Part shown: piece after piece, positions 1 through 48,480 of the stretch | Numbering within the stretch: the stretch's first letter is position 1 | Layout: each line of letters opens with the position of its first letter | Assembly: GCA_018693855.1 (NCBI GenBank) | Contig: JABHMO010000029.1 | Span: 1 to 48,480 of the forward strand | Length of the DNA: 48,480 nt | Direction: 5' to 3' | Source of the DNA: Candidatus Falkowbacteria bacterium | Lineage (GTDB): Bacteria; Patescibacteriota; Patescibacteriia; UBA11705; JABHMO01 | The notes under the pieces: model-generated | The model's input: only the letters and a program-made list of their open reading frames with translations | What the model was told of the DNA's origin: nothing | Databases searched by the model: none | Program-made: the position numbers and the translations under genes

Positions 1-471
1 CAAACGGAAGTTGACCTTGAAAAATTTGGAATAGTTGCTCAGTCACTTGGAACGTCTACAACGATTGCGCTTGCGCCAGAAATGAAATGTCTGATCTGTT
101 TGGGGGCAGTTTCTCATCCTGGAGACAAATTACCTATAAAATTTGGAGAGAACTATCATCCTGATGGGATATCATCGAGAGTTCGATCGAATGGAACAGT
201 TACAACAGTTAAACCTTCGTTTTGGCAAGATTTTAAGAACTATGATTTAGTTGACTCAATAAAAAATATTTCATGTCCTATATTATTTATCAATGGGGGA
301 GCAGATACTGACGTTTCTATCTCTGAAATGCAGGCTTATTTTGACGTAGTAACTGGTCCGAAAGAAAAAGTCTTAATTGAAGGATTAGATCACGGAATGA
401 ATCCTGATCGAGATAAAATGTGTAAAGTTGTAGTTGGTTGGTTAAATAAAAATTTAGTTAACTTAATTTAG
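1..471 (+). CDS. alpha/beta hydrolase, 5'-truncated by the window edge
   Basis: Frame 1 is open from base 1 (QTEVDLEKFGIVAQSLG...). It contains the nucleophile elbow AQSLG, PILFINGGADTDV and a C-terminal His motif (GLDHG). Confidence 0.85.
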   Translation, partial: QTEVDLEKFGIVAQSLGTSTTIALAPEMKCLICLGAVSHPGDKLPIKFGENYHPDGISSRVRSNGTVTTVKPSFWQDFKNYDLVDSIKNISCPILFINGGADTDVSISEMQAYFDVVTGPKEKVLIEGLDHGMNPDRDKMCKVVVGWLNKNLVNLI

Positions 472-483
472 TCTTTTTATTAT

Positions 484-822
484 ATGAACAAAATAAGCTG
501 GGATGATTTTGAAAAAGTTGAATTGATAGTGGGAACAATTATTGAGGTAAATGATTTTCCTGAAGCAAAAATCCCTGCCTATAAGATTAGGGTAGATTTT
601 GGATCGGAAATAGGTGTCAAAATATCAAGTGCTAGAATTACAGAACTGTATTCTAAGGAGGATTTATTGAATAGAAAAATAATTGGTGTTGTGAACTTCC
701 CGCCAAAAAGAATTGGTCCTTTTGTATCAGAGTTTCTTTGCAGTGGTTTTTATCGAGAAGACGGTTCAGTTGTTTTAGCTGTTCCTGACAAAGATGTTCC
801 GAATGGAAGCAAGTTGGGTTAA
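484..822 (+). CDS. csaA: CsaA/Trbp111-type tRNA-binding OB-fold protein
   Basis: [35 protein letters not shown] and FVSEFL motifs; 112 aa. Confidence 0.9.
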
Positions 823-836
823 TTCTTTTAGTGTTT

Positions 837-873
837 AAAAAGAAAAGAGGAGGTCCTGGTTAGGATTCTCCTC
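837..873 (-). terminator. intrinsic terminator of the minus-strand RNA
   Basis: Minus strand reads GAGGAG-AATCCT-AACC-AGGA-CCTCCTC followed by TTTTCTTTTT. The U-tract is only on the minus side. Confidence 0.8.
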
Positions 874-1036
874 AATTCGTAACTTCCCGTGGCCGGCTGG
901 AGGGTGTTCCGTCCGAAAAAGCTGCATTGTGGGCGGTATTTCAACAACGGCTCCATCAGAATCGCAATTGCAAAACCCTGATCTCAAAGCCTCCCGCCTA
1001 TCCTATACACAAGCAATCTCCACGGATCATTGCTAC
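838..1036 (-). ncRNA. stand-alone RNA containing a 23S rRNA L1-stalk (H76-H78) module
   Basis: Minus strand of 931-1010 reads GTGTATAGGATAGGCGGGAGGCTTTGAG...TGGAGCCGTTGTTGAAATACCGCCC, matching the conserved 23S segment GTGTAGGATAGGTGGGAGGCTTTGAAG...TGGAGCCGACCTTGAAATACCACCC (recalled E. coli sequence). Closing stems GUAGC/GUUAC and UCCGUGG/CCACGGG; own promoter and terminator. Confidence 0.8.
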
Positions 1037-1042
1037 AAAAGT

Positions 1043-1071
1043 ATTCTAATATATTAAAATAGATCAGTCAA
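1043..1071 (-). promoter_or_regulatory. sigma70 promoter of the L1-stalk RNA
   Basis: TTGACT(1071-1066)-N17-TAGAAT(1048-1043). The predicted +1 at G1036 coincides with the first base of the closing stem. Confidence 0.8.
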
Positions 1072-1082
1072 GGCAAAAGTAG

Positions 1083-1110
1083 TTGACAAAAATCTATAAG
1101 GTTTTATAAT
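1083..1110 (+). promoter_or_regulatory. sigma70 promoter of the T-box/glyQS leader, back-to-back with the L1-stalk RNA promoter
   Basis: TTGACA(1083)-N16-TATAAT(1105). Confidence 0.75.
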
Positions 1111-1116
1111 GTATAT

Positions 1117-1262
1117 ATTACTCGTGGGGATTGGCTCCTACATGAAGAGTGATTAATTAAGGTGTCCCGCACTTGCGGGAAAACTAGATGGAACCGCGGG
1201 CCTCAATGTCTCGTTCTAGTGATCTAAATTAAATTTTTGGATTATTAGAATGAGGCTTTTTT
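1117..1262 (+). promoter_or_regulatory. glycine T-box riboswitch (transcriptional) with miniature Stem I
   Basis: T-box AACTAGA-TGGAACC-GCGGG (1182-1200) pairs with CTCGT-TCTAG as the antiterminator. The competing terminator is 1208-1256 plus T6. Stem III is TCCCGC-ACTT-GCGGGA (1165-1180). The 5' hairpin 1117-1153 has a GGC Gly codon in its loop. The element lies upstream of glycyl-tRNA synthetase. Confidence 0.85.
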
Positions 1263-1373
1263 GTTTATATTAATAATATAATAGATTAAAATTAAATCAT
1301 GGTGTGCTAGATTTCTTGCTGATTCGCAATATCCGCAACATCTGCAAATAATCTGCATATCCGTAATATAAAT

Positions 1374-2723
1374 ATGGAAAAAATTGTATCTCTAGCAAAA
1401 CGACGAGGTTTTGTTTATCCGGCTTGTGAAATTTATGGAGGGTTTGCGAACTCTTACACATATGGACCTTATGGTGTTGAATTGAAAAATTTAATTAAAA
1501 ATTTATGGTGGAAAATGTTTGTGAAAGATCGTGATGATATGGTTGGAATGGATGGACCGATCTTATTGCACCCGAAGTTGTGGGAAGCGTCAGGTCACAC
1601 TGAGGGTTTTAATGATGCTATGATTGACTGTAAGAAATGTAAACACAGATTTCGAGCTGATCATCTTGTTGAGGAAGCAACTGGTCAGGATCTAGAAGGT
1701 GATATTGAGGGCATGGAAAAGATTATTAAAAAAGAACTTGTTAAATGTCCGAACTGTGATGCGTTTGATTGGACAGACGTTAGAACGTTTAACATGATGT
1801 TCAAAACTCAGATGAATGGTTATGAAGAAGATGTTTATCTTCGACCTGAAACTGCTGGTGCGATTTTTACAGAATTCAAAAACATTGTCGATACAATGCG
1901 TGTTAAGATCCCTTTTGGGATCGGTCAGATAGGAAAAGCGTTTCGGAATGAAATTGTCGCAGGTAACTTTATTTTTAGATTACGTGAGTTTGAACAGATG
2001 GAGATAGAGTATTTCATTCATCCAAAAACAAAATGGGAACCTCTATTCCAAAACTGGCTTGATCTGCAAGAAGAGTTTACTTTGAGACTCGGTGCGAAAA
2101 AAGAAGATATTAGAAGATATGAACATCCAGCAGAGAAACTTTCTCATTATTCTCAAAAAACAGTTGATATTGAGTATAAATATCCATTTGGATTCCAGGA
2201 ACTTTTCGGATTAGCTCATCGTAGTGATTTTGATCTAACGGCTCACGCGAAAGCGTCTGGAGAAAAAATAGAGTATTTTGATCCTGTTGAAAAAGAAAAA
2301 TTCGTACCACACATTCTTGAACCAACCTTTGGATTAGATAGAGCGATTTTAACAGCGCTTTGCAGTGCCTATAATGAGGAGGATGTGGATGGTGAAAAAC
2401 GAATTGTGATGAAATTTCCTAATGAGATTGCTCCTGTTCAGATTGCTGTATTCCCGTTGCTAAAAAACAAGGAACAGTTAGTCGATAAAGCAAAGGAAGT
2501 TTACGCTGAATTAAGAGAGAACTATCGATGTGAGTTTGATGATAATGGTAATATAGGAAAACGGTACCGTCGACAAGATGAGATCGGAACTCCTTACTGT
2601 GTAACTGTTGATTTTGATACATTAGAAAAAGATGAATCAGTTACAGTAAGAGATCGGGATAGTATGAAACAGGAGAGAGTAAAGTTGGATGAGTTGGATA
2701 AGTATTTTGAGAGTAAACTGTAA
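1374..2723 (+). CDS. glyQS: glycine--tRNA ligase (alpha2 type)
   Basis: LAKRRGFVYP, YLRPETA, GKAFRNEI, FRLREFEQMEIEYF, EPTFGLDR and IGKRYRRQDEIGTP. Confidence 0.97.
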   Translation: MEKIVSLAKRRGFVYPACEIYGGFANSYTYGPYGVELKNLIKNLWWKMFVKDRDDMVGMDGPILLHPKLWEASGHTEGFNDAMIDCKKCKHRFRADHLVEEATGQDLEGDIEGMEKIIKKELVKCPNCDAFDWTDVRTFNMMFKTQMNGYEEDVYLRPETAGAIFTEFKNIVDTMRVKIPFGIGQIGKAFRNEIVAGNFIFRLREFEQMEIEYFIHPKTKWEPLFQNWLDLQEEFTLRLGAKKEDIRRYEHPAEKLSHYSQKTVDIEYKYPFGFQELFGLAHRSDFDLTAHAKASGEKIEYFDPVEKEKFVPHILEPTFGLDRAILTALCSAYNEEDVDGEKRIVMKFPNEIAPVQIAVFPLLKNKEQLVDKAKEVYAELRENYRCEFDDNGNIGKRYRRQDEIGTPYCVTVDFDTLEKDESVTVRDRDSMKQERVKLDELDKYFESKL

Positions 2724-2740
2724 TTAACTGAAATATTTTA

Positions 2741-2770
2741 AATAACCGAGAATGCGCATTCTCGGTTATT
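2741..2770. repeat. perfect palindrome, REP-like family A, copy 1 (could also act as a terminator)
   Basis: AATAACCGAGAAT-GCGC-ATTCTCGGTTATT. Confidence 0.8.
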
Positions 2771-2825
2771 TTATTGAACTATTTTGAGTGAATTTAAAAT
2801 TCATGCTATAATATCTATATAATTT

Positions 2826-3803
2826 ATGAAGTATTTCGATTTAGTAACTTTTGGTAGCGCACTGAAAGATATCTCTTTTTATAGTGATGAAGTTTTTGTT
2901 GTGAAAAATAAGAAATCAGTCAAAATGCCAAAACTTTTGGCAATGGAATACGGTGCAAAAGTTGCGATCGAAGATCTGTTTGTTACCTACGGTGGCGGCG
3001 CAATGAACGTGGCAGTTGGAACGAAAAACTTTGGTGTGAAAGTTTCTCCAATGATAAGAATTGGAAAAGATAATGTCGGAATGGAGCTTTTTAATTATTT
3101 GAAAAAACAAAAAATTTCAACTGATCTAGTTGAAGTTAGAAAAGAAGATAAAACCGGTTTTTCAATTGTCATTTCATCAGCCAAGGATAAGGAACATACT
3201 ATCTTTACATTCAAAGGTGCAAGTAACCATTTGCAAGTTCATTCATTACGAAATTTTACTACGAAATGGTTTTACGTTGCTAGTCTGACAAGTAAGGATT
3301 GGAAATCTGAGTTTGAAAAAATTACTCGACAAACAAAAAAGGATGTTAAGATCGCTTGGAATCCTGGTGAGTTGCAACTGCGGAATCAGAAGACTTTAAT
3401 AAATTTTTTAAGTTATGTAGAAGTTCTGATTTTGAATAAAAGCGAAGCAATCGAACTTTTATCCGGAATAAAAAAACGAATTAATAAAACTAAACTGCAA
3501 GATAAGAAATATTTATTAAAAGAACTGTTGAATCTAGGGCCGCAAAAAGTTGTAATAACTCTAGGTGAAAAAGGTGTTTGTGCAATTGATGAGAATGAAC
3601 AGTTTTACTACTATCCGTCACAGAGCAATCAAAAAAGGATTGTTGACACAGTTGGTGCTGGCGATGCTTTTTCGTCAGGTTTAATGTCAGGTTTAATAAA
3701 ATTTAAGGATTTCGATAAAGCACTGCAACTTGGAATTAGAAATAGTTCAAACGTTCTCTATCGAGTCGGTGCCCAAAACGGTTTACTGAAAATTAAACTT
3801 TAG
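2826..3803 (+). CDS. PfkB/ribokinase-family carbohydrate kinase
   Basis: GGGAMNVA N-terminal signature; VDTVGAGDAFSSG C-terminal signature. Confidence 0.9.
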   Translation: MKYFDLVTFGSALKDISFYSDEVFVVKNKKSVKMPKLLAMEYGAKVAIEDLFVTYGGGAMNVAVGTKNFGVKVSPMIRIGKDNVGMELFNYLKKQKISTDLVEVRKEDKTGFSIVISSAKDKEHTIFTFKGASNHLQVHSLRNFTTKWFYVASLTSKDWKSEFEKITRQTKKDVKIAWNPGELQLRNQKTLINFLSYVEVLILNKSEAIELLSGIKKRINKTKLQDKKYLLKELLNLGPQKVVITLGEKGVCAIDENEQFYYYPSQSNQKRIVDTVGAGDAFSSGLMSGLIKFKDFDKALQLGIRNSSNVLYRVGAQNGLLKIKL

Positions 3804-3842
3804 TTTTTAATTGGCTATATTTACCAAATTTACAAATATCCT

Positions 3843-4406
3843 ATGAAAATCAAAATTGAAGTATCTGCAAGACACGCTCATTTTACGAATTATGATCTAG
3901 AAGTTTTGTTTGGGGAGGGATATGAACTAAAATCTGATAAGCAATTATCGCAACCAGGTCAGTTCGCGAGTACTGATACAGTTAAAATTGTTGGTCCTGA
4001 GGGAACAATTGACAATGTTCGAGTAATTGGTCCATGTCGAGACAATACTCAGATAGAAATTTCAAAAACTGATGCTCACAAATTGGGCATTAAGGCACCA
4101 ATTCGACTTTCTGGTAAAACAATTGGTTCAGGTGGTGCAACTATAGTTGGTTCTGCTGGTGAGCTTGAGATTGAGGATGGAATCATTGTTGCTAAACGTC
4201 ATATCCACATGAATCCAGAAGAATCTCATCGTGCTGGACTCAGTAATGGTTCATTTGTTGACGTTGAGATAGAAGGTCCAAGAGCGTTAACGTTTAACGA
4301 AGTTGAAGTCCGAGTCCATGAAGATTTTGAAGAATCAATGCACATTGATACTGATGAAGCTAATGCTGCTGGAATTGAAGGACATGATGAAGGGATTATT
4401 AAATAG
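3843..4406 (+). CDS. pduL: PduL-family phosphate acyltransferase
   Basis: VSARHAH, LSQPGQFAS, TQIEISKTD, VAKRHIHM and MHIDTDEANAA. Confidence 0.93.
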   Translation: MKIKIEVSARHAHFTNYDLEVLFGEGYELKSDKQLSQPGQFASTDTVKIVGPEGTIDNVRVIGPCRDNTQIEISKTDAHKLGIKAPIRLSGKTIGSGGATIVGSAGELEIEDGIIVAKRHIHMNPEESHRAGLSNGSFVDVEIEGPRALTFNEVEVRVHEDFEESMHIDTDEANAAGIEGHDEGIIK

Positions 4407-4411
4407 AAGAC

Positions 4412-5530
4412 ATGAAATATACCTTAATAATTAACGCAGGTAGTTCTAGTTTGAAATTCAAGTTGTTTGAATCTGATTTTAATGTTGTGGCAGAAGGTAT
4501 TGTTGAAAAAGTCGGATTGAATGGTTCATTTATTGATTACAAAATTGGTAAAAATAGAAACGTTCAAACAGGTTCAGTGAAAAACCATAAAGACGCCATT
4601 AAGAAGGTGTTTATTTTATTTGAGCAGAATAAATTGGATATAAATTCAATTGTAAAAATAGGACATAGAGTTGTGCATGGTGGAGAAGAGTTTGTTAAAC
4701 CTGTTTTAATAGATAATAAAACTTTGTTAAAAATAGACAAGTATAGTAAATTAGCGCCACTTCATAATCCGAATAATATTGCAGGTATCAAGGCTTGTCA
4801 GAAACTATTACCTAAGGTTCCTAATTACGCAGTTTTTGATACTTCTTTTCATAATACAATCTCTGAGGAGGTCTTTTTGTATCCATTACCATTAAAATTT
4901 TATAAAAAACATCAGATTAGAAAGTATGGATTTCATGGGATTTCTCATCAATATGCAACAGCAGAAGCTGGTAAAAAGTTAAAGAAAAAGAGTCCAAATC
5001 TAATTACATGTCATCTTGGTAGTGGTTGTAGTATTACAGCAATACAAAAAGGCAAATCCATTGATACTTCAATGGGATTTACTCCACTGGAAGGTTTGAT
5101 GATGATGACTCGATCAGGTAATATTGATCCTGCTATAATATTTTATTTAATGGGTCAGGGGTATAGCGCAGCTAATATTGAAGATGTTTTGATTGATCAT
5201 TCTGGATTAAAAGGAGTTTCTGGCTTAAGTGATATGCGAGACATCATGATTGGAGCTGGTTATAAGATTCCCGGTTACAATCCAGATCGGACTTTTGTGA
5301 TTGATGATAAAAAGTCTGCCAAATTAGCTTTAGACATGTTCGTAAACAGAATAAAGAAATATATTGGAAGTTATTCAGCCATTCTAGAAAAAGTGGACGC
5401 AATCGTCTTTACTGGTGGAATAGGGGAACGAAATAAAGATGTTCGTGATTTAATTATGAAAGGGTTGCCAAAGTATAAGGTTGTGGTTGTTGAGGCTGAT
5501 GAGGAGTTGATGATCGCGAAGAAGATTTAA
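4412..5530 (+). CDS. ackA: acetate kinase
   Basis: INAGSSSLKF, GHRVVHGG, APLHNP, YGFHGISH, HLGSG, TSMGFTPLEG and FTGGIGE. Confidence 0.96.
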   Translation: MKYTLIINAGSSSLKFKLFESDFNVVAEGIVEKVGLNGSFIDYKIGKNRNVQTGSVKNHKDAIKKVFILFEQNKLDINSIVKIGHRVVHGGEEFVKPVLIDNKTLLKIDKYSKLAPLHNPNNIAGIKACQKLLPKVPNYAVFDTSFHNTISEEVFLYPLPLKFYKKHQIRKYGFHGISHQYATAEAGKKLKKKSPNLITCHLGSGCSITAIQKGKSIDTSMGFTPLEGLMMMTRSGNIDPAIIFYLMGQGYSAANIEDVLIDHSGLKGVSGLSDMRDIMIGAGYKIPGYNPDRTFVIDDKKSAKLALDMFVNRIKKYIGSYSAILEKVDAIVFTGGIGERNKDVRDLIMKGLPKYKVVVVEADEELMIAKKI

Positions 5531-5545
5531 GTGTAAATAATATAC

Positions 5546-5577
5546 TACTAACCGAGAATTCGAATTCTCGGTTAGTA
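5546..5577. repeat. perfect palindrome, REP-like family A, copy 2
   Basis: TACTAACCGAGAAT-TCGA-ATTCTCGGTTAGTA, with the same arms as 2741-2770. Confidence 0.8.
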
Positions 5578-5616
5578 ATACATTGCTTGCATCTGCAGTA
5601 ACTCAAGTATTTTATC

Positions 5617-7254
5617 ATGTTAAAAAAACTCTTCTCAACTAAGTTCAGCTCTATCTCATCTGCAGCAATCATTATCGGTGCTGCTGGTTTGGTTAGTAGA
5701 ATTTTAGGGATTGTTCGAGATCGAGTTTTAGCTGGAAAGTTCGGGGCAGGCGATGAGCTTGATATCTATTATGCAGCGTTTCGAATCCCTGATTTACTTT
5801 TGAACTTGATAATTTTTGGTGCGTTATCTTCCGCTTTTATTCCTATCTTTATTAGTTTACTTAGAAAAGAAGAATCAAATAAGTACAAAGACAATCAATC
5901 TGCTTGGGATTTATCAAATAATGTTTTGAACATTTTAACTGTTGGTTTGATTTCTGTTGGATTGATTCTTGTTGTTTTATCACCATGGTTAGTTCCATTG
6001 ATCACTCCAGGTTTTGACGGTGATAAACTATCAATCACAACAAAAATGACCCAGTTAATTTTCTTTAGTCCGCTACTACTAGGTATTAGCGGAATTTTTG
6101 GTGGTATTTTGCAGTCATTTAGAAGATTCTTAGCTTTTTCGATTGCTCCGATAATGTACAATCTCGGAATCATTTTTGGAGCTGTTTTTCTGACTGATTC
6201 GTTTGGTCTATATGGTTTAGCTTTTGGTGTTATAATTGGATGTATGTTGCATCTTTTAGTTCAGCTGCCGGTTGCGATAAGGCTAGGATTTAAATTTAAA
6301 GCAATTTTCCAATTAAAAGAAAGAAATTTCATCAAAATTATTAAATTAATGGGACCGCGAGTGTTAGGCTTAGCAAGTAGTCAAGTGAACTTTATTGTAA
6401 TCACGATTTTTGCTTCGTTTCTTGCTGCTGGAAGTCTGACTGTATTTAATTTCGCAAATAATCTGCAGAGTGTTGCTATTGGTCTGATTGGTGTTTCGTT
6501 TGCAATTGCAGCATTCCCTGTCTTATCTAAATCATTTTCAAATAAAAAAGAAGAAGAGTTTAATACTACTCTAATTAAAACATTCAAACAGATAATGTTT
6601 TTTATTGTGCCTTTTTCTATCGCACTAATAATTTTGCGAGTTCAAATCGTAAGAGTCATCCTTGGTGCAGGTAAGTTTAATTGGGAAGATACGATTTTAA
6701 CAGCCGATTCTTTGGGACTATTCAGCTTCAGTCTGTTTGCGCAAGCCTTGATACCGTTACTCGTTCGAGCATTTTACGCCAGACAGAACACTGTTTTGCC
6801 ATTCATCGCCAGTTTTATCAGTGTTGTTGTAAATATTTTCTTAACTTGGTATTTAATCGCAAAATTCGACGTCTTAGGTTTAGCTCTTGGTTTCAGTATT
6901 AGCGCAATTGTGAACTTTGTTATTTTAATACTATTTATTAAATTGAAAGTGGATAAATTGAGATTCCAAGGAGTCTTAAGAAGTTTACTCGATATTTCAA
7001 TAGCGTCATTAGTCATGGGAGTCGTTATTCAGTATACAAAAGCAGGTTTAGGAAACTTAGTTGAAATGAGTAGATTCTGGGGAGTTCTTGCTCAAGGACT
7101 TGTCGCCGGACTCATGGGAATAGCTGTCTTTTGTATAATTTCTAGTTGGTTAAAAAACGAAGAGTACACAAATTTTGTTCAAGCTTTTCGTGGTAAACTA
7201 TTTAGAATGTTTAAGGTGAAAGGTGAAGGAATGCGTGAATCGGGAGGGAATTAA
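5617..7254 (+). CDS. murJ: lipid II flippase MurJ
   Basis: SRILGIVRD, YYAAFRIPD, SSAFIPIF and RAFYA; many predicted TM helices. Confidence 0.95.
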   Translation: MLKKLFSTKFSSISSAAIIIGAAGLVSRILGIVRDRVLAGKFGAGDELDIYYAAFRIPDLLLNLIIFGALSSAFIPIFISLLRKEESNKYKDNQSAWDLSNNVLNILTVGLISVGLILVVLSPWLVPLITPGFDGDKLSITTKMTQLIFFSPLLLGISGIFGGILQSFRRFLAFSIAPIMYNLGIIFGAVFLTDSFGLYGLAFGVIIGCMLHLLVQLPVAIRLGFKFKAIFQLKERNFIKIIKLMGPRVLGLASSQVNFIVITIFASFLAAGSLTVFNFANNLQSVAIGLIGVSFAIAAFPVLSKSFSNKKEEEFNTTLIKTFKQIMFFIVPFSIALIILRVQIVRVILGAGKFNWEDTILTADSLGLFSFSLFAQALIPLLVRAFYARQNTVLPFIASFISVVVNIFLTWYLIAKFDVLGLALGFSISAIVNFVILILFIKLKVDKLRFQGVLRSLLDISIASLVMGVVIQYTKAGLGNLVEMSRFWGVLAQGLVAGLMGIAVFCIISSWLKNEEYTNFVQAFRGKLFRMFKVKGEGMRESGGN

Positions 7255-7282
7255 ATTCTCCTCAACTTTAGTTAATAATATG

Positions 7283-7310
7283 AAAAACCGCCTCGAGGGG
7301 GCGGTCTTGT
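7283..7310. terminator. hairpin between converging murJ and an orphan ORF
   Basis: AAAAACCGCCTC-GAG-GGGGCGGTC; U-tract on the minus strand. Confidence 0.7.
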
Positions 7311-7318
7311 CGTTTTGC

Positions 7319-7663
7319 TTAGTCAGTTACAAGGTGAACTCTGAATGTCGTTTCATCCCAAAGGTTAAGTGGCTGTAATGCTTTTTTAAGTTTTTTCTTA
7401 ATGTTTCGAAATTGTTTTTTAGAAAAAGCTTGTTCACCTACTGATTCGTAGCCTCTGTTTTCATTTGAAAGTACAACTATTCCTACGTGCACAAAGTTTT
7501 CCGTTATTACAATGTTTGAACTACCAAATCCAGCTAATGTTTCTTGTACTGGATCAAATGCAGGAATAGGTATACCATTAAAGCTCAATTCCTCCATACT
7601 AAGCTCAACACCAATGACAACATGAGCAACTTGGATTGACCAGGGATCTGCACGATGATTCAT
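7319..7663 (-). CDS. hypothetical protein (orphan cassette)
   Basis: 114-aa ORF with an AAGGA SD, a minus-strand promoter TTGACT-N17-TAAACT (~7716-7744) and a terminator. Confidence 0.7.
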   Translation of the reverse strand: MNHRADPWSIQVAHVVIGVELSMEELSFNGIPIPAFDPVQETLAGFGSSNIVITENFVHVGIVVLSNENRGYESVGEQAFSKKQFRNIKKKLKKALQPLNLWDETTFRVHLVTD

Positions 7664-7851
7664 GACGTATTTCCTTTTTTTGCGCGGTTGATTTCATTTT
7701 CTAATCAATTATTATAGTTTAATGGTATATAATGAAAAAGTCAATAATAATTGTTTGATTACTTGATTATTTTGCTAAATCTGCTATAATAGCTACTAAT
7801 TAAGTACATAGGAAAAAGTGGAAAGATGAAGGTGCGTATAGTTTGAAGTAT

Positions 7852-8289
7852 ATGAAGAACAAGTTTACAATTGGAGCATTTGCAATTATTGTTAATGAAC
7901 AGGACGAGGTTTTGCTTTGTTTAAGGAATGATTATGATCTGTGGAATTTGCCGGGCGGTGGAGTGGAGTCAGGGGAGTCGCCTTGGGATTGTGTCATTCG
8001 AGAAGTGAAGGAAGAGACTGGTTTGATTGTTGAAGTTGAAAAGTTACTTGGTGTGTACAGTAAACCTGATAATGATATTGTGTTTAATTATAAATGCAAA
8101 GTTGTCGGTGGTAAACTTCAATTAACCAGCGAAGCAAAACAACATAAGTATTATAAACTTGCAAATATCCCAGAAAACACCATCAAAAAACAAGTTGAAA
8201 GGATAAAAGATTATTATAATGAAACTAGTTTGGTGATGAAAGTTCAAACGGGATCATCTTCACTAAAAAATATTAAATCAAATTCGTAG
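7852..8289 (+). CDS. NUDIX hydrolase
   Basis: Nudix box GGGVESGESPWDCVIREVKEETG. Confidence 0.92.
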   Translation: MKNKFTIGAFAIIVNEQDEVLLCLRNDYDLWNLPGGGVESGESPWDCVIREVKEETGLIVEVEKLLGVYSKPDNDIVFNYKCKVVGGKLQLTSEAKQHKYYKLANIPENTIKKQVERIKDYYNETSLVMKVQTGSSSLKNIKSNS

Positions 8290-8316
8290 ATTTGTAGCGG
8301 ATTTGTTATTCGTAGT

Positions 8317-10137
8317 ATGATAAGAAATTTTTGTATCATCGCACACATCGATCATGGTAAGTCAACTTTGGCTGACCGGCTTTTGGAGTTGACGGGGACG
8401 ATTGATAAAAGAAATATGAAGGCGCAGATTCTCGATACGATGGAACTTGAGCAAGAGAGAGGCATTACGATTAAACTGCAACCTGCTCAAATGCTGTACA
8501 AGGATCATATCTTGAACTTAATTGATACTCCCGGTCATGTTGACTTTAGCTATGAAGTTTCAAGATCTTTGGCTGCTGTTGAAGGAGCTATTCTTTTAGT
8601 GGACGCTGCTCAAGGCGTGCAAGCTCAAACATTGGCAAATCTATATTTAGCAATTGAACAAGGTTTGGAAATTATTCCAGTTTTGAATAAAATCGATCTA
8701 CCAGCCGCTAATGTAGAAAAAGCTTCTAATGAGATTATTGCATTACTTGGCTGTGAAAAAGAAGATATTTTGAAATGTAGTGCCAAGACAGGTGAAGGGG
8801 TTGAACAGATTTTAGATAAAGTAATTGAAAAAGTACCAGAGCCAAATATTACAGAAAAAGATAAAACAAGAGCTTTAATTTTTGATTCATTCTACGATGA
8901 ATACAAAGGAGTTGTTGCGTACGTTCGTGTGGTTGATGGAAAAATTGAAAAAGGCAGCAAGGTCTATATGGCAGGAACAAAGGCTGAGGCTGAAGTTTTA
9001 GATTGTGGAGTTCTTAAACCTGATCTTGTTTCAAAAAATAAACTTGATACAGGTGAGATTGGATACGTTGTGACAGGCCTCAAAGAGATTGAATACTGTC
9101 GAGTTGGTGATACTATCACTTTGAACAGTCTAAAAGATGATATAGACTCTCTACCAGGTTACAAAGAAGTGAAGCCAATGGTTTACGCTGGGATTTTTTG
9201 TAGTGAAGGTAATGAATATGAGGAACTTCGAAGTGCAATTGGTAAATTAAAATTAAACGATGCAGCTCTTCTCTATGAACCAGAAAATTCGCCTGTTTTA
9301 GGTTTTGGTTTCCGATGTGGGTTCCTGGGGATGCTTCATCTTGAGATATTCCAAGAACGATTACGAAGAGAGTTTGATCTTGATCTGGTTGTTACAGCTC
9401 CAAGTGTTGCATACAAAGTTTTGTTAAAATCTAATAATAAGTTTCCGCCAGGGATTAAGACAGAGCAGATCCTATCAGATGATTCATATTTGATGAAAAA
9501 CCCAAATGAATTTCCGGATTTTACTGTAATTGATCATATTGAAGAACCAATTATGAACGTTGATATTGTTGCACCGAGTGACTATATGGGGAATATTATG
9601 ACACTTGTACAGGAGAGTCGTGGTGAATATTTGAATACTGAATATATTGATGAAACTCGTGTAATTCTTCATTATCGAATTCCTCTGGCAATGTTAATTG
9701 TTGATTTTTATGACAAATTAAAAACCGTCAGTTCAGGATATGGTTCAATGAACTACGAATTTTTTGAACACAAAACAGCTGATTTACAAAAAATGAATGT
9801 TCTTGTTGGTGAAGAGGTAATTGAAGCTTTTTCAACTATTGTTTATCGCGATAGTGCTTTTAATACGGGTAAGAAGATAGTTAAAAGTTTGAAAGAAACT
9901 ATTCCTCGTCAACAGTTTGTCATTAAACTTCAAGCAGCTATTGGTGGGAAAATTATCGCAGCCGAGAGAATCTCTGCTTTGCGAAAAGATGTTACCGCGA
10001 AGCTGTACGGTGGTGACTATTCACGAAGACAGAAACTTCTTACTAAACAGAAAAAGGGTAAGAAGAAAATGATGCAGTTCGGTAAAGGGAAAGTTAATAT
10101 TCCGCCTGAAGCCTTTCTCGCTGTCATGAAACGGTAG
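8317..10137 (+). CDS. lepA: elongation factor 4
   Basis: IAHIDHGKSTLADRL, ERGITIK, IDTPGHVDF, GFGFRCGFLG and RKDVTAKLYGGD. Confidence 0.98.
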   Translation: MIRNFCIIAHIDHGKSTLADRLLELTGTIDKRNMKAQILDTMELEQERGITIKLQPAQMLYKDHILNLIDTPGHVDFSYEVSRSLAAVEGAILLVDAAQGVQAQTLANLYLAIEQGLEIIPVLNKIDLPAANVEKASNEIIALLGCEKEDILKCSAKTGEGVEQILDKVIEKVPEPNITEKDKTRALIFDSFYDEYKGVVAYVRVVDGKIEKGSKVYMAGTKAEAEVLDCGVLKPDLVSKNKLDTGEIGYVVTGLKEIEYCRVGDTITLNSLKDDIDSLPGYKEVKPMVYAGIFCSEGNEYEELRSAIGKLKLNDAALLYEPENSPVLGFGFRCGFLGMLHLEIFQERLRREFDLDLVVTAPSVAYKVLLKSNNKFPPGIKTEQILSDDSYLMKNPNEFPDFTVIDHIEEPIMNVDIVAPSDYMGNIMTLVQESRGEYLNTEYIDETRVILHYRIPLAMLIVDFYDKLKTVSSGYGSMNYEFFEHKTADLQKMNVLVGEEVIEAFSTIVYRDSAFNTGKKIVKSLKETIPRQQFVIKLQAAIGGKIIAAERISALRKDVTAKLYGGDYSRRQKLLTKQKKGKKKMMQFGKGKVNIPPEAFLAVMKR

Positions 10138-10244
10138 TAGATTGCTGATATGCATGTAAGGCTATGCGGTTAGATTATTCATATTAACTTAATTTCAACT
10201 CAATTTCAACTCAATTTTAACTTTATAAACCTGGAGGGGTACTC

Positions 10245-10337
10245 ATGATTGTTAAAATAATTGTACTTCTGATTCTATTTGTTATATTGAGGGGTGGACG
10301 ACAGACCGTGTGGTATATCAGAAATAGGAAACAATAA
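10245..10337 (+). CDS. 30-aa single-TM microprotein
   Basis: GGAGG SD; MIVKIIVLLILFVILRGGRQTVWYIRNRKQ; followed by the hairpin AAAAAGGAC...GTCCTTTTT. Confidence 0.55.
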   Translation: MIVKIIVLLILFVILRGGRQTVWYIRNRKQ

Positions 10338-10434
10338 AAAAGGACTCATCATGTGATGTCCTTTTTAGATTTGACAAAAGTTTATAATTAGTGTAGTATG
10401 TGATAGCAACTCAATACATCAGGAGGGAAGAACC

Positions 10435-10530
10435 GTGTCCAAAAATACAACGTCTTATTACTGCCAACGAATAATTCTTTTATCAACAGTTTTAGCTGTT
10501 ATCTGTTTTGTCGGAGGTTGCCTCATGTGA
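10435..10530 (+). CDS. 31-aa single-TM microprotein (GTG start)
   Basis: Promoter TTGACA(10371)-N17-TAGTAT, AGGAGG SD, MSKNTTSYYCQRIILLSTVLAVICFVGGCLM, then a hairpin and T-tract. Confidence 0.55.
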   Translation: MSKNTTSYYCQRIILLSTVLAVICFVGGCLM

Positions 10531-10804
10531 ACTCGTCTACTCTTAGCCGGGTTTTTTGAATTCTAAAATAGGAATAGTGCACTCATACTCCAGAGAATCA
10601 TTGATAGAATGATAATGATTGAAAAAATTATCCAGACTATTTTTTGTGTTTTACGTAAAGACATAGTAAAATAGGGAGATAGTATGTAGAAAGTAGAAGT
10701 TGGTTAGGTACTTGGAAATAAGATGTTAGATTAATGTAGTAAACTAATCCAATTTCTATCTTCCATTTTCCTAACAATCATCAATCTTCCATATACCTTG
10801 ATCT

Positions 10805-12532
10805 ATGAATAAAAAATGGCAGCTTGCCGAACTATTTACAGATGATTATCAAAAAAGGTTTGAAAATTATCATCCGTTGATAACACAGCTATTATACAAC
10901 AGAACGTTCCAAGATCCAAGTGATGTTGATCTTTTTTTTAATCCAGACTTTGATAAATTGCATGATCCCTTCTTGTTTACTGATATGAAGAAAGCTGTTG
11001 CTAGGATTTGGGAAGCAATTGGAAATAATGAGAAAATATTGATCCATGGTGATTATGATGCTGACGGTGTGACGAGTAGTTCTATTTTGTATAAGGTTTT
11101 GACTGCTTTGAATGCTGAGGTGGATGTTTTTATTCCACATCGAGAAAAAGACGGGTATGGATTGAATAAAAAAAATGTTCAGAAATTTGTTGATGAAAGA
11201 GTTAAATTGCTTATCACTGTTGATTGTGGAATAACTAATTTTGAAGAGATCGAGGAGTTAAATAAGAAAAAGATTGATGTTATTGTAACAGATCATCATG
11301 AACCACCTGAAAAATTGCCAAATGCTTTGGCAATCATTGATCCAAAAGTAAAAACAGAAAAATATCCATTTAAGGAACTTTCTGGCGCAGGCGTTGCGTA
11401 CAAATTGGCTCAATCCATCTTTGCTGATAAAAGAATTAAAGAACACGAAGAAGAGTTGTACTATCATGGAGGTTCTCAAGGCTTTTTGAAATGGATTCTA
11501 GATATTGTGGCTATTGGAACAGTGGCAGATGTTGTCCCTTTGCTTGATGAAAATAGAATCTTAGTAAAGTGGGGACTGCTTGTTCTTGAGAAAACTCGTA
11601 ATATTGGATTGAAAAAATTGCTAGAAGTTGTTGGAAACAAACAAATAACTTCATATACAATTGGGTATCAGATTGCTCCAAGGCTAAACGCTGTCGGTCG
11701 GATTGATCATGCTAGGAAGGCGTTTGAACTTTTAGTGTCTGATAATGAATCAGAAGCAGAAACACTAGCTCAAGAACTTCATAAGTGTAATCAGTCAAGA
11801 CAAAAGATTACCGAGGTGATGATGGATGAAGCAAGATCGCAGATGAATGAACAGAGTCCAAACATGATCTTTGCGTATCATGCTGACTGGTCAGCTGGGG
11901 TGGTTGGTATTGTGGCAGGGAAGTTGGCTGATGAATTCTATCGACCAGTTATTGTCATGACAAAAAATCAAGGAATGATTACAGGTTCAGGTCGAAGTAT
12001 TGAGGAGTTTAACATCATTGAAGGATTAAGGAATTTTGACGAACTTTTTGCTCGATATGGCGGACACAGTCAAGCATGTGGGTTTACACTTGAGAATGAA
12101 AACTTGTTAGATGATTTCAAAAGTAAGTTGTCGGGCTTAGTTGATGAGCATCTTGGCGACAAAGATCTCAGTCCAGTGCTCAAAGTGGAGGCTGAGATTA
12201 ATTATAATGATTTAACTTTTGAAGTTGTTGAACTGATAAATAAGTTTGAACCTTTCGGTGAACGAAATAATAAACCCTTGTTTTTGTTGAAAGATCTTTT
12301 TATCACGGCTCTGGATCATATAGGAGAAAACAGTAACCATCTGCGATTGATGGTCAAACAGAAAGATTGTCCTGTGATTATTAAACTACTTTCCTTTTTT
12401 GGCGTAGAAAAATGGCCTAATCTAAATATCGGTTACACAATAGATGCCGTTTGCGAAGTTGGGATAAATGAATGGAACGGTCGACGAGATATCGAGTTTA
12501 AGATTGTTGATTTACATAAAGTCAAGGAATAA
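10805..12532 (+). CDS. recJ: ssDNA exonuclease RecJ
   Basis: GDYDADG, ITVDCG, TDHH, APRLNAVGR, GSGRS and GGHSQACG. Confidence 0.96.
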   Translation: MNKKWQLAELFTDDYQKRFENYHPLITQLLYNRTFQDPSDVDLFFNPDFDKLHDPFLFTDMKKAVARIWEAIGNNEKILIHGDYDADGVTSSSILYKVLTALNAEVDVFIPHREKDGYGLNKKNVQKFVDERVKLLITVDCGITNFEEIEELNKKKIDVIVTDHHEPPEKLPNALAIIDPKVKTEKYPFKELSGAGVAYKLAQSIFADKRIKEHEEELYYHGGSQGFLKWILDIVAIGTVADVVPLLDENRILVKWGLLVLEKTRNIGLKKLLEVVGNKQITSYTIGYQIAPRLNAVGRIDHARKAFELLVSDNESEAETLAQELHKCNQSRQKITEVMMDEARSQMNEQSPNMIFAYHADWSAGVVGIVAGKLADEFYRPVIVMTKNQGMITGSGRSIEEFNIIEGLRNFDELFARYGGHSQACGFTLENENLLDDFKSKLSGLVDEHLGDKDLSPVLKVEAEINYNDLTFEVVELINKFEPFGERNNKPLFLLKDLFITALDHIGENSNHLRLMVKQKDCPVIIKLLSFFGVEKWPNLNIGYTIDAVCEVGINEWNGRRDIEFKIVDLHKVKE

Positions 12533-12639
12533 TTGCTAATTGATTTTTTGCTATTTGTGGACTAAGGTCTTGAAAGTTTTTATAATATGTTGTAGTATAT
12601 AATCATATTTTATTAAATTAAATCTAATTGATTATTGCT

Positions 12640-14088
12640 ATGAAAACAATTTTTGGTCGCGTGTTCAGATTTTTCGATTTGAATAATCTTACACTAAAGA
12701 GACTAGCTTTCTTTTTTTTATTTGTAGGACTTTTGTGTGTTATTCCTATGGTTGTAGCGTCTGCAGACGGTGGTCATGAAGCCGGTGGGCATGGAGGTGA
12801 GGCTGCTCAAACATTCTTCTGGATCGCGATTGTGTTACTTGCTGCAAAGCTGTCAAGTCTAGTCGAACGAGTTGGCCAACCATCTGTTCTGGGGGAGTTA
12901 GTTATGGGTGTTGTACTTGGTAATCTTGTTTTACTTGGAATCAATTTTTTCGAACCACTAAAGGATAATCAAATTATCGCTTTTCTTTCGGAGTTAGGTG
13001 TTGTTATTTTGCTTTTCCAAATTGGACTTGAATCAAATATTCACGAGATGAAAAAAGTCGGAATGAAGGCTTTTATGGTTGCTATTGTTGGAGTTGTTGT
13101 GCCTTTTGTTCTGGGTGCTTATATTGTAGGGCCATTGTTAATGCCAGGGCTTAGTTCTCACGCGTATCTTTTCCTAGGTGCTGCTTTGACTGCGACGTCG
13201 GTTGGTATTACGGCTCGAGTATTTCAAGAACTTGGAAAATTAAAATTAAAAGAAGCACAAATTATTTTAGGAGCTGCTGTTATTGATGATATTCTAGGAT
13301 TGATAATTCTTGCAGTTATTAGTGCTATGGTCACCCTGGGAGCTGTTAGTCTAGGTATGATTTCTTTGATCCTTGCAAAGGCAATTCTGTTTTTAGTAGG
13401 TTCAATTGTCTTGGGTCAGTTACTAACAAAGCATATTAGTAAGTTCTTTTCAAAGATTCATACTGGTGTTGCAATGAAATTTACAATTATTATTAGTTTT
13501 GGTTTAATATTTGCATTTTTAGCTCAGAAAATTGGACTTGCTCCAATTGTTGGTGCTTTTGCTGCTGGTTTGATTTTGGATCCAGTTCACTTCAAATATT
13601 TCAAAGATGCTCATATTGTTCAAGATATTAAACACGAAATCAAAGATGTACGGTCTGACGTTCGTGAAAAAATTTATAAGGTAATAAGACCTCACGCTGA
13701 TCGTCATATTGAGGATTTAATTGAGCCGCTTGGACATTTTGTTATCCCGATATTCTTTATTGTTACCGGTATGGCTGTAAAATTAGAAACGCTCGGAGAT
13801 TTGAGAATCGTGTTAGTTGCCTTGGCAATTACTATTGTTGCATTTATTGGTAAATACGTTACAGGGTTTTTTGCAGGGAAAGGTGTTAATAGATCATTGA
13901 TTGGATTTGGAATGGTTCCTCGAGGTGAAGTCGGTTTGATCTTTGCTACGATTGGAAAAGGACTTGGTGTTGTGTCCGACGAAGTGTTTTCTGTTATTGT
14001 TATAATGGTGATTTTAACTACATTACTAACACCTCCAATATTAACTCTATTATTGAAACGACAGGACAGAATTGAGAAAAACGCATAA
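12640..14088 (+). CDS. cation:proton antiporter (CPA2/NapA-like)
   Basis: ATSVGITARV, AAVIDDILG and GMVPRGEVGLIFA; polytopic membrane protein. Confidence 0.92.
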   Translation: MKTIFGRVFRFFDLNNLTLKRLAFFFLFVGLLCVIPMVVASADGGHEAGGHGGEAAQTFFWIAIVLLAAKLSSLVERVGQPSVLGELVMGVVLGNLVLLGINFFEPLKDNQIIAFLSELGVVILLFQIGLESNIHEMKKVGMKAFMVAIVGVVVPFVLGAYIVGPLLMPGLSSHAYLFLGAALTATSVGITARVFQELGKLKLKEAQIILGAAVIDDILGLIILAVISAMVTLGAVSLGMISLILAKAILFLVGSIVLGQLLTKHISKFFSKIHTGVAMKFTIIISFGLIFAFLAQKIGLAPIVGAFAAGLILDPVHFKYFKDAHIVQDIKHEIKDVRSDVREKIYKVIRPHADRHIEDLIEPLGHFVIPIFFIVTGMAVKLETLGDLRIVLVALAITIVAFIGKYVTGFFAGKGVNRSLIGFGMVPRGEVGLIFATIGKGLGVVSDEVFSVIVIMVILTTLLTPPILTLLLKRQDRIEKNA

Positions 14089-14108
14089 TTATGCGATAAT
14101 ACGTTCAT

Positions 14109-14639
14109 ATGTCAGAACTTATATTTGCAATTATTATCATAGTCGTTCTTACTTTTGCCGTTGCAGGGTATATGGCTGCGCCATGGTTGCCGACGCGTCG
14201 TCGTGAACGAAAGATTTTGCTTGAAAAAGTTAATGTACAAGATGAAAGTATCGTTTATGATTTAGGCTGTGGTGACGGATCGGTTTTGTTTGATTTTGCA
14301 AAGACGTATAAAAAAACAACATTTATTGGTTTTGAAATTTCGTTATTGCCCTATTGTATTGCGAAGTTAAGAAAGTTGTTTAATTATAAAAAATACAAAA
14401 ACGTAAAGATCAAGTATCGCAACTTATTCACACAACCGTTAAATGACGCAGATATCGTTTTCGTCTTTTTATTATCAAAGTCCTATAAAAAATTGTATAA
14501 GAAGTTTAGCTCCGAGCTAAAACCGGATTGTTTAGTTATTGTCGAGGCCTGGCCAATTGACGGCATTTTACCGATAACTTCCTTTCGCCAGAAAGATAGT
14601 TTACCTATTTATGTCTACAAAGGATCTCGATTTACATAA
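14109..14639 (+). CDS. class I SAM-dependent methyltransferase with N-terminal TM anchor
   Basis: APWLPT and YDLGCGDG motif I. Confidence 0.85.
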   Translation: MSELIFAIIIIVVLTFAVAGYMAAPWLPTRRRERKILLEKVNVQDESIVYDLGCGDGSVLFDFAKTYKKTTFIGFEISLLPYCIAKLRKLFNYKKYKNVKIKYRNLFTQPLNDADIVFVFLLSKSYKKLYKKFSSELKPDCLVIVEAWPIDGILPITSFRQKDSLPIYVYKGSRFT

Positions 14640-14646
14640 AAATTAA

Positions 14647-14821
14647 CTTCGACTCGCTTCGATTTACTTCGACTTGCTTCGATTCACTTCGACTTGCTTC
14701 GATTCACTTCGACTTGCTTCGATTCACTTCGACTTGCTTCGATTCATTTCGACTCGCTTCGATTCATTTCGACTCGCTTCGATTCACTTCGACTTGCTCC
14801 GATTTACATCGATTCACTTCA
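14647..14821. repeat. tandem array of 10-bp units (CTTCGAYTYR; 20-bp higher-order period)
   Basis: About 17 units such as CTTCGACTTG/CTTCGATTCA with no unique spacers, ending 3 bp before the RNase HI ATG. Confidence 0.9.
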
Positions 14822-14824
14822 CCT

Positions 14825-15226
14825 ATGAAATTAATAATCCAAACAGACGGCGGTTCACGTGGTAATCCCGGTCCCTCAGCCGCAGGCGTAGTTATCTACG
14901 ATGAGAACAAGAAAGAACTTGAGCGGTTCGGTACATTTTTAGATACTCAAACAAATAATTACGCTGAGTATATGGGTGTTGTGATTGCTCTGGAAAGGGC
15001 TGTCGAGATGGGAGCTGATGAGATTGATTTTAAGTTAGACAGTGAATTACTTGTAAAACAGCTGAACCGAGAATACAAAGTAAAAAATCCAGCTTTAGCT
15101 CAACTCTTCCTAAAAATATACAACCTTCAATCAAAAGTAAAAAAAGTCACTTACGCTCACGTCTATCGGGAAGATAATAAAGAGGCGGATAGGGTAGTGA
15201 ATGAGATTCTCGATGAAAGGTCTTAA
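14825..15226 (+). CDS. rnhA: ribonuclease HI (archaeal/Bacillus RnhA-like)
   Basis: TDGGSRGNPG, TNNYAEY, DSELLVKQ and HVYREDNKEAD. The true start is MKLII; the longer ORF merely reads through the repeat. Confidence 0.92.
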   Translation: MKLIIQTDGGSRGNPGPSAAGVVIYDENKKELERFGTFLDTQTNNYAEYMGVVIALERAVEMGADEIDFKLDSELLVKQLNREYKVKNPALAQLFLKIYNLQSKVKKVTYAHVYREDNKEADRVVNEILDERS

Positions 15227-15270
15227 TTTCTAGCGAACTTCGGTTTGCGTATAGATATTTTTTTAAAATG

Positions 15271-15305
15271 AAGAACCCCGAGCCAAGTTTGGCTGGGGTT
15301 CTTTT
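15271..15305. terminator. bidirectional terminator hairpin
   Basis: AAGAACCCC-GAGCCAAGTTTGGCT-GGGGTTCTTTT between converging genes. Confidence 0.75.
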
Positions 15306-15330
15306 GTTACAGGTTAGCGAAAGTGTGCTC

Positions 15331-16137
15331 TTACCGGCAGTTCGGATCCTGGCCGGAGTCAGGATCGTCGCACCAGATGGAACGCGGATTTTCGTCATCG
15401 AAGGGGTCATGAACGAACGAATCCGTGATTTCCGGGGCCAGGTTGAGCTTCTGGATGTCGTCGCAGGTTGCCGTGTCCCAATTGATGTCGGCGACTTTGA
15501 TGAGCGATCTCACGTTGGGTAATGCGATGGCGATGGGGGAGCATTCTTGTCCCATTACCGAGATCGTCACGGTTGCTGCTACTGGATAGTCGGTCCTCCA
15601 GTAGTTTTGGACTACGACACGCATGGTCTGCTGAGGTTCATCGATCACGATGGTCTCAGTTGCCATTCCGTTCACGGCGTCCATGTCCAGTCGCCCCCAG
15701 AAGGTCCTGTTGTGGTAAATCAAGATGGAATCGTCGACTTCCCGTTGCGAGTGGTCGTAACAGAACGTGCCTCCATTCCATGACAATGCATAGGAGAAAA
15801 CACAGTACTCATTGGACTCGCAATCTCGGTCTACTTCGCAGAGCCTGAGATCATCCCTTTCGTAGCCTGGGGTGCGACCGGGTTGCGAAATGTAGTACGT
15901 CCCACCGTTCCGATACCTCGCGGCGGTCAGATCGAGGTCTCCGTGATCAGCGTTCCACTCGAGCTTGATCACGATCGGAGGCCCCTCGTACTGCGGCTCA
16001 TTGTCCTCGAGCACGCAGTGAGTGCCTTCACACTCGAGTTCGCTGTTGAGGTTTTGGTCCTTCAGGTCGGTTTCGATGCAACCAACCAACAGAGTGGCCG
16101 CGGCGAGAAGGGACAGTAACAAGAAACGTTTGGTCAT
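15331..16137 (-). CDS. GC-rich Cys-containing lipoprotein, YfaP/DUF2135-like domain
   Basis: Lipobox LLVG-C after MTKRFLLL; LEWNADHGDLDL...RLDMDAVNGMATETI motif; AAGGAG SD; promoter TTGACT-N17-TATAAT (~16208-16236, minus). Confidence 0.75.
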   Translation of the reverse strand: MTKRFLLLSLLAAATLLVGCIETDLKDQNLNSELECEGTHCVLEDNEPQYEGPPIVIKLEWNADHGDLDLTAARYRNGGTYYISQPGRTPGYERDDLRLCEVDRDCESNEYCVFSYALSWNGGTFCYDHSQREVDDSILIYHNRTFWGRLDMDAVNGMATETIVIDEPQQTMRVVVQNYWRTDYPVAATVTISVMGQECSPIAIALPNVRSLIKVADINWDTATCDDIQKLNLAPEITDSFVHDPFDDENPRSIWCDDPDSGQDPNCR

Positions 16138-16369
16138 GGAAAGCTCCTTTCGTGAGCTATGGGAAGAATGGGTAAAATGCCCGTAAAATGAACTCTTAAT
16201 GATTGTAATTATAACACGAAAGTAATAAAAAGTCAAGCGTTGCGTGCTTTTTTCTCTAAAATTACTCCAATTTACTCCGATTTACCTCGATTTACTTCGC
16301 CTCGCTTCGCTCCCACTTATTAACACCCCAATAACCTCAAAACCACCAAAAAATGGTATAATTAACCCA

Positions 16370-17836
16370 ATGAAAAACCAGAGAATAATTACAACCTTTT
16401 CTCTAATTTTTGTGATAGGGACAATTTTTTCAGTTGTCTTGATTTTTGATTCTGTTAAGGCGGTTGAGGTTCCTATTGAAGGAAACATCTGGTCAGAGAA
16501 CATCGGTTGGGTTTCACCTAATTATAATGATTCAAGATTTGGGCCGCCGTCAGTTGACTACTCTGTTCTGTTTGACGACGAGAATCGAAATCTGGCTGGT
16601 TACATGTGGTCTGATCGAGTTGGCTGGCTCTGTTTTGGACAGTCTTGTGTTGATGCTGGATTAGGTTCTACGCCTGCAATCGGTGGTGGTTCGATCCCTG
16701 CTGTTGTTAGAGAGTCAGGTTTGATTGATAGTTGGGCAGGTTGGGTGACTCTTGGTAATGATGGTTGGACTGATCTATTGGGCGATCAAATTTTAACAGG
16801 TGATTTTTCAAATAAAGTCGCTTGTCGGAACTGTCAGGGAGATAGCTGTGGGTTTTGTTTTGAAAACGATGATAATAATGGATCAGGTTATATTTATGAA
16901 AACTGCTCAGGCTGTTCTGATTTGAGTTGTTCTTTGTGTCAAAATAAATTTCAACACGGCGTTGGGCTTGATCAAATTAAAAACAATCTTGTTGGATGGG
17001 CATGGAATGCAAACAATTTGGGTGGAAGTGGATTTGGTTGGTTGCATTTTGATGAAGATGTTGAGCCAAAACCGTATTTGCAAACCGTTGATGGAAATGT
17101 TTATTCAAGAATTGGAATTAATGGTGAGAGCGCGCCTCAAGGTCATTACAATGCAACTTTCATGTTGCAAAGTGGTGGATCTATTTCAAAATTTTATTCT
17201 GAGTACGAATATACTCAAAACCCTGATTGGAAAATTGAAAATTACGATCAATTAAATTTACCAGATGCTGAGAATAATTACACAAGCTCAATCTCAAAAA
17301 TAGATTTCCCGGGACTGTATGCCGGTCAGTATGGAGAGGTTTCCATTATTCAAAATCAAGCAGGTTTGCCAAGTTCAACTCCGCTTTCAGGTAAAGTTTA
17401 CTATCATCAAGGAGACCTCTCTTTGTACTCTTCTCAATACTTCCGTTCAGGATCTGGAGCTGTAGATGGTAGTGGTACTGTTATTGTGAATGGAGATCTA
17501 ACTGTGGAAAGTAACTCATTTTACTTAGATACTGGTTTAGCAAGTTGGAAAAATTTACCTTCAGTTGGATTCATTGTAAAAGGTGATCTGTATATTTCTT
17601 CGAATGTCACTGAACTGTCTGGGAATTTTTATGTCGAAGGAACTGTTTACACTGGAAGTTCTGCAAATCAGTTAGTTGTGAATGGGATAATGGTTGCCAA
17701 GGATTTTGAGTTCCAAAGATCGTATTTGCAAAACAAAGAACCAGCTGAAAAAATTATTTACGATAAGCGAATTTTTATGAATATTCCACCAGGATTTGAT
17801 GATATTGCGAAAGGATTACCGAAATGGCAATTTTAG
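16370..17836 (+). CDS. pilus-cluster surface protein (N-terminal TM, GxxWS..GW repeats, Cys-rich segment, beta-rich C-terminus)
   Basis: GNIWSENIGW, GYMWSDRVGW and GWAWN repeats; CRNC..CGFC..CSGC..CSLC; located immediately upstream of pilM. Confidence 0.7.
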   Translation: MKNQRIITTFSLIFVIGTIFSVVLIFDSVKAVEVPIEGNIWSENIGWVSPNYNDSRFGPPSVDYSVLFDDENRNLAGYMWSDRVGWLCFGQSCVDAGLGSTPAIGGGSIPAVVRESGLIDSWAGWVTLGNDGWTDLLGDQILTGDFSNKVACRNCQGDSCGFCFENDDNNGSGYIYENCSGCSDLSCSLCQNKFQHGVGLDQIKNNLVGWAWNANNLGGSGFGWLHFDEDVEPKPYLQTVDGNVYSRIGINGESAPQGHYNATFMLQSGGSISKFYSEYEYTQNPDWKIENYDQLNLPDAENNYTSSISKIDFPGLYAGQYGEVSIIQNQAGLPSSTPLSGKVYYHQGDLSLYSSQYFRSGSGAVDGSGTVIVNGDLTVESNSFYLDTGLASWKNLPSVGFIVKGDLYISSNVTELSGNFYVEGTVYTGSSANQLVVNGIMVAKDFEFQRSYLQNKEPAEKIIYDKRIFMNIPPGFDDIAKGLPKWQF

Positions 17837-17904
17837 TGGATAAGCATTATTCGTTTGGCTAAAAAAATGTTATAATTAAGAAAAGAAAATGAAGAGAGTT
17901 ATTA

Positions 17905-18040
17905 ACGGATTTCTCCCTTCCTATTTCTTACTACGTAGAAATCTCCAGTCGAAATGACAGGGGGATTGATTTGAGTAAAACAATAAAAAAGTTCCTCCCT
18001 GTCATTTCGACCGAAGTTATACGAAGGGGAGAAATCTGTT
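17905..18040. repeat. long imperfect inverted repeat (GTCATTTCGAC...GAGAAATC MITE/REP-like element)
   Basis: AACGGATTTCTCCCTTC...GTCGAAATGACAGGGGGA pairs with TCCTCCCTGTCATTTCGAC...GAAGGGGAGAAATCTGTT. Confidence 0.75.
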
Positions 18041-18082
18041 CTACTTGTCATGTAATGTTTCTAAAAATAAATTATTTACAAT

Positions 18083-19171
18083 ATGAGCAAAAAAGATGAT
18101 TCAAACAGCTACTTAGGTATTGATATTGGGGGAAGTAGTATTAAATTAGTAGAATTAGCTAATAATAACGGAAGAGCACAGCTTGTCACATACGGTTATA
18201 TTGAAAGATCGTTAAAGGAGGATAAAGTTAAACTGATTGATCGACCGGACGAGACAGCTGCTATGATCAAAAAAGTTGTTGAAAATTCGAAAGTTTTATC
18301 GAAGAAAGCAATTACAGCTTTGCCGGCTCCAGCTGTTTATAGTTCAATCATTTCTCTTCCTGAAGTGAAGAAATCTGATCTTTCATCTAGTAAAAAAATT
18401 ACCGCAGCTGTTGAATGGGAAGCGAAAAAAGTTTTGCCATTGCCAATTGAGGAGATGATTCTAGATTGGAAAGTTTTAGGTAGTGAGGAAATCCTGAAAG
18501 AAAACGAGAAGAAAGAAACAGTAAAAAATCTACAAGTTTTATTAACAGCAGCTTCAAAGGAAGTTATTCAAAAATACATAGATATTTTTAAGAAAGCCGA
18601 TTTAGAACTGATTAGTTTAGAAACAGAATCTTTTGCTATGGCGCGAGCTTTGGTTGGGAAAGATAAGTCGGTAGTTTTGATTGCTGATATTGGAACAATT
18701 GGGACAGATTTATCTATTGTTGAAAATACTATTCCAATGTTAACGCGAAGTGTAGCGGTTGGCGGTTTGTCATTAACGAAAATAATAAAAGATACTCTTG
18801 CTGTTTCAATGGAACAAGCTGAGCAGTTCAAGCGAGATCTTGATGCGACAACGATCAAAGAAGGTCAAGAATTCCCTGAGGTCCTAAAAGTTCCAATGCA
18901 AGCTATTTTAAACGAGATTCAATACACTATCAACTTCTTCTTAGAACAACCAGAGAACAAAGGTAAAAAAGTTGAGAAAATTATTTTAGCTGGTGGAACA
19001 GCTAACTTGTTTAATTTACCAGAATATATTACGACTGAATTAAATACTAGAGCATTTATCGGCAATCCATGGGCACGAGTGATCTACCCAGCTGACTTGC
19101 AAGCAGCTCTAGAGTCTGTAGGTACAAGATTAACAACCGCAATAGGACTTGCTATGCGCGACATCGATTAA
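18083..19171 (+). CDS. pilM: type IV pilus assembly protein PilM
   Basis: LGIDIGGSSIKLVEL, DIGTIGT, IILAGGTA and AIGLAMR. Confidence 0.93.
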   Translation: MSKKDDSNSYLGIDIGGSSIKLVELANNNGRAQLVTYGYIERSLKEDKVKLIDRPDETAAMIKKVVENSKVLSKKAITALPAPAVYSSIISLPEVKKSDLSSSKKITAAVEWEAKKVLPLPIEEMILDWKVLGSEEILKENEKKETVKNLQVLLTAASKEVIQKYIDIFKKADLELISLETESFAMARALVGKDKSVVLIADIGTIGTDLSIVENTIPMLTRSVAVGGLSLTKIIKDTLAVSMEQAEQFKRDLDATTIKEGQEFPEVLKVPMQAILNEIQYTINFFLEQPENKGKKVEKIILAGGTANLFNLPEYITTELNTRAFIGNPWARVIYPADLQAALESVGTRLTTAIGLAMRDID

Positions 19172-19292
19172 AGTGTGTTGCAGATGTGCGGATTACTTGC
19201 GGATATTGCAGATCAGTATATTAAATTCAATCTGCAAGATTCGTAATGCGATTAAATCCGCATAATCCGCAAATGATCCGCACATCCGCATT
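19172..19292. repeat. inverted array of ATCCGCA/TGCGGAT units
   Basis: TGCAGATGTGCGGATTACTTGCGGAT...ATCCGCAAATGATCCGCACATCCGCA; a similar half-element lies at 1320-1366. Confidence 0.75.
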
Positions 19293-19297
19293 ATATT

Positions 19298-20488
19298 ATG
19301 AAGAAGCCTAGTCTGTTACCAGACGATTACAAGGAAAAAGAAGATAGAATCAAAAAACAAGTGGCTAAAAATTCAAAGTCATTTAATTTTGATATGCATA
19401 TTCCGGGAGAAAATGGGGGGAATGGTTTAGACGAAAAGTCTGATTCTCAGAATGGTGAGAATGGGATTGTTTTTGGTAAAGAGAAAGTTGAGGTTGAAAA
19501 ATCGAAAAAAGGTAAGTTTATTTATAAAAAAGATGTATCAAAGAGAACGTTGAGACATGGAAAGAGACGATATCAACAGGAAGTTGTGACAAAGCCTTTT
19601 AAACACGATCCTGTTAAGCCTGTTCCAAAAGTTGAAAAGCTTGTTGTTAAACCGAAACTCAAAAAAGAGCCGGTGAAGCATATTCCTGAAATCAAAAAAC
19701 CTATTTTAGATAAGAAGAAAGATGAAACAATGAGAATGAGGATCCCTGATTCTCAAATTGATAATGAACAGTATCGGAAGAAAATTGTAACTGAACGAGC
19801 TGATGAGTTTGAAGAATTGACTCATCCAAATAGTGTTTTTGATGCATTTAAGAAAGATGCATTGGTTCATTTGAAAAATCCTCCAGCAGAGATGAACCTG
19901 ATTCATGAGGACTATAAAAATGTGTTGAGTGCTCAGTTCTATTTGAGAATTAAGATGTTTTTATTGATAGTCTTTGTGTTTTTGATTGTTTTTTCAATTG
20001 GATTCGTTTTTCTAAATACTCACAAAGTTAATTTAGTAAAAGAATATAACGCAATTGCTGAAAAAGTTGATGAGACAGATTCTCAGATCTCTGATCTAAA
20101 TACGCAACAGATGCAAACTAAGTTAATTAAAAATCGATTGATAAAAATATCAGAGACATTAGAGACTCATCTGTATTGGACAAAACTTTTTGATTATTTA
20201 GAACATCACACATTGCAAGACGTCTACTATACAGACTTTGTTGCTGAGGATGGAAAAAGTTTGACGCTGCTTGCGAGAGCTCCAACCTACACCGATTTAG
20301 CTGGGCAGTTGTTGATGTTTGAGAGTGCTGATTTTGTAGAGTTTGTTGATATTTCTGGTGGAAATTTGGTTAGTCAACAAGCAGAAACTGTTATTGAGAG
20401 TGGTGAATCACAATCAGTTACTGAATCTGAAGTTGAGTTTACGATTAATCTAAGATTGAAAGACAACGCGCTTTTTTATGAAGAATAA
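19298..20488 (+). CDS. PilN-like protein with a long Lys-rich N-terminal extension
   Basis: Located after pilM; MNLI motif before a TM helix, coiled coil, HLYWTKLFDYLE and C-terminal FTINLRL. Confidence 0.7.
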   Translation: MKKPSLLPDDYKEKEDRIKKQVAKNSKSFNFDMHIPGENGGNGLDEKSDSQNGENGIVFGKEKVEVEKSKKGKFIYKKDVSKRTLRHGKRRYQQEVVTKPFKHDPVKPVPKVEKLVVKPKLKKEPVKHIPEIKKPILDKKKDETMRMRIPDSQIDNEQYRKKIVTERADEFEELTHPNSVFDAFKKDALVHLKNPPAEMNLIHEDYKNVLSAQFYLRIKMFLLIVFVFLIVFSIGFVFLNTHKVNLVKEYNAIAEKVDETDSQISDLNTQQMQTKLIKNRLIKISETLETHLYWTKLFDYLEHHTLQDVYYTDFVAEDGKSLTLLARAPTYTDLAGQLLMFESADFVEFVDISGGNLVSQQAETVIESGESQSVTESEVEFTINLRLKDNALFYEE

Positions 20489-21098
20489 TGATCCGAAAAA
20501 AGTTATTAAACAAGATGCTAGGCCTGAGAAGTCTGGATCGTATTTTGATTCATTTGCAGAACGATTTATTAGTCTGTATCAAGTCTTTATTTTTGTCGTC
20601 ATTATAATTTGTATTTTGGCTACTTCATTATTCTTGTTTTCAATTTATAATAAGAAGATAAAACCAGTTCAAAATGAAATTGTTGTACAAGCAGGAGTAC
20701 TTGAAACGAAGCAGGATCTATTCACTGACTACGAGTCATCAAGTAAAAAGTTTTCTGATTTAACTGATTTCGAACAAAAGATAATGCAAATTTTGCCGTT
20801 AAGTCAACGTAAAGATATTTTGTTCGTTGAATTTGAGGCAATTGCAAATAAAAATAATTTAACATTACAGTCAATTAATATAGCGCAAACCTTAACTGAT
20901 CAAGAAGAGGTAGATAAAAATGATTTATCAAAAATGTCAGTTGATATTGGTCTTTCTGGTGGTAACTATTTTGAGATGAAGAATTTTATAAAAGATGTTG
21001 AGAACAGTTTGCGGATAATTGAGATTAAATCTATTAATTACACACCAGACTCTGATCTGTTTACTATCAGTGCGGAAACATACTACTATGCAAAATAG
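20478..21098 (+). CDS. PilO-like protein
   Basis: TM helix plus coiled coil, ILP, GNYFEMKNFIKDVENSLRII and ETYY; follows the PilN-like gene. Confidence 0.75.
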   Translation: MKNNDPKKVIKQDARPEKSGSYFDSFAERFISLYQVFIFVVIIICILATSLFLFSIYNKKIKPVQNEIVVQAGVLETKQDLFTDYESSSKKFSDLTDFEQKIMQILPLSQRKDILFVEFEAIANKNNLTLQSINIAQTLTDQEEVDKNDLSKMSVDIGLSGGNYFEMKNFIKDVENSLRIIEIKSINYTPDSDLFTISAETYYYAK

Positions 21099-21378
21099 TA
21101 AAAATCTAACAGTTGTTATTCTATTGTTGATTGTAAATCTTGCAATTATTGGTTCTTTAGTTGTGGTAAATATTATATATTTTGAAAAGTATGATCTAGG
21201 TGTAGAGTTGCAGAACAGTTTGATAATTAAACACAGTGGACAATCAAATATTGCTTCTGAATTTGAACAAGTTAAAGATGATTTAATGGCTGACCAGAAA
21301 TTTGATAATTTACAGAAGAACGGCAATTGGCCGATTCAGTTAGATGGTCTTGATAAAAATAGTACTCCGTTTGAATAA
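21088..21378 (+). CDS. small membrane-anchored pilus-cluster protein (PilP position)
   Basis: MQNSK start, TM helix, C-terminal TPFE; lies between pilO and pilB. Confidence 0.65.
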   Translation: MQNSKNLTVVILLLIVNLAIIGSLVVVNIIYFEKYDLGVELQNSLIIKHSGQSNIASEFEQVKDDLMADQKFDNLQKNGNWPIQLDGLDKNSTPFE

Positions 21379-21390
21379 ATTAATTTATAA

Positions 21391-23154
21391 ATGAAAAGTT
21401 CAGATAAACAATTGCTTGATTACTTGTTTGAGGGTCGTTTTTTGAAAGAAAAGCAGGTCTCAGAAGTAAAAGAGTTAATAGAGCAAAAAGCGAATAAAAA
21501 TATTCGTGAGATTTTGGTTAAAGGCGGATTTATTGATGGAGAACTTTTAGCAGAACAAGAATCTATTAGATTTGGATTGCCGTATATTGATTTGACGAAA
21601 ACGGTTGTGCCAAAAGCGTTTTTTGAAGAGTTTCCATATAATTTGGCAAAAAATCATACAGCTATTTTGTTTGAAAAAAATGACGATATTATAAAAGTTG
21701 CTTTAGCTAATATTGATGATTATGAAGCTCGTGAGGCAATTGATTTCTGGGCAACAAGTAAACATTATCATGTTGAATACTATCTATGCTCATTCTTGTC
21801 TTGGGATCTTTTAATTAAAAATTACGATGCATTTACAAAAGAGTTTGGTGAAGTTGTTACTGAAGCGCAGGAAGATAAAAAAGAAGAGCTAGATGATGAT
21901 GTTTCAACTGAGAACATTGAAGAAGTTATAAAAAGCGCTCCGGTTGCAAAAATAGTTGCAATGATCGTTAAACATGCAATTGAAAGTAAAGCTTCGGATA
22001 TTCATATTGAACCCTTTCAGACAGTTTCAAGAGTTCGGTATCGAGTAGATGGTGTTTTGCATTCAGTTCTGAATTTACCAAGCTCAATCCATGAAGCAAT
22101 AGTTTCTAGAATAAAAGTGCTTTCAAGTTTGAAAATTGACGAGACAAGAATTCCTCAAGATGGAAGGTTCAAATTTACAACAAATAAAATTGATTTTGAT
22201 ATACGTGTTTCAGTTATGCCTTTGGCAGGTCAAGAGAAAGCCACACTTCGAATCTTGGACACTTCAGGTAAAGCTTTAACACTAACTGACTTAGGCTTTA
22301 ACCATGAGATTATTGAAGAAGTTGATGCTGCCTTAAAACAGACTTTTGGTATGATTCTCGTGACCGGTCCAACTGGTAGTGGTAAATCAACAACGTTGTT
22401 TTCATTATTAAGCAAAATTAATAAAGAAGGCGTAAATATCTGTACACTGGAAGATCCGATCGAGTACTATATTCCTGGTGTTAATCAAGCGCAGATTCGA
22501 CCTGAGGTTAAGTTTACTTTTGCGTCAGGTTTGCGTTCTTTGCTGCGTCAGGATCCAGACGTGATTATGGTAGGGGAGATCCGTGATAATGAAACCGCAG
22601 AGATGGCAGTTCACGCTTCTTTAACAGGGCATCTGTTGTTTTCAACATTACATACAAACGATTCCATCGGTGCAGTGCCTAGATTAATTGATATGAAAGT
22701 TGAGCCGTTTTTGTTAGCTTCAACTATTAATCTGATAATTGCTCAACGATTAGCAAGACGAATCTGTAGTAAATGTCGTGAACCTTTTGAATTCCCAGAA
22801 GATGTTTCTGCGAAAATCAAAACTGAACTTAGTCGAGTTGACGGTGCTAAGTTAAAAAAGATGCTTCCAGATCTTGATCTGTCTGGTAAGATACATGGAT
22901 ATAAAGGATCAGGTTGTCCAGAATGTAAAGAAACAGGATATACAGGAAGAATTGTTTTAGCTGAATCGCTACCTATCAATGAAAAATTAAAAGTCATAAT
23001 CGCTGATAACTATAAAATGAGCGACGTTTCCGAAGAGATAAAACGGATGAACATGATCTCTCTCCTTCAGGATGGCCTGATTAAAGTTCTGCAAGGTCAA
23101 ACAACCCTTGAAGAGGTTTTTCGTGTTAGTAAGGAGGTAGAGGAACAGGAGTAG
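21391..23154 (+). CDS. pilB: type IV pilus assembly ATPase PilB/GspE
   Basis: ASDIHIEP, RYRVDG, PQDGR, GPTGSGKSTTL, LRQDPD, TLHTND and Cys4 motif. Confidence 0.95.
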   Translation: MKSSDKQLLDYLFEGRFLKEKQVSEVKELIEQKANKNIREILVKGGFIDGELLAEQESIRFGLPYIDLTKTVVPKAFFEEFPYNLAKNHTAILFEKNDDIIKVALANIDDYEAREAIDFWATSKHYHVEYYLCSFLSWDLLIKNYDAFTKEFGEVVTEAQEDKKEELDDDVSTENIEEVIKSAPVAKIVAMIVKHAIESKASDIHIEPFQTVSRVRYRVDGVLHSVLNLPSSIHEAIVSRIKVLSSLKIDETRIPQDGRFKFTTNKIDFDIRVSVMPLAGQEKATLRILDTSGKALTLTDLGFNHEIIEEVDAALKQTFGMILVTGPTGSGKSTTLFSLLSKINKEGVNICTLEDPIEYYIPGVNQAQIRPEVKFTFASGLRSLLRQDPDVIMVGEIRDNETAEMAVHASLTGHLLFSTLHTNDSIGAVPRLIDMKVEPFLLASTINLIIAQRLARRICSKCREPFEFPEDVSAKIKTELSRVDGAKLKKMLPDLDLSGKIHGYKGSGCPECKETGYTGRIVLAESLPINEKLKVIIADNYKMSDVSEEIKRMNMISLLQDGLIKVLQGQTTLEEVFRVSKEVEEQE

Positions 23155-23206
23155 CTTCTAATAAAGGATATTAAGTTGAAATTAAGGATATAAAGTTGAA
23201 ATTGAG

Positions 23207-23271
23207 CCCGCCTGCCTGCCCGAAATGCTATATCGTAGCAGGCGGGCAACGCAGTAGCACTGCGGGTAGGG
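23207..23271. repeat. nested GC-rich palindromic elements (CCCGCC...GGCGGG family)
   Basis: The outer element matches the reverse complement of 48371-48406 and carries a 32-bp related palindrome inserted at 23216-23247. Confidence 0.7.
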
Positions 23272-23304
23272 TAAGAAAAATTTTAATTGTTTTTGATGTA
23301 TTTT

Positions 23305-23395
23305 AACTTGCTTGTATTTACGTATATTTACCTGTACTCGCTCGTATTTACTTATATTTACCCGTACTCGCTTGTATTTACTTATATTTACTTCA
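23305..23395. repeat. 10-bp tandem array (GTATTTACTT family)
   Basis: GTATTTACGT ATATTTACCT GTACTCGCTC GTATTTACTT..., ending just before the pilC ATG. Confidence 0.8.
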
Positions 23396-23399
23396 ACCT

Positions 23400-24602
23400 A
23401 TGCTATACAAATACAGAGCAAAAAACATTGACACCGGCAAACTCCTAGACGGTTTAGTTGAGGCTGAGACAGAGATGATTGCGGGGCAGATGTTAGAAGA
23501 ACAGGGGATGACGGTTCTGTTTTTGGAAAAGAAGAAGAAAGGATTGAAAGACTTGAATGTTCAGTTTAATACTATTAATGCAAAGGATTTAGTGATCTTT
23601 TCAAGACAACTCTCGGTTTTGATTTCAGCAGAAGTTCGTTTGGTTGAAGCTTTGGGGGATATTGCGAAACAGACAGAAAACCCTAAATTAAAAACAATTA
23701 TTTCAGAAATTGCGCACGATATTGAGAATGGAGTTCGTTTCTCTGATGGTCTAGCTCAGTATCCGAAAGTTTTTAGTAACTACTTTATTAATATTATTAA
23801 ATCAGGTGAGGCGTCAGGTCGACTGCAAGAAGTTCTGTTGAATCTGGCTGATCAATTAGAAAAAGATTATGATCTTCGCGCTAAAATAAAGGGTGCAATG
23901 ATCTATCCAGGTTTTATTGTCGGTACTTTAATTGTGATTGGTACATTGATGATGATCTTTGTTGTTCCGCGAATGACTGAGATGTTAATCGAGTCAGGAG
24001 CAAAACTACCCTTGCCGACAAGAATTTTGATTGGGTTAAGTAGTTTTCTTGTGAACTATTGGTGGTTAGCTGTTTTGATAGTAATTGCAGTAGTCTTGTT
24101 GATAAAATCGGTGTTGAAGACCTATCGTGGGAAGAAGTTTTTTGATATAATGATCTTGAAAGTACCTATCTTCGGTACGCTTTTTCAATATATTAATGTT
24201 GTTAAATTTTCTAATGGGTTCAAAACCTTAACGCTCGGTGGAGTAGAGGTTGTCCAAAGTTTATCAATTTCCGCTTTAATGATTGACAACACTGTTTACA
24301 AGGAAGCTATCTTGCAAGCTAAAGATAATGTAGAAGAAGGTGGAAATATCTCTTCAAGTTTCGAAAAAAGTGATCAAATCCCTAAAATGTTGTCACAGAT
24401 GATGGCAACTGGAGAAGAAACAGGTAAGATGGAAGACGTTTTGGAAAAATTAAGTAACTTTTACACACGCGAGATTGATAATCTATTGAAAAATATAATG
24501 TCTCTAATAGAACCTATCGTCATGATTCTTCTCGGAGTCGCCGTTCTGGTCATGTTTGTCGCGATCTTATTGCCAATGTATCAGACTACAATGAGTATCT
24601 AG
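23400..24602 (+). CDS. pilC: type IV pilus platform protein PilC/GspF
   Basis: FSRQLSVLI, GEASGRL, AMIYP, LPLPTRIL, GEETGK and LIEP. Confidence 0.94.
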   Translation: MLYKYRAKNIDTGKLLDGLVEAETEMIAGQMLEEQGMTVLFLEKKKKGLKDLNVQFNTINAKDLVIFSRQLSVLISAEVRLVEALGDIAKQTENPKLKTIISEIAHDIENGVRFSDGLAQYPKVFSNYFINIIKSGEASGRLQEVLLNLADQLEKDYDLRAKIKGAMIYPGFIVGTLIVIGTLMMIFVVPRMTEMLIESGAKLPLPTRILIGLSSFLVNYWWLAVLIVIAVVLLIKSVLKTYRGKKFFDIMILKVPIFGTLFQYINVVKFSNGFKTLTLGGVEVVQSLSISALMIDNTVYKEAILQAKDNVEEGGNISSSFEKSDQIPKMLSQMMATGEETGKMEDVLEKLSNFYTREIDNLLKNIMSLIEPIVMILLGVAVLVMFVAILLPMYQTTMSI

Positions 24603-24603
24603 C

Positions 24604-24760
24604 CGATGCAAATCCACGAATGACACGCGAATGATGCGAAAATTGCTGGGATGCTAATTTGCGAATTACGCGAATGCTACTAATAGTTATAATTCGCGTA
24701 ATTCGTAAATTAGCATGGCGAAGCGTTCGCGGCATTCGCATAATTCGTAGATTAGTATCA
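24604..24760. repeat. inverted array of CGCGAAT/ATTCGCG units
   Basis: CACGAATGACACGCGAATGATGCGAA...TTCGCGGCATTCGCATAATTCGT. Confidence 0.75.
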
Positions 24761-24789
24761 AACTTATTATAATTAACTTAAAAACTATT

Positions 24790-25224
24790 ATGAAAAAACA
24801 ACTAGGGTTCTCTCTTGTTGAATTACTAGTAGTAATTGCGATTATTGGTATTTTATCAACATTGGCAGTTATCTATCTTGGTAGCACAACTGAGAAAGCA
24901 AATGACGCAAAAAGAATTACTCATGTTAACAACTTGAAAACAGCGTTAGAAGTTATTAAAAGTGAAAATGGTAGCTATGGTACAGTTTGTGCTGCAGGAC
25001 CTGCAACTGCTTGTTCTGGCTTAGGTGAATATATCCCTGACATGGCTCAGTACACAGATCCTTCAGGTTCAGCAACTGCTTGTACAGCTGTTTCAACAGG
25101 TGCTTGTGAATACAATTTTTTAACATTTTCAGGTACTGGTTATGTCTTAGATTTTTATCTTGAAGCTGGTGCTGGTGATCTAGATGCTGGTCCTCATACT
25201 TTAATTGATGGTGTTATTGAATAA
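24790..25224 (+). CDS. type IV pilin
   Basis: G|FSLVELLVVIAIIGIL class III signal peptide; 4 Cys. Confidence 0.9.
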   Translation: MKKQLGFSLVELLVVIAIIGILSTLAVIYLGSTTEKANDAKRITHVNNLKTALEVIKSENGSYGTVCAAGPATACSGLGEYIPDMAQYTDPSGSATACTAVSTGACEYNFLTFSGTGYVLDFYLEAGAGDLDAGPHTLIDGVIE

Positions 25225-25243
25225 TTTAATTCTGTAAATAACT

Positions 25244-25753
25244 ATGTCTTTGAAAAGATGGTCAAACTCTGATAATGGTCAGTCTGGTTTAGGCATACTT
25301 GAAGTTATTGCTATTCTTGCGATTTTGGGAGTACTGTCACTTGTGGCAGTACTGTCAATTCAAGTTATTCAAGAAAAAGCAAGAGATGTAAAGAGAGTTA
25401 GTGATATGAATACTCTCTCTACATCTTATAATAAGATTATCTTTGAGTACGATGACTATACTAAATCCGGTTGTACGCTAGGGCACATGCATGCATGCTC
25501 TGGTAATTTAGAGATGATGAAAATTTTACCTGTGATAGGTGAGATAAAAGATCCTGTGTATCATAATGATATAGAACTGTGTTCTTATGATTTATGTCGG
25601 CAGGATGTTTCTGTTTGCGATTACGCACTTGTTGAGCAGGACGATGGTTATTATGAAGTGCTTTTTAATTTAGAACACGGAATCGAAGATTTTGAGGAGA
25701 AAGGTTGTTACAAGTTGACTCCGATTGGCATTCAAAAAATTGAACTTAACTAA
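25244..25753 (+). CDS. type IV (minor) pilin
   Basis: G|LGILEVIAILAIL and KARDVKR; 6 Cys. Confidence 0.8.
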   Translation: MSLKRWSNSDNGQSGLGILEVIAILAILGVLSLVAVLSIQVIQEKARDVKRVSDMNTLSTSYNKIIFEYDDYTKSGCTLGHMHACSGNLEMMKILPVIGEIKDPVYHNDIELCSYDLCRQDVSVCDYALVEQDDGYYEVLFNLEHGIEDFEEKGCYKLTPIGIQKIELN

Positions 25754-25755
25754 AT

Positions 25756-26241
25756 ATGATAAATAAATACAAAAATCAAAAAGGTATAACTTTAATTGAA
25801 GTTTTAGTTGTAGCGATTATTATAGGAATAATGCTGACGCTGTGGTCAGTTTCTATTGCCGCTAAAAAGGCTGAAGTCCGAGATCTGAAAAGATTGAATG
25901 ACATTAACGAACTAAAAGGTGCAATGGAGTTAATGAAGAACGAAACTGGTTCATATGATAGAGCTTTTTGTGATTTGACTTACGTCAGCTCGTGTGTTAA
26001 AAAGGAGAATTCAGAGCTTAAAGTCTTTTTACCCGGAATCGGAAGGATCAATGACCCTGCTGAACTCAGAAAATCTTGTGGAGAAGGTGATAACTGTACA
26101 AGCTCAGAATGTAACTACGCTTTTACTCATTTAGACCCTGATGACTATCAAGTCCTATTTCACCTCGAAAAAGGCGATGAACGATATGGTGGCGAAGGCT
26201 GTTATAGATTGTCACCGCTTGGGATTAATAAAGTTAAATAA
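25756..26241 (+). CDS. type IV (minor) pilin
   Basis: G|ITLIEVLVV and RDLKR; paralogous C-terminus VLFHLEKG...GCYRLSPLGI. Confidence 0.85.
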   Translation: MINKYKNQKGITLIEVLVVAIIIGIMLTLWSVSIAAKKAEVRDLKRLNDINELKGAMELMKNETGSYDRAFCDLTYVSSCVKKENSELKVFLPGIGRINDPAELRKSCGEGDNCTSSECNYAFTHLDPDDYQVLFHLEKGDERYGGEGCYRLSPLGINKVK

Positions 26242-26377
26242 TCACAGTTGATTCGTTGATTCGTTGATTGGTTTATTAGTTAATAAGTTTGAAATTTAGC
26301 GCTTGTCTTTACATGTATTTACAAATATTTACTTGTATTCACTTGTATTTACTCATATTTACCTGCGACTATTCACT

Positions 26378-27652
26378 ATGGATTTAAAAGGTTGGATATT
26401 CCTTCTATCAGTATTAATTTTTATGTTTGGTGTTTACCAGGCAACAAACGCGGCAGAATTAGGTCGTGTTGATGTTTTAGTAGACGAAATGACGATAAAG
26501 AACGGTTATACTGTGAAAAGTTTAGATCAATCTTTTTGGCTGCCCGTTTTTCCAAATCAGTACGATAAACCGGTTAACATTACAATAAAGGAACTCAATA
26601 GTGAAGATAAAGCTGTTTCAGATGTGTATGAATATGATATTCGCACAGGTAATAATGGGTTTTTAATAAAACCAGCTTTACTTTCTCTAGAATACAGTGA
26701 TGATTCAAATGAAGAAAAAGCAATCTATTTTTATGATAATGGAAAATCTTTATGGCGGAAATTACCTTCAACTGTAAGAAGCTCAACCATAATTCAAGCA
26801 AAAACAATTTTCCCATACGCAAAAATAGCTGTTTTTAATTCAGATCCAAATGTTTACGTGAAAGAGTCACTTCCACAACCAGTTGTTAAAAAGGTAGCGG
26901 CAGTGATTGAGTCTGATAATTCTTTAACTGCGGTGAGTGCTCTTGTTATCAATAAAAAAACTGATGAGATAGTTTTTGCAAAGAACATCAATGATCAAAG
27001 ATCAATTGCAAGTTTAACCAAACTGATGAGTGCACTCGTCTTTTTAGATCATAATCCTGGATGGAGCAAAGTTGTTACAATGAAACAGTCTGATTTTGTT
27101 GGTGGTGCTTCATTGTGGGTTAAAGTCGGAGACAGTGTCACTGTGAAGGATCTGTTCTATTCAACAATGGTTGGTTCCAAAAATAATGCAGTTATGGCAT
27201 TAGCTAGGTCAACTGGACTAAGTTTTGATCAATTTGTTTCTAAGATGAATCAGAAAGCGATAAAAATGGGATTAACAAAGACTCGATTTGTAGAACCGAC
27301 AGGTTTGAATGAAGGAAATGTCTCGACAGCTGCTGAAATGGCAGAGATAGCTCTTCAAGCTTTCAATAGATTTGAAGTGCTGCAAGCTAGCACGTCAAAG
27401 ACGTATACAGTAACAACAAATAACAGTGGGATAAATTATCCAGTTAGAAATACTAGTTTAAAAGTTCTTAATCGAGATTTATACGTAACGGGTACAAAAA
27501 CAGGTTGGACAGATGAGGCCGGTTACTGTTTGGCTACTCAGGCTAAGAAAGGTAGAGATTCCAATCAAGAGTTGATTGCACTCGTTATGGGAGCGAAGAT
27601 TAGTCAGAATTATGAAGAAGTTTATGGATTGTTGACTAAGTATCTTAAGTAA
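26378..27652 (+). CDS. D-alanyl-D-alanine carboxypeptidase (peptidase S11) with an extra N-terminal domain
   Basis: SxxK (ASLTK), SxN (SKN) and KTG motifs; signal peptide from MDLKG. Confidence 0.9.
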   Translation: MDLKGWIFLLSVLIFMFGVYQATNAAELGRVDVLVDEMTIKNGYTVKSLDQSFWLPVFPNQYDKPVNITIKELNSEDKAVSDVYEYDIRTGNNGFLIKPALLSLEYSDDSNEEKAIYFYDNGKSLWRKLPSTVRSSTIIQAKTIFPYAKIAVFNSDPNVYVKESLPQPVVKKVAAVIESDNSLTAVSALVINKKTDEIVFAKNINDQRSIASLTKLMSALVFLDHNPGWSKVVTMKQSDFVGGASLWVKVGDSVTVKDLFYSTMVGSKNNAVMALARSTGLSFDQFVSKMNQKAIKMGLTKTRFVEPTGLNEGNVSTAAEMAEIALQAFNRFEVLQASTSKTYTVTTNNSGINYPVRNTSLKVLNRDLYVTGTKTGWTDEAGYCLATQAKKGRDSNQELIALVMGAKISQNYEEVYGLLTKYLK

Positions 27653-27925
27653 ATACGGGTGAATATGAGTAAATACATGTAAATATAAGTAAATCGCAGT
27701 AAGCGCCCCTTATTCACGCACGACTTCTTGACGGTCGTAGCTTTGCAAGCGAAGACTGTTAGTCTGCGATAAAACAAGCTGCAAAGATTAAAGGGGCAGT
27801 GAAAACAAAATTCAAAATAAAAAAATATATTGATAATTGGAATTGATAATTAGAAAATTATGATTGGGGGTGGTTTTTTTTTGTTCCCTAATTTCTAATT
27901 TCAAACTTCTAATTTCCTATTTACT

Positions 27926-28291
27926 ATGAGCGATACACAAATTCGTATTCAAGAGATGTACAATGAATTAAAGGAAGCTGAAAAGAAGAAAAAAGAGTTG
28001 ATGGCTTCAATTAAAGACGCTTATCAAAATTATAAGGAGTTTGATGAAATCAAAGAGGAAATGGATAAACTTAAAGTTCGGAAAAAAGAGATTGACGGAG
28101 CTGTGAGAAATGAGTATGCTTCTGAATACAATGATTTAGATGATGTAAAAACTGATATAAAAGATACAAAGATGGTTCTTTCCGACCTAATGTGGAATGA
28201 GATCATGAAAAATAAAACCGTTGAAGTTGTTGATCAATATGATCAGAAATATGTACCCGAAGTTACTGTGACGCTTCGTAAAGATGGATAA
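27926..28291 (+). CDS. coiled-coil hypothetical protein
   Basis: 121-aa charged helical ORF in typical codon usage. Confidence 0.8.
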   Translation: MSDTQIRIQEMYNELKEAEKKKKELMASIKDAYQNYKEFDEIKEEMDKLKVRKKEIDGAVRNEYASEYNDLDDVKTDIKDTKMVLSDLMWNEIMKNKTVEVVDQYDQKYVPEVTVTLRKDG

Positions 28292-28302
28292 TTTCGGAAG
28301 TT

Positions 28303-28460
28303 CCAAATAACAAATTACAAAAAATAAACAAGAACCAAGCACCAAGTATTAAATGATAAATTAAAAACATAGCTATTTCTTTTTTTAATTAGTTTGAAAT
28401 TTTGTATTTCTAATTTTGAATTTGTAATTTGTTTGTATTTTGTAATTTGCTATTTGGCTT
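28303..28460. repeat. ~155-bp AT-rich palindromic element family B, copy 1
   Basis: CAAATAACAAATTACAAA...TTTGTATTTTGTAATTTGCTATTTG. The right arm is nearly identical to the reverse complement of the left arm at 36328. Confidence 0.8.
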
Positions 28461-28473
28461 TTACGTCGTTTCT

Positions 28474-29571
28474 ATGAATAAAAACAACAAAATAAAAGTA
28501 GCTATCGGCATGTCTGGCGGAGTCGATTCTTCAGTTGCTGCGGCATTATTAAAAAAACAAGGTTACGACGTTGTTGGCATTTTTATTCAATTTTGGTCAG
28601 AAAAGGTGAAAGGATCAGCTCGAGATAATGTTTGTTGTTCATTTGAATCGAAAAATGATGCACAGAAAGTCTGTCGGCAATTAGGTATGCCGTTTTACAC
28701 AATGAACATGAAGACTGATTTTAAGAAGGCGGTAGTAGATGATTTTATCTGTAAATATGAAAAAGGAGATACTCCTAATCCTTGTGTTAGATGTAATAAG
28801 TACATTAAATTTGGCGAATTTATTAAGAGAGCGAAGGCTCTGGGTTGTGATTATGTGGCGACGGGGCATTATTCACGTATCACGCATCACGTAGCACGTA
28901 ACAAATACGAATTGAAAAAATCAAAAGATAAGGAGAAGGATCAGACGTATTTTTTGCATCAGTTGACGCAGAATCAGCTTAAGCATGTATTATTTCCAGT
29001 TGGCAAATACACAAAGCCAGAAGTGAGAAAGTTAGCGAAGAAGTTTGATTTGCCGACTAAGAGTAAGTTGGAATCTCAGGAAGTTTGTTTTATTCCGGAT
29101 GGGAACCTGGAAAAATTCTTGAAACGTCACTTAACTTTTTCTGCTGGCGATATTAAGGATATAAAAACAAAGGAAGTTCTTGGTCAACACAAAGGATTGC
29201 CTGTCTACACAATCGGGCAGAGAAAGGGGATTGGCTTGGCTGCTGGACCTTGGTTTGTTGTAAGAAAGGATAGTAAAAGCAATGTGCTATGGGTCACGAA
29301 TGATGAGAAAGATTTATTAAGTAACGAATTTACTGTAAAAAATGTAAATTGGATAGTAGGAACAGAAAATCTTCTGTTCCCCATGCGACTAAAATGCAAA
29401 ATAAGATACCGAACAAAATCAGTGTTCGCAACGATAAAAAAAGACTCAAAAAGTAAGTCAATGAACAACTATATTGTTCAATTCAAAAAACCACAAAGAG
29501 CAATCACCAAAGGACAGTATGCAGTATTTTATAAAGGGAAAAGCTGTCTAGGTGGTGGTGAAATTTATTAA
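28474..29571 (+). CDS. mnmA: tRNA 2-thiouridylase MnmA
   Basis: MSGGVDSS, TPNPCVRCN, ATGHY, KDQTYFL, SQEVCF and YTIGQRKG. Confidence 0.97.
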   Translation: MNKNNKIKVAIGMSGGVDSSVAAALLKKQGYDVVGIFIQFWSEKVKGSARDNVCCSFESKNDAQKVCRQLGMPFYTMNMKTDFKKAVVDDFICKYEKGDTPNPCVRCNKYIKFGEFIKRAKALGCDYVATGHYSRITHHVARNKYELKKSKDKEKDQTYFLHQLTQNQLKHVLFPVGKYTKPEVRKLAKKFDLPTKSKLESQEVCFIPDGNLEKFLKRHLTFSAGDIKDIKTKEVLGQHKGLPVYTIGQRKGIGLAAGPWFVVRKDSKSNVLWVTNDEKDLLSNEFTVKNVNWIVGTENLLFPMRLKCKIRYRTKSVFATIKKDSKSKSMNNYIVQFKKPQRAITKGQYAVFYKGKSCLGGGEIY

Positions 29572-29692
29572 TAAATTGAAAGATATTTAGAAAAAGGTGC
29601 TATTGCATCTTTTTTGTTTTTGTGTTAATATATGATAATTGTTCATTCATAATTTGTTCCGCAACTATTTGCTTCTAACGTTGGAGGGCACG

Positions 29693-30592
29693 ATGAGTAT
29701 ATATCAAGCCGGAAGAACAATCCTTTCTCAGACACCAGGTATCAATGTGATGCAGATACCTAATTATCCACGATTTGAGTGGTATCATTTTTTGCCGCCT
29801 GAAATGGCACTTATGTTGGGTGTGAATTTGCAAAGTGATGTTTCAATGATGTCTATGGCAGCGCACGAATTATTGTTAAAAAATGGCATCCCAACATTCT
29901 TTGTAGAGGCACCATCTATCAATTCTCACGTCGTGCATTCTTGTACAATGTTGCCGTTTGAAGTCGTGATGAGGAGATATCCTGGTGGGCGATTGATTCA
30001 ACGTGATAATTGCCATGTGTATATGTTCGATCATGAATATGTTGTAGATCTGCTGGATGTTTCTGCTATAGAACTGTATTTGTTGACCGAGCAGGGAAAA
30101 GTGATGTTTGACCATTGTCCAATCCCTTTGAAGATCAAAAAACCTTTAGATGGATTAGATAGCTTGTTTGTATCGTTCACAGCTGGAATGGTTGCAGATC
30201 AAATCTCCTTACTTCACTCAACTCATTCCGATCTTCAATCGGAAGTGATGGCTTGTTGTTCGTTAGTTCCTTTTAGACTTTCGAATAAAAAAGTTGTTGA
30301 GATGTTTGATATGGCAGTGAACGCATTTAAGTTATTGGAGGCTGGTTGGGCTCGGGCTGACTATACTCTGATTGATTTGCGTTTGCGATTCGGATTTACT
30401 CAGTCGGGGAAGCTAGTAATTGCTTCTGTGATTGATAGTGATTCCGTGACATTGATATTGACTAATGACAGGCGTTCAAAGGAAACCCTTCGATACGCAG
30501 AATATCTCAGTGCAGTCTCTATGAGAGGTTTACCTGGATTTATTGGATCAATTGCTCAATGCGCTCGACAGTTCTTCCCTGAAAAGGACTAA
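29693..30592 (+). CDS. divergent SAICAR synthetase-like protein
   Basis: GIPTFF, CTMLPFEVVMRRY, LIDLRLRFG and IASVIDSDS align with PurC motifs, but GKTK and D-x-K-x-E-F are altered. Confidence 0.7.
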   Translation: MSIYQAGRTILSQTPGINVMQIPNYPRFEWYHFLPPEMALMLGVNLQSDVSMMSMAAHELLLKNGIPTFFVEAPSINSHVVHSCTMLPFEVVMRRYPGGRLIQRDNCHVYMFDHEYVVDLLDVSAIELYLLTEQGKVMFDHCPIPLKIKKPLDGLDSLFVSFTAGMVADQISLLHSTHSDLQSEVMACCSLVPFRLSNKKVVEMFDMAVNAFKLLEAGWARADYTLIDLRLRFGFTQSGKLVIASVIDSDSVTLILTNDRRSKETLRYAEYLSAVSMRGLPGFIGSIAQCARQFFPEKD

Positions 30593-30723
30593 GACTCACA
30601 TCTGAGCCACTCCCATTGGAGTGGTTTTTAATTTGTAAAATTCGCAGCTTTTTGCTAACATATGGGCAGAATCACTGTTCCTTTTATGGCTATGTTGTTC
30701 ACCCCCTTTTCAAGGAGAAACTC

Positions 30724-31632
30724 ATGTCGGCAAGTATGCTCAAACCTGGTGCTAGGATTGCAATAGGTAAAACAAAGACGATTTATACGGTTGAAGAACA
30801 TCCAGACCTTTGCTGGATCGAAAATCGAGATGATATTACTGCGGATGATGATCCGAGTAAAACAAGAGAGATAGAGGGCAAAGCTCTTTTTGCTACTACA
30901 GTGACCTGCAACGTTTTTGCTCTGTTGAAAAAACTTGGCATAGCTGTCGCATTCAGGGTACAAACAGATGATACGTCCTTTGTCGCAAAACGTTGCAGAA
31001 TGATCCCGATTGAAGTTGTGGTACGACGGTTTGCTGTCGGGAGTTACTTGAAAAGATCTCCTGAATTAGTTGTTGAGGAAGGAGCTCCCCCTCATCGATT
31101 TGAAGACGTTGTTGTCGAACTCTTTCTTAAGACAACAAGAGGTGAGTTGATTGTTAACGATGAGACTGTTGTGTCTGGTCTAAATCCAGGGAAAGGTGAA
31201 GAAGATCCGTTGATGATTTACAATCCTCGGGAGTATGGTAGGTACTATCTTTATCATCCTAAAAGACCAGTAACTCCAGAAAGCTCTTTGAATAGATCTC
31301 TTTCTGTGGATCAATTAGGAGTAAAGCTTGTAAATATTGAAAATATTCAGGAAATATCACGAAGAGTGTTTCTATTGCTTGAAAAAGCATGGGAACGGCT
31401 GGATTGTCGATTGATTGATTTCAAGATTGAGTTTGGGATTACAGCTGACGGGGAATTGGTTGTTGCTGATGTCATTGATAACGACAGTTGGCGATTGCGA
31501 GATCAGGACTGGAATGAGCTGTCAAAACAAGTTTTCCGTGACGGTGCAGGTCTTGACGAAGTTTCGACTGTTTACGAGTTAGTTGCTGAACTATCAAGGA
31601 AATTCCAAGCAATGCAAATCTCTCTCCCATAG
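30724..31632 (+). CDS. purC: SAICAR synthetase (PAICS-like IDNDSWR type)
   Basis: GKTK, MIPIEVVVRR, GSYLKR, LIDFKIEFG, ADVIDNDSWR and KQVFRD; AAGGAG SD. Confidence 0.9.
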   Translation: MSASMLKPGARIAIGKTKTIYTVEEHPDLCWIENRDDITADDDPSKTREIEGKALFATTVTCNVFALLKKLGIAVAFRVQTDDTSFVAKRCRMIPIEVVVRRFAVGSYLKRSPELVVEEGAPPHRFEDVVVELFLKTTRGELIVNDETVVSGLNPGKGEEDPLMIYNPREYGRYYLYHPKRPVTPESSLNRSLSVDQLGVKLVNIENIQEISRRVFLLLEKAWERLDCRLIDFKIEFGITADGELVVADVIDNDSWRLRDQDWNELSKQVFRDGAGLDEVSTVYELVAELSRKFQAMQISLP

Positions 31633-31767
31633 AGAAACCCACAAGAATCGCTGCAACAGCGGTTCTTTTAAGATCTTGCAATAATTATGAAATTAATGTA
31701 ATATTACATAATCGATGATTATTCGTCGTAGTACCTTGATATTCACATACCGAAGAAGGAGCGTATT

Positions 31768-33087
31768 ATGGATCGCCGTTATGCCAAGATACAAATGGAT
31801 GCCATTTGGAGTGAAAAAGCAAAGTTCCAGTTTTGGTTTTTGGTCGAGATGACCGTTCTTGAAGCGAGAATTCGGCTTGGTCATATCAAAATAGAAAATG
31901 GGTTGGCGTTAATCGAGCAAGCCAAGAGAATGGTTCAGATTGACGCTGGAGCAATTAATGAGTATGAGTCAAAAGTGAGCAAACACGACGTAGTCGCGTT
32001 TCTGCATCATGTTTCGCCGCAAATACCAGAAGAATTACGACCTTATTTGCATCAACTGATGACGTCTTATGACGTACATGATCCGGCTTTCTTCGCATTC
32101 CAGTTGCGGCAAAGCGTGATTTTGATCAGAGAACAGTTTGTTTCATTGATGGATGTTCTTAAACGTCGAGCACGTGAGTTTAAGAAAACGTTGCAAATGG
32201 GACGTACTCACTTGGTTCATGCTGAATATACAACATTTGGCTTGACTCTTGCCAAATGGTACGAGGAAGCTAAGCAGTATTTGCAAACGCTAGATGATTT
32301 GATTGAAAAAGTGGCAGTTGCCAAGTTCTCGGGAGCTGTCGGAAATTACACCTTACCTCCCATCGTGGAAAAGGAAGCTTGTCGATTGTTGAATGTTCGA
32401 CATGTTGTGGCTACTCAGATCATAACGCGCAGCATTGTGGCTCACTACGTCAGTGATTTGGTTATTGTTGCTGGATTTATGAACAAAATAGCTGATGATC
32501 TTCGTAAATTGACAGCGACTGAATGTTGTGAAGTTCAAGAGTATTTTAAGCCAGGTCAAAAGGGATCCTCGGCGATGCCTCACAAGCGTAATCCTATTAG
32601 TTTGGAAAATATTGGTGGGCAATATCGATCAATCATTGGTCTACCAATTACAGCTTTTTTGAATCAGGAAACAGATTTCGAAAGAGATTTGCGAAATTCG
32701 TCAGCAGAAAGAAATACAATTGCTGATGTATCGCATTTGACGCTCTATATTGTTGTACGGTTGACAAATGTCATTGACAAGATGTATGTCTATCCAAAGA
32801 ATATGCTCAGAAATGCGGCGTTGTCTCATGGCCTAGTATTTTCTCAATTGGTGCAATCAACGCTCGCAGACAAGGGACAAATTCCTCGGGAAGATGCTCA
32901 TCAACTTGTTTATGATATTGCTCAACATTGCATTGAGGAGAACTGTGACTTTTTCACTGAGTTGAAAGCGAATGATAAAGTAATGGCCGTCTTGGACGAG
33001 GTTGAGCTAAAAGCAATGTTTAATCCCTGGGCTCAGTTGCCGTATTTGGATGAACAGTTTGAATCAATTTTCGACGAAGTCGCCTAG
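31768..33087 (+). CDS. purB: adenylosuccinate lyase
   Basis: KHDVVAF, GRTH, SGAVG and GSSAMPHKRNP. Confidence 0.95.
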   Translation: MDRRYAKIQMDAIWSEKAKFQFWFLVEMTVLEARIRLGHIKIENGLALIEQAKRMVQIDAGAINEYESKVSKHDVVAFLHHVSPQIPEELRPYLHQLMTSYDVHDPAFFAFQLRQSVILIREQFVSLMDVLKRRAREFKKTLQMGRTHLVHAEYTTFGLTLAKWYEEAKQYLQTLDDLIEKVAVAKFSGAVGNYTLPPIVEKEACRLLNVRHVVATQIITRSIVAHYVSDLVIVAGFMNKIADDLRKLTATECCEVQEYFKPGQKGSSAMPHKRNPISLENIGGQYRSIIGLPITAFLNQETDFERDLRNSSAERNTIADVSHLTLYIVVRLTNVIDKMYVYPKNMLRNAALSHGLVFSQLVQSTLADKGQIPREDAHQLVYDIAQHCIEENCDFFTELKANDKVMAVLDEVELKAMFNPWAQLPYLDEQFESIFDEVA

Positions 33088-33294
33088 GATAAACCGTAAC
33101 AGGACCTGAAACCTCATTGTTTCAGGTTTTTTATTGCAAAAATATTTTATTAAATCGCTGAATATTCTAAAATTATGTAAATTAATTTACTTTTAAGGTC
33201 TTGACAAACTTAATCATTTATAGTAAATTGATATGATCACAACTGCGTTGTGATAGTGTTCATTCAAAAGAGTTTGCAAAAGAAGGAGTTTCTG

Positions 33295-34392
33295 ATGACA
33301 AAAGTTTTGGATTCTCGAGTACTTGATGAACTGCAACGAGACGTGAACAGTTCGGCACAGGATGTTTTGAAAAGGATGAAACGTCTTGAGTACCTTCTTG
33401 AGTCAGTAAGTGCTGAGTTAAAAGAACGATTTTTAACGATTAAGGCTAGCGCTTTGTTCCGACTTTTCAGAAGGAATGAGGCCGAAGCTATTCTAGTTGA
33501 TGTTCTTGATTTGAATAGTGAAAGTGCATATGCATGTGGATTGCTTTCGAAAATCATGCAAGTAAAGAAGCAACATCGTAAAGCAGTTGATTATGCTAGA
33601 CGGGCTGTTGCTATAAATGAAAATCCTTTGTCATTGATAACATTGCTCTATTCTTTATTTAATTACACTTGGAATAAACATGAGTTCTCCCCGGAACTTA
33701 TAGGTGAGATTTGTAATGAAATAGAGCGATCCATAGTTCGTCTAAAAGAGTTTCAACTTTATCAAAATCAGAGAGATACAGTTGAAAATTTCGAAATCAG
33801 ATTGGCGACGTTGCAAGGGCGTTCTCGTGAAGTTTACCCCAAATTAAAGGCTCGGTTTGATAGAACGGAAAAACCAAAGCAAAACATGTATACTGATTTG
33901 ATTTCTGTTGCGCTTGAATTGGGGGAGATCGGCGACATTAGGTATTATTTGCACTTGGCTGTTCAGAACAAAAAGATTGCGCCTACTCCGGCTTGGTTCA
34001 GTATTGGAGAAAAATTGCGTCATAATCTGGAGCTTCAGCTTGCCAAGAAAGTTTTTGCAGCAATGGGGTTTCACCACCCCAATAATTGTTTGCATTACAC
34101 CTTGTGTTGTATCAAGCTTTCTGAGTTCACAAAGGCGATTGAAACGTTGCAACTGGTAAAAGGCTACTTGTCTGGTGAACGAAAGTATTCAGAGAATACG
34201 AAATTCAAATATTTGTCTTTCGTTATACTCTGTTATGACGCTATGTGTCGAGAGGCAGAGAGAATTCCTCGAGAGTTCACTCATATAGCAAGATCAGTTG
34301 CAAGAGAAGTGCGAGATATTCCAGCTAATGCCGCGGGTGATTTAGTGGCATTTACAAGAACGAAAGATCTGGCTGTGAAATATTTTGTCTAA
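33295..34392 (+). CDS. TPR-like helical hypothetical protein (orphan cassette)
   Basis: Helical repeats (AVDYARRAVAINE); AAGGAG SD; promoter TTGACA(33201)-N17-TAAATT; downstream hairpin. Confidence 0.7.
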   Translation: MTKVLDSRVLDELQRDVNSSAQDVLKRMKRLEYLLESVSAELKERFLTIKASALFRLFRRNEAEAILVDVLDLNSESAYACGLLSKIMQVKKQHRKAVDYARRAVAINENPLSLITLLYSLFNYTWNKHEFSPELIGEICNEIERSIVRLKEFQLYQNQRDTVENFEIRLATLQGRSREVYPKLKARFDRTEKPKQNMYTDLISVALELGEIGDIRYYLHLAVQNKKIAPTPAWFSIGEKLRHNLELQLAKKVFAAMGFHHPNNCLHYTLCCIKLSEFTKAIETLQLVKGYLSGERKYSENTKFKYLSFVILCYDAMCREAERIPREFTHIARSVAREVRDIPANAAGDLVAFTRTKDLAVKYFV

Positions 34393-34570
34393 TAACTATA
34401 ATTTAAGCTAGCGGCTATTAGTTGCTGGCTTTTTTAATTGCAAAAAATGATAAATTACGGTAAAATTATAATATTGAACACAAAATTACAAATTGGTTAC
34501 AAATTTACAAATGGAGATAGATAATGTTAATCAGATTTGTATATTTGTAATAATTCGTAATTTGTAATAT

Positions 34571-36319
34571 ATGACTACAAACGAACTACGACAAAAATAT
34601 CTAAACTTTTTCAAATCAAAAGGACACGCTATAATCCCGTCTGCTTCTTTGATTCCGGAAAATGATCCAAGTGTTTTATTTTCAACAGCTGGAATGCATC
34701 CACTCGTACCTTATCTAATGGGAGAAAAACATCCTGCTGGGACAACTCTTGCAAGTGTTCAGAAATGTGTGCGAACAGGGGATATTGATGAAGTTGGTGA
34801 TAACACGCATGGAACTTTTTTTGAGATGCTTGGTAATTGGAGTTTGGGGGATTATTTTAAGAAAGAATCAATTGAGATGTCTTTTGAGTTTTTAACTAAA
34901 GAACTTAATATTCCAATAGAAAAACTAGCTTTCACTGTTTTTGAGGGAGATGATGATGCGGATAAAGACGTAGAATCTGCTGAGTTTTGGAAATCTCATG
35001 GTGTTTTAAGTGATCGAATCCAAGCACTTAACAAAGAAGAAAACTGGTGGCCCGCTGGTGGTAAAAATCCAGGACCTCAAGGTCCTGATACTGAAATCTT
35101 TTATTGGGCAAGTGATGAACCTGCTCCTGAGAAATTTGATCCAGAAGATGATACTTGGATTGAAATCTGGAACAATGTTTTCATGCAGTTTAATAAAACT
35201 GACAAAGGATACGAACCTCTAAAACAGAAAAATGTTGATACTGGTATGGGATTGGAGAGGACAGTGGCTGTTTTGAATGGAATTGACGATCTTTATCAGA
35301 TTGATATTTATGTTCCGATAATTAAAAAAATTGAAGAGATAACTGGATTAAAATATTCTGATAAAAAACGAGAATTTAGAATTGTTGCCGATCATATTAG
35401 AAGTGCGGTTATGATAATGGGAGATAGAAATGGAATCGCTCCAAGTAATTTGGATCAAGGTTATATTGTTCGTCGTCTAATTAGAAGAGCTGTTCGATTC
35501 GGTAAAATCCTTGGGATTGATAAAGCGTTTACTCACGAAGTGGCTGAAGTTGTACTTGTTCAAATGAGCGCTGTTTATGATGATGTAAAAGAAAATCATG
35601 ACAATGTTCTTAATCAATTAAAGGCAGAAGAAGAAAAGTTCGCTAAAACATTAGAAAAAGGGTTAAAAGAATTTGAAAAAATGAGTTCAGATAATAAAAT
35701 CTCTGGAGCTGAAGCTTTTATTTTGTTTTCAACATACGGATTTCCTTTGGAAATGACTCAAGAGTTAGCTGCTGAGAAAGGTGTGACTATTGATGAGGTT
35801 GAGTTTGAGAAAGAAATGAAAAAACATCAAGAGGCTTCTAAGAAAGGATCAGAACAAAAATTTAAAGGTGGATTAGCAGACAGCGGTGAAGAAACTGCTA
35901 GACTTCATACTGCGACTCATCTTCTTCAAGCCGCTCTGCGAAAAGTTTTAGGAGATCATGTGGCGCAAAAAGGTAGTAATATCACAACGGAGCGACTTCG
36001 TTTTGATTTTACTCATGATGAGAAATTAACGGATGAACAGAAACAGGAAGTTGAAAAATTGGTTAATGAGTGGATCAAAGCTGATTACGAAGTTAACTGT
36101 GAAGAGCTTTCATTTGACGAAGCAAAAAATAAAGGCGCGATAGGTCTATTTGAAGATAAATACGGTGATCAAGTGAAGGTTTACAGCATCGATGAAATTT
36201 CTTGCGAAATGTGTGGAGGACCGCACGCGAAAAGAACAGGCGAGTTAGGTCACTTCAAAATTAAAAAAGAAAAAGCCTCTTCAGCTGGAGTTCGAAGGAT
36301 TAAAGCTGTTTTGGAATAA
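34571..36319 (+). CDS. alaS: alanine--tRNA ligase, short form without the C-Ala domain
   Basis: AGMHP, QKCVR, FFEMLGN, IWNNVF, VDTGMGLER, HTATHLL and CGGPH; the protein ends at GVRRIKA. Confidence 0.96.
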   Translation: MTTNELRQKYLNFFKSKGHAIIPSASLIPENDPSVLFSTAGMHPLVPYLMGEKHPAGTTLASVQKCVRTGDIDEVGDNTHGTFFEMLGNWSLGDYFKKESIEMSFEFLTKELNIPIEKLAFTVFEGDDDADKDVESAEFWKSHGVLSDRIQALNKEENWWPAGGKNPGPQGPDTEIFYWASDEPAPEKFDPEDDTWIEIWNNVFMQFNKTDKGYEPLKQKNVDTGMGLERTVAVLNGIDDLYQIDIYVPIIKKIEEITGLKYSDKKREFRIVADHIRSAVMIMGDRNGIAPSNLDQGYIVRRLIRRAVRFGKILGIDKAFTHEVAEVVLVQMSAVYDDVKENHDNVLNQLKAEEEKFAKTLEKGLKEFEKMSSDNKISGAEAFILFSTYGFPLEMTQELAAEKGVTIDEVEFEKEMKKHQEASKKGSEQKFKGGLADSGEETARLHTATHLLQAALRKVLGDHVAQKGSNITTERLRFDFTHDEKLTDEQKQEVEKLVNEWIKADYEVNCEELSFDEAKNKGAIGLFEDKYGDQVKVYSIDEISCEMCGGPHAKRTGELGHFKIKKEKASSAGVRRIKAVLE

Positions 36320-36327
36320 CTTCGCAG

Positions 36328-36490
36328 AAAATTACAAATAGCAAATAACAAAATACAAACAAATTACAAATTTTAAATTAGAAATACCAAATCTAAAACA
36401 AATCAGGGTTACGGAACTATATTTGAAATTTGTAATTTAATATTTGGTCCTTGTTATTTGTTTGTATTTTGTTATTTGCTATTTGTTATT
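36328..36490. repeat. palindromic element family B, copy 2
   Basis: Perfect inverted arms AAATAGCAAATAACAAAATACAAACAAAT / ATTTGTTTGTATTTTGTTATTTGCTATTT. Confidence 0.85.
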
Positions 36491-36516
36491 TAAACCTCTG
36501 TTCTCGACACAAACTT

Positions 36517-36726
36517 ATGAAATATACCATTACAATATTAATCATGCTTATTTTTTTAACAGGCTGCACTACCACCGATCAACCAATCACAAACGCCAGT
36601 CCTGAGCCTGTTGATCAAGAAATCTGCAACGCTTCCTGTCAAAATGAAGAATGCTCTAATCTAGAGTGCTCTAAGCTGTTTTGTTCTTGTGGGGACTGTG
36701 AGGAGGCAGTTGAAGAGTGTGAATAA
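36517..36726 (+). CDS. small Cys-rich lipoprotein
   Basis: MKYTITILIMLIFLTG-C lipobox; 8 further Cys in the C-terminal ~35 aa. Confidence 0.75.
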   Translation: MKYTITILIMLIFLTGCTTTDQPITNASPEPVDQEICNASCQNEECSNLECSKLFCSCGDCEEAVEECE

Positions 36727-36905
36727 TTACCTAAAAATAGATAATAAGTCAGCTTTGCGGTTGACTTTTTGTTTTGGACAAGTTAATCTGAACTATTATG
36801 AGTCTAGTATTTTGTTAATCATGATATTTGATTGATAAAATGCTGGTCTTATTTTGAGACCACAACTTACCCGAGGTATTTCGGGTGTTCATTTCAAGGA
36901 GGCCT
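36721..36905 (+). repeat. duplicated terminator/promoter/leader module, copy 1
   Basis: Similar to 38019-38204; contains TTGACT-N17-TAATCT, two conserved hairpins and AAGGAGG. Confidence 0.85.
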
Positions 36906-36908
36906 CCG

Positions 36909-37931
36909 ATGTCAAACATCGCCACCCTCGCTCAAATGCTCGGACAAATCGCAAAACTGCATAGGCTTTTACAACAAGAAGGCTTGAGCGAAGAAGCAAT
37001 TGGTTGGGCAACTAATGAGCCTGGTTTTCGTAAAGACTTAGTTCATTTTTGGCAAAATAAAGCTTCTCTGCAGCCAGGCAGTGTTCGCGCATCTAGTTTT
37101 CCAAAAGTAACACCTGCGGAAGTTAGCCTTGCTGACGTTTTAGAAAAAGCTACCAGTTTGCACAAAGCACTTGAAGAAAGTGGCTTAACTCAAAAGGATT
37201 TGCAGTTTGCGATTGAGAACTCTCTTTTTCGTAGACGTTTGGTGCATTTTTGGATGAACAAAGGAAAAGTCGCTGTTAATCCATTTGATTTTAGAGAGTC
37301 GCCTGAGCATCAAAGAGCCAGGAACATCATGGGCGATAGATTTTTTGGGATTCCTGAAGTTCACCAGGCCTTGGGTTGTGAGATAATACAATCTCAAATT
37401 GAGGCTCTAGCAGAAATTCCGTTTACAGACGCGACTCTTCAGGAATGTTCTACAACGCATGTCTTGGTAGCTGATTTTGGAACATCTCTAAATCAACTAA
37501 GTCAAAAAGCCCATGGGAGTGGTTTAAATGAAGATTCATCGGCGCTAGTTAGTGGCAGGAATAGTCGTGTTGATAATGAGAAAGGTGAGATTGGTTGGAG
37601 GTTGATTGGTACAGGAGTTGTGAGAAGTTCGATGTTGGAACGACAGGGGCATACGTTGCCTCCGAAATCATTCTCCCCAGAACTTAGAGAACTAGTCTAT
37701 GCGACGTTGCTTTCTCTATTAGTTCGAGGTGGTGGGCAGTTTGACGAAATTTCATTTATACCTTTTGAACTAGTTGAGAGTCATTCTGTCTATGTATATT
37801 ACTGTAATCTAGCTGAATATGTTGAGGATTGCCTATACTGGCATTTTGTGAACGATGCGGATTATAAAGTGCGTACATACCCTGATCATAACGGATATGC
37901 CTACGGTCGTAGGCCCGATAAAGAACAGTAA
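36909..37931 (+). CDS. hypothetical protein, paralogue of 38208..39071, with a duplicated N-terminal module
   Basis: Shares ES..Q.AR.I.G..F.G.PEV, THVLVAD.G.S and WRLI with its paralogue. Confidence 0.8.
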   Translation: MSNIATLAQMLGQIAKLHRLLQQEGLSEEAIGWATNEPGFRKDLVHFWQNKASLQPGSVRASSFPKVTPAEVSLADVLEKATSLHKALEESGLTQKDLQFAIENSLFRRRLVHFWMNKGKVAVNPFDFRESPEHQRARNIMGDRFFGIPEVHQALGCEIIQSQIEALAEIPFTDATLQECSTTHVLVADFGTSLNQLSQKAHGSGLNEDSSALVSGRNSRVDNEKGEIGWRLIGTGVVRSSMLERQGHTLPPKSFSPELRELVYATLLSLLVRGGGQFDEISFIPFELVESHSVYVYYCNLAEYVEDCLYWHFVNDADYKVRTYPDHNGYAYGRRPDKEQ

Positions 37932-38018
37932 AACTGGTATTCAAGCCCCGAGCACACACGCTTAGGGCTTTTTGATTATAGTTTTGATCTTTGTAATAAA
38001 ATTGCTATTTAATGAACC

Positions 38019-38204
38019 GAATAATTACCTAAAAATAGATAATAAGTCAGCCTTATGGTTGACTTTTTTTTTGGGACAAGTTAATCTGAACTATTATGAG
38101 TCTATCATTTTATTAATCAATTTATTTGATTGACAAAATGCTAGCCTCATTTCGAGGCCGCAGCCTACCCGAGGTGCTTCGGGAGATTATTCCAGAAGGA
38201 GGCC
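38019..38204 (+). repeat. duplicated terminator/promoter/leader module, copy 2
   Basis: GAATAATTACCTAAAAATAGATAATAAGTCAGC...TTGACT(38059)-N17-TAATCT...TACCCGAGGT. Confidence 0.85.
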
Positions 38205-38207
38205 GCA

Positions 38208-39071
38208 ATGTCCGATCAGACTATTGCTAGCCAAGACGCAGCGAAGGTTGTTGCTTGTACAAGTCAGTGCATGCATCATTTGTTAAAATTAGGATTGACA
38301 CTTCAAGATGCACAGGCCGTGATCAATGATCCAAAATTAAGAGAACGGGTAATGATGTTTTGGAAAAATCAAGGCACGATGCCGGGAATGGAATTAACCG
38401 TAGTTGAAACTGAAAGTCAAAAGCAAGCTCGAGAGATTTTTGGAAGCAATTTTCTGGGGTTGCCTGAAGTCTTCAAATATTTTTCAACTGTTTTTACCGA
38501 GGAGCAAGTTAATGCTCTTGCTAGGCTTCCTTTTTCAAGGGAGCAGCTCGAAAGCCTCAAAGAAACTCATGTTTTGGTGGCAGATTTGGGATTGAGCATT
38601 CTTCAAGTTTGTGCGAGAGAAAATAATTATGATTTGTTCATGGATGGAGTATATTTCGATGAATTCGGCGGGGCATGTCTTTTTGATGGTGACGAAGATG
38701 AAGATTCTGTCCGAGAAGAAAGATCCCCTACTTGGAGATTGATCAGAAAGAAACGACATCCAAAATCAATTCTCGAACGAGGAGGACTTAGTTTTGAAGC
38801 AAAAAAGAGTTTGCTCGATTTTAGCGAATGTGCGTCAACGGTTGGAGCAATTGTCTATGGTATGGTTCTTTTTTTCCTAAAACAGAATGAAAAATTGTTT
38901 CAGGATCCTGTAAGTACGGGAACTATTGTCACTCGTAATTGTAGTGATTCTCCTCAGCATATTATTGCTTGTTGGGGTGATACGGGAATTTATTTTCAAA
39001 GAGAACACGATAATGAAGAATGGGAAGGTTTGGGCCTTGCTTCTGAAATAATCCCTGATTTTTGTGAATAG
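38208..39071 (+). CDS. hypothetical protein, paralogue of 36909..37931
   Basis: Same shared motifs; AAGGAGG SD; terminator GGCCC...GGGCTTTT similar to that of its paralogue. Confidence 0.8.
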   Translation: MSDQTIASQDAAKVVACTSQCMHHLLKLGLTLQDAQAVINDPKLRERVMMFWKNQGTMPGMELTVVETESQKQAREIFGSNFLGLPEVFKYFSTVFTEEQVNALARLPFSREQLESLKETHVLVADLGLSILQVCARENNYDLFMDGVYFDEFGGACLFDGDEDEDSVREERSPTWRLIRKKRHPKSILERGGLSFEAKKSLLDFSECASTVGAIVYGMVLFFLKQNEKLFQDPVSTGTIVTRNCSDSPQHIIACWGDTGIYFQREHDNEEWEGLGLASEIIPDFCE

Positions 39072-39330
39072 TTATCATTAATAAGGCCCTAGCATAACAC
39101 GCGTGGGGCTTTTAAATTATTTCTATATACTTCTATAGTAAAGTGGACGTTAAATGATGTGAATAATTACCTAAACTTAAACAAAAAGACCCTGTGGTTG
39201 GGGACGAAAGGCTTGTCTAAATATACGATACCTGCTACGCTTTAATTAACAATTAAGTTTACATAATTATCAATTTTGCAAATGATTTAGTTGTTGTTTG
39301 CAATATCTGTAAATTAGTAAAATTCATAAT

Positions 39331-39600
39331 ATGGAATGGCTTACAAATTTATTTTCAGGCGGTAATAAAAAAGAAGAACCTACACCTCCGGCAGAAGAAG
39401 TACAAGAAAAACCTCCAGTGAAAGGAATGAGTGAAGAAGCTAAACAAGAGTTAGAGGATGCAAATACAAAGTCAGCCGAAATGATGGAACCAGAAGAGGC
39501 TACGGGACCAGAGGACGAAGACGATGAAGAAGAGGAAGGTGGTTTTGGTGATGGTGGAGAAGAACCAAGTGAGGAAGAACCAAAAATGCCAAGACAATAA
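39331..39600 (+). CDS. acidic, probably disordered small protein
   Basis: Glu/Asp/Pro-rich 89 aa with an amphipathic N-terminus (MEWLTNLF). Confidence 0.75.
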   Translation: MEWLTNLFSGGNKKEEPTPPAEEVQEKPPVKGMSEEAKQELEDANTKSAEMMEPEEATGPEDEDDEEEEGGFGDGGEEPSEEEPKMPRQ

Positions 39601-39668
39601 ACGTAATTTCAGTATTATAAAATCCCAACGGATGAGTCCGTGGGGATTTTTGTTTGGTTGATGTTAGA

Positions 39669-40280
39669 TTATACCACTTTCGGACGGACGAGGTAGTGAA
39701 GTCCATCGTTTCGATCAATGTTTAGCGGTTCAAAGCTGATACTGAATCGTTTTCCACGTAGGCATCTGATGACTGGTATACATGGAATATTATCAGCGTT
39801 CGTAACAACTGTTCCCGGAAAAATTAAAATCCAACCAGCTCTGGTATGATCTAGGAATGATGTTCCTTTTTTCCCTTTTCCGATAATACGCGCTGCATCA
39901 CTGAGTCCTAGATGTGCACTGTAAGTTTCCAGGTGTTGTTTTAGTTCTTTCTCTCTAATTTCGCCTCGTGGTTCATTCAAAAATATGTATGTAATATCTT
40001 GGAACTTTCCTTCTGGAACGTCTTTTTTAATTTTTGAACCTCGAGGGATCAACTCTGGACAGTGTGTTATGCTTGGAAACTTTTTATATTGCCCATGTTC
40101 CATTATCAGCCCAGCGATTTTTTCAATGAGTCTAGGTTTCTTCAATAGACCAGCAATGACAGCATCGTCTCCGCCAGCGCGGTGAACTGCATTGATGATT
40201 CTCTTAAGCACTCGATGTCCAACTATCGTGAATGCCAGTAGAAGACCAGGAGCTGATTTTTTAGAAGACTTGGAGGTCAT
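39669..40280 (-). CDS. hypothetical protein (orphan cassette)
   Basis: Start MTSKS with an AAGGAAG SD; promoter TTGACA-N17-TAATCT (~40337-40365, minus); terminator ~39619-39652. Confidence 0.75.
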   Translation of the reverse strand: MTSKSSKKSAPGLLLAFTIVGHRVLKRIINAVHRAGGDDAVIAGLLKKPRLIEKIAGLIMEHGQYKKFPSITHCPELIPRGSKIKKDVPEGKFQDITYIFLNEPRGEIREKELKQHLETYSAHLGLSDAARIIGKGKKGTSFLDHTRAGWILIFPGTVVTNADNIPCIPVIRCLRGKRFSISFEPLNIDRNDGLHYLVRPKVV

Positions 40281-40419
40281 TGATTCTTCCTTCTTGCTGA
40301 GAGAAAGTTCGAGACACAAAATGAACAAGTTGCTATAGATTAACAAGAAATGAATTTTTTGTCAATATCAAAACCGCACGGAATGCTCCGAGCGGTCTTT
40401 TGTTTGAGAGAAAAACGTC

Positions 40420-40701
40420 CTATCTGATTGGTTGTGGCTTTTTCTTTTTCTTCGGTACTGTCGGGGCTTTTCTTGCCGCCCTTTTCTCCTGCGCCGCTTT
40501 TGCTCTTTCTTTCTTTTTTACTTCCCTTACAAGATATCTTCCGACTTTTTCTTGTAGCTCTGGATCTGCGATGAAGGCGGCTAGTGTGGACGTATCTCCT
40601 TTGGCAGCTCTGATTCCATTCACTAGCGTGCGTAGACCTTGAAGCCCTAGGAGGTTGTTTTCGATGAGAAGTTTAAGTCCTGAATCTTCCATTTCCGACA
40701 T
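40420..40701 (-). CDS. hypothetical protein with a Lys/Arg-rich tail (orphan cassette)
   Basis: Promoter TTGACA-N17-TAATCT (~40741-40769, minus), nearly identical to that of the neighbouring cassette; terminator AAAACCGC...GCGGTC. Confidence 0.7.
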   Translation of the reverse strand: MSEMEDSGLKLLIENNLLGLQGLRTLVNGIRAAKGDTSTLAAFIADPELQEKVGRYLVREVKKKERAKAAQEKRAARKAPTVPKKKKKPQPIR

Positions 40702-40807
40702 GTTAGTTCTCTTTCTTCCTCGGTGATAAAGGGTAGCACCAGATTAACAAGAAACTAATCTTTTGTCAAGTTTAACTTTTGAATTATTTTTGATAGAATG
40801 TAATAGT

Positions 40808-40896
40808 GATGCGGATATACGGATGAATACGAATGATACTGATTTAATTAACCAATCAGTATCCGTATTATTAGTATGCATCCGTATATCCGTATT
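40808..40896. repeat. inverted array of (T)ACGGAT/ATCCGT(A) units
   Basis: GCGGATATACGGATGAATACGAAT...ATCCGTATTATTAGTATGCATCCGTATATCCGT, just before mutS. Confidence 0.75.
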
Positions 40897-40901
40897 TATT
40901 T

Positions 40902-43469
40902 ATGCCCGAACTAACTCCCATGTTCAAACAGTTCTACGAAATAAAGGATCAGCATCCAAATGAGTTGCTGCTTTTTCGGATGGGTGATTTTTATGAGATG
41001 TTTGGTGAGGATGCTAAAAAAGCTTCGCGTATTCTAAATATTGTATTAACTGCTAGAAATAAAAATACTCCGAATGAAACACCAATGTGCGGTATTCCTC
41101 ATCATGCTCTTAATAATTATTTATCAAAACTGCTGAAAGCCAATCAACGTGTTGCGATCTGTGACCAAGTTAGCGACCCTACATTACCAGGAATTGTGAA
41201 ACGTGAAGTAACTCGAGTGATAACTCCTGGGACAACTCTTGATGATAATACTCTTGAGAATAAAAACAATAACTTTATCGTCAGTCTTTATTTACAAAAA
41301 AATATCTGGGGACTGGCTGTGGCTGATTTAACAACGGGAGAGTTTAAGGTCGCAGAGATTGCTGATTTTAATTTATTGAAAAATGAACTGTTTCGATTGG
41401 ATTACTCGGAAATAATTTTACCTGAATCTTTATCGAAAAATGAAGATCAAGAAGAGTTTTTAAACGAATTGCGTAATAAAAACATTTTTCAGCTTCCAAA
41501 CTTTGAAAAAGCTTATAAGGTTTTGACAAACCATTTCCAAACTCAGAATTTGAACAGTTTTGGTGTTGAAAAGATGAAAGTTGCAATTGAGGCTTCTGGT
41601 GCTTTGGTGCGATATTTGAAAGAAACGCAAAAAAGTGAGTTAAAACATATTAATAAAATAATGCGATATAGATTTGACGATTGCATGGCTCTAGATGAGG
41701 CAACTATTCGGAATTTAGAGCTGTTCTTCCTCAGTTCAACGGGCGAGTATGAAGGAAGTCTACTTAGCGTACTTGATCGAACAATTACAAATATGGGCGG
41801 GCGAATGTTGCGAAAATGGTTACTTGCTCCATTACTTAAATCAGAAAAAATTGCACAACGTCATGAAGTTGTTGATAAATTTCGGAATGATCATACATTA
41901 ATAAAAAATCTTGCTGAAAAGTTGAAACAGGTCGCTGATTTGGAACGGCTAGTTGCAAGAATCAGTTGTAATAGAACAAATGCTCGAGAACTAGTTGCTT
42001 TGCGATCAAGTTTGCAGTTAATTCCAGAGATTAAGGAGCTAGTTAGTAGTTGCGACGCTTTGATGATTAAAAACTTTGTTTCACAACTACCAGATCATAC
42101 AGAGTTGATTGATTATTTGAATACTGTTTTTGTTGACGATCCTCCAACTTTGATTACTGAGGGCGGTATGATTAATGATGGTTTTAATAAGAAACTTGAT
42201 GAACTGCGAGAGATTTCTAAGGGCGGTAAAAGTTGGCTGAACGAATTTCAAGCTAAGGAAGTGGAACGGACAGGAATTACTTCAATGAAAGTTAAATATA
42301 ACAGAGTTTTTGGTTATTATCTTGAAATTAGCAAATCAAATCTTGATCAAGTGCCAGAGGACTATATTAGAAAACAGACGCTTGTTAATGCAGAGCGATT
42401 CGTTACGCCAGAGCTAAAAGAGTATGAAGAAAAGATTCTAAATGCTGAAGACGAGATTCATAAAATTGAACATCAGATATTTTTAGAAGCTGTTGAGAAA
42501 GTTATGACCTTTTTTGAATCAATTGCGAAAACAGCTGATATTATTGCTCAGATTGATGTTTTGCTTTCATTCTCGATTATTGCTAATGAGAACAGCTACG
42601 TCATGCCTCAGATCGCTCAGGGTGGGGAAGTTGTGATTAAAGACGGTCGGCATCCAGTGATTGAAAAATTTCAAAAAGAGATGTATATCCCAAATGATTT
42701 GGAGTTGAATCATGATAAGCAGGAACTTCTACTTCTGACTGGTCCAAATATGAGTGGTAAGTCTAGTTTTCTGCGACAGACTGCTCTGATCTGTCTGATG
42801 TCTCAGATTGGTTCATTTGTACCTGCCAAGGCAGCTCAGATCTCTATTGTTGATCGGATTTTTACTAGAGTTGGCGCTTCTGATAATTTAGCACAAGGGA
42901 TCTCTACTTTTATGGCTGAGATGCAGGAAGCTGCTAATATTATTAATAATGCAACAAAAGATTCACTGATAATTCTAGATGAACTAGGTCGAGGTACTTC
43001 GACTTATGATGGAGTTAGTATTGCTTGGGCAATGATAGATTATATTCATAATAATGTCGGTGCCAAGACTTTATTCGCGACTCATTACCATGAACTCACT
43101 GATGTGATTGATAAACTCGATAGAGCTGATAACTACTGTGTCGCAGTTAGTGAGAATGAAGGCAAGGTCGTTTTTCTACACAAGATCGTCAAAGGTGCTA
43201 GTTCGCAAAGTTATGGAATTGAAGTTGCCAAATTAGCAGGATTGCCTGATGAATTAATCAACAAAGCATCTCAAATATTGCAAAACCTAGAATCAAAAAC
43301 AGCTTTAAATAACAATAAAAAAGAAGTCCAGCAAGGGACTTTGCCCCTTAATCTAACCCCCAAAGAAAAAGAAGTCACAGACAATCTGAAGAAAGTCGAC
43401 GTGAATAACTTAACTCCCATGGAAGCGCTTAAGAAGTTGTCTGATTTGACGGATGAGCTGAAAGGTTAA
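40902..43469 (+). CDS. mutS: DNA mismatch repair protein MutS
   Basis: FRMGDFYEMF, GRHPVIE, TGPNMSGKS, DELGRGTST, FATHYHEL and YGIEVA. Confidence 0.98.
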   Translation: MPELTPMFKQFYEIKDQHPNELLLFRMGDFYEMFGEDAKKASRILNIVLTARNKNTPNETPMCGIPHHALNNYLSKLLKANQRVAICDQVSDPTLPGIVKREVTRVITPGTTLDDNTLENKNNNFIVSLYLQKNIWGLAVADLTTGEFKVAEIADFNLLKNELFRLDYSEIILPESLSKNEDQEEFLNELRNKNIFQLPNFEKAYKVLTNHFQTQNLNSFGVEKMKVAIEASGALVRYLKETQKSELKHINKIMRYRFDDCMALDEATIRNLELFFLSSTGEYEGSLLSVLDRTITNMGGRMLRKWLLAPLLKSEKIAQRHEVVDKFRNDHTLIKNLAEKLKQVADLERLVARISCNRTNARELVALRSSLQLIPEIKELVSSCDALMIKNFVSQLPDHTELIDYLNTVFVDDPPTLITEGGMINDGFNKKLDELREISKGGKSWLNEFQAKEVERTGITSMKVKYNRVFGYYLEISKSNLDQVPEDYIRKQTLVNAERFVTPELKEYEEKILNAEDEIHKIEHQIFLEAVEKVMTFFESIAKTADIIAQIDVLLSFSIIANENSYVMPQIAQGGEVVIKDGRHPVIEKFQKEMYIPNDLELNHDKQELLLLTGPNMSGKSSFLRQTALICLMSQIGSFVPAKAAQISIVDRIFTRVGASDNLAQGISTFMAEMQEAANIINNATKDSLIILDELGRGTSTYDGVSIAWAMIDYIHNNVGAKTLFATHYHELTDVIDKLDRADNYCVAVSENEGKVVFLHKIVKGASSQSYGIEVAKLAGLPDELINKASQILQNLESKTALNNNKKEVQQGTLPLNLTPKEKEVTDNLKKVDVNNLTPMEALKKLSDLTDELKG

Positions 43470-43558
43470 GGTTTGTCGAGGTGGGGGGAGAATACTTGAT
43501 TTACTGATCAGTCGTTTTTGTCAAAAGTTAAGTGTTAAATGTCAAATGTTTTTTACTA

Positions 43559-43587
43559 TTGACATAAAACAAACAATTAGCTAATAT
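43559..43587 (+). promoter_or_regulatory. sigma70 promoter of structured RNA 1
   Basis: TTGACA-N17-TAATAT, preceded by a 7-bp T(C/T)AA(A/G)TG array. Confidence 0.8.
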
Positions 43588-43593
43588 ATCTTT

Positions 43594-44020
43594 ATCCGGA
43601 GGTGGCAACGACCTCCTTGCCTGGAAGTCCGAGAATATTGACGAAACTCCGGACTGGCAAAAAAATGTGCAGTTGTCGGACTGTGCGGGCTTGTTTCGGG
43701 AGGACCGAACGCGAGCTAAAAGTTGCGCTTCTCCTCGCGGGAGAGCATCAACGAGAGATGTGAACGGTGATTTAGTCGGAAGAGTCGTGACGTTCTAAGA
43801 AGCCCTTTGTGGTGGAGAGTGATCGAACTTTCGGGTCAACTTGATCATCTAGGAGAAGTGTATTCTTGGTTTTCGTAAACGCCACCAAGAATACGTCGGA
43901 AATCATGCTTGACGCCTGTATTGGTCCAAACGGCCATCTATACAGCTATTCGCACGATTTCCGACATTCCGACCGATTATCCAAGCTCGTCCTCTTCTTC
44001 GAGGGCGCGCTTTTCTTTTT
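43594..44020 (+). ncRNA. large structured RNA 1, unknown class (~430 nt)
   Basis: GC-rich island bounded by a promoter and terminator, with dense hairpins (e.g. GGAGGT/ACCTCC, GTATTCTTGGT/ACCAAGAATAC, GTCGGAAATC/GATTTCCGAC). No credible ORF. Confidence 0.75.
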
Positions 44021-44074
44021 ATTTATTAATTGTGATTTTCAAGTCAAATGTCAAGTGTTAAATGTTTCTTATCC

Positions 44075-44103
44075 TTGACATAAAGTAAGTTCTGTACTAG
44101 AAT
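44075..44103 (+). promoter_or_regulatory. sigma70 promoter of structured RNA 2
   Basis: TTGACA-N17-TAGAAT, preceded by the same 7-bp array. Confidence 0.8.
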
Positions 44104-44109
44104 GTGTCT

Positions 44110-44471
44110 ATGCGAGGGGGGGAGGTACCATTCCTCTTGAACTTACACCGGCTACGGTGTGCTAGGTTCGAAATGGCGAGTGGGGAGCCAAGACTCCATT
44201 TGCGCAGTCCTTCGGGGCCATCACATTTGTACTCTTCTTACTTGGGTCGTAGACCTGAGCCGTCAGAGGGATGGCGGGGCTTTTGCAACCCTTCCATTAA
44301 GAATGTATCTTCGAGATTTGCGGGCCAGCCCATATAGCTGGATCTCTCAAGACAAAGTCCGTTGATCCGATTATTTGGTGTCTATAGAACACTTAGATCA
44401 ACTTCCTCGGACCCTTCTTGGCCGCGATCATCATAGCTCGTCTCCGACTTTCGGAGGCGCGCTTTTCTTTT
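44110..44471 (+). ncRNA. large structured RNA 2, apparent paralogue of RNA 1 (~360 nt)
   Basis: Same two-hairpin 5' layout and the same 3' end CGAT(T/C)ATC..AGCTCGTC...GGCGCGCTTTTCTTTT; includes a cUUCGg tetraloop. Confidence 0.75.
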
Positions 44472-44564
44472 AAAAACTTTAATTGTTTGTACATGTTAGT
44501 ATTTATTCTTGCAATTGACGCAAATTTCCTCTATAATTTATATAATAAATAATCGAAATAAAAT

Positions 44565-44768
44565 ATGGCAAGTTTTGAGAATCTTCCTCAGGAAGTTGTT
44601 CCAAGTAATGCAAGTAGCGAACAAGTTGAAAGAGAGATGTGGGAACACAGAATGCCTGCCTTAAAAAGAGCATTACAAGAACTTCGTCAAGATGGACGAA
44701 AGCAATTTTTTACATTGTCAGATTTAGCTAATGATAGATTGGCAAAAATGAATAAACAAGAAGTATGA
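44565..44768 (+). CDS. small hypothetical protein
   Basis: 67 aa, behind a TTGACG...TATAAT promoter-like site. Confidence 0.55.
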   Translation: MASFENLPQEVVPSNASSEQVEREMWEHRMPALKRALQELRQDGRKQFFTLSDLANDRLAKMNKQEV

Positions 44769-44854
44769 CAGACGAACAATTGCTTGATGTCCCTGAATCT
44801 CAGCGAAATGAGATTGTTGCTTTAGCTAATAGCTGGATAGAACTAATACATTAA
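44765..44854 (+). CDS. 29-aa ORF overlapping the previous stop (ATGA), possibly a frameshifted continuation
   Basis: MTDEQLLDVPESQRNEIVALANSWIELIH. Confidence 0.35.
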   Translation: MTDEQLLDVPESQRNEIVALANSWIELIH

Positions 44855-44974
44855 AATGTCATGTAGAATAGCCAGAATTATTATTATGTTTTAGATTTTT
44901 TTGTAATTTGGCTTAGAGGTCGACATAACTTATTATATAACTATATTTAACGATTTATAATTAATCTATAAACT

Positions 44975-45319
44975 ATGGAAAAACCAACAGAAATGGGTAC
45001 AGAAGTACTCGACAAAGAGAAAATTCAGGTGGACTCTCTTAATGAGTCATGGGGAGTTATATTAGTCAAGAAAGATGGGAAAGTATATCTCATTAACATG
45101 GGAACGTCCTCACTTGATTTGATACAACAGGGATATTCAGATTCAAACGGTAATTTCGATTTAGTCAAGTATTTTCCTGATGCAGAGCAACTTGGTGTGG
45201 TCGTTGAAGTTCAAGGGGACGATTTAGGTGCTATGAATGAAGAATTTGACAATGTTAACGGAAACAGACATGCGGAGTGGCCAACGGTTCAGAAATACTT
45301 AGATCAAATCAAAAAATAA
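44975..45319 (+). CDS. hypothetical protein
   Basis: 114-aa ORF with an AT-rich leader. Confidence 0.7.
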   Translation: MEKPTEMGTEVLDKEKIQVDSLNESWGVILVKKDGKVYLINMGTSSLDLIQQGYSDSNGNFDLVKYFPDAEQLGVVVEVQGDDLGAMNEEFDNVNGNRHAEWPTVQKYLDQIKK

Positions 45320-45552
45320 ATTATAAAAAGTATTAAGAAAAGGACGTTTTTGGCTACATCTGATTACAGTATTTGTTTGGTTATGGGACGTTGGTATTAG
45401 TTAAATTTGTATAGAGTGTTAATTTCCCTCTGTTCGAATTTTCATTCATTGGCTTGATGAAGGTTCGAGTGGAGTTTAATGAAAAACGTGTATCTGGTAA
45501 GCGTGGTTATTTTATTATTAAAAGGAGAACTTTAGGTATACGTAAGTGTTGT

Positions 45553-45831
45553 ATGACAGACGAACAATTACTTAGAATAAACAATTTACTTGACGGCTCG
45601 GACTTGACCGACGAAGCTAGGGATTTGTTGCGGCAGTTTTTTGAGTCTATTGCGGCTCAACCTCAATTTGAAAAGATTTTGAATCTGTTAGAAAAATTCC
45701 CGTCTTTGTTTGATAATTTCTGTCATTGCTTTGAATTAAAAAGAAAATTCTTGGCTTCAGGCGCAACTGAAGATCAATGGAATAAGTTTTTGGAGAAAGA
45801 AAAGACTTTCTTTGAGGAAATTGATAAATAA
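45553..45831 (+). CDS. small helical hypothetical protein
   Basis: Likely start MTDEQLL; 92 aa. Confidence 0.7.
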   Translation: MTDEQLLRINNLLDGSDLTDEARDLLRQFFESIAAQPQFEKILNLLEKFPSLFDNFCHCFELKRKFLASGATEDQWNKFLEKEKTFFEEIDK

Positions 45832-45853
45832 TTAATAAATAACAATAAATTTT

Positions 45854-46243
45854 ATGGAGGAAACATTTGGAGGCGGTTTATGGACATTAGCATGGATTGT
45901 AATTTATCTTTTTACAGCATATTGCTATTTCCGAATCGCTGTTAAATTAAAAAGAGGGACACCTTGGTTTGCTTTTATTCCGATTCTGAATATGATTCTG
46001 ATGCTTCAGATGGTTAAAAAACCGCTTTGGTGGGTTATTTTGATGTTTATTCCATTCGTTAACATGGTGATTGGTATAATGGTAGTTTATTATTTAATGA
46101 AAGAACTTGGTAAACCAGGTTGGTGGACAATTTTAATGATATTACCAATTGTTAACTTTGTCATTCTGGCTCTATTAGCTTTCGAAAAGAATACTGTTGC
46201 ACCGTCAAACCCAACTCCGCCAACAATACCATCAGCTCAATAA
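45854..46243 (+). CDS. DUF5684-like membrane protein
   Basis: Repeated W.AFIPI.N and KPxWW...IP.VN motifs. Confidence 0.8.
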   Translation: MEETFGGGLWTLAWIVIYLFTAYCYFRIAVKLKRGTPWFAFIPILNMILMLQMVKKPLWWVILMFIPFVNMVIGIMVVYYLMKELGKPGWWTILMILPIVNFVILALLAFEKNTVAPSNPTPPTIPSAQ

Positions 46244-46342
46244 ATTTTTTCTCAATACTAAAAAATAGGGCACTAGCTCTATTTTTTGTTTGATTGAATC
46301 GTGTCGGGTTACTTTTATGTTTATGCGTTAAAGACGGTTTAA

Positions 46343-46470
46343 ATAACAAAATACAAGTACCAAATTACAAACAAATTACAATAACCAAAATCATAAACTT
46401 TAAATAGTTTGGAAATTAATATTTGAAATTTGATATTTGTTTTTAATTTGGTGCTTGCTATTTGGGATTT
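46343..46470. repeat. palindromic element family B, copy 3
   Basis: ACAAAATACAAGTACCAAATTACAAACAAATTACAA...TTGATATTTGTTTTTAATTTGGTGCTTGCTATTTG. Confidence 0.7.
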
Positions 46471-46528
46471 ATGTCATCATCAGAGCATGGAACGTTAAGA
46501 CTGTGATGATGTTTTTGTCGATGCGTAC

Positions 46529-46537
46529 TTATCCACA
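46529..46537 (+). promoter_or_regulatory. consensus DnaA box
   Basis: TTATCCACA, 10 bp upstream of the lexA -35; a single copy. Confidence 0.4.
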
Positions 46538-46547
46538 GGTGAAAATC

Positions 46548-46603
46548 TTGACGTTCGCATTCTGTTCGGTATAATGAGTATATAAAGCGAACAAGAAGCG
46601 AAC
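46548..46603 (+). promoter_or_regulatory. lexA promoter with two direct-repeat LexA operator candidates
   Basis: TTGACG-N16-TATAAT; GTTCG-N6-GTTCG at 46553-46568 and CGAAC-N6-CGAAC at 46588-46603. Confidence 0.8.
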
Positions 46604-46709
46604 ATTGTCACGTATCACATAGCACGTAACACGTAACGATTATTTAAGAGTTTCTAGTCTATCAATATTTACTATATTCACTCTATTTACTAAATTTACT
46701 TTTACTCCT

Positions 46710-46847
46710 ATGAAAAACAAAAACTTAAGAACAGCAAAACAAATTACTACTTTCTATGAAGTCGGCCTAATCGACGAAATCGAATACACTCGATTACTTT
46801 CAACTAACGACGATACCGGCAAAATGCTTCGTTCATTGCTTGTATAA
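46710..46847 (+). pseudogene. probable C-terminal remnant of a four-helix-bundle (23S-IVP-like) gene
   Basis: QITTFYEVGLIDEIEYTRLLSTNDDTGKMLRSLL resembles the family C-terminus; flanked by short tandem arrays. Confidence 0.5.
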
Positions 46848-46888
46848 TCCTAACAATCTAACTACCTAATTACCTAACACCTAAAAAT

Positions 46889-47494
46889 ATGAGCGAACTA
46901 ACAAAAAGACAAAGTGAAATACTTCGATTTATTACGGGTTTTGTTAAAGATAATGATTATTCCCCTAGTTTCAGGGAAATTGCCGAAGGTGTAGGACTAT
47001 CATCTCCTGCAACAGTGCATCAACATGTACAAGCTCTTCGTGAAAAAGGATTTCTGAACGCTGACGGTGAAACACCTCGATGCCTAGAGATAACTAATAA
47101 GGTAATGAGTCTTTGTAAGGCAATTGAGTTGCCTTTGGCAGGTCTTATTACGGCTGGTCAACCAATTGAGGCTGTCATGCAAAATGAAACAATGGCTGTG
47201 CCTGCTGATTTAGTAACTGATGACAGTTCTTATGTTCTGAAAGTAAAAGGTGAGTCAATGATTGATGAAGGTATCTTTGATGGAGACTACGTGATCGTTG
47301 AACGAAATCATTTCCCACAAAATGGAGATGTAGTAGTTGCCCTTCTTAATAATGCCTATGCTACTTTGAAAAAATTCTATAAAGAAGCAACCAGAATTCG
47401 GCTTCAACCAGCTAACGCAACAATGAAACCAATCTACTGCAAAGACGTTGCCATCCAAGGCGTCGTCCGAGCCATCATCCGTAAGTTCGCGTAA
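46889..47494 (+). CDS. lexA: SOS repressor LexA
   Basis: LTKRQ, PSFREIA, A-G cleavage site (ITAGQP), catalytic Ser (GESM) and Lys (TLKK). Confidence 0.97.
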   Translation: MSELTKRQSEILRFITGFVKDNDYSPSFREIAEGVGLSSPATVHQHVQALREKGFLNADGETPRCLEITNKVMSLCKAIELPLAGLITAGQPIEAVMQNETMAVPADLVTDDSSYVLKVKGESMIDEGIFDGDYVIVERNHFPQNGDVVVALLNNAYATLKKFYKEATRIRLQPANATMKPIYCKDVAIQGVVRAIIRKFA

Positions 47495-47521
47495 ATTTAA
47501 AATTTGATTGAGTGTCTAAAC

Positions 47522-47557
47522 TAGCCTCATTTAGCCTCGTTTAGCCTCATTGCGATT
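47522..47557 (+). repeat. TAGCCTCRTT 10-mer array, directly repeated at 48238-48273
   Basis: TAGCCTCAT(T/C)TAGCCTCGTTTAGCCTCATTGCGATT; both copies sit immediately before an ATG. Confidence 0.8.
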
Positions 47558-47559
47558 CT

Positions 47560-48018
47560 ATGTGTGCAGGACTATCATTTCATATCGATAATATAAATAG
47601 AAAAGAATTGGACCGTTTTTATACGCCCGATGAGTTTGATAAGCAAAGAAAAGGCGACAGTTTGCAGATCTATTTTTGGCAGAAACGACCTTTCCTACCA
47701 GTAGAAGAAGATGGCGAAATTCATCTCTACGATTGGGGGAATAGAGATGGATCTGTGAAAATCCCAAAAACAGGTTGGGCAAAACTTGAATCATTGCGTG
47801 ATGGCAGATGGGACTATCTCAAACCTCAAAAAGTCTGGATACCGGCAAGTATGGGATACGAAAAGAAAAAATGGTTCAAAACCCCTCAAGGTTTAACTGG
47901 AATTAAGGTCCGTTTTCATAATATTACAAGAGTTTATCTCGTAACAGAAAAAGCCAATCAAGAATTTATTCAATTGACCGGGCATGATCGCATGCCTGTT
48001 GGAAAACTAGTTTATTGA
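47560..48018 (+). CDS. compact SRAP (YedK/HMCES-like) abasic-site protein
   Basis: N-terminal M-C-A-G (Cys2), a YE motif and C-terminal HDRMP; downstream of lexA. Confidence 0.75.
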   Translation: MCAGLSFHIDNINRKELDRFYTPDEFDKQRKGDSLQIYFWQKRPFLPVEEDGEIHLYDWGNRDGSVKIPKTGWAKLESLRDGRWDYLKPQKVWIPASMGYEKKKWFKTPQGLTGIKVRFHNITRVYLVTEKANQEFIQLTGHDRMPVGKLVY

Positions 48019-48370
48019 TCTTATCAATTATACGTTAAACGAGAAATTATGTGACGCTTTGGGATACGAATTGAAAAATTTTACGAAGTATATATCGATT
48101 GCTTTGACGAAAGGCAGTTGGGAGAAAAATTTTTCAGTAAACGAGTCTAAAGGCAAGCATGGTCACATAATTTCTCATTAACATAAAATAAAAATTATAT
48201 TGGACTAGCGAAGTTAGCTATTAGTCTATTATCTCAATAGCCTCATCTAGCCTCGTTTAGCCTCATTGCGATTTATGTCAAAAAGAAAAATAAAGGCATT
48301 TTACAGAACAAATATAAAGTCATTTTGGGAAGATTTAACAATGAATGTTTAACTATGAAAAATAAAACAG

Positions 48371-48406
48371 CCCGCCCGCAGTGCTACGCTCAGCGTTGCG
48401 GGCGGG
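48371..48406. repeat. 36-bp GC-rich palindromic element
   Basis: CCCGCCCGCA-GTGCTACGCTCAGCGT-TGCGGGCGGG. Another palindrome, TTATCCCGC...GCGGGATAA, lies at 48453-48480. Confidence 0.75.
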
Positions 48407-48480
48407 CTAGAGAATTAATAAAATGGTACTTCAGAGAACTGTTAAAATAATATTATCCCGCTGCTCCCACGGCGGGATAA

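What the first reader, a model, noticed from the sequence alone, without database searches (positions are those of the whole stretch)
838..1071. Free-standing ribosomal L1-stalk RNA gene
Seen: a ~200-nt minus-strand unit with a TTGACT-N17-TAGAAT promoter, a terminator and a closing stem that starts exactly at the predicted +1. Its core reproduces the 23S rRNA H76-H78 sequence, including both T-loop strands (UAGGAUAG and UUGAAAUA). Relative to the E. coli sequence as I recall it, GGUGG/CCACC is replaced by the compensatory GGCGG/CCGCC. H78 has a different, longer but still paired sequence (AUCAGGGUU...GAUUCUGAU) and H76 is a short UGCUUGUG/CACAAUGCA stem. The flanks are not rRNA-like and add an extra hairpin (GGA-ACACCC-UCC). 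Established: the L1 stalk binds uL1 and grips the tRNA elbow through interdigitated T-loops, and some Parcubacteria have lost uL1. Inference: this is a selected small RNA rather than decaying rDNA. It could be a uL1 decoy or regulator, a tRNA-elbow binder, or a trans-encoded stalk for a 23S lacking it. I know of no described RNA family like this.
Basis: partly seen in the sequence, partly recalled or inferred. Interest (0 to 1): 0.92.

Follow-up and report, generated by a model that had tools for sequence, protein, structure and literature searches.

The report
Stand-alone ribosomal L1-stalk RNA gene
A tiny marine bacterium carries a separate small RNA gene that copies the ribosome's L1 stalk, the part that binds protein uL1 and grips tRNA, and similar stand-alone copies turn up in large phage genomes, often among their tRNA genes.

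Summary
On the minus strand, 1071..838 is a promoter / ~158-nt folded body / terminator unit. Its apex (1012..927) matches bacterial 23S H76-H78 (Rfam local hit, E 2.7e-11), with both T-loops, H77, the GA junction and a long H78.

It is not an assembly chimera: a contig from another study spans csaA, the element and the T-box. It is not a copy of the organism's own 23S, whose stalk is present on another contig and is the least similar of 22 stalks compared.

A sister population (GlyRS 96% identical) keeps the promoter (92%) and terminator (95%). Its interior is diverged, yet 9 of 35 helix pairs changed on both sides and none broke. A third relative lacks the unit.

No other stand-alone copy was found in 150 relatives or among the checked matches (32 of about 102) from 400 genomes of the phylum. 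A motif scan of viral contigs found about 11 sequence types of stand-alone L1 stalks, three of them inside phage tRNA arrays. Five whole phage records hold no other 23S sequence and no uL1 gene.

Best reading: a selected, off-ribosome L1-stalk RNA that binds uL1 and/or tRNA elbows, probably acquired horizontally. Expression and binding are untested. The "stalk in trans for a stalk-less 23S" idea is refuted.

The parts
1043..1071 (-). sigma-70-type promoter TTGACT-17-TAGAAT; predicted +1 at 1036
   Evidence: 10 of 12 matches. The same promoter (TTGACT-17-TAGTAT) is conserved in L059 (73 of 79 nt over 1037-1116).
879..1036 (-). folded body of the sRNA. P1 is 1036-1032/883-879. P2 is 1026-1020/892-886. 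The L1-stalk arm is 1019-920. The extra hairpin is 916-893.
   Evidence: MFE fold. Helix-by-helix comparison with L059: 23 pairs the same, 3 one-sided changes, 9 double changes, 0 broken.
927..1012 (-). 23S H76(apex)-H77-H78 look-alike. T-loop 1 AGGAUA is 1004-999. H77 is 998-994/936-932. The GA junction is 993-992. H78 is 991-949. T-loop 2 UGAAA is 943-939.
   Evidence: Rfam LSU_rRNA_bacteria local alignment, model positions 2132-2209, 40.2 bits, E 2.7e-11. Motif definitions come from passages of PMC3664808.
893..916 (-). extra hairpin (UCGG..GGA-ACACCC-UCC..CCGG) in the position that H79 holds in 23S
   Evidence: L059 has a different 7-bp hairpin at the same place. Loop SNP C>A in L058.
838..878 (-). 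intrinsic terminator: GAGGAG..CUCCUC hairpin plus U-run
   Evidence: Fold. 39 of 41 nt identical in L059. Its 17-mer occurs only in window copies, L058 and L059 among 149 loci.

Best explanation
This is a real, independently transcribed small RNA of about 160 nt (about 195 nt with its terminator). Its apex is a complete ribosomal L1-stalk module. [quoted passage not shown] It sits on a short H76 and is closed by a three-way junction.

It belongs to an apparently undescribed class of stand-alone L1-stalk RNAs. The class also occurs in large uncultivated phage genomes, often inside their tRNA arrays.

Proposed mechanism (inferred, not shown): off the ribosome, the RNA is bound by the cell's uL1 and presents its T-loop platform to tRNA elbows. 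It would therefore act on the free uL1 and/or tRNA pool, not as part of the ribosome.

The bacterium most likely acquired it horizontally (a phage-like source is plausible) into the csaA-glyQS spacer. It has evolved fast there under selection for its fold.
For: Gene-like unit and L1-stalk identity.

Not a chimera: a 706-nt contig from another study covers 484-1189 with 2 differences.

Selection:
- In L059 (GlyRS 96% aa identity; glyQS 91% and csaA 82% nt identity) the promoter region is 92% and the terminator 95% identical. The T-box-to-glyQS spacer is unalignable.
- Across 35 homologous helix positions there are 9 double and 3 single compensatory changes and 0 broken pairs.
- L059's unit folds at z = -3.86, and 0 of 200 shuffles fold as well.

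Not derived from its own rDNA: the own 23S stalk ranks last of 22 stalks compared (36 of 76 flank positions). A phage element, L157, ranks first (55 of 76). Model R1 scores L157/L162/L164 at 53 bits full length. The best 23S among 150 relatives scores 46.7 bits.

The class:
- Viral scans gave 19 + 3 loci. Only L171 is a kilobase-scale 23S. L161 and L159 are pieces cut by contig ends, and L153 is ambiguous.
- In 5 whole viral records of 105-263 kb (two at least 95% complete), the only LSU likeness is one 80-91-nt piece, model positions ~2125-2216.
- None of the 5 encodes uL1. One has a terminase domain.
- L156, L158/L168 and L160/L163 lie within arrays of 8-11 tRNA genes on the same strand.
- Pair counts on the 19-hit alignment: 90.2% paired against 64.5% in shuffles (0 of 500), and 42-47% when slid.

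tRNA-elbow role: the T-loop-1 core residues AG, which lay outside the search pattern, are kept in 9 of 11 viral types. uL1 mRNA operators lack T-loops, according to passages of PMC3616713. This points to the elbow platform, not only the uL1 site.

uL1 recognition in this organism: it has rplA, preceded by a canonical operator-like hairpin with a GA bulge. Its uL1 therefore plausibly recognises the motif the sRNA carries.
Against: - No expression data. No listed run is RNA.
- Distribution in cells is very narrow: one species plus one diverged sister. It is absent from the next relative, L060/L061.
- The sister allele has no detectable LSU likeness. Its T-loop core residues are not evidently kept (junction strands, judged). 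The L1-stalk identity itself is therefore not conserved across the two alleles.
- A population SNP (U26C) breaks one H76 pair.
- The viral examples were found with a pattern that fixes the H77 and T-loop-2 letters, so conservation of those letters cannot be inferred from them.
- 8 of the 11 viral types were not seen in tRNA arrays. No cultured phage example was found.
- The similarity ranking that favours a phage source has small margins (55 against 52 of 76).
Confidence: 0.55

Rival explanations
1. A pure uL1 sponge or regulator. The sRNA offers an rRNA-grade uL1 site that competes with the rplA operator and the 23S, tuning uL1 (L11 operon) synthesis. It has no role for tRNA.
For: The H77 helix, the GA junction and the H78 base GGCUU/GAGCC are the parts shared by both alleles. 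The T-loops are not shared. An operator-like GA-bulged hairpin precedes rplA. Passages of PMC2175363 say that a 55-nt rRNA fragment suffices for L1 binding and that rRNA sites bind more tightly than mRNA sites. The own 23S stalk carries AA instead of GA at the junction, so a canonical site elsewhere could matter.
Against: The window allele and 9 of 11 viral types keep T-loop residues that uL1 operators do not need. The phage copies sit with tRNA genes, and those phages encode no uL1. In L059 the H77 pair next to the junction is flipped from G-C to C-G, which may hurt uL1 binding.
Confidence: 0.2
2. A non-functional passenger: a horizontally acquired or rDNA-derived fragment that happens to lie between a promoter-like and a terminator-like site and is drifting.
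For: It occurs in only two close lineages. The interior diverged strongly between them (only 66 of 158 nt are alignable, at 74%). The sister lost the L1-stalk sequence. A SNP breaks a pair.
Against: The promoter and terminator are conserved above the coding-sequence level while neutral spacer is unalignable. There are 9 double compensatory changes and none broken. All conserved 23S positions are intact in the window allele.
Confidence: 0.1
3. A trans-acting elbow platform for the neighbouring glyQS T-box. That T-box's Stem I is a 36-nt hairpin without the distal double T-loop platform, so the sRNA would supply the tRNA-elbow contact.
For: The T-box (Rfam 36.9 bits, E 1.4e-6) starts at about 1117, after a 12-of-12 promoter. 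It has only a short Stem I with GGC at or near the loop. It is transcribed divergently from the sRNA, about 80 nt away. It is the only T-box found in the genome. Passages of PMC3664808 state that the Stem I apex and the L1 stalk share the same module.
Against: L060/L061 have the same short-Stem-I T-box but no sRNA. No complementarity or tether between the two RNAs is evident. L059's allele lacks canonical T-loops.
Confidence: 0.05
4. A ribosomal part supplied in trans: the sRNA replaces or complements the L1 stalk of this organism's ribosome.
For: The own 23S stalk is reduced (H78 about 8 bp) and has AA for the conserved GA. The sRNA reproduces the H75/H76/H79 junction topology.
Against: The own 23S keeps H76, H77 and both T-loops. 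Both strands of the sRNA's closing helices lie within the sRNA, so no base pairing to 23S is available. Relatives with equally short H78 have no such sRNA.
Confidence: 0.03
5. Assembly chimera that placed a 23S fragment into an intergenic region.
For: The MAG has 48 contigs, and its 23S is broken at a contig end.
Against: An independent contig spans both junctions. L058 and L059 carry the unit in the same place. The core differs strongly from the own 23S. The LSU-like part is only 86 nt and is embedded in a compensated fold.
Confidence: 0.01

Closest known systems
23S rRNA L1 stalk (helices 76-78, bound by uL1)
   Same: T-loop 1 AGGA(U)A, T-loop 2 UGAAA, a 5-bp H77, the GA junction and the H78 base all match the bacterial consensus. 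The three-way-junction topology also matches.
   Different: It is its own transcription unit, 158 nt, with a short H76 and non-rRNA flanks. It lies far from the 23S gene, which sits on another contig and has its own, different stalk.
uL1 autoregulatory mRNA operator (leader of rplK or rplA)
   Same: It mimics the H77/H78 junction with a GA bulge. Such a site is present upstream of rplA in this genome (passages of PMC3616713).
   Different: Operators are short cis elements in the mRNA and lack T-loops. This element ends in a terminator, is followed by no gene on its strand, and carries the whole double T-loop module.
Double T-loop tRNA-elbow platforms of T-box Stem I and RNase P (J11/12-J12/13)
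   Same: The same AG..A / UG..A core and a purine-purine platform (passages; sequence).
   Different: Those modules are parts of larger RNAs that also hold the tRNA elsewhere (anticodon, acceptor end). Here the module stands alone.
Protein-titrating small RNAs (CsrB/RsmZ, 6S RNA) (recalled, not from a call)
   Same: The working principle: a stand-alone RNA that imitates the natural nucleic-acid target of a protein.
   Different: Different protein and different fold. No repeated binding sites. Titration is not shown here.
Stand-alone L1-stalk elements in viral contigs found here (L154-L170, L204-L206); unnamed
   Same: An L1-stalk core on a short H76, closed by its own stems. L157/L160/L167 also have multi-way junctions like the window's. 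No other 23S sequence nearby.
   Different: Many are embedded in tRNA arrays with no promoter-terminator pair of their own. Some are directly followed by a small ORF. No sequence likeness outside the core.

Membership tests
23S rRNA L1 stalk module (H76-H78) | T-loop 1 with core A-G..A (AGGA+U+A) immediately 5' of H77 | tested here: met
   AGGAUA at 1004-999, aligned to the consensus AGgAUA. Definition from passages of PMC3664808.
23S rRNA L1 stalk module (H76-H78) | T-loop 2 with core U-G..A (UGAAA) in the H78-to-H77 strand | tested here: met
   UGAAA at 943-939.
23S rRNA L1 stalk module (H76-H78) | 5-bp H77, GA junction, H78 stacked on it | tested here: met
   GGCGG/CCGCC, GA, and an H78 of 6+9+2 pairs.
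23S rRNA L1 stalk module (H76-H78) | Embedded in domain V of a 23S rRNA gene | tested here: not met
   The flanks are csaA and a T-box leader. LSU likeness is limited to 86 nt. The own 23S is on contig C45.
uL1-interacting mRNA leader | Stem with an internal bulge holding a potential G-A pair plus an unpaired A | tested here: met
   GA at 993-992 opposite ..AUA before CCGCC. Definition from passages of PMC3616713.
uL1-interacting mRNA leader | Lies in the leader of rplK or rplA and controls it in cis | tested here: not met
   rplK-rplA are on contig C10 with their own candidate operator. The element is followed by a terminator and a convergent gene.
uL1-interacting mRNA leader | Binds uL1 | not testable with these tools
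   Needs filter binding or EMSA.
Bacterial sRNA gene (own promoter, intrinsic terminator, stable fold) | Promoter and terminator in the right places and conserved | tested here: met
Bacterial sRNA gene (own promoter, intrinsic terminator, stable fold) | Transcript observed | not testable with these tools
   No RNA holder is listed.
Any Rfam 15 family | Reaches the family's gathering score | tested here: not met
   0 matches in the window. The best is a local LSU hit of 40.2 bits, below the gathering score of 50.
Fragmented rRNA gene piece | The main rRNA lacks the segment, and the piece can pair with it | tested here: not met
   The own 23S has the segment. The closing helices are internal to the sRNA.

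The most novel reading that the evidence does not exclude
Stand-alone L1 stalks are a new class of trans-acting RNAs that bind the tRNA elbow, probably as RNPs with host uL1. Large phages carry them within their tRNA arrays to act on the host tRNA pool. One ultra-small bacterium has captured one. There it may make up for a degenerate ribosomal stalk site (short H78, GA to AA), or serve the neighbouring glyQS T-box, which lacks its own elbow platform.
Probability: 0.2. Interest if true: 0.95.

Novelty: new variant of a known kind. Interest (0 to 1): 0.82.

Why it matters
The L1 stalk is known only as part of the ribosome, and its uL1 site only as a cis-acting mimic in mRNA leaders. A separately transcribed L1 stalk that recurs in phage tRNA arrays would be a new type of non-coding RNA built from a well-understood module. 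Its activities (uL1 binding, tRNA-elbow stacking) can therefore be tested directly in vitro. It also raises the possibility that phages manipulate tRNAs or uL1 with an rRNA look-alike. Finally, short local LSU hits in phage and MAG annotation are normally discarded as noise, and some of them may be real genes.

Tried and rejected
- BLAST of the unit against 60 relatives: no real hit. One 21-nt match at E 0.008.
- blastn-short against 8 23S loci of relatives: only chance words of 14 nt or fewer.
- Model R1 over 150 relatives (stricter filters): 15 genomes hit. 7 of 7 checked by Rfam lie inside 23S. Five more (L050, L051, L052, L054, L056) align over hundreds of nt to the own 23S. L053, L055 and L057 were not separately verified. 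0 of 15 same-family genomes hit.
- R1 over 29 glyQS loci of relatives: none.
- Genome-contig scan with an H78-specific 18-base pattern: 10 loci, about the number expected by chance (my estimate is ~17). Only L139 matched R1, and its flanks look like an ordinary 23S; this was not verified by Rfam.
- The same pattern in viral contigs: 2 loci, no R1 match.
- The terminator 17-mer in viral contigs: 2 loci, no R1 match.
- INPHARED phages by blastn with three viral units and the window unit: only host-23S contaminant records, or nothing.
- Plasmids: 479 records match a 23S stalk query. The 2 I opened are complete 23S genes, and I dropped this line.
- Genes next to the viral elements: no Pfam or PHROG family and no likeness to each other.
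- No RNA holder is listed among 7 runs, so expression could not be examined.
- Contigs of X1, X5 and X6 did not cover the element. This is a coverage blank, not evidence.
- The genome search with RF02541 on the own genome returned 0, although the 3' kilobase of the 23S is at the end of contig C45.
The alignments in the supplements of PMC3616713 and PMC3664808 might already contain stand-alone L1 sites, and I could not see them.
- Complex prediction, structure prediction, the protein homology searches and a second RNA model were not used.

Full report
**What is there**

Between csaA (484-822, +; Pfam tRNA_bind) and the leader of glyQS (1374-2723, +) lies a compact minus-strand unit.
- A TTGACT-17-TAGAAT promoter sits at 1071..1043.
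- A folded body runs 1036..879. Its first helix begins 7 nt after the -10 hexamer.
- A GAGGAG/CUCCUC hairpin with a U-run sits at 878..838.

The body consists of P1 and P2, a long arm, and a second small hairpin, joined at a three-way junction.

No Rfam family reaches its gathering score in the window. When 879-1036 is searched alone, the bacterial LSU model aligns locally to 927-1012(-) at model positions 2132-2209 (40.2 bits, E 2.7e-11). Every strongly conserved consensus letter of T-loop 1, H77, the GA junction, the H78 base and T-loop 2 is matched.

By the definition in Lehmann et al. (PMC3664808, passages), both T-loop cores (AG..A and UG..A) and a purine-purine platform are present. This includes GGCGG/CCGCC in place of the GGUGG/CCACC seen in all 17 23S stalks of relatives, and an unusually long H78.

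**Artefact or rDNA relic?**

- A 706-nt contig assembled from a run of a different study covers 484-1189 with two differences. It bridges csaA, the element and the T-box.
- The genome holds one copy.
- The genome search reported no 23S. However, BLAST shows that the 3' kilobase of the organism's 23S sits at the end of contig C45, upstream of the 5S gene.
- That 23S has its own L1 stalk: a 17-bp H76, T-loops AGUAUA and UGAGA, H77 GGUGG/CCACC, an H78 cut down to about 8 bp, and AA where all other stalks have GA.
- Of 22 stalks compared with the element, the own 23S is the least similar (36 of 76 flank positions). The 23S of the same family and order come next to last.

The element is therefore neither a misassembled piece nor a recent duplicate of the resident rDNA. 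The idea of a stalk supplied in trans to a stalk-less 23S fails. uL1 is encoded.

**Relatives in cells**

- BLAST (60 genomes) and a covariance model built from the element (R1; 150 genomes) found only genuine 23S stalks. Neither found anything in the 15 genomes of the same family.
- 29 glyQS loci of relatives carry nothing similar.
- A motif scan of 400 genomes of the phylum matched 91, essentially once each. The 32 matches I checked all lie inside kilobase-long 23S. Only the window's is free-standing.
- A metagenome scan with the GlyRS N-terminus returned 80 loci. csaA precedes glyQS in only four of the 109 loci examined.
  - L058 (GlyRS 100%) has the element with two SNPs.
  - L059 (96%) has a homologous unit.
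  - L060/L061 (90%) have csaA abutting the T-box promoter with no element: a 276-nt gap against 555 and 596.

**Evidence for selection**

Nucleotide identity between the window and L059:

| Region | Identity |
|---|---|
| glyQS | 91% |
| csaA | 82% |
| Spacer between T-box terminator and glyQS | unalignable |
| Element's promoter region | 92% |
| Element's terminator | 95% |
| Element's interior | 66 of 158 nt alignable, at 74% |

Despite the diverged interior, the fold is kept. Over 35 homologous positions in seven helices, 23 pairs are unchanged, 3 changed on one side, 9 changed on both sides (six of them in P2, two in H77), and none is broken. I set the registers by hand; P2 appears in both minimum-energy folds. 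L059's unit folds at z = -3.86.

Against a strict L1-stalk function:
- L059's unit gives no LSU hit at E up to 10.
- Its junction strands do not show the AG..A / UG..A cores.
- It does keep the H77 helix, the GA dinucleotide and the H78 base.
- A population SNP (U26C) opens one H76 pair.

**Stand-alone L1 stalks in phages**

A scan of the viral contig collection for the core motif (fixed H77 and T-loop-2 letters, H78 of 25-55 nt) gave 19 loci. A version with a short H78 gave 3 more.
- Only L171 is a real 23S. L161 and L159 are 23S pieces at contig ends. L153 is ambiguous.
- The rest fall into about 11 sequence types with no 23S sequence around them. They have their own closing stems, several with multi-way junctions like the window's.
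- In L156 (a 263-kb record), L158/L168 and L160/L163, the element lies among 8-11 tRNA genes on the same strand.
- Five whole records (105-263 kb; two at least 95% complete by CheckV) contain a single 80-91-nt LSU-like piece, model positions ~2125-2216, and nothing else of the 23S.
- None of the five encodes uL1. One has a terminase domain. Neighbouring genes hit phage families.
- On the R1-fitted alignment of the 19 hits, 90.2% of cells pair. Shuffles give 64.5% (0 of 500 reach the observed value) and slid partners give 42-47%. This alignment is fitted to the model and includes three or four real 23S rows.
- The first three letters of T-loop 1 were not part of the pattern. They are AGG or AGC in 9 of 11 types.
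- The window's core is most like the L157/L162/L164 type (55 of 76; R1 53 bits, against 46.7 bits for the best 23S among 150 relatives). The margin over other stalks is small.
- No cultured phage in GenBank showed such an element by BLAST.

**How it most likely works**

Shown:
- A gene-like unit under selection for expression signals and fold.
- A complete L1-stalk module in the window allele.
- The same module standing alone in phages, repeatedly beside tRNA genes.

Established elsewhere:
- A 55-nt H77/H78 fragment binds L1. rRNA sites bind more tightly than mRNA operators (PMC2175363, passages).
- The operator is a GA-bulged stem without T-loops (PMC3616713, passages).
- The double T-loop platform stacks on the tRNA elbow (PMC3664808, passages).

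Inferred:
- The sRNA binds this organism's uL1. This uL1 also appears to have a canonical operator before rplA (L002:1303-1347).
- The sRNA presents the platform to tRNA elbows off the ribosome.
- I rank a combined uL1/tRNA-binding RNP first, because T-loops are kept where uL1 alone would not need them and because of the tRNA context in phages.
- A pure uL1 sponge ranks second, because the uL1 site is what the two bacterial alleles share.
- The physiological purpose is unknown.
- Two local oddities could be connected but are untested: the own 23S stalk has AA for GA and a short H78, and the adjacent glyQS T-box has a 36-nt Stem I with no elbow platform. The same T-box exists without the sRNA in L060.

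**Comparison and novelty**

In structure the element is an L1 stalk. It fails membership in 23S rRNA because it is not embedded in a 23S, and in uL1 leaders because it is not in cis and sits at the wrong locus.

I found no Rfam family. Four full-text searches found no paper describing a stand-alone or phage-borne L1-stalk RNA. I read only listings and, for PMC13157829, passages. That paper reports phage uL1 protein, not an RNA.

I file it as a new variant of a known kind: rRNA mimicry, here as a free-standing gene. The phage distribution makes it potentially a new RNA class.

**Limits**
- No expression or binding data.
- R1 rests on one sequence, and its E-values are rough.
- The viral set is biased by the pattern used. 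Only 5 viral records were searched whole.
- Only 32 of about 102 phylum matches were checked.
- The direction of transfer and the gain-or-loss polarity within the clade are not resolved.

Noticed in passing
window 1117-1265 (+), promoter 1083-1110: The glyQS T-box leader scores 36.9 bits in Rfam, far below the gathering score of 93. Its Stem I is only a 36-nt hairpin with the glycine codon GGC at or near the apical loop, and it has no distal T-loop platform. It is the only T-box found in the genome. L060 has the same short form. L059 has about 55 extra nt between Stem I and Stem III. It resembles the 'ultrashort Stem I' T-boxes of Actinobacteria (recalled, not checked).
   Followed up: partly
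G000 contig C45, L151:2440-2545 (-): The organism's own 23S L1 stalk has H78 reduced to about 8 bp. It reads GGUGG-AA-G where the other 17 23S stalks examined read GGUGG-GA-G. This junction matters for uL1 binding. It could be a real change or an assembly error.
   Followed up: partly
L004-L008 (23S of relatives G019, G010, G017, G020, G007): H78 of the 23S is shortened to a 4-9-bp hairpin in families f1, f2 and f3 of this order. It is full length in f4 (L009) and in most of the class.
   Followed up: partly
L002:1303-1347 (+), between rplK and rplA on G000 contig C10: A candidate uL1 operator: AUUGUGG-GA-[9-bp hairpin]-GCCUGAA-CCACGAU, z = -3.7, directly upstream of rplA.
   Followed up: partly
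G000 contig C45 end (L151:1738-2753): the genome search with RF02541 returned no match in the own genome. Yet about 1 kb of 23S (90.6% identical to a same-family 23S) lies here next to the 5S gene. The 16S is on another contig (C30) with no 23S within 1.5 kb.
   Followed up: yes
L162:1850-2148 (+) (same in L157, L164): In this phage type, a hairpin right after the L1-stalk arm pairs CCUCU with a GGAGG Shine-Dalgarno sequence. That sequence lies 7 nt before the AUG of an 88-aa Cys-rich ORF. This copy may therefore be a cis-acting leader and not a free RNA. L167, L154 and L204 also have a small unrelated ORF just downstream.
   Followed up: partly
window 1290-1373; L059:2930-3000; L060:2950-3000: The stretch between the T-box terminator and the glyQS start codon holds short, imperfect tandem-like repeats. 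They differ in each of the three relatives (for example GTGAGTG-type repeats in L060).
   Followed up: no
G009:C9:1200-4581; L048:1892-2167: 23S genes of relatives carry large insertions: 3.4 kb spans 863 model positions in G009, and L048 holds a group I intron.
   Followed up: no

Follow-up and report, generated by a model that had tools for sequence, protein, structure and literature searches.

The window analysed here is a 48,480-nt stretch of DNA from a Candidatus Falkowbacteria bacterium, and close to its start lies glyS (1374..2723, plus strand), which codes for a dimeric-type glycine--tRNA ligase of 449 aa (NF003211, which scores 628.6 bits where the cut-off is 312). It is preceded by a sigma-70 promoter with a 12/12 consensus match (1083..1110, plus strand), made up of TTGACA (1083-1088), a 16-nt spacer and TATAAT (1105-1110), and a transcription start is predicted at around 1117, about 7 nt past the TATAAT box. 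Between this start and glyS is a leader that ends in an intrinsic terminator, the U-run of which stops 111 nt ahead of the start codon; a sequestrator that would hide the Shine-Dalgarno sequence is not found. Directly upstream of the leader region is a gene for a Trbp111/CsaA-family tRNA-binding protein (112 aa, 484..822, plus strand; NF007493, which scores 167.1 bits where the cut-off is 160), and this neighbourhood is not kept in G031 or G016, two other genomes that carry a leader of the kind described below.

Within the gap between this gene and the promoter, 86 nt of the minus strand (927-1012) match the L1-stalk region of bacterial 23S rRNA (model positions 2132-2209; 40.2 bits, E 4.8e-11 on 281 nt). 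This element is flanked by a promoter-like site (1071 to 1043, minus strand) and by a hairpin with a U-run (about 874 to 838), and a possible minus-strand RNA would run from about 1036 to 838, divergent from the promoter of glyS. BLAST searches of all fetched loci and of the genome returned only the element itself and a near-identical contig (L230), and no copy turned up in 40 relatives that were searched at the DNA level. The gene for ribosomal protein L1, rplA, is on another contig (C10), and 23S rRNA is absent from the assembly of this genome. It may be a mimic that binds L1, a fragment of rRNA that has strayed here, or an element of a new kind.

The leader begins with a hairpin of 37 nt (Stem I, 1117..1153), read from the sequence and returned by RNAfold. 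Its outer helix pairs AUUACUC (1117-1123) with GAGUGAU (1147-1153), its inner helix pairs GUGGGG (1124-1129) with UCCUAC (1136-1141), and the 3' strands of the two are separated by a bulge, AUGAA (1142-1146). The apical loop, AUUGGC (1130-1135), contains the glycine codon GGC (1133..1135), the putative specifier. A single-stranded linker of 11 nt follows (UAAUUAAGGUG, 1154..1164, read from the sequence), and the five bases at its 3' end, AGGUG, conform to RRRxG, the string of purines found 5' of Stem III in T-boxes (as the motif is defined in the available part of PMC11404447). Stem III (1165..1180, from the Rfam alignment and RNAfold) has 6 bp and a 4-nt loop and is followed by AAA, so that both of the flanks expected of a T-box leader (RF00230), 5'-RRRxG and AA-3', are present. 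The antiterminator (1183..1220, from the Rfam alignment and RNAalifold) comprises helix A1 (1183-1188/1215-1220), the bulge UGGAACC (1189-1195) and helix A2 (1196-1200/1210-1214), while the intrinsic terminator (1208..1262), found by a terminator search with at least 20 pairs and by RNAfold, has a 21-bp stem (1208-1228/1236-1256) and a run of six U (1257-1262). The terminator stem reuses the 3' strand of the antiterminator, and the two folds are mutually exclusive, as in other T-boxes. An earlier note, made from the sequence alone, had described the UGGAACC bulge, Stem III, the 21-bp terminator and, between promoter and Stem III, a single small hairpin, and its reading of these elements was borne out.

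Only 48 nt lie between the predicted start and Stem III, and the 11 nt linking Stem I to Stem III leave no space for a Stem II. An AG-bulge/distal-loop platform is not found anywhere in the leader, and when the leader was read by eye no GA dinucleotide was suitably placed for a K-turn. The leader is therefore without the long Stem I (K-turn, internal specifier loop, AG bulge and distal loop) that characterizes T-boxes, and also without the Stem II with S-turn and Stem IIA/B pseudoknot of the actinobacterial ileS class; the earlier note had likewise seen neither Stem II nor an elbow clamp.

The same architecture was obtained from RNAfold (-52.9 kcal/mol, z = -4.86), and none of 200 shuffled sequences folded as well. 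A comparison with Rfam model RF00230, proposed in the earlier note, gave 36.9 bits (E 9.3e-7 on 451 nt), which falls well short of 93, the gathering score. The model places Stem III and the antiterminator, including the UGGAACC bulge, at high posterior probability; the Stem I part has no credible alignment, being either empty or of low posterior probability. Whole-window Rfam scans returned nothing, either at the gathering score or at E <= 0.001, and at E <= 0.01 RF00230 detects 3 of 10 related leaders, all at 34.6-52.6 bits, meaning that annotation at the Rfam gathering threshold overlooks such minimal leaders. Across the 995-kb, 93%-complete genome, this leader is the only T-box match.

The genome has two tRNA-Gly genes, with anticodons GCC and UCC, and both have U73 and an encoded CCA. 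The variable A of the UGGA bulge matches U73 of both, in keeping with the complementarity to the discriminator base that the earlier note had pointed out, and the specifier GGC agrees with the downstream gene being glyS, as is usual for T-boxes. The loop sequence UUGGC (U1131, U1132 and GGC) is complementary to GCCAA at positions 34-38 of tRNA-Gly(GCC). Across the 37 predicted tRNAs, the longest contiguous complementarity to the loop is 5 for tRNA-Gly(GCC) and 4 for tRNA-Gly(UCC), and 3 or fewer for all others; the two conserved U residues would face A37 and A38 in both tRNA-Gly anticodon loops. This complementarity suggests an extended kissing contact between the loop UUGGC and GCCAA of tRNA-Gly(GCC).

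When the regions within 450 nt upstream of glyS were searched for TGGNACC in 30 relatives' loci, only one was positive (L030 of genome G031, of the same class but another family), and this proved to be the same leader. Its loop and core are identical to those of the window, and its stem positions differ by compensatory changes, three of which maintain pairs 2-5 of the outer helix of Stem I (by eye). The two leaders (window 1117-1222 and L030 1270-1386) share 82% column identity, and the GlyRS proteins are 47% identical. Eight relatives with GlyRS 68-73% identical to that of the window have no T-box motif upstream. That the leader is far better conserved than the protein, and absent upstream of the more similar proteins, would fit a leader under strong constraint or one that has passed from one lineage to another.

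A covariance model (R1) built from just two sequences, the window leader and L030, matched 14/151 genomes of the class and 10/151 of the phylum, with the genome under study counted in both. One of these leaders, L036, comes from genome G016, which had no locus among the 30 searched above and was recovered later with R1. It lies before glyS and carries the bulge UGGGACC rather than UGGAACC; the tRNA-Gly(GCC) of G016 has U73, and the fourth pair would therefore be a G-U wobble. A 15-base pattern applied to named genomes gave at least 80 loci; among the 80 matches listed, 72 had no R1 match and were taken as chance. Eight among the matches listed are true T-box loci, and by title they are Candidatus Falkowbacteria (three), Nealsonbacteria, Paceibacterota, Patescibacteria group (two) and one MAG labelled Gammaproteobacteria. 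Judged by the named relatives, the lineage of this leader family is Patescibacteria/CPR. One locus, L099 in a MAG titled Patescibacteria group, has a minimal T-box of the glycine type in front of a first ORF that is not glyS and is CYTH-like in look (by eye).

To widen the sample, metagenome contigs were scanned with a pattern that describes only the antiterminator and is independent of Stem I, which kept Stem I from influencing what was collected. At least 80 loci were found, and among the matches listed 34 lie before glyS, 35 before thrS and 11 are unclassified. After duplicates and thrS-type leaders were dropped, 42 leaders among the matches listed were left, mostly from one sub-lineage with the common A1 helix CUAGAUGG. 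In each of these 42 listed glyS-type leaders, a short hairpin displays GGC or GGA in the end loop; this figure is partly by construction, since hairpins were selected by the presence of GG[AC] in a loop. This motif-priority rule took the place of a 'most base pairs' rule, which had chosen the wrong hairpin in several leaders, and the hairpin of L236 was assigned by hand. UGGA and a terminator on the 3' strand of the antiterminator are each present in 42/42 of the leaders among the matches listed. Beyond the common sub-lineage, a glyS leader with another A1 helix (L299, a covariance model match) also has GGC in an end loop, of 7 nt.

Promoters are placed consistently in this sample. In 40 of the 42 leaders among the matches listed, a promoter matching at least 9/12 consensus positions has a -10 box that ends 16-40 nt 5' of the codon (median 23); of the two exceptions among these matches, one has no promoter and the other has its best match 101 nt off. 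For the same matches, Stem III is estimated to lie a median of 50.5 nt from the transcription start (range 32-100), and the codon falls at +11 to +35. These figures bear on the idea that the real transcript begins far upstream with a canonical long Stem I, and that the promoter at 1083-1110 is fortuitous. Room for such a transcript exists in the 260-nt intergenic gap (823-1082), and the Rfam alignment stretches the base of Stem I to 1045; however, posterior probability is low in that part of the alignment, which also shows none of the conserved motifs of Stem I, and the structured element of the gap sits on the other strand. The promoter matches the consensus at 12/12, and a promoter just 5' of the hairpin in 40/42 leaders among the matches listed, with upstream sequences that are otherwise unrelated, argues against a far-upstream start, which is thus scarcely credible. 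A start close to the hairpin, as the earlier note had assumed, is adopted in what follows.

The metagenome leaders among the matches listed, together with seven derived from genomes, provided 48 distinct 32-nt segments for comparison of the loop. The triplet at the position of the specifier is GGC in 36 and GGA in 12 of these 48 listed segments, and nothing else. The claim of the earlier note that GGC in the terminal loop is the specifier is borne out by this comparison, in which a glycine codon is conserved across all 48 segments among the matches listed. GGC and GGA are precisely the codons that the two tRNA-Gly present would read by Watson-Crick pairing. The base that precedes the codon is U in 47/48 and the one before it is U in 44/48 of the segments among the matches listed. 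On the 3' side of the codon, a purine is found in 38 and U in 10 of the 48 listed segments, and the segments with U constitute the subclass of the window. This last observation is a counterpoint to reading the leader as a glycine T-box: in the subclass of the window the base after the codon is U and not the conserved purine.

Beneath the loop, the helix changes in a coordinated way. Over the 48 distinct leaders among the matches listed, the loop motif GAUUGG(C/A) is near-invariant and the stem below it covaries. In the class with a nine-base loop (AGAUUGGMR; 31 leaders among the matches listed), 87.1% of cells are paired and 27 are changed on both sides, and for the inner helix of the class of the window (ten leaders among the matches listed) the values are 91.4% and 18; in neither case did any of 500 shuffles score as high. 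Sliding the partner strand lowers every pairing measure in both loop classes. Omitted from both counts were five leaders with other loop sizes (L202, L209, L244, L036 and L091) and L199, which was removed from loop class A manually. When the estimated 5' region was folded by MFE without constraints, the codon lay cleanly in the end loop in 26 of 38 leaders among the matches listed, and by our own reading six more of these 38 differ by one lone pair within the loop.

RNAalifold, run on 32 leaders, gave 4-16 sequences with changes on both sides at each pair of Stem III, and the columns of the UGGNACC bulge are invariant across the 32. On the mixed MAFFT alignment (A4), it recovered Stem III and the antiterminator and not Stem I, a failure we attribute to a 1-nt register shift between the loop classes. 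The RRRxG-type bases of the linker are near-invariant in the same alignment.

The comparison also speaks to the possibility that the leader is a decaying or constitutive attenuator, a T-box relic whose Stem I no longer reads tRNA identity and whose specificity is left only in the contact of UGGA with U73. Several canonical modules are missing, the Rfam score is low, and glyS of many relatives lacks any T-box, all of which a relic would account for. Yet the loop is near-invariant over the 48 distinct leaders among the matches listed while the stem beneath it covaries, the triplet varies solely between two glycine codons, and the terminator/antiterminator switch is kept in 42/42 leaders among the matches listed. 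A relic would not be so conserved, and we regard this explanation as very unlikely. The evidence is better accommodated by a genuine, transcription-attenuating glycine T-box riboswitch, and that is probably what the leader is: the only one in a genome of about 1 Mb, and one of a widespread family of CPR leaders whose decoding domain is reduced.

Within the glyS family, three architectures that form a reduction series can be read by eye. In the first, a basal helix surrounds the specifier hairpin together with a single additional hairpin; in the second, seen in many leaders including that of the window, there is only the basal helix, with a 3' bulge; and in the third, transcription would start at the hairpin itself, which is followed by a linker of 19-29 nt, often with UGAAUAU. 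Stem I is 21-25 nt in some relatives compared to 37 nt in the window. Stem III is enlarged and branched in nine leaders (53-76 nt by MFE in L173, L182, L193, L196, L203, L233, L244, L183 and L168) and is 16 nt in the window, and insertions in the discriminator are noted for T-boxes without a long Stem I in the excerpted text of PMC7583486.

An alternative is a working glycine T-box in which a third contact, so far unrecognised, replaces the platform or Stem II. Candidates in cis are the AUGAA bulge, the conserved linker (UGAAUAU...AAUYAAGGYG in relatives with a bare hairpin) and the extra hairpin inserted in Stem I of some relatives; in trans, they are a tRNA-binding protein, such as the product of the adjoining Trbp111/CsaA-like gene, or the divergent L1-stalk-like RNA. 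Truncated Stem I's need help, according to the accessible portion of PMC7583486, and two features of the leaders would suit such a contact: the UGAAUAU-type linker motif recurs in those without an outer helix (by eye), and in about six (L189, L191, L204, L247, L229 and L061) an inserted hairpin produces a three-way junction. At the locus itself, the tRNA-binding protein gene at 484-822 and the L1-stalk-like element at 927-1012 (minus strand) are both at hand, and the L1 stalk binds the tRNA elbow by a double-T-loop device that the T-box platform shares (available text of PMC7583486). Against the candidates in trans, however, the gene neighbours differ in G031 and G016, and the L1-stalk-like element occurs at no other fetched T-box locus, nor in the 40 relatives. 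It is a curious neighbour, but nothing links its function to the T-box, and other minimal T-boxes are without it; that it would serve as an elbow-binding module in trans, in this organism only, is highly improbable. Overall, a third contact is a rather unlikely alternative to a glycine T-box that works with the elements already described.

Leaders of other aminoacyl-tRNA synthetase genes in these lineages provide a measure of how general the reduction is. The thrS leaders, which are found at loci within L169-L246 (35 of the at least 80 metagenome loci) and at L034, L035, L040, L041, L045, L076 and L115, come from the same CPR lineages and resemble the leader of the window in antiterminator core, terminator, promoter placement and a short specifier hairpin. 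The end loop of this hairpin has 7 nt and displays the threonine codon ACC, as CUACCAA in 18/29 and CCACCAA in 5/29 distinct leaders among the matches listed. They have a conserved GAUUGC 5' flank, and they differ in the stretch that leads from the specifier hairpin to Stem III, where a conserved CUAAG motif and one or two further hairpins lie inside a basal helix (by eye) and where the glycine leader of the window has no such element. From their sequences, the thrS leaders look like transcriptional T-boxes without the elbow platform that have retained a part similar to Stem II. Two valS leaders of the same class (L037 in G099 and L046 in G031) have a canonical long Stem I with UGGUACC, including an AGAGA-type bulge and distal loop motifs (by eye). 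As a canonical valS Stem I occurs in the same class, the reduction is gene-specific and not lineage-wide; the ordinary long design is available, and the minimal one is used where codon-anticodon pairing is strongest.

From the structural elements, the codon conservation and the promoter position, which come from the sequence and its comparison, we infer a transcription start, tRNA binding, extended loop-loop pairing and a regulatory outcome, as follows. Transcription would start about 7 nt after TATAAT, near 1117, and the first 37 nt would fold into the hairpin, the end loop of which, (G)AUUGGC(U), displays the glycine codon. The anticodon loop of tRNA-Gly(GCC), UUGCCAA, would then pair loop-to-loop with it, by up to 5 Watson-Crick pairs compared to the usual 3. 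If the tRNA is uncharged, its 3' UCCA would pair with UGGA (1189-1192), stabilising the antiterminator and allowing readthrough into glyS; if it is charged or absent, the 21-bp terminator would form and transcription would stop near 1262. Since there is no double-T-loop platform, Stem II/pseudoknot or K-turn, the tRNA would be held at two points only. We tentatively propose, on an assessment that falls a little short of likely, that this is a natural 'two-point' transcriptional T-box in CPR, in which a loop kiss of 5-6 bp (UUGGCR/UGCCAA) and the discriminator may suffice for tRNA-dependent antitermination without platform, Stem II or K-turn.

T-boxes are a model system for how one structured RNA recognises another. 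If the two-point proposal is true, the hairpins described here, of 21-37 nt, would be the smallest natural T-box decoding domain and a counter-example to the rule of a long Stem I in transcriptional T-boxes, possibly also a model of an early T-box. Should it work as read, the CPR family would set the minimal requirements for the sensing of tRNA by RNA, and would offer a sensor of roughly 105 nt for engineering and structural work. It would also extend T-box regulation to the CPR, a large uncultured group with tiny genomes and little described gene regulation. The earlier note had called this a lineage where T-boxes are not well known, and in the openly searchable literature no paper linking T-boxes to Patescibacteria/CPR was found; an earlier description of such leaders may nonetheless exist.

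In canonical T-boxes, Stem I is about 100 nt and has a K-turn, the specifier sits in an internal loop, and an AG bulge together with a distal loop stacks against the elbow of the tRNA (as given in the available part of PMC11404447), which agrees with the statement of the earlier note that the Stem I of typical glyQS T-boxes is much longer than that seen here. The available text of PMC7583486 adds that transcriptional T-boxes generally require the double-T-loop platform of a long Stem I, for fast capture of tRNA. A close counterpart is found in the transcriptional glyQS/glyS T-boxes of Bacillota (Bacillus, Geobacillus and Oceanobacillus; RF00230), which also regulate glycyl-tRNA synthetase. They have in common with the leader of the window the GGC specifier for tRNA-Gly(GCC), the UGGA bulge matching U73, the series RRRxG-Stem III-AA, helices A1 and A2, a competing terminator, a similarly short A/U-rich linker and the lack of Stem II. 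By its sequence, the discriminator half of our leader (RRRxG, Stem III, A1, bulge, A2 and terminator) is that of a standard T-box, and the decoding half is not: unlike the Bacillota examples, its Stem I is 37 nt and not about 100, the codon occupies the terminal loop, and there is neither a platform nor a K-turn.

Actinobacterial translational ileS T-boxes with an intermediate or ultrashort Stem I were reportedly described by Sherwood, Grundy and Henkin in 2015, and structures of these are said to come from Mycobacterium and Nocardia. In the excerpts of PMC7583486, PMC10651847 and PMC11297988, their Stem I too is naturally truncated, the double T-loop that would bind the elbow is missing, and their specifier is near the top of a hairpin of roughly 30 nt, as it is here; no paper on terminal-loop specifiers in actinobacterial T-boxes was found in the openly searchable literature. 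The same class keeps Stem II, the IIA/B pseudoknot (called essential once Stem I is truncated, in the text available) and a K-turn, whereas the leader of the window is without all three, and it acts on translation by hiding the Shine-Dalgarno sequence (again from the available text), whereas the leader of the window closes with a terminator of transcription. When Stem II is missing, a Stem I that is truncated in nature hardly binds tRNA (accessible portions of PMC7583486, PMC7913692 and PMC11297988), and these secondary sources agree with the earlier note that Stem II is retained in the ultrashort ileS forms. In glycine T-boxes, Stem II is dispensable because of the strong GGC-GCC duplex (PMC7583486 and PMC7913692, in the parts available). 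The leader of the window thus lacks Stem II, as does Bacillota glyQS, and lacks the platform, as does actinobacterial ileS, but unlike either it lacks both, and a K-turn as well. The family to which it belongs may extend the logic of the strong GGC-GCC duplex one step further, perhaps with two extra U-A pairs.

What the first reader, a model, noticed from the sequence alone, without database searches (positions are those of the whole stretch)
43520..44471. Tandem pair of large, apparently paralogous, highly structured RNAs of unknown class
Seen: two GC-rich islands in AT-rich DNA, each with a 7-bp array plus a TTGACA-N17 promoter and a predicted +1 A exactly 7 nt after the -10 (AUCCGGAGG / AUGCGAGGG). 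Each has two successive 5' hairpins followed by AAAUG. A long-range stem opens at GAUUU (43766-43781 with 43967-43981; 44315-44328 with 44418-44429) and encloses a multibranch domain whose last arm starts GUC(G/C)G. The 3' ends are near-identical, AGCUCGUC-hairpin-GGCGCGCUUUUCUUUU, with covarying stems. Primary sequence is otherwise divergent, so structure rather than sequence appears conserved. No tmRNA, RNase P, SRP, 6S or intron hallmarks were seen, and no RT, nuclease or transposase is adjacent. Inference: a new multi-copy large ncRNA family (ribozyme, scaffold or guide-like).
Basis: partly seen in the sequence, partly recalled or inferred. Interest (0 to 1): 0.88.

Follow-up and report, generated by a model that had tools for sequence, protein, structure and literature searches.

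The report
Tandem orphan structured RNA genes after mutS
Two neighbouring genes in a tiny candidate-phyla-radiation bacterium appear to make highly folded RNAs of about 400 bases that match no known RNA family; relatives carry one to three such genes at the same spot, and what they do is unknown.

Summary
The observation largely holds. Window 43470-44565 is an ORF-poor spacer after mutS in a ~1 Mb, 36% GC Patescibacteria genome. It holds two GC-rich units (43594-44020, 44110-44471). Each has a near-consensus TTGACA-N17 promoter and a near-identical intrinsic terminator that occurs nowhere else in the genome. Rfam 15 gives no credible hit, and RNase P RNA and tmRNA lie on other contigs. Unit A has an orthologue in one metagenome contig (L080). 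Single-base indels there rule out a conserved ORF. A second contig (L081) carries three tandem units of the same build. Contigs from two RNA libraries cover unit A exactly. Units A and B share no detectable sequence beyond their expression signals, so paralogy rests on a common layout seen by eye. That layout includes a hairpin loop complementary to the 3' tail in 6 of 6 units, in four sequence versions. The statistics for it are modest. The family is known from three genomes only. Verdict: real, probably expressed, lineage-specific orphan ncRNA genes of a fast-evolving family. Function is unknown; my best guess is a compact protein-binding or scaffold RNA.

The parts
40902..43469 (+). mutS (855 aa), the only neighbour conserved across all related loci
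   Evidence: Pfam MutS domains I-V, E 7e-84 to 1e-27. A MutS match is present in 16 of 16 family genomes.
43520..43547 (+). 7-bp tandem array (GTYAAAK x4) upstream of promoter A
   Evidence: It is one of 15 such arrays in the genome, so it is not specific to the RNA genes.
43559..43587 (+). Promoter A: TTGACA-17-TAATAT
   Evidence: 10 of 12 matches. It is conserved in L080.
43594..44020 (+). Unit A, predicted ~427-nt ncRNA. The 5' end is predicted only.
   Evidence: GC 0.50; MFE -157.1 kcal/mol, z -3.83; the minus strand folds 16 kcal/mol weaker. Orthologue at L080:3680-4089. RNA-library contigs cover 43606-43789 and 43608-43759 with 0 differences.
43598..43616 (+). A-P1 hairpin (GGAGGU / ACCUCC). 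Its loop at 43604-43610 contains GCAAC.
   Evidence: It is identical in L080. R1 aligns U1 to the same P1 register, with 2 of its 6 pairs non-standard.
43669..43684 (+). A-P3 hairpin. Its loop UGUCGG lies at 43674-43679.
   Evidence: The stem differs in sequence in U1 and U3 while staying paired and the loop motif is kept. This loop is the top or tied-top complement to the 3' tail.
43722..43726 (+). A-PK1 strand GUUGC, complementary to the P1 loop (tentative pseudoknot)
   Evidence: The same pairing is seen in L080A, U1 and U3, and different complementary pairs in U2 and B. It is not significant on its own.
43895..43965 (+). A-P7, a long 3' hairpin; together with the tail and terminator, the block best conserved against L080
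   Evidence: For the structure tested (P7 plus terminator), 35 pairs are 98.6% paired across the two sequences, with 2 one-sided changes and 1 broken pair.
43968..43973 (+). A-PK2 strand UCCGAC in the 3' tail, complementary to the P3 loop (tentative). A second copy lies at 43961-43966. GAUUAU follows at 43975-43980.
43988..44020 (+). Terminator A (7-bp stem plus T tract)
   Evidence: The motif occurs only twice in the genome.
44043..44063 (+). 7-bp tandem array upstream of promoter B
44075..44103 (+). Promoter B: TTGACA-17-TAGAAT
   Evidence: 11 of 12 matches.
44110..44471 (+). Unit B, predicted ~362-nt ncRNA
   Evidence: GC 0.52; MFE -128.3 kcal/mol, z -2.14; the minus strand gives -112.5. 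No homologue was found by BLASTN or nhmmer. The two RNA libraries laid have no contig on it.
44119..44136 (+). B-P1 hairpin. Its loop GUACCA lies at 44125-44130. The complementary GUAC lies at 44229-44232 (tentative PK1).
44182..44197 (+). B-P3 hairpin. Its loop CCAAGA lies at 44188-44193. The complementary UCUUGG lies at 44416-44421 in the 3' tail (tentative PK2).
   Evidence: (P 0.007 against a shuffled tail).
44439..44471 (+). Terminator B (9-bp stem plus T tract)
44565..44768 (+). 67-aa ORF of unknown function downstream. A homologous ORF follows the RNA unit in L080, but not in L081.

Best explanation
Window 43594-44020 and 44110-44471 are two independent, same-strand, non-coding RNA genes. 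They belong to a fast-evolving family specific to one small clade of Patescibacteria (relatives are titled Kuenenbacteria, Falkowbacteria and Parcubacteria).

Each unit would be transcribed from its own near-consensus sigma-70-type promoter. Each would end at its own strong intrinsic terminator, giving stable RNAs of about 430 and 360 nt.

My reading of the fold:
- A 5' domain of four hairpins (P1-P4).
- A central domain that is freely replaced between close relatives.
- A 3' hairpin domain, then a short tail.
- The loop of P3 pairs with the 3' tail, and the loop of P1 pairs with a strand after P4. Together these would tie the ends into a compact body.

I think the RNAs act in trans as stable structural RNAs that bind or scaffold protein, as 6S, CsrB-type or OLE RNAs do, rather than as antisense regulators.

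Shown:
- GC-rich, ORF-poor islands with promoter and terminator signals.
- No match to a known family.
- An orthologue with frame-breaking indels.
- Tandem arrays in relatives.
- Presence of unit A in RNA libraries.

Inferred:
- The transcript ends.
- The fold and both long-range pairings.
- That B belongs to the same family as A.
- The mode of action.

The confidence of 0.5 is for the whole statement. I put about 0.8 on 'real ncRNA genes', about 0.6 on 'A and B are one family', and about 0.3 on the proposed mode of action.
For: Gene signals:
- Promoters and terminators.
- The terminator motif is unique to these two units in the genome.

Non-coding:
- A 1-nt indel lies directly after the only shared AUG, plus a 36-nt insertion.
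- Three 1-nt indels lie within the 91%-identical 3' block.
- 0 of 8 internal ORFs have a Pfam family at E<=0.01.

Structure:
- MFE z-scores are -3.83, -2.14, -1.82, -5.42, -3.63 and -6.23 for A, B, L080A, U1, U2 and U3.
- The plus strand folds 16 kcal/mol better than the minus strand in both units.
- A against its orthologue: 31 pairs 98.4% paired, with 2 double-sided changes; 35 pairs 98.6% paired.

Family:
- L080 has one unit and L081 three in tandem, all downstream of mutS. Each has a TTGAC promoter and an array-specific near-identical terminator.
- Model R1, built without L081, aligns U1 over its full length in the register I had read by eye (E 0.031 in 1.4 kb).

Long-range pairing:
- The P3 loop against the 3' tail gives 5-6 Watson-Crick pairs in 6 of 6 units, in four sequence versions. 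P is 0.007-0.12 per unit against shuffled tails.
- In an enumeration of all hairpin loops, P3 is the top or tied-top partner in 6 of 6 units.

Expression:
- In two metatranscriptome assemblies, contigs match 43606-43789 and 43608-43759 with 0 differences. A third contig is a variant allele.
- Apart from one 35-nt piece with 4 differences inside mutS (43296-43330, from a contig that runs on unlike at both ends), no RNA contig lies on mutS, unit B or the downstream ORFs in the 3.2 kb laid.

Stability and context:
- The locus is identical in DNA contigs from two further studies (X3 record 3; X5 records 13 and 14).
- The surrounding genes are housekeeping genes.
Against: - A and B share no detectable sequence outside their promoter-upstream and terminator regions.
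- Covariance models R1 and R2 do not recover B, U2 or U3.
- The PK1 pairing is not significant on its own (P 0.16-0.75). The proposed P5 helix is not either.
- With all loops allowed, the per-unit P for the loop-tail pairing is only 0.05-0.73. Unrelated islands from other genera reach 3-6 nt.
- For U1 and U3 the MFE fold pairs the same tail with an 8-bp partner near the 5' end instead.
- With two orthologues the covariation counts do not beat shuffles (116 of 500).
- RNA-library contigs cannot show strand, ends or level, and such libraries can contain DNA.
- Unit B has no expression evidence and no homologue.
- Only three genomes carry the family. BLASTN found no homologue in 15 other genomes of the taxonomic family.
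- No protein partner is known. The proposed mode of action is an analogy, not a result.
Confidence: 0.5

Rival explanations
1. They are long trans-acting base-pairing regulators ('sibling sRNAs'). The conserved ends provide stability and factor binding. The variable centre provides different target-pairing sequences in each copy.
For: - Tandem same-strand genes, each with its own promoter and terminator.
- Conserved 5' and 3' blocks with a replaced centre between A and L080A.
- Copy number varies from 1 to 3.
- This layout resembles known sibling sRNA pairs (recalled, not tested).
Against: - At 350-445 nt, with strongly negative folding z-scores, they are far larger and more folded than typical base-pairing sRNAs.
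- A whole-genome DNA search with either unit found only itself. Short antisense seeds were not searched for.
Confidence: 0.15
2. One or both units are a very divergent form of a housekeeping RNA that Rfam cannot recognise in this lineage (SRP RNA or 6S RNA).
For: - Small SRP RNA is undetected in 16 of 16 family genomes.
- Large SRP RNA and 6S RNA are undetected in this genome.
- The RNase P RNA hit is below the family's gathering score (84.4 against 100 bits). Rfam models therefore do fit this lineage poorly.
Against: - A housekeeping RNA should be single-copy and present across the family. BLASTN finds no homologue in 15 other family genomes, and copy number is 1-3.
- The centre of the molecule is replaced between close relatives.
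- The predicted folds are multi-branched, not the single rod of about 100-190 nt expected for 4.5S or 6S RNA (expected shapes are recalled).
- A permissive scan (E<=10) over 1.4 kb gave no SRP, 6S, RNase P or tmRNA match.
- The genome holds other orphan islands that would suit better.
Confidence: 0.07
3. They are mRNAs for small proteins or peptides.
For: - ORFs of 43-77 codons exist inside the units, and both have an AUG after the second hairpin.
- In other genera the same spacer holds small ORFs with ribosome-binding sites. One example is a 46-codon hydrophobic ORF in L034.
Against: - A 1-nt insertion directly after the AUG in the orthologue changes the frame.
- There are three more 1-nt indels in the conserved 3' block.
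- No Shine-Dalgarno sequence precedes the AUGs.
- No Pfam match.
- The plus strand folds more stably than the minus strand, as expected if G-U pairs contribute.
Confidence: 0.05
4. They are large ribozymes or RNA-only assemblies. In that case the loop-strand complementarities would be catalytic-core pseudoknots or intermolecular kissing contacts.
For: - Size, GC enrichment and recurring long-range complementarity that differs between co-resident copies.
- Large orphan bacterial RNAs have been shown to form RNA-only complexes (10.1101/2024.12.08.627333; only the search listing and the start of the abstract were seen).
Against: - There is no conserved unpaired core sequence across the six units beyond short motifs.
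- No substrate or cleavage site is evident.
- The distribution is too narrow to judge.
Confidence: 0.08
5. They are transcribed but functionless or selfish DNA: decayed remnants, or cassettes that pile up in a recombination hot spot downstream of mutS.
For: - The mutS-mutL spacer varies widely across the family, from under 100 nt to 1.6 kb, with unrelated GC-rich islands, mosaic modules and small units.
- Within each array the terminators and upstream arrays are homogenised while the bodies are unrelated. That is a pattern recombination could produce.
Against: - A ~1 Mb streamlined genome keeps 1 kb here with intact near-consensus promoters and terminators.
- The locus is identical in DNA contigs from two further studies.
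- Substitutions between orthologues largely preserve pairing.
- No integrase, transposase or RT was found among the 17 neighbouring ORFs scanned.
Confidence: 0.1

Closest known systems
Orphan large structured bacterial ncRNAs (OLE, GOLLD, ROOL, raiA motif RNAs)
   Same: Stand-alone RNA genes of several hundred nucleotides, GC-enriched and multi-domain, with functions unknown or only partly known. These classes were seen only as search listings and abstract starts: PMC9723947, 10.1101/2024.12.08.627333 and PMC10861870.
   Different: No match to any of the 4227 Rfam models. Those classes are sequence-conserved across many genera. This family is known from three genomes, and its members are not alignable to each other by nhmmer. 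It also occurs in tandem arrays of 1-3 copies.
Sibling sRNA gene pairs such as OmrA/OmrB of enterobacteria (recalled, not tested here)
   Same: Adjacent same-strand genes, each with its own promoter and terminator. The ends are similar and the centre is divergent.
   Different: These units are four to five times longer and strongly folded. Similarity between A and B is limited to sequences outside or at the very end of the transcript. No target or chaperone is known.
RNase P RNA and tmRNA
   Same: Similar size (about 350-430 nt), GC-rich islands in an AT-rich genome, and long-range pairings that close the molecule.
   Different: Both are present elsewhere in the genome: C39:8053-8367 and C10:25566-25958. 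The units match neither model even at E<=10, and ARAGORN finds nothing.
Protein-sequestering RNAs (6S, CsrB/RsmZ type)
   Same: Abundant stand-alone RNAs, sometimes in several divergent copies per genome. This is the mode of action I consider most likely.
   Different: No 6S model match. The predicted shape is not rod-like. No repeated loop motif comparable to the GGA sites of CsrB-type RNAs was established. The recurring GUCGG elements are mostly complementary to CCGAC elements within the same RNA.

Membership tests
RNase P RNA (bacterial) | Scores against the Rfam covariance models (conserved P4 core) | tested here: not met
   No match at gathering score or at E<=10 over 43300-44700. The genome's RNase P RNA is at C39:8053-8367 (84.4 bits).
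tmRNA | tRNA-like domain plus tag reading frame | tested here: not met
   ARAGORN finds 0 genes in the window. No Rfam match. tmRNA lies at C10:25566-25958 (131.9 bits).
SRP RNA (4.5S or long form) | Match to the small or large bacterial SRP model | tested here: not met
   These models also fail on 16 of 16 family genomes, so this negative result is weak.
SRP RNA (4.5S or long form) | Single-copy gene conserved across the lineage | tested here: not met
   No BLASTN homologue in 15 other family genomes. Copy number is 1-3 in the three carriers.
6S RNA | Match to the 6S model; rod of about 180-200 nt with a central bubble (shape recalled) | tested here: not met
   No match. The predicted folds are multi-branched and 362-427 nt long.
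Known large ncRNA classes held in Rfam 15 (for example OLE, GOLLD, ROOL, HEARO, raiA) | Score against the family's covariance model | tested here: not met
   0 of 4227 families at gathering score. The only hit at E<=10 is a 14-bit chance match to an insect lncRNA model, lying over the array and promoter of unit B.
Sibling (tandemly duplicated) ncRNA genes | Adjacent same-strand genes, each with its own promoter and terminator | tested here: met
   The same arrangement is seen in L081.
Sibling (tandemly duplicated) ncRNA genes | Detectable homology between the copies | tested here: inconclusive
   - Sequence: none between the bodies of A and B.
- Shared: the upstream array, promoter and terminator.
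- Layout and loop-tail complementarity are shared in 6 of 6 units, but were read by eye and have modest statistics.
Small-protein mRNA | Reading frame conserved in orthologues | tested here: not met
   Frame-breaking 1-nt indels. No Pfam match for 8 ORFs at E<=0.01.
Mobile element or cassette RNA (retron, group II intron, IS-associated guide RNA, integron cassette) | Adjacent RT, nuclease, transposase or integrase gene | tested here: not met
   Pfam on 17 ORFs between 29639 and 48018 finds only housekeeping families (SAICAR synthetase, adenylosuccinate lyase, AlaRS, MutS, LexA) or no family.

The most novel reading that the evidence does not exclude
A new class of large, pseudoknotted bacterial RNA confined to a lineage of candidate-phyla-radiation bacteria. 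In this reading it is kept as tandem arrays of copies whose internal loop-receptor pairs have diverged so that each copy folds, or self-associates, only with itself. The mutS-mutL spacer would then be a nursery for such RNA genes across the whole family, since other genera hold unrelated GC-rich promoter-to-terminator islands at the same spot.
Probability: 0.3. Interest if true: 0.8.

Novelty: new variant of a known kind. Interest (0 to 1): 0.6.

Why it matters
Candidate-phyla-radiation bacteria have tiny genomes and almost no experimentally characterised RNAs. This roughly 1 Mb genome keeps about 1 kb for two strongly promoted, highly folded transcripts that match nothing known, and relatives keep one to three of them. 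That points to an RNA function still missing from our picture of these organisms.

The locus also shows that standard RNA annotation fits this lineage poorly. SRP RNA was undetected in 16 of 16 genomes of the family. The genome holds several more orphan GC-rich islands. If the fold holds up, this would add a member to the short list of large bacterial RNAs of unknown function. It would also offer a natural case of co-resident copies with mutually exclusive tertiary contacts.

Tried and rejected
- **Known RNA families.** Rfam at gathering score and at E<=10 gave nothing usable. ARAGORN gave nothing.
- **DNA homology.** BLASTN of 43500-44480 against 15 other family genomes matched only one site, and that was to the 7-bp array. 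BLASTN against phage records gave no match. Two exact-pattern scans of viral contigs gave 21 and 120 or more stretches. A follow-up BLASTN showed only 19-32-nt chance matches.
- **Covariance models.**
  - R1 was built from A plus L080A. It finds U1 only weakly and none of B, U2 or U3.
  - R2 was built from A plus U1. It finds A, U1 and L080A only.
  - A search of 26 genomes of the order with R2 returned nothing. It also failed to return unit A in the window's own genome, so it shows nothing.
  - MAFFT alignments of the six units or their 5' parts were not in structural register, so I did not use them for a third model.
- **Proposed P5 helix** (43727-43735 with 43851-43859). It is attractive by eye but not distinguishable from chance.
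- **PK1** alone is not significant.
- **Same layout in other genera.** Islands from other genera (L024, L025, L083, L087, L089) show no recurring loop-tail pairing. They are mosaic relatives of each other, not of A or B.
- **RNA libraries.** No contig lay on unit B, on mutS (apart from one 35-nt piece with 4 differences) or on the downstream ORFs in X7 and X8.
- **mutL link.** In this genome mutL lies on another contig with no RNA island upstream.
- **Literature.** Four full-text searches listed no paper on such RNAs in Patescibacteria. I saw listings and abstract starts only and read no paper. Supplementary files were not consulted.
- **Closed or failed tools.** A request for a record handle for L081 was answered with an error, and I did not pursue sub-slicing of that locus.
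Full report
**Where the window lies.** The window is contig C44 of a 995,244-base, 48-contig assembly, 92.9% complete and 36.2% GC. The closest named relatives of its MutS are titled Candidatus Kuenenbacteria, Falkowbacteria and Parcubacteria group. It is therefore a small candidate-phyla-radiation (Patescibacteria) genome. The finding lies in a 1095-base spacer between mutS (40902-43469; Pfam MutS I-V) and a 67-codon ORF of unknown function (44565-44768). Pfam on 17 ORFs between 29639 and 48018 finds two SAICAR-synthetase-like ORFs, adenylosuccinate lyase, alanyl-tRNA synthetase, MutS, a DUF5684 membrane protein and LexA. The remaining ORFs have no family above Pfam's cut-off. There is no reverse transcriptase, nuclease, transposase or integrase.

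**Checking the observation.**
- GC rises to 0.53-0.545 in two islands, against 0.33-0.37 around them.
- The consensus scan finds TTGACA-17-TAATAT at 43559-43587 and TTGACA-17-TAGAAT at 44075-44103.
- It finds terminator hairpins at 43988-44007 and 44439-44459, each followed by CGCTTTTCTT.
- An A lies 7 nt after each -10 element.
- The terminator motif occurs only at these two places in the genome.
- Upstream of each promoter lies a 7-bp tandem array. Such arrays occur at 15 sites in the genome, and 5 of them lie within 5 nt of a predicted ORF end. They are a genome-wide element and not part of this gene family.
- The two units align only in the array-promoter region and in the last ~35 nt. nhmmer finds no similarity between their bodies at E<=1.
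- Single-sequence folds are more stable than dinucleotide shuffles: z -3.83 for A and -2.14 for B.
- The plus strand folds 16 kcal/mol better than the minus strand in both units. This agrees with the orientation of the promoters and terminators.

**Known families.** Rfam 15 gives no match at gathering score in the whole window. At E<=10 over 43300-44700 it gives only a 14-bit chance match to an insect lncRNA model. ARAGORN finds nothing. The genome's RNase P RNA (C39:8053-8367, 84.4 bits, below the cut-off of 100) and tmRNA (C10:25566-25958, 131.9 bits) lie elsewhere.

There is a caution. The small SRP RNA model finds nothing in this genome or in any of the 16 genomes of the family. The large SRP and 6S models find nothing in this genome either. 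Rfam therefore fits this lineage poorly, and 'no hit' counts for less than usual. Even so, the units do not behave like a housekeeping RNA:
- BLASTN finds no homologue in 15 other family genomes.
- Copy number varies between carriers.
- The centre of the molecule is replaced between close relatives.

**Relatives.** I used the C-terminal 289 residues of MutS as an anchor and fetched the mutS-downstream region from three sources: 15 family genomes, 46 genome contigs and 71 metagenome contigs. Only the closest locus, L080 (MutS 84% identical), has a BLASTN homologue of unit A.
- L080:3680-4089 is 82% identical over the first ~198 nt and 91% over the last ~134 nt. The centre is unalignable.
- It keeps the 7-bp array, the promoter and a nearly identical terminator.
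- It is followed by a homologue of the 67-codon ORF.
- Unit B is absent there. A different ~110-nt promoter-to-terminator unit precedes the A homologue.

The next closest locus, L081 (MutS 79%), has 1.6 kb without a long ORF. It contains three tandem units: U1 (3634-4076), U2 (4185-4534) and U3 (4586-4964). Each has a TTGAC promoter, and all three end in one near-identical terminator that differs from the window's. Their fold z-scores are -5.42, -3.63 and -6.23; L080A gives -1.82. Among themselves the L081 units share only their 3' ends by nhmmer.

**Coding potential.**
- There are three 1-nt indels in the 3' block.
- None of the 8 ORFs of 43-77 codons inside the units matches Pfam at E<=0.01.
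- No Shine-Dalgarno sequence precedes the AUGs.

A conserved translated ORF does not explain the islands.

**Expression.** Eight public runs hold part of the stretch. I laid two RNA libraries and two DNA runs on 42400-45600.
- The RNA assemblies contain contigs identical to 43606-43789 (X8) and 43608-43759 (X7).
- A third contig (X7) matches 43718-43899 with 11 differences and 2 gaps. Its loose end resembles the extra hairpin of L080 (25 of 30 letters, by eye). A variant allele is therefore present in RNA as well.
- The only other RNA piece in the 3.2 kb is a 35-nt match with 4 differences inside mutS. It comes from a contig that runs on unlike at both ends. No RNA contig lies on unit B or on the downstream ORFs.
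- By the tool's own cautions, contigs show neither strand, ends nor level, and RNA libraries can hold DNA. This is supportive but not proof, and it says nothing about unit B.
- DNA contigs from two other studies (X3, X5) carry the units without differences.

**Structure.** Between A and L080A the hairpins I assign are kept:
- 5' domain: 31 pairs, 98.4% paired, 2 pairs changed on both sides, 4 changed on one side, 1 broken.
- 3' hairpin plus terminator: 35 pairs, 98.6% paired, 2 one-sided changes, 1 broken.
- With two sequences this does not beat the shuffle control (116 of 500).

Reading the six units side by side, I see a common order of elements:
1. A first hairpin, P1.
2. A variable hairpin, P2.
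3. An A-rich linker.
4. A short hairpin, P3.
5. A variable hairpin, P4.
6. An A-rich stretch.
7. A short strand complementary to the P1 loop.
8. A pyrimidine-rich strand.
9. A variable centre.
10. A 3' hairpin domain.
11. A tail containing a strand complementary to the P3 loop, followed by a GAU(U/C)AU-like motif.
12. The terminator.

The P1-loop pairing reads GCAAC/GUUGC in A, L080A, U1 and U3. It reads AUAGC/GCUAU in U2 and GUAC/GUAC in B.

The P3-loop/tail pairing takes four forms:

| Units | P3 loop | Tail strand |
|---|---|---|
| A, L080A | UGUCGG / GUCGG | CCGACA / CCGAC |
| U1, U3 | UCGGG | CCCGA |
| U2 | GGUCUG | CAGACC |
| B | CCAAGA | UCUUGG |

Model R1, built from A and L080A only, aligned U1 over its whole length in the same register (7.2 bits, E 0.031 in 1.4 kb). 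That is a small independent check of the layout.

**How strong is the structural evidence?**
- Against shuffled 45-nt tails, the P3-loop/tail pairing has P 0.007-0.12 per unit.
- In cross-comparisons, the loops of B and U2 fit their own tails (6 nt) better than any other unit's tail (2-5 nt).
- When every possible hairpin loop in the first 130 nt may compete, P3 is still the top or tied-top partner in 6 of 6 units. Per-unit P then rises to 0.05-0.73.
- Five unrelated islands from other genera reach 3-6 nt without a pattern.
- The P1-loop pairing alone is not significant, and neither is the pyrimidine/purine helix I proposed around the centre.
- For U1 and U3 the MFE fold pairs the tail with an 8-bp partner near the 5' end instead.
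Its 5' strand lies in the segment that L080 has replaced, so it is not conserved.

My conclusion is that the 3' tail pairs with an element of the 5' domain in every unit, and that the P3 loop is the only partner available in all six. This is a hypothesis with moderate support, not a demonstrated pseudoknot.

**Limits of the family.**
- Models R1 and R2 do not recover B, U2 or U3.
- A genome search with R2 failed its own positive control.
- The claim that A and B are paralogues therefore rests on four things: their shared expression signals, their position, their similar size and composition, and the layout above. I put it at about 0.6.
- The family is known from three genomes.

**The wider locus.** In other genera of the same taxonomic family the spacer after mutS varies widely.
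- In some loci the next long ORF follows within 2-70 nt.
- In others the spacer is 177-393 nt. One of these (L034) holds a 46-codon hydrophobic ORF.
- In L024, L025, L083/L084, L087 and L089 the spacer holds a GC-rich island of 400-700 nt without a long ORF, bounded by a promoter and a terminator. In L024, L025, L083 and L087 the ORF that follows reads as mutL.
- L039 holds four small units of this kind.
- Those islands have no Rfam match (which covered L024 and L025). They share mosaic modules with each other, not with A or B.
- In the window's genome mutL has moved to another contig.

The spot after mutS thus looks like a place where RNA genes are gained, duplicated and replaced.

**What it most likely is and does.** I am fairly confident (about 0.8) that these are real non-coding RNA genes, at least unit A. 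The mode of action is inference. The evidence points to a stable, compactly folded RNA acting through its shape:
- strong promoters;
- GC enrichment typical of stable RNAs in AT-rich genomes;
- multi-domain folds;
- conserved paired ends with a replaceable centre;
- no conserved long single-stranded seed;
- no linked protein gene.

Most probably the RNA binds or scaffolds protein. Rivals are long base-pairing regulators, a ribozyme or RNA-only assembly, a divergent housekeeping RNA, small-protein mRNAs, and functionless cassettes. Each is weighed in the Rival explanations section.

**Novelty and score.** No family in Rfam 15 matches. Four full-text searches listed no paper on such RNAs in these bacteria (listings and abstract starts only). 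I file it as a new variant of a known kind, namely stand-alone sibling structured ncRNA genes. No new mechanism is shown, the distribution is narrow and the covariation is thin. Interest is 0.6. A specialist would want to see it because large orphan RNAs are rare and CPR RNA biology is almost blank. The case needs more homologues and an experiment before it can carry weight.

Noticed in passing
window 43520-43547 and 44043-44063; 13 further sites in the genome (for example C10:25447-25467, C28:3629-3656, C39:1336-1363): Tandem arrays of a 7-bp unit (GTYAAAK, 3-4 copies) occur at 15 sites in the 995 kb genome. Five of them lie within 5 nt of a predicted ORF end, and one lies about 100 nt upstream of the tmRNA gene in the opposite orientation. 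A related genome (G004) has one too. Their role is unknown.
   Followed up: partly
whole genome G000 and family genomes G001-G015: The Rfam small SRP RNA model finds nothing at E<=1 in 16 of 16 genomes of this family, 14 of which are at least 90% complete. The large SRP and 6S models find nothing in G000. The RNase P RNA hit is below its gathering score. Either these RNAs are very divergent here or they are missing.
   Followed up: partly
G000:C14:25090-25560 (L156:120-600): A second tandem pair of GC-rich, ORF-free units of about 240 nt. Each has a promoter-like site and a terminator, and they share short motifs. They have no Rfam match and look unrelated to units A and B.
   Followed up: partly
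G000:C21:1832-2058 (L160); C48:10001-10236 (L158); C48:24668-24899 (L159): Further orphan GC-rich islands with TTGAC-type promoters and terminators and no Rfam match at E<=0.1. The one at C48:24668-24899 looks by eye like a long rod capped by a GAAA loop. It would be worth testing as the missing SRP RNA.
   Followed up: partly
L024:2460-2900, L025:2440-2870, L083:3270-3960, L087:3465-3880, L089:3470-4100: In other genera of the family the spacer after mutS holds GC-rich islands of 400-700 nt (up to 68% GC) bounded by a promoter and a terminator; in L024, L025, L083 and L087 the ORF that follows reads as mutL. These islands share mosaic modules with each other. No Rfam match was found for the two that were scanned (L024 and L025).
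   Followed up: partly
L039:3377-4600; L034:3368-3760: L039 has four small promoter-to-terminator units in a 1.2 kb ORF-free stretch after mutS, one with a short Cys-rich ORF. L034 has a 46-codon hydrophobic ORF with a ribosome-binding site between mutS and mutL.
   Followed up: no
L080:3455-3600: A separate unit of about 110 nt, with its own TTGACA promoter and terminator, sits between mutS and the unit A homologue. It is absent from the window.
   Followed up: no
G000:C40:1927-3816: In this genome mutL lies on a different 4.2 kb contig, not after mutS as in most relatives. There is no RNA island upstream of it.
   Followed up: partly
window 29639-31632: Two adjacent ORFs (317 and 338 aa) both match the SAICAR synthetase family. 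The first matches only weakly and in part.
   Followed up: no
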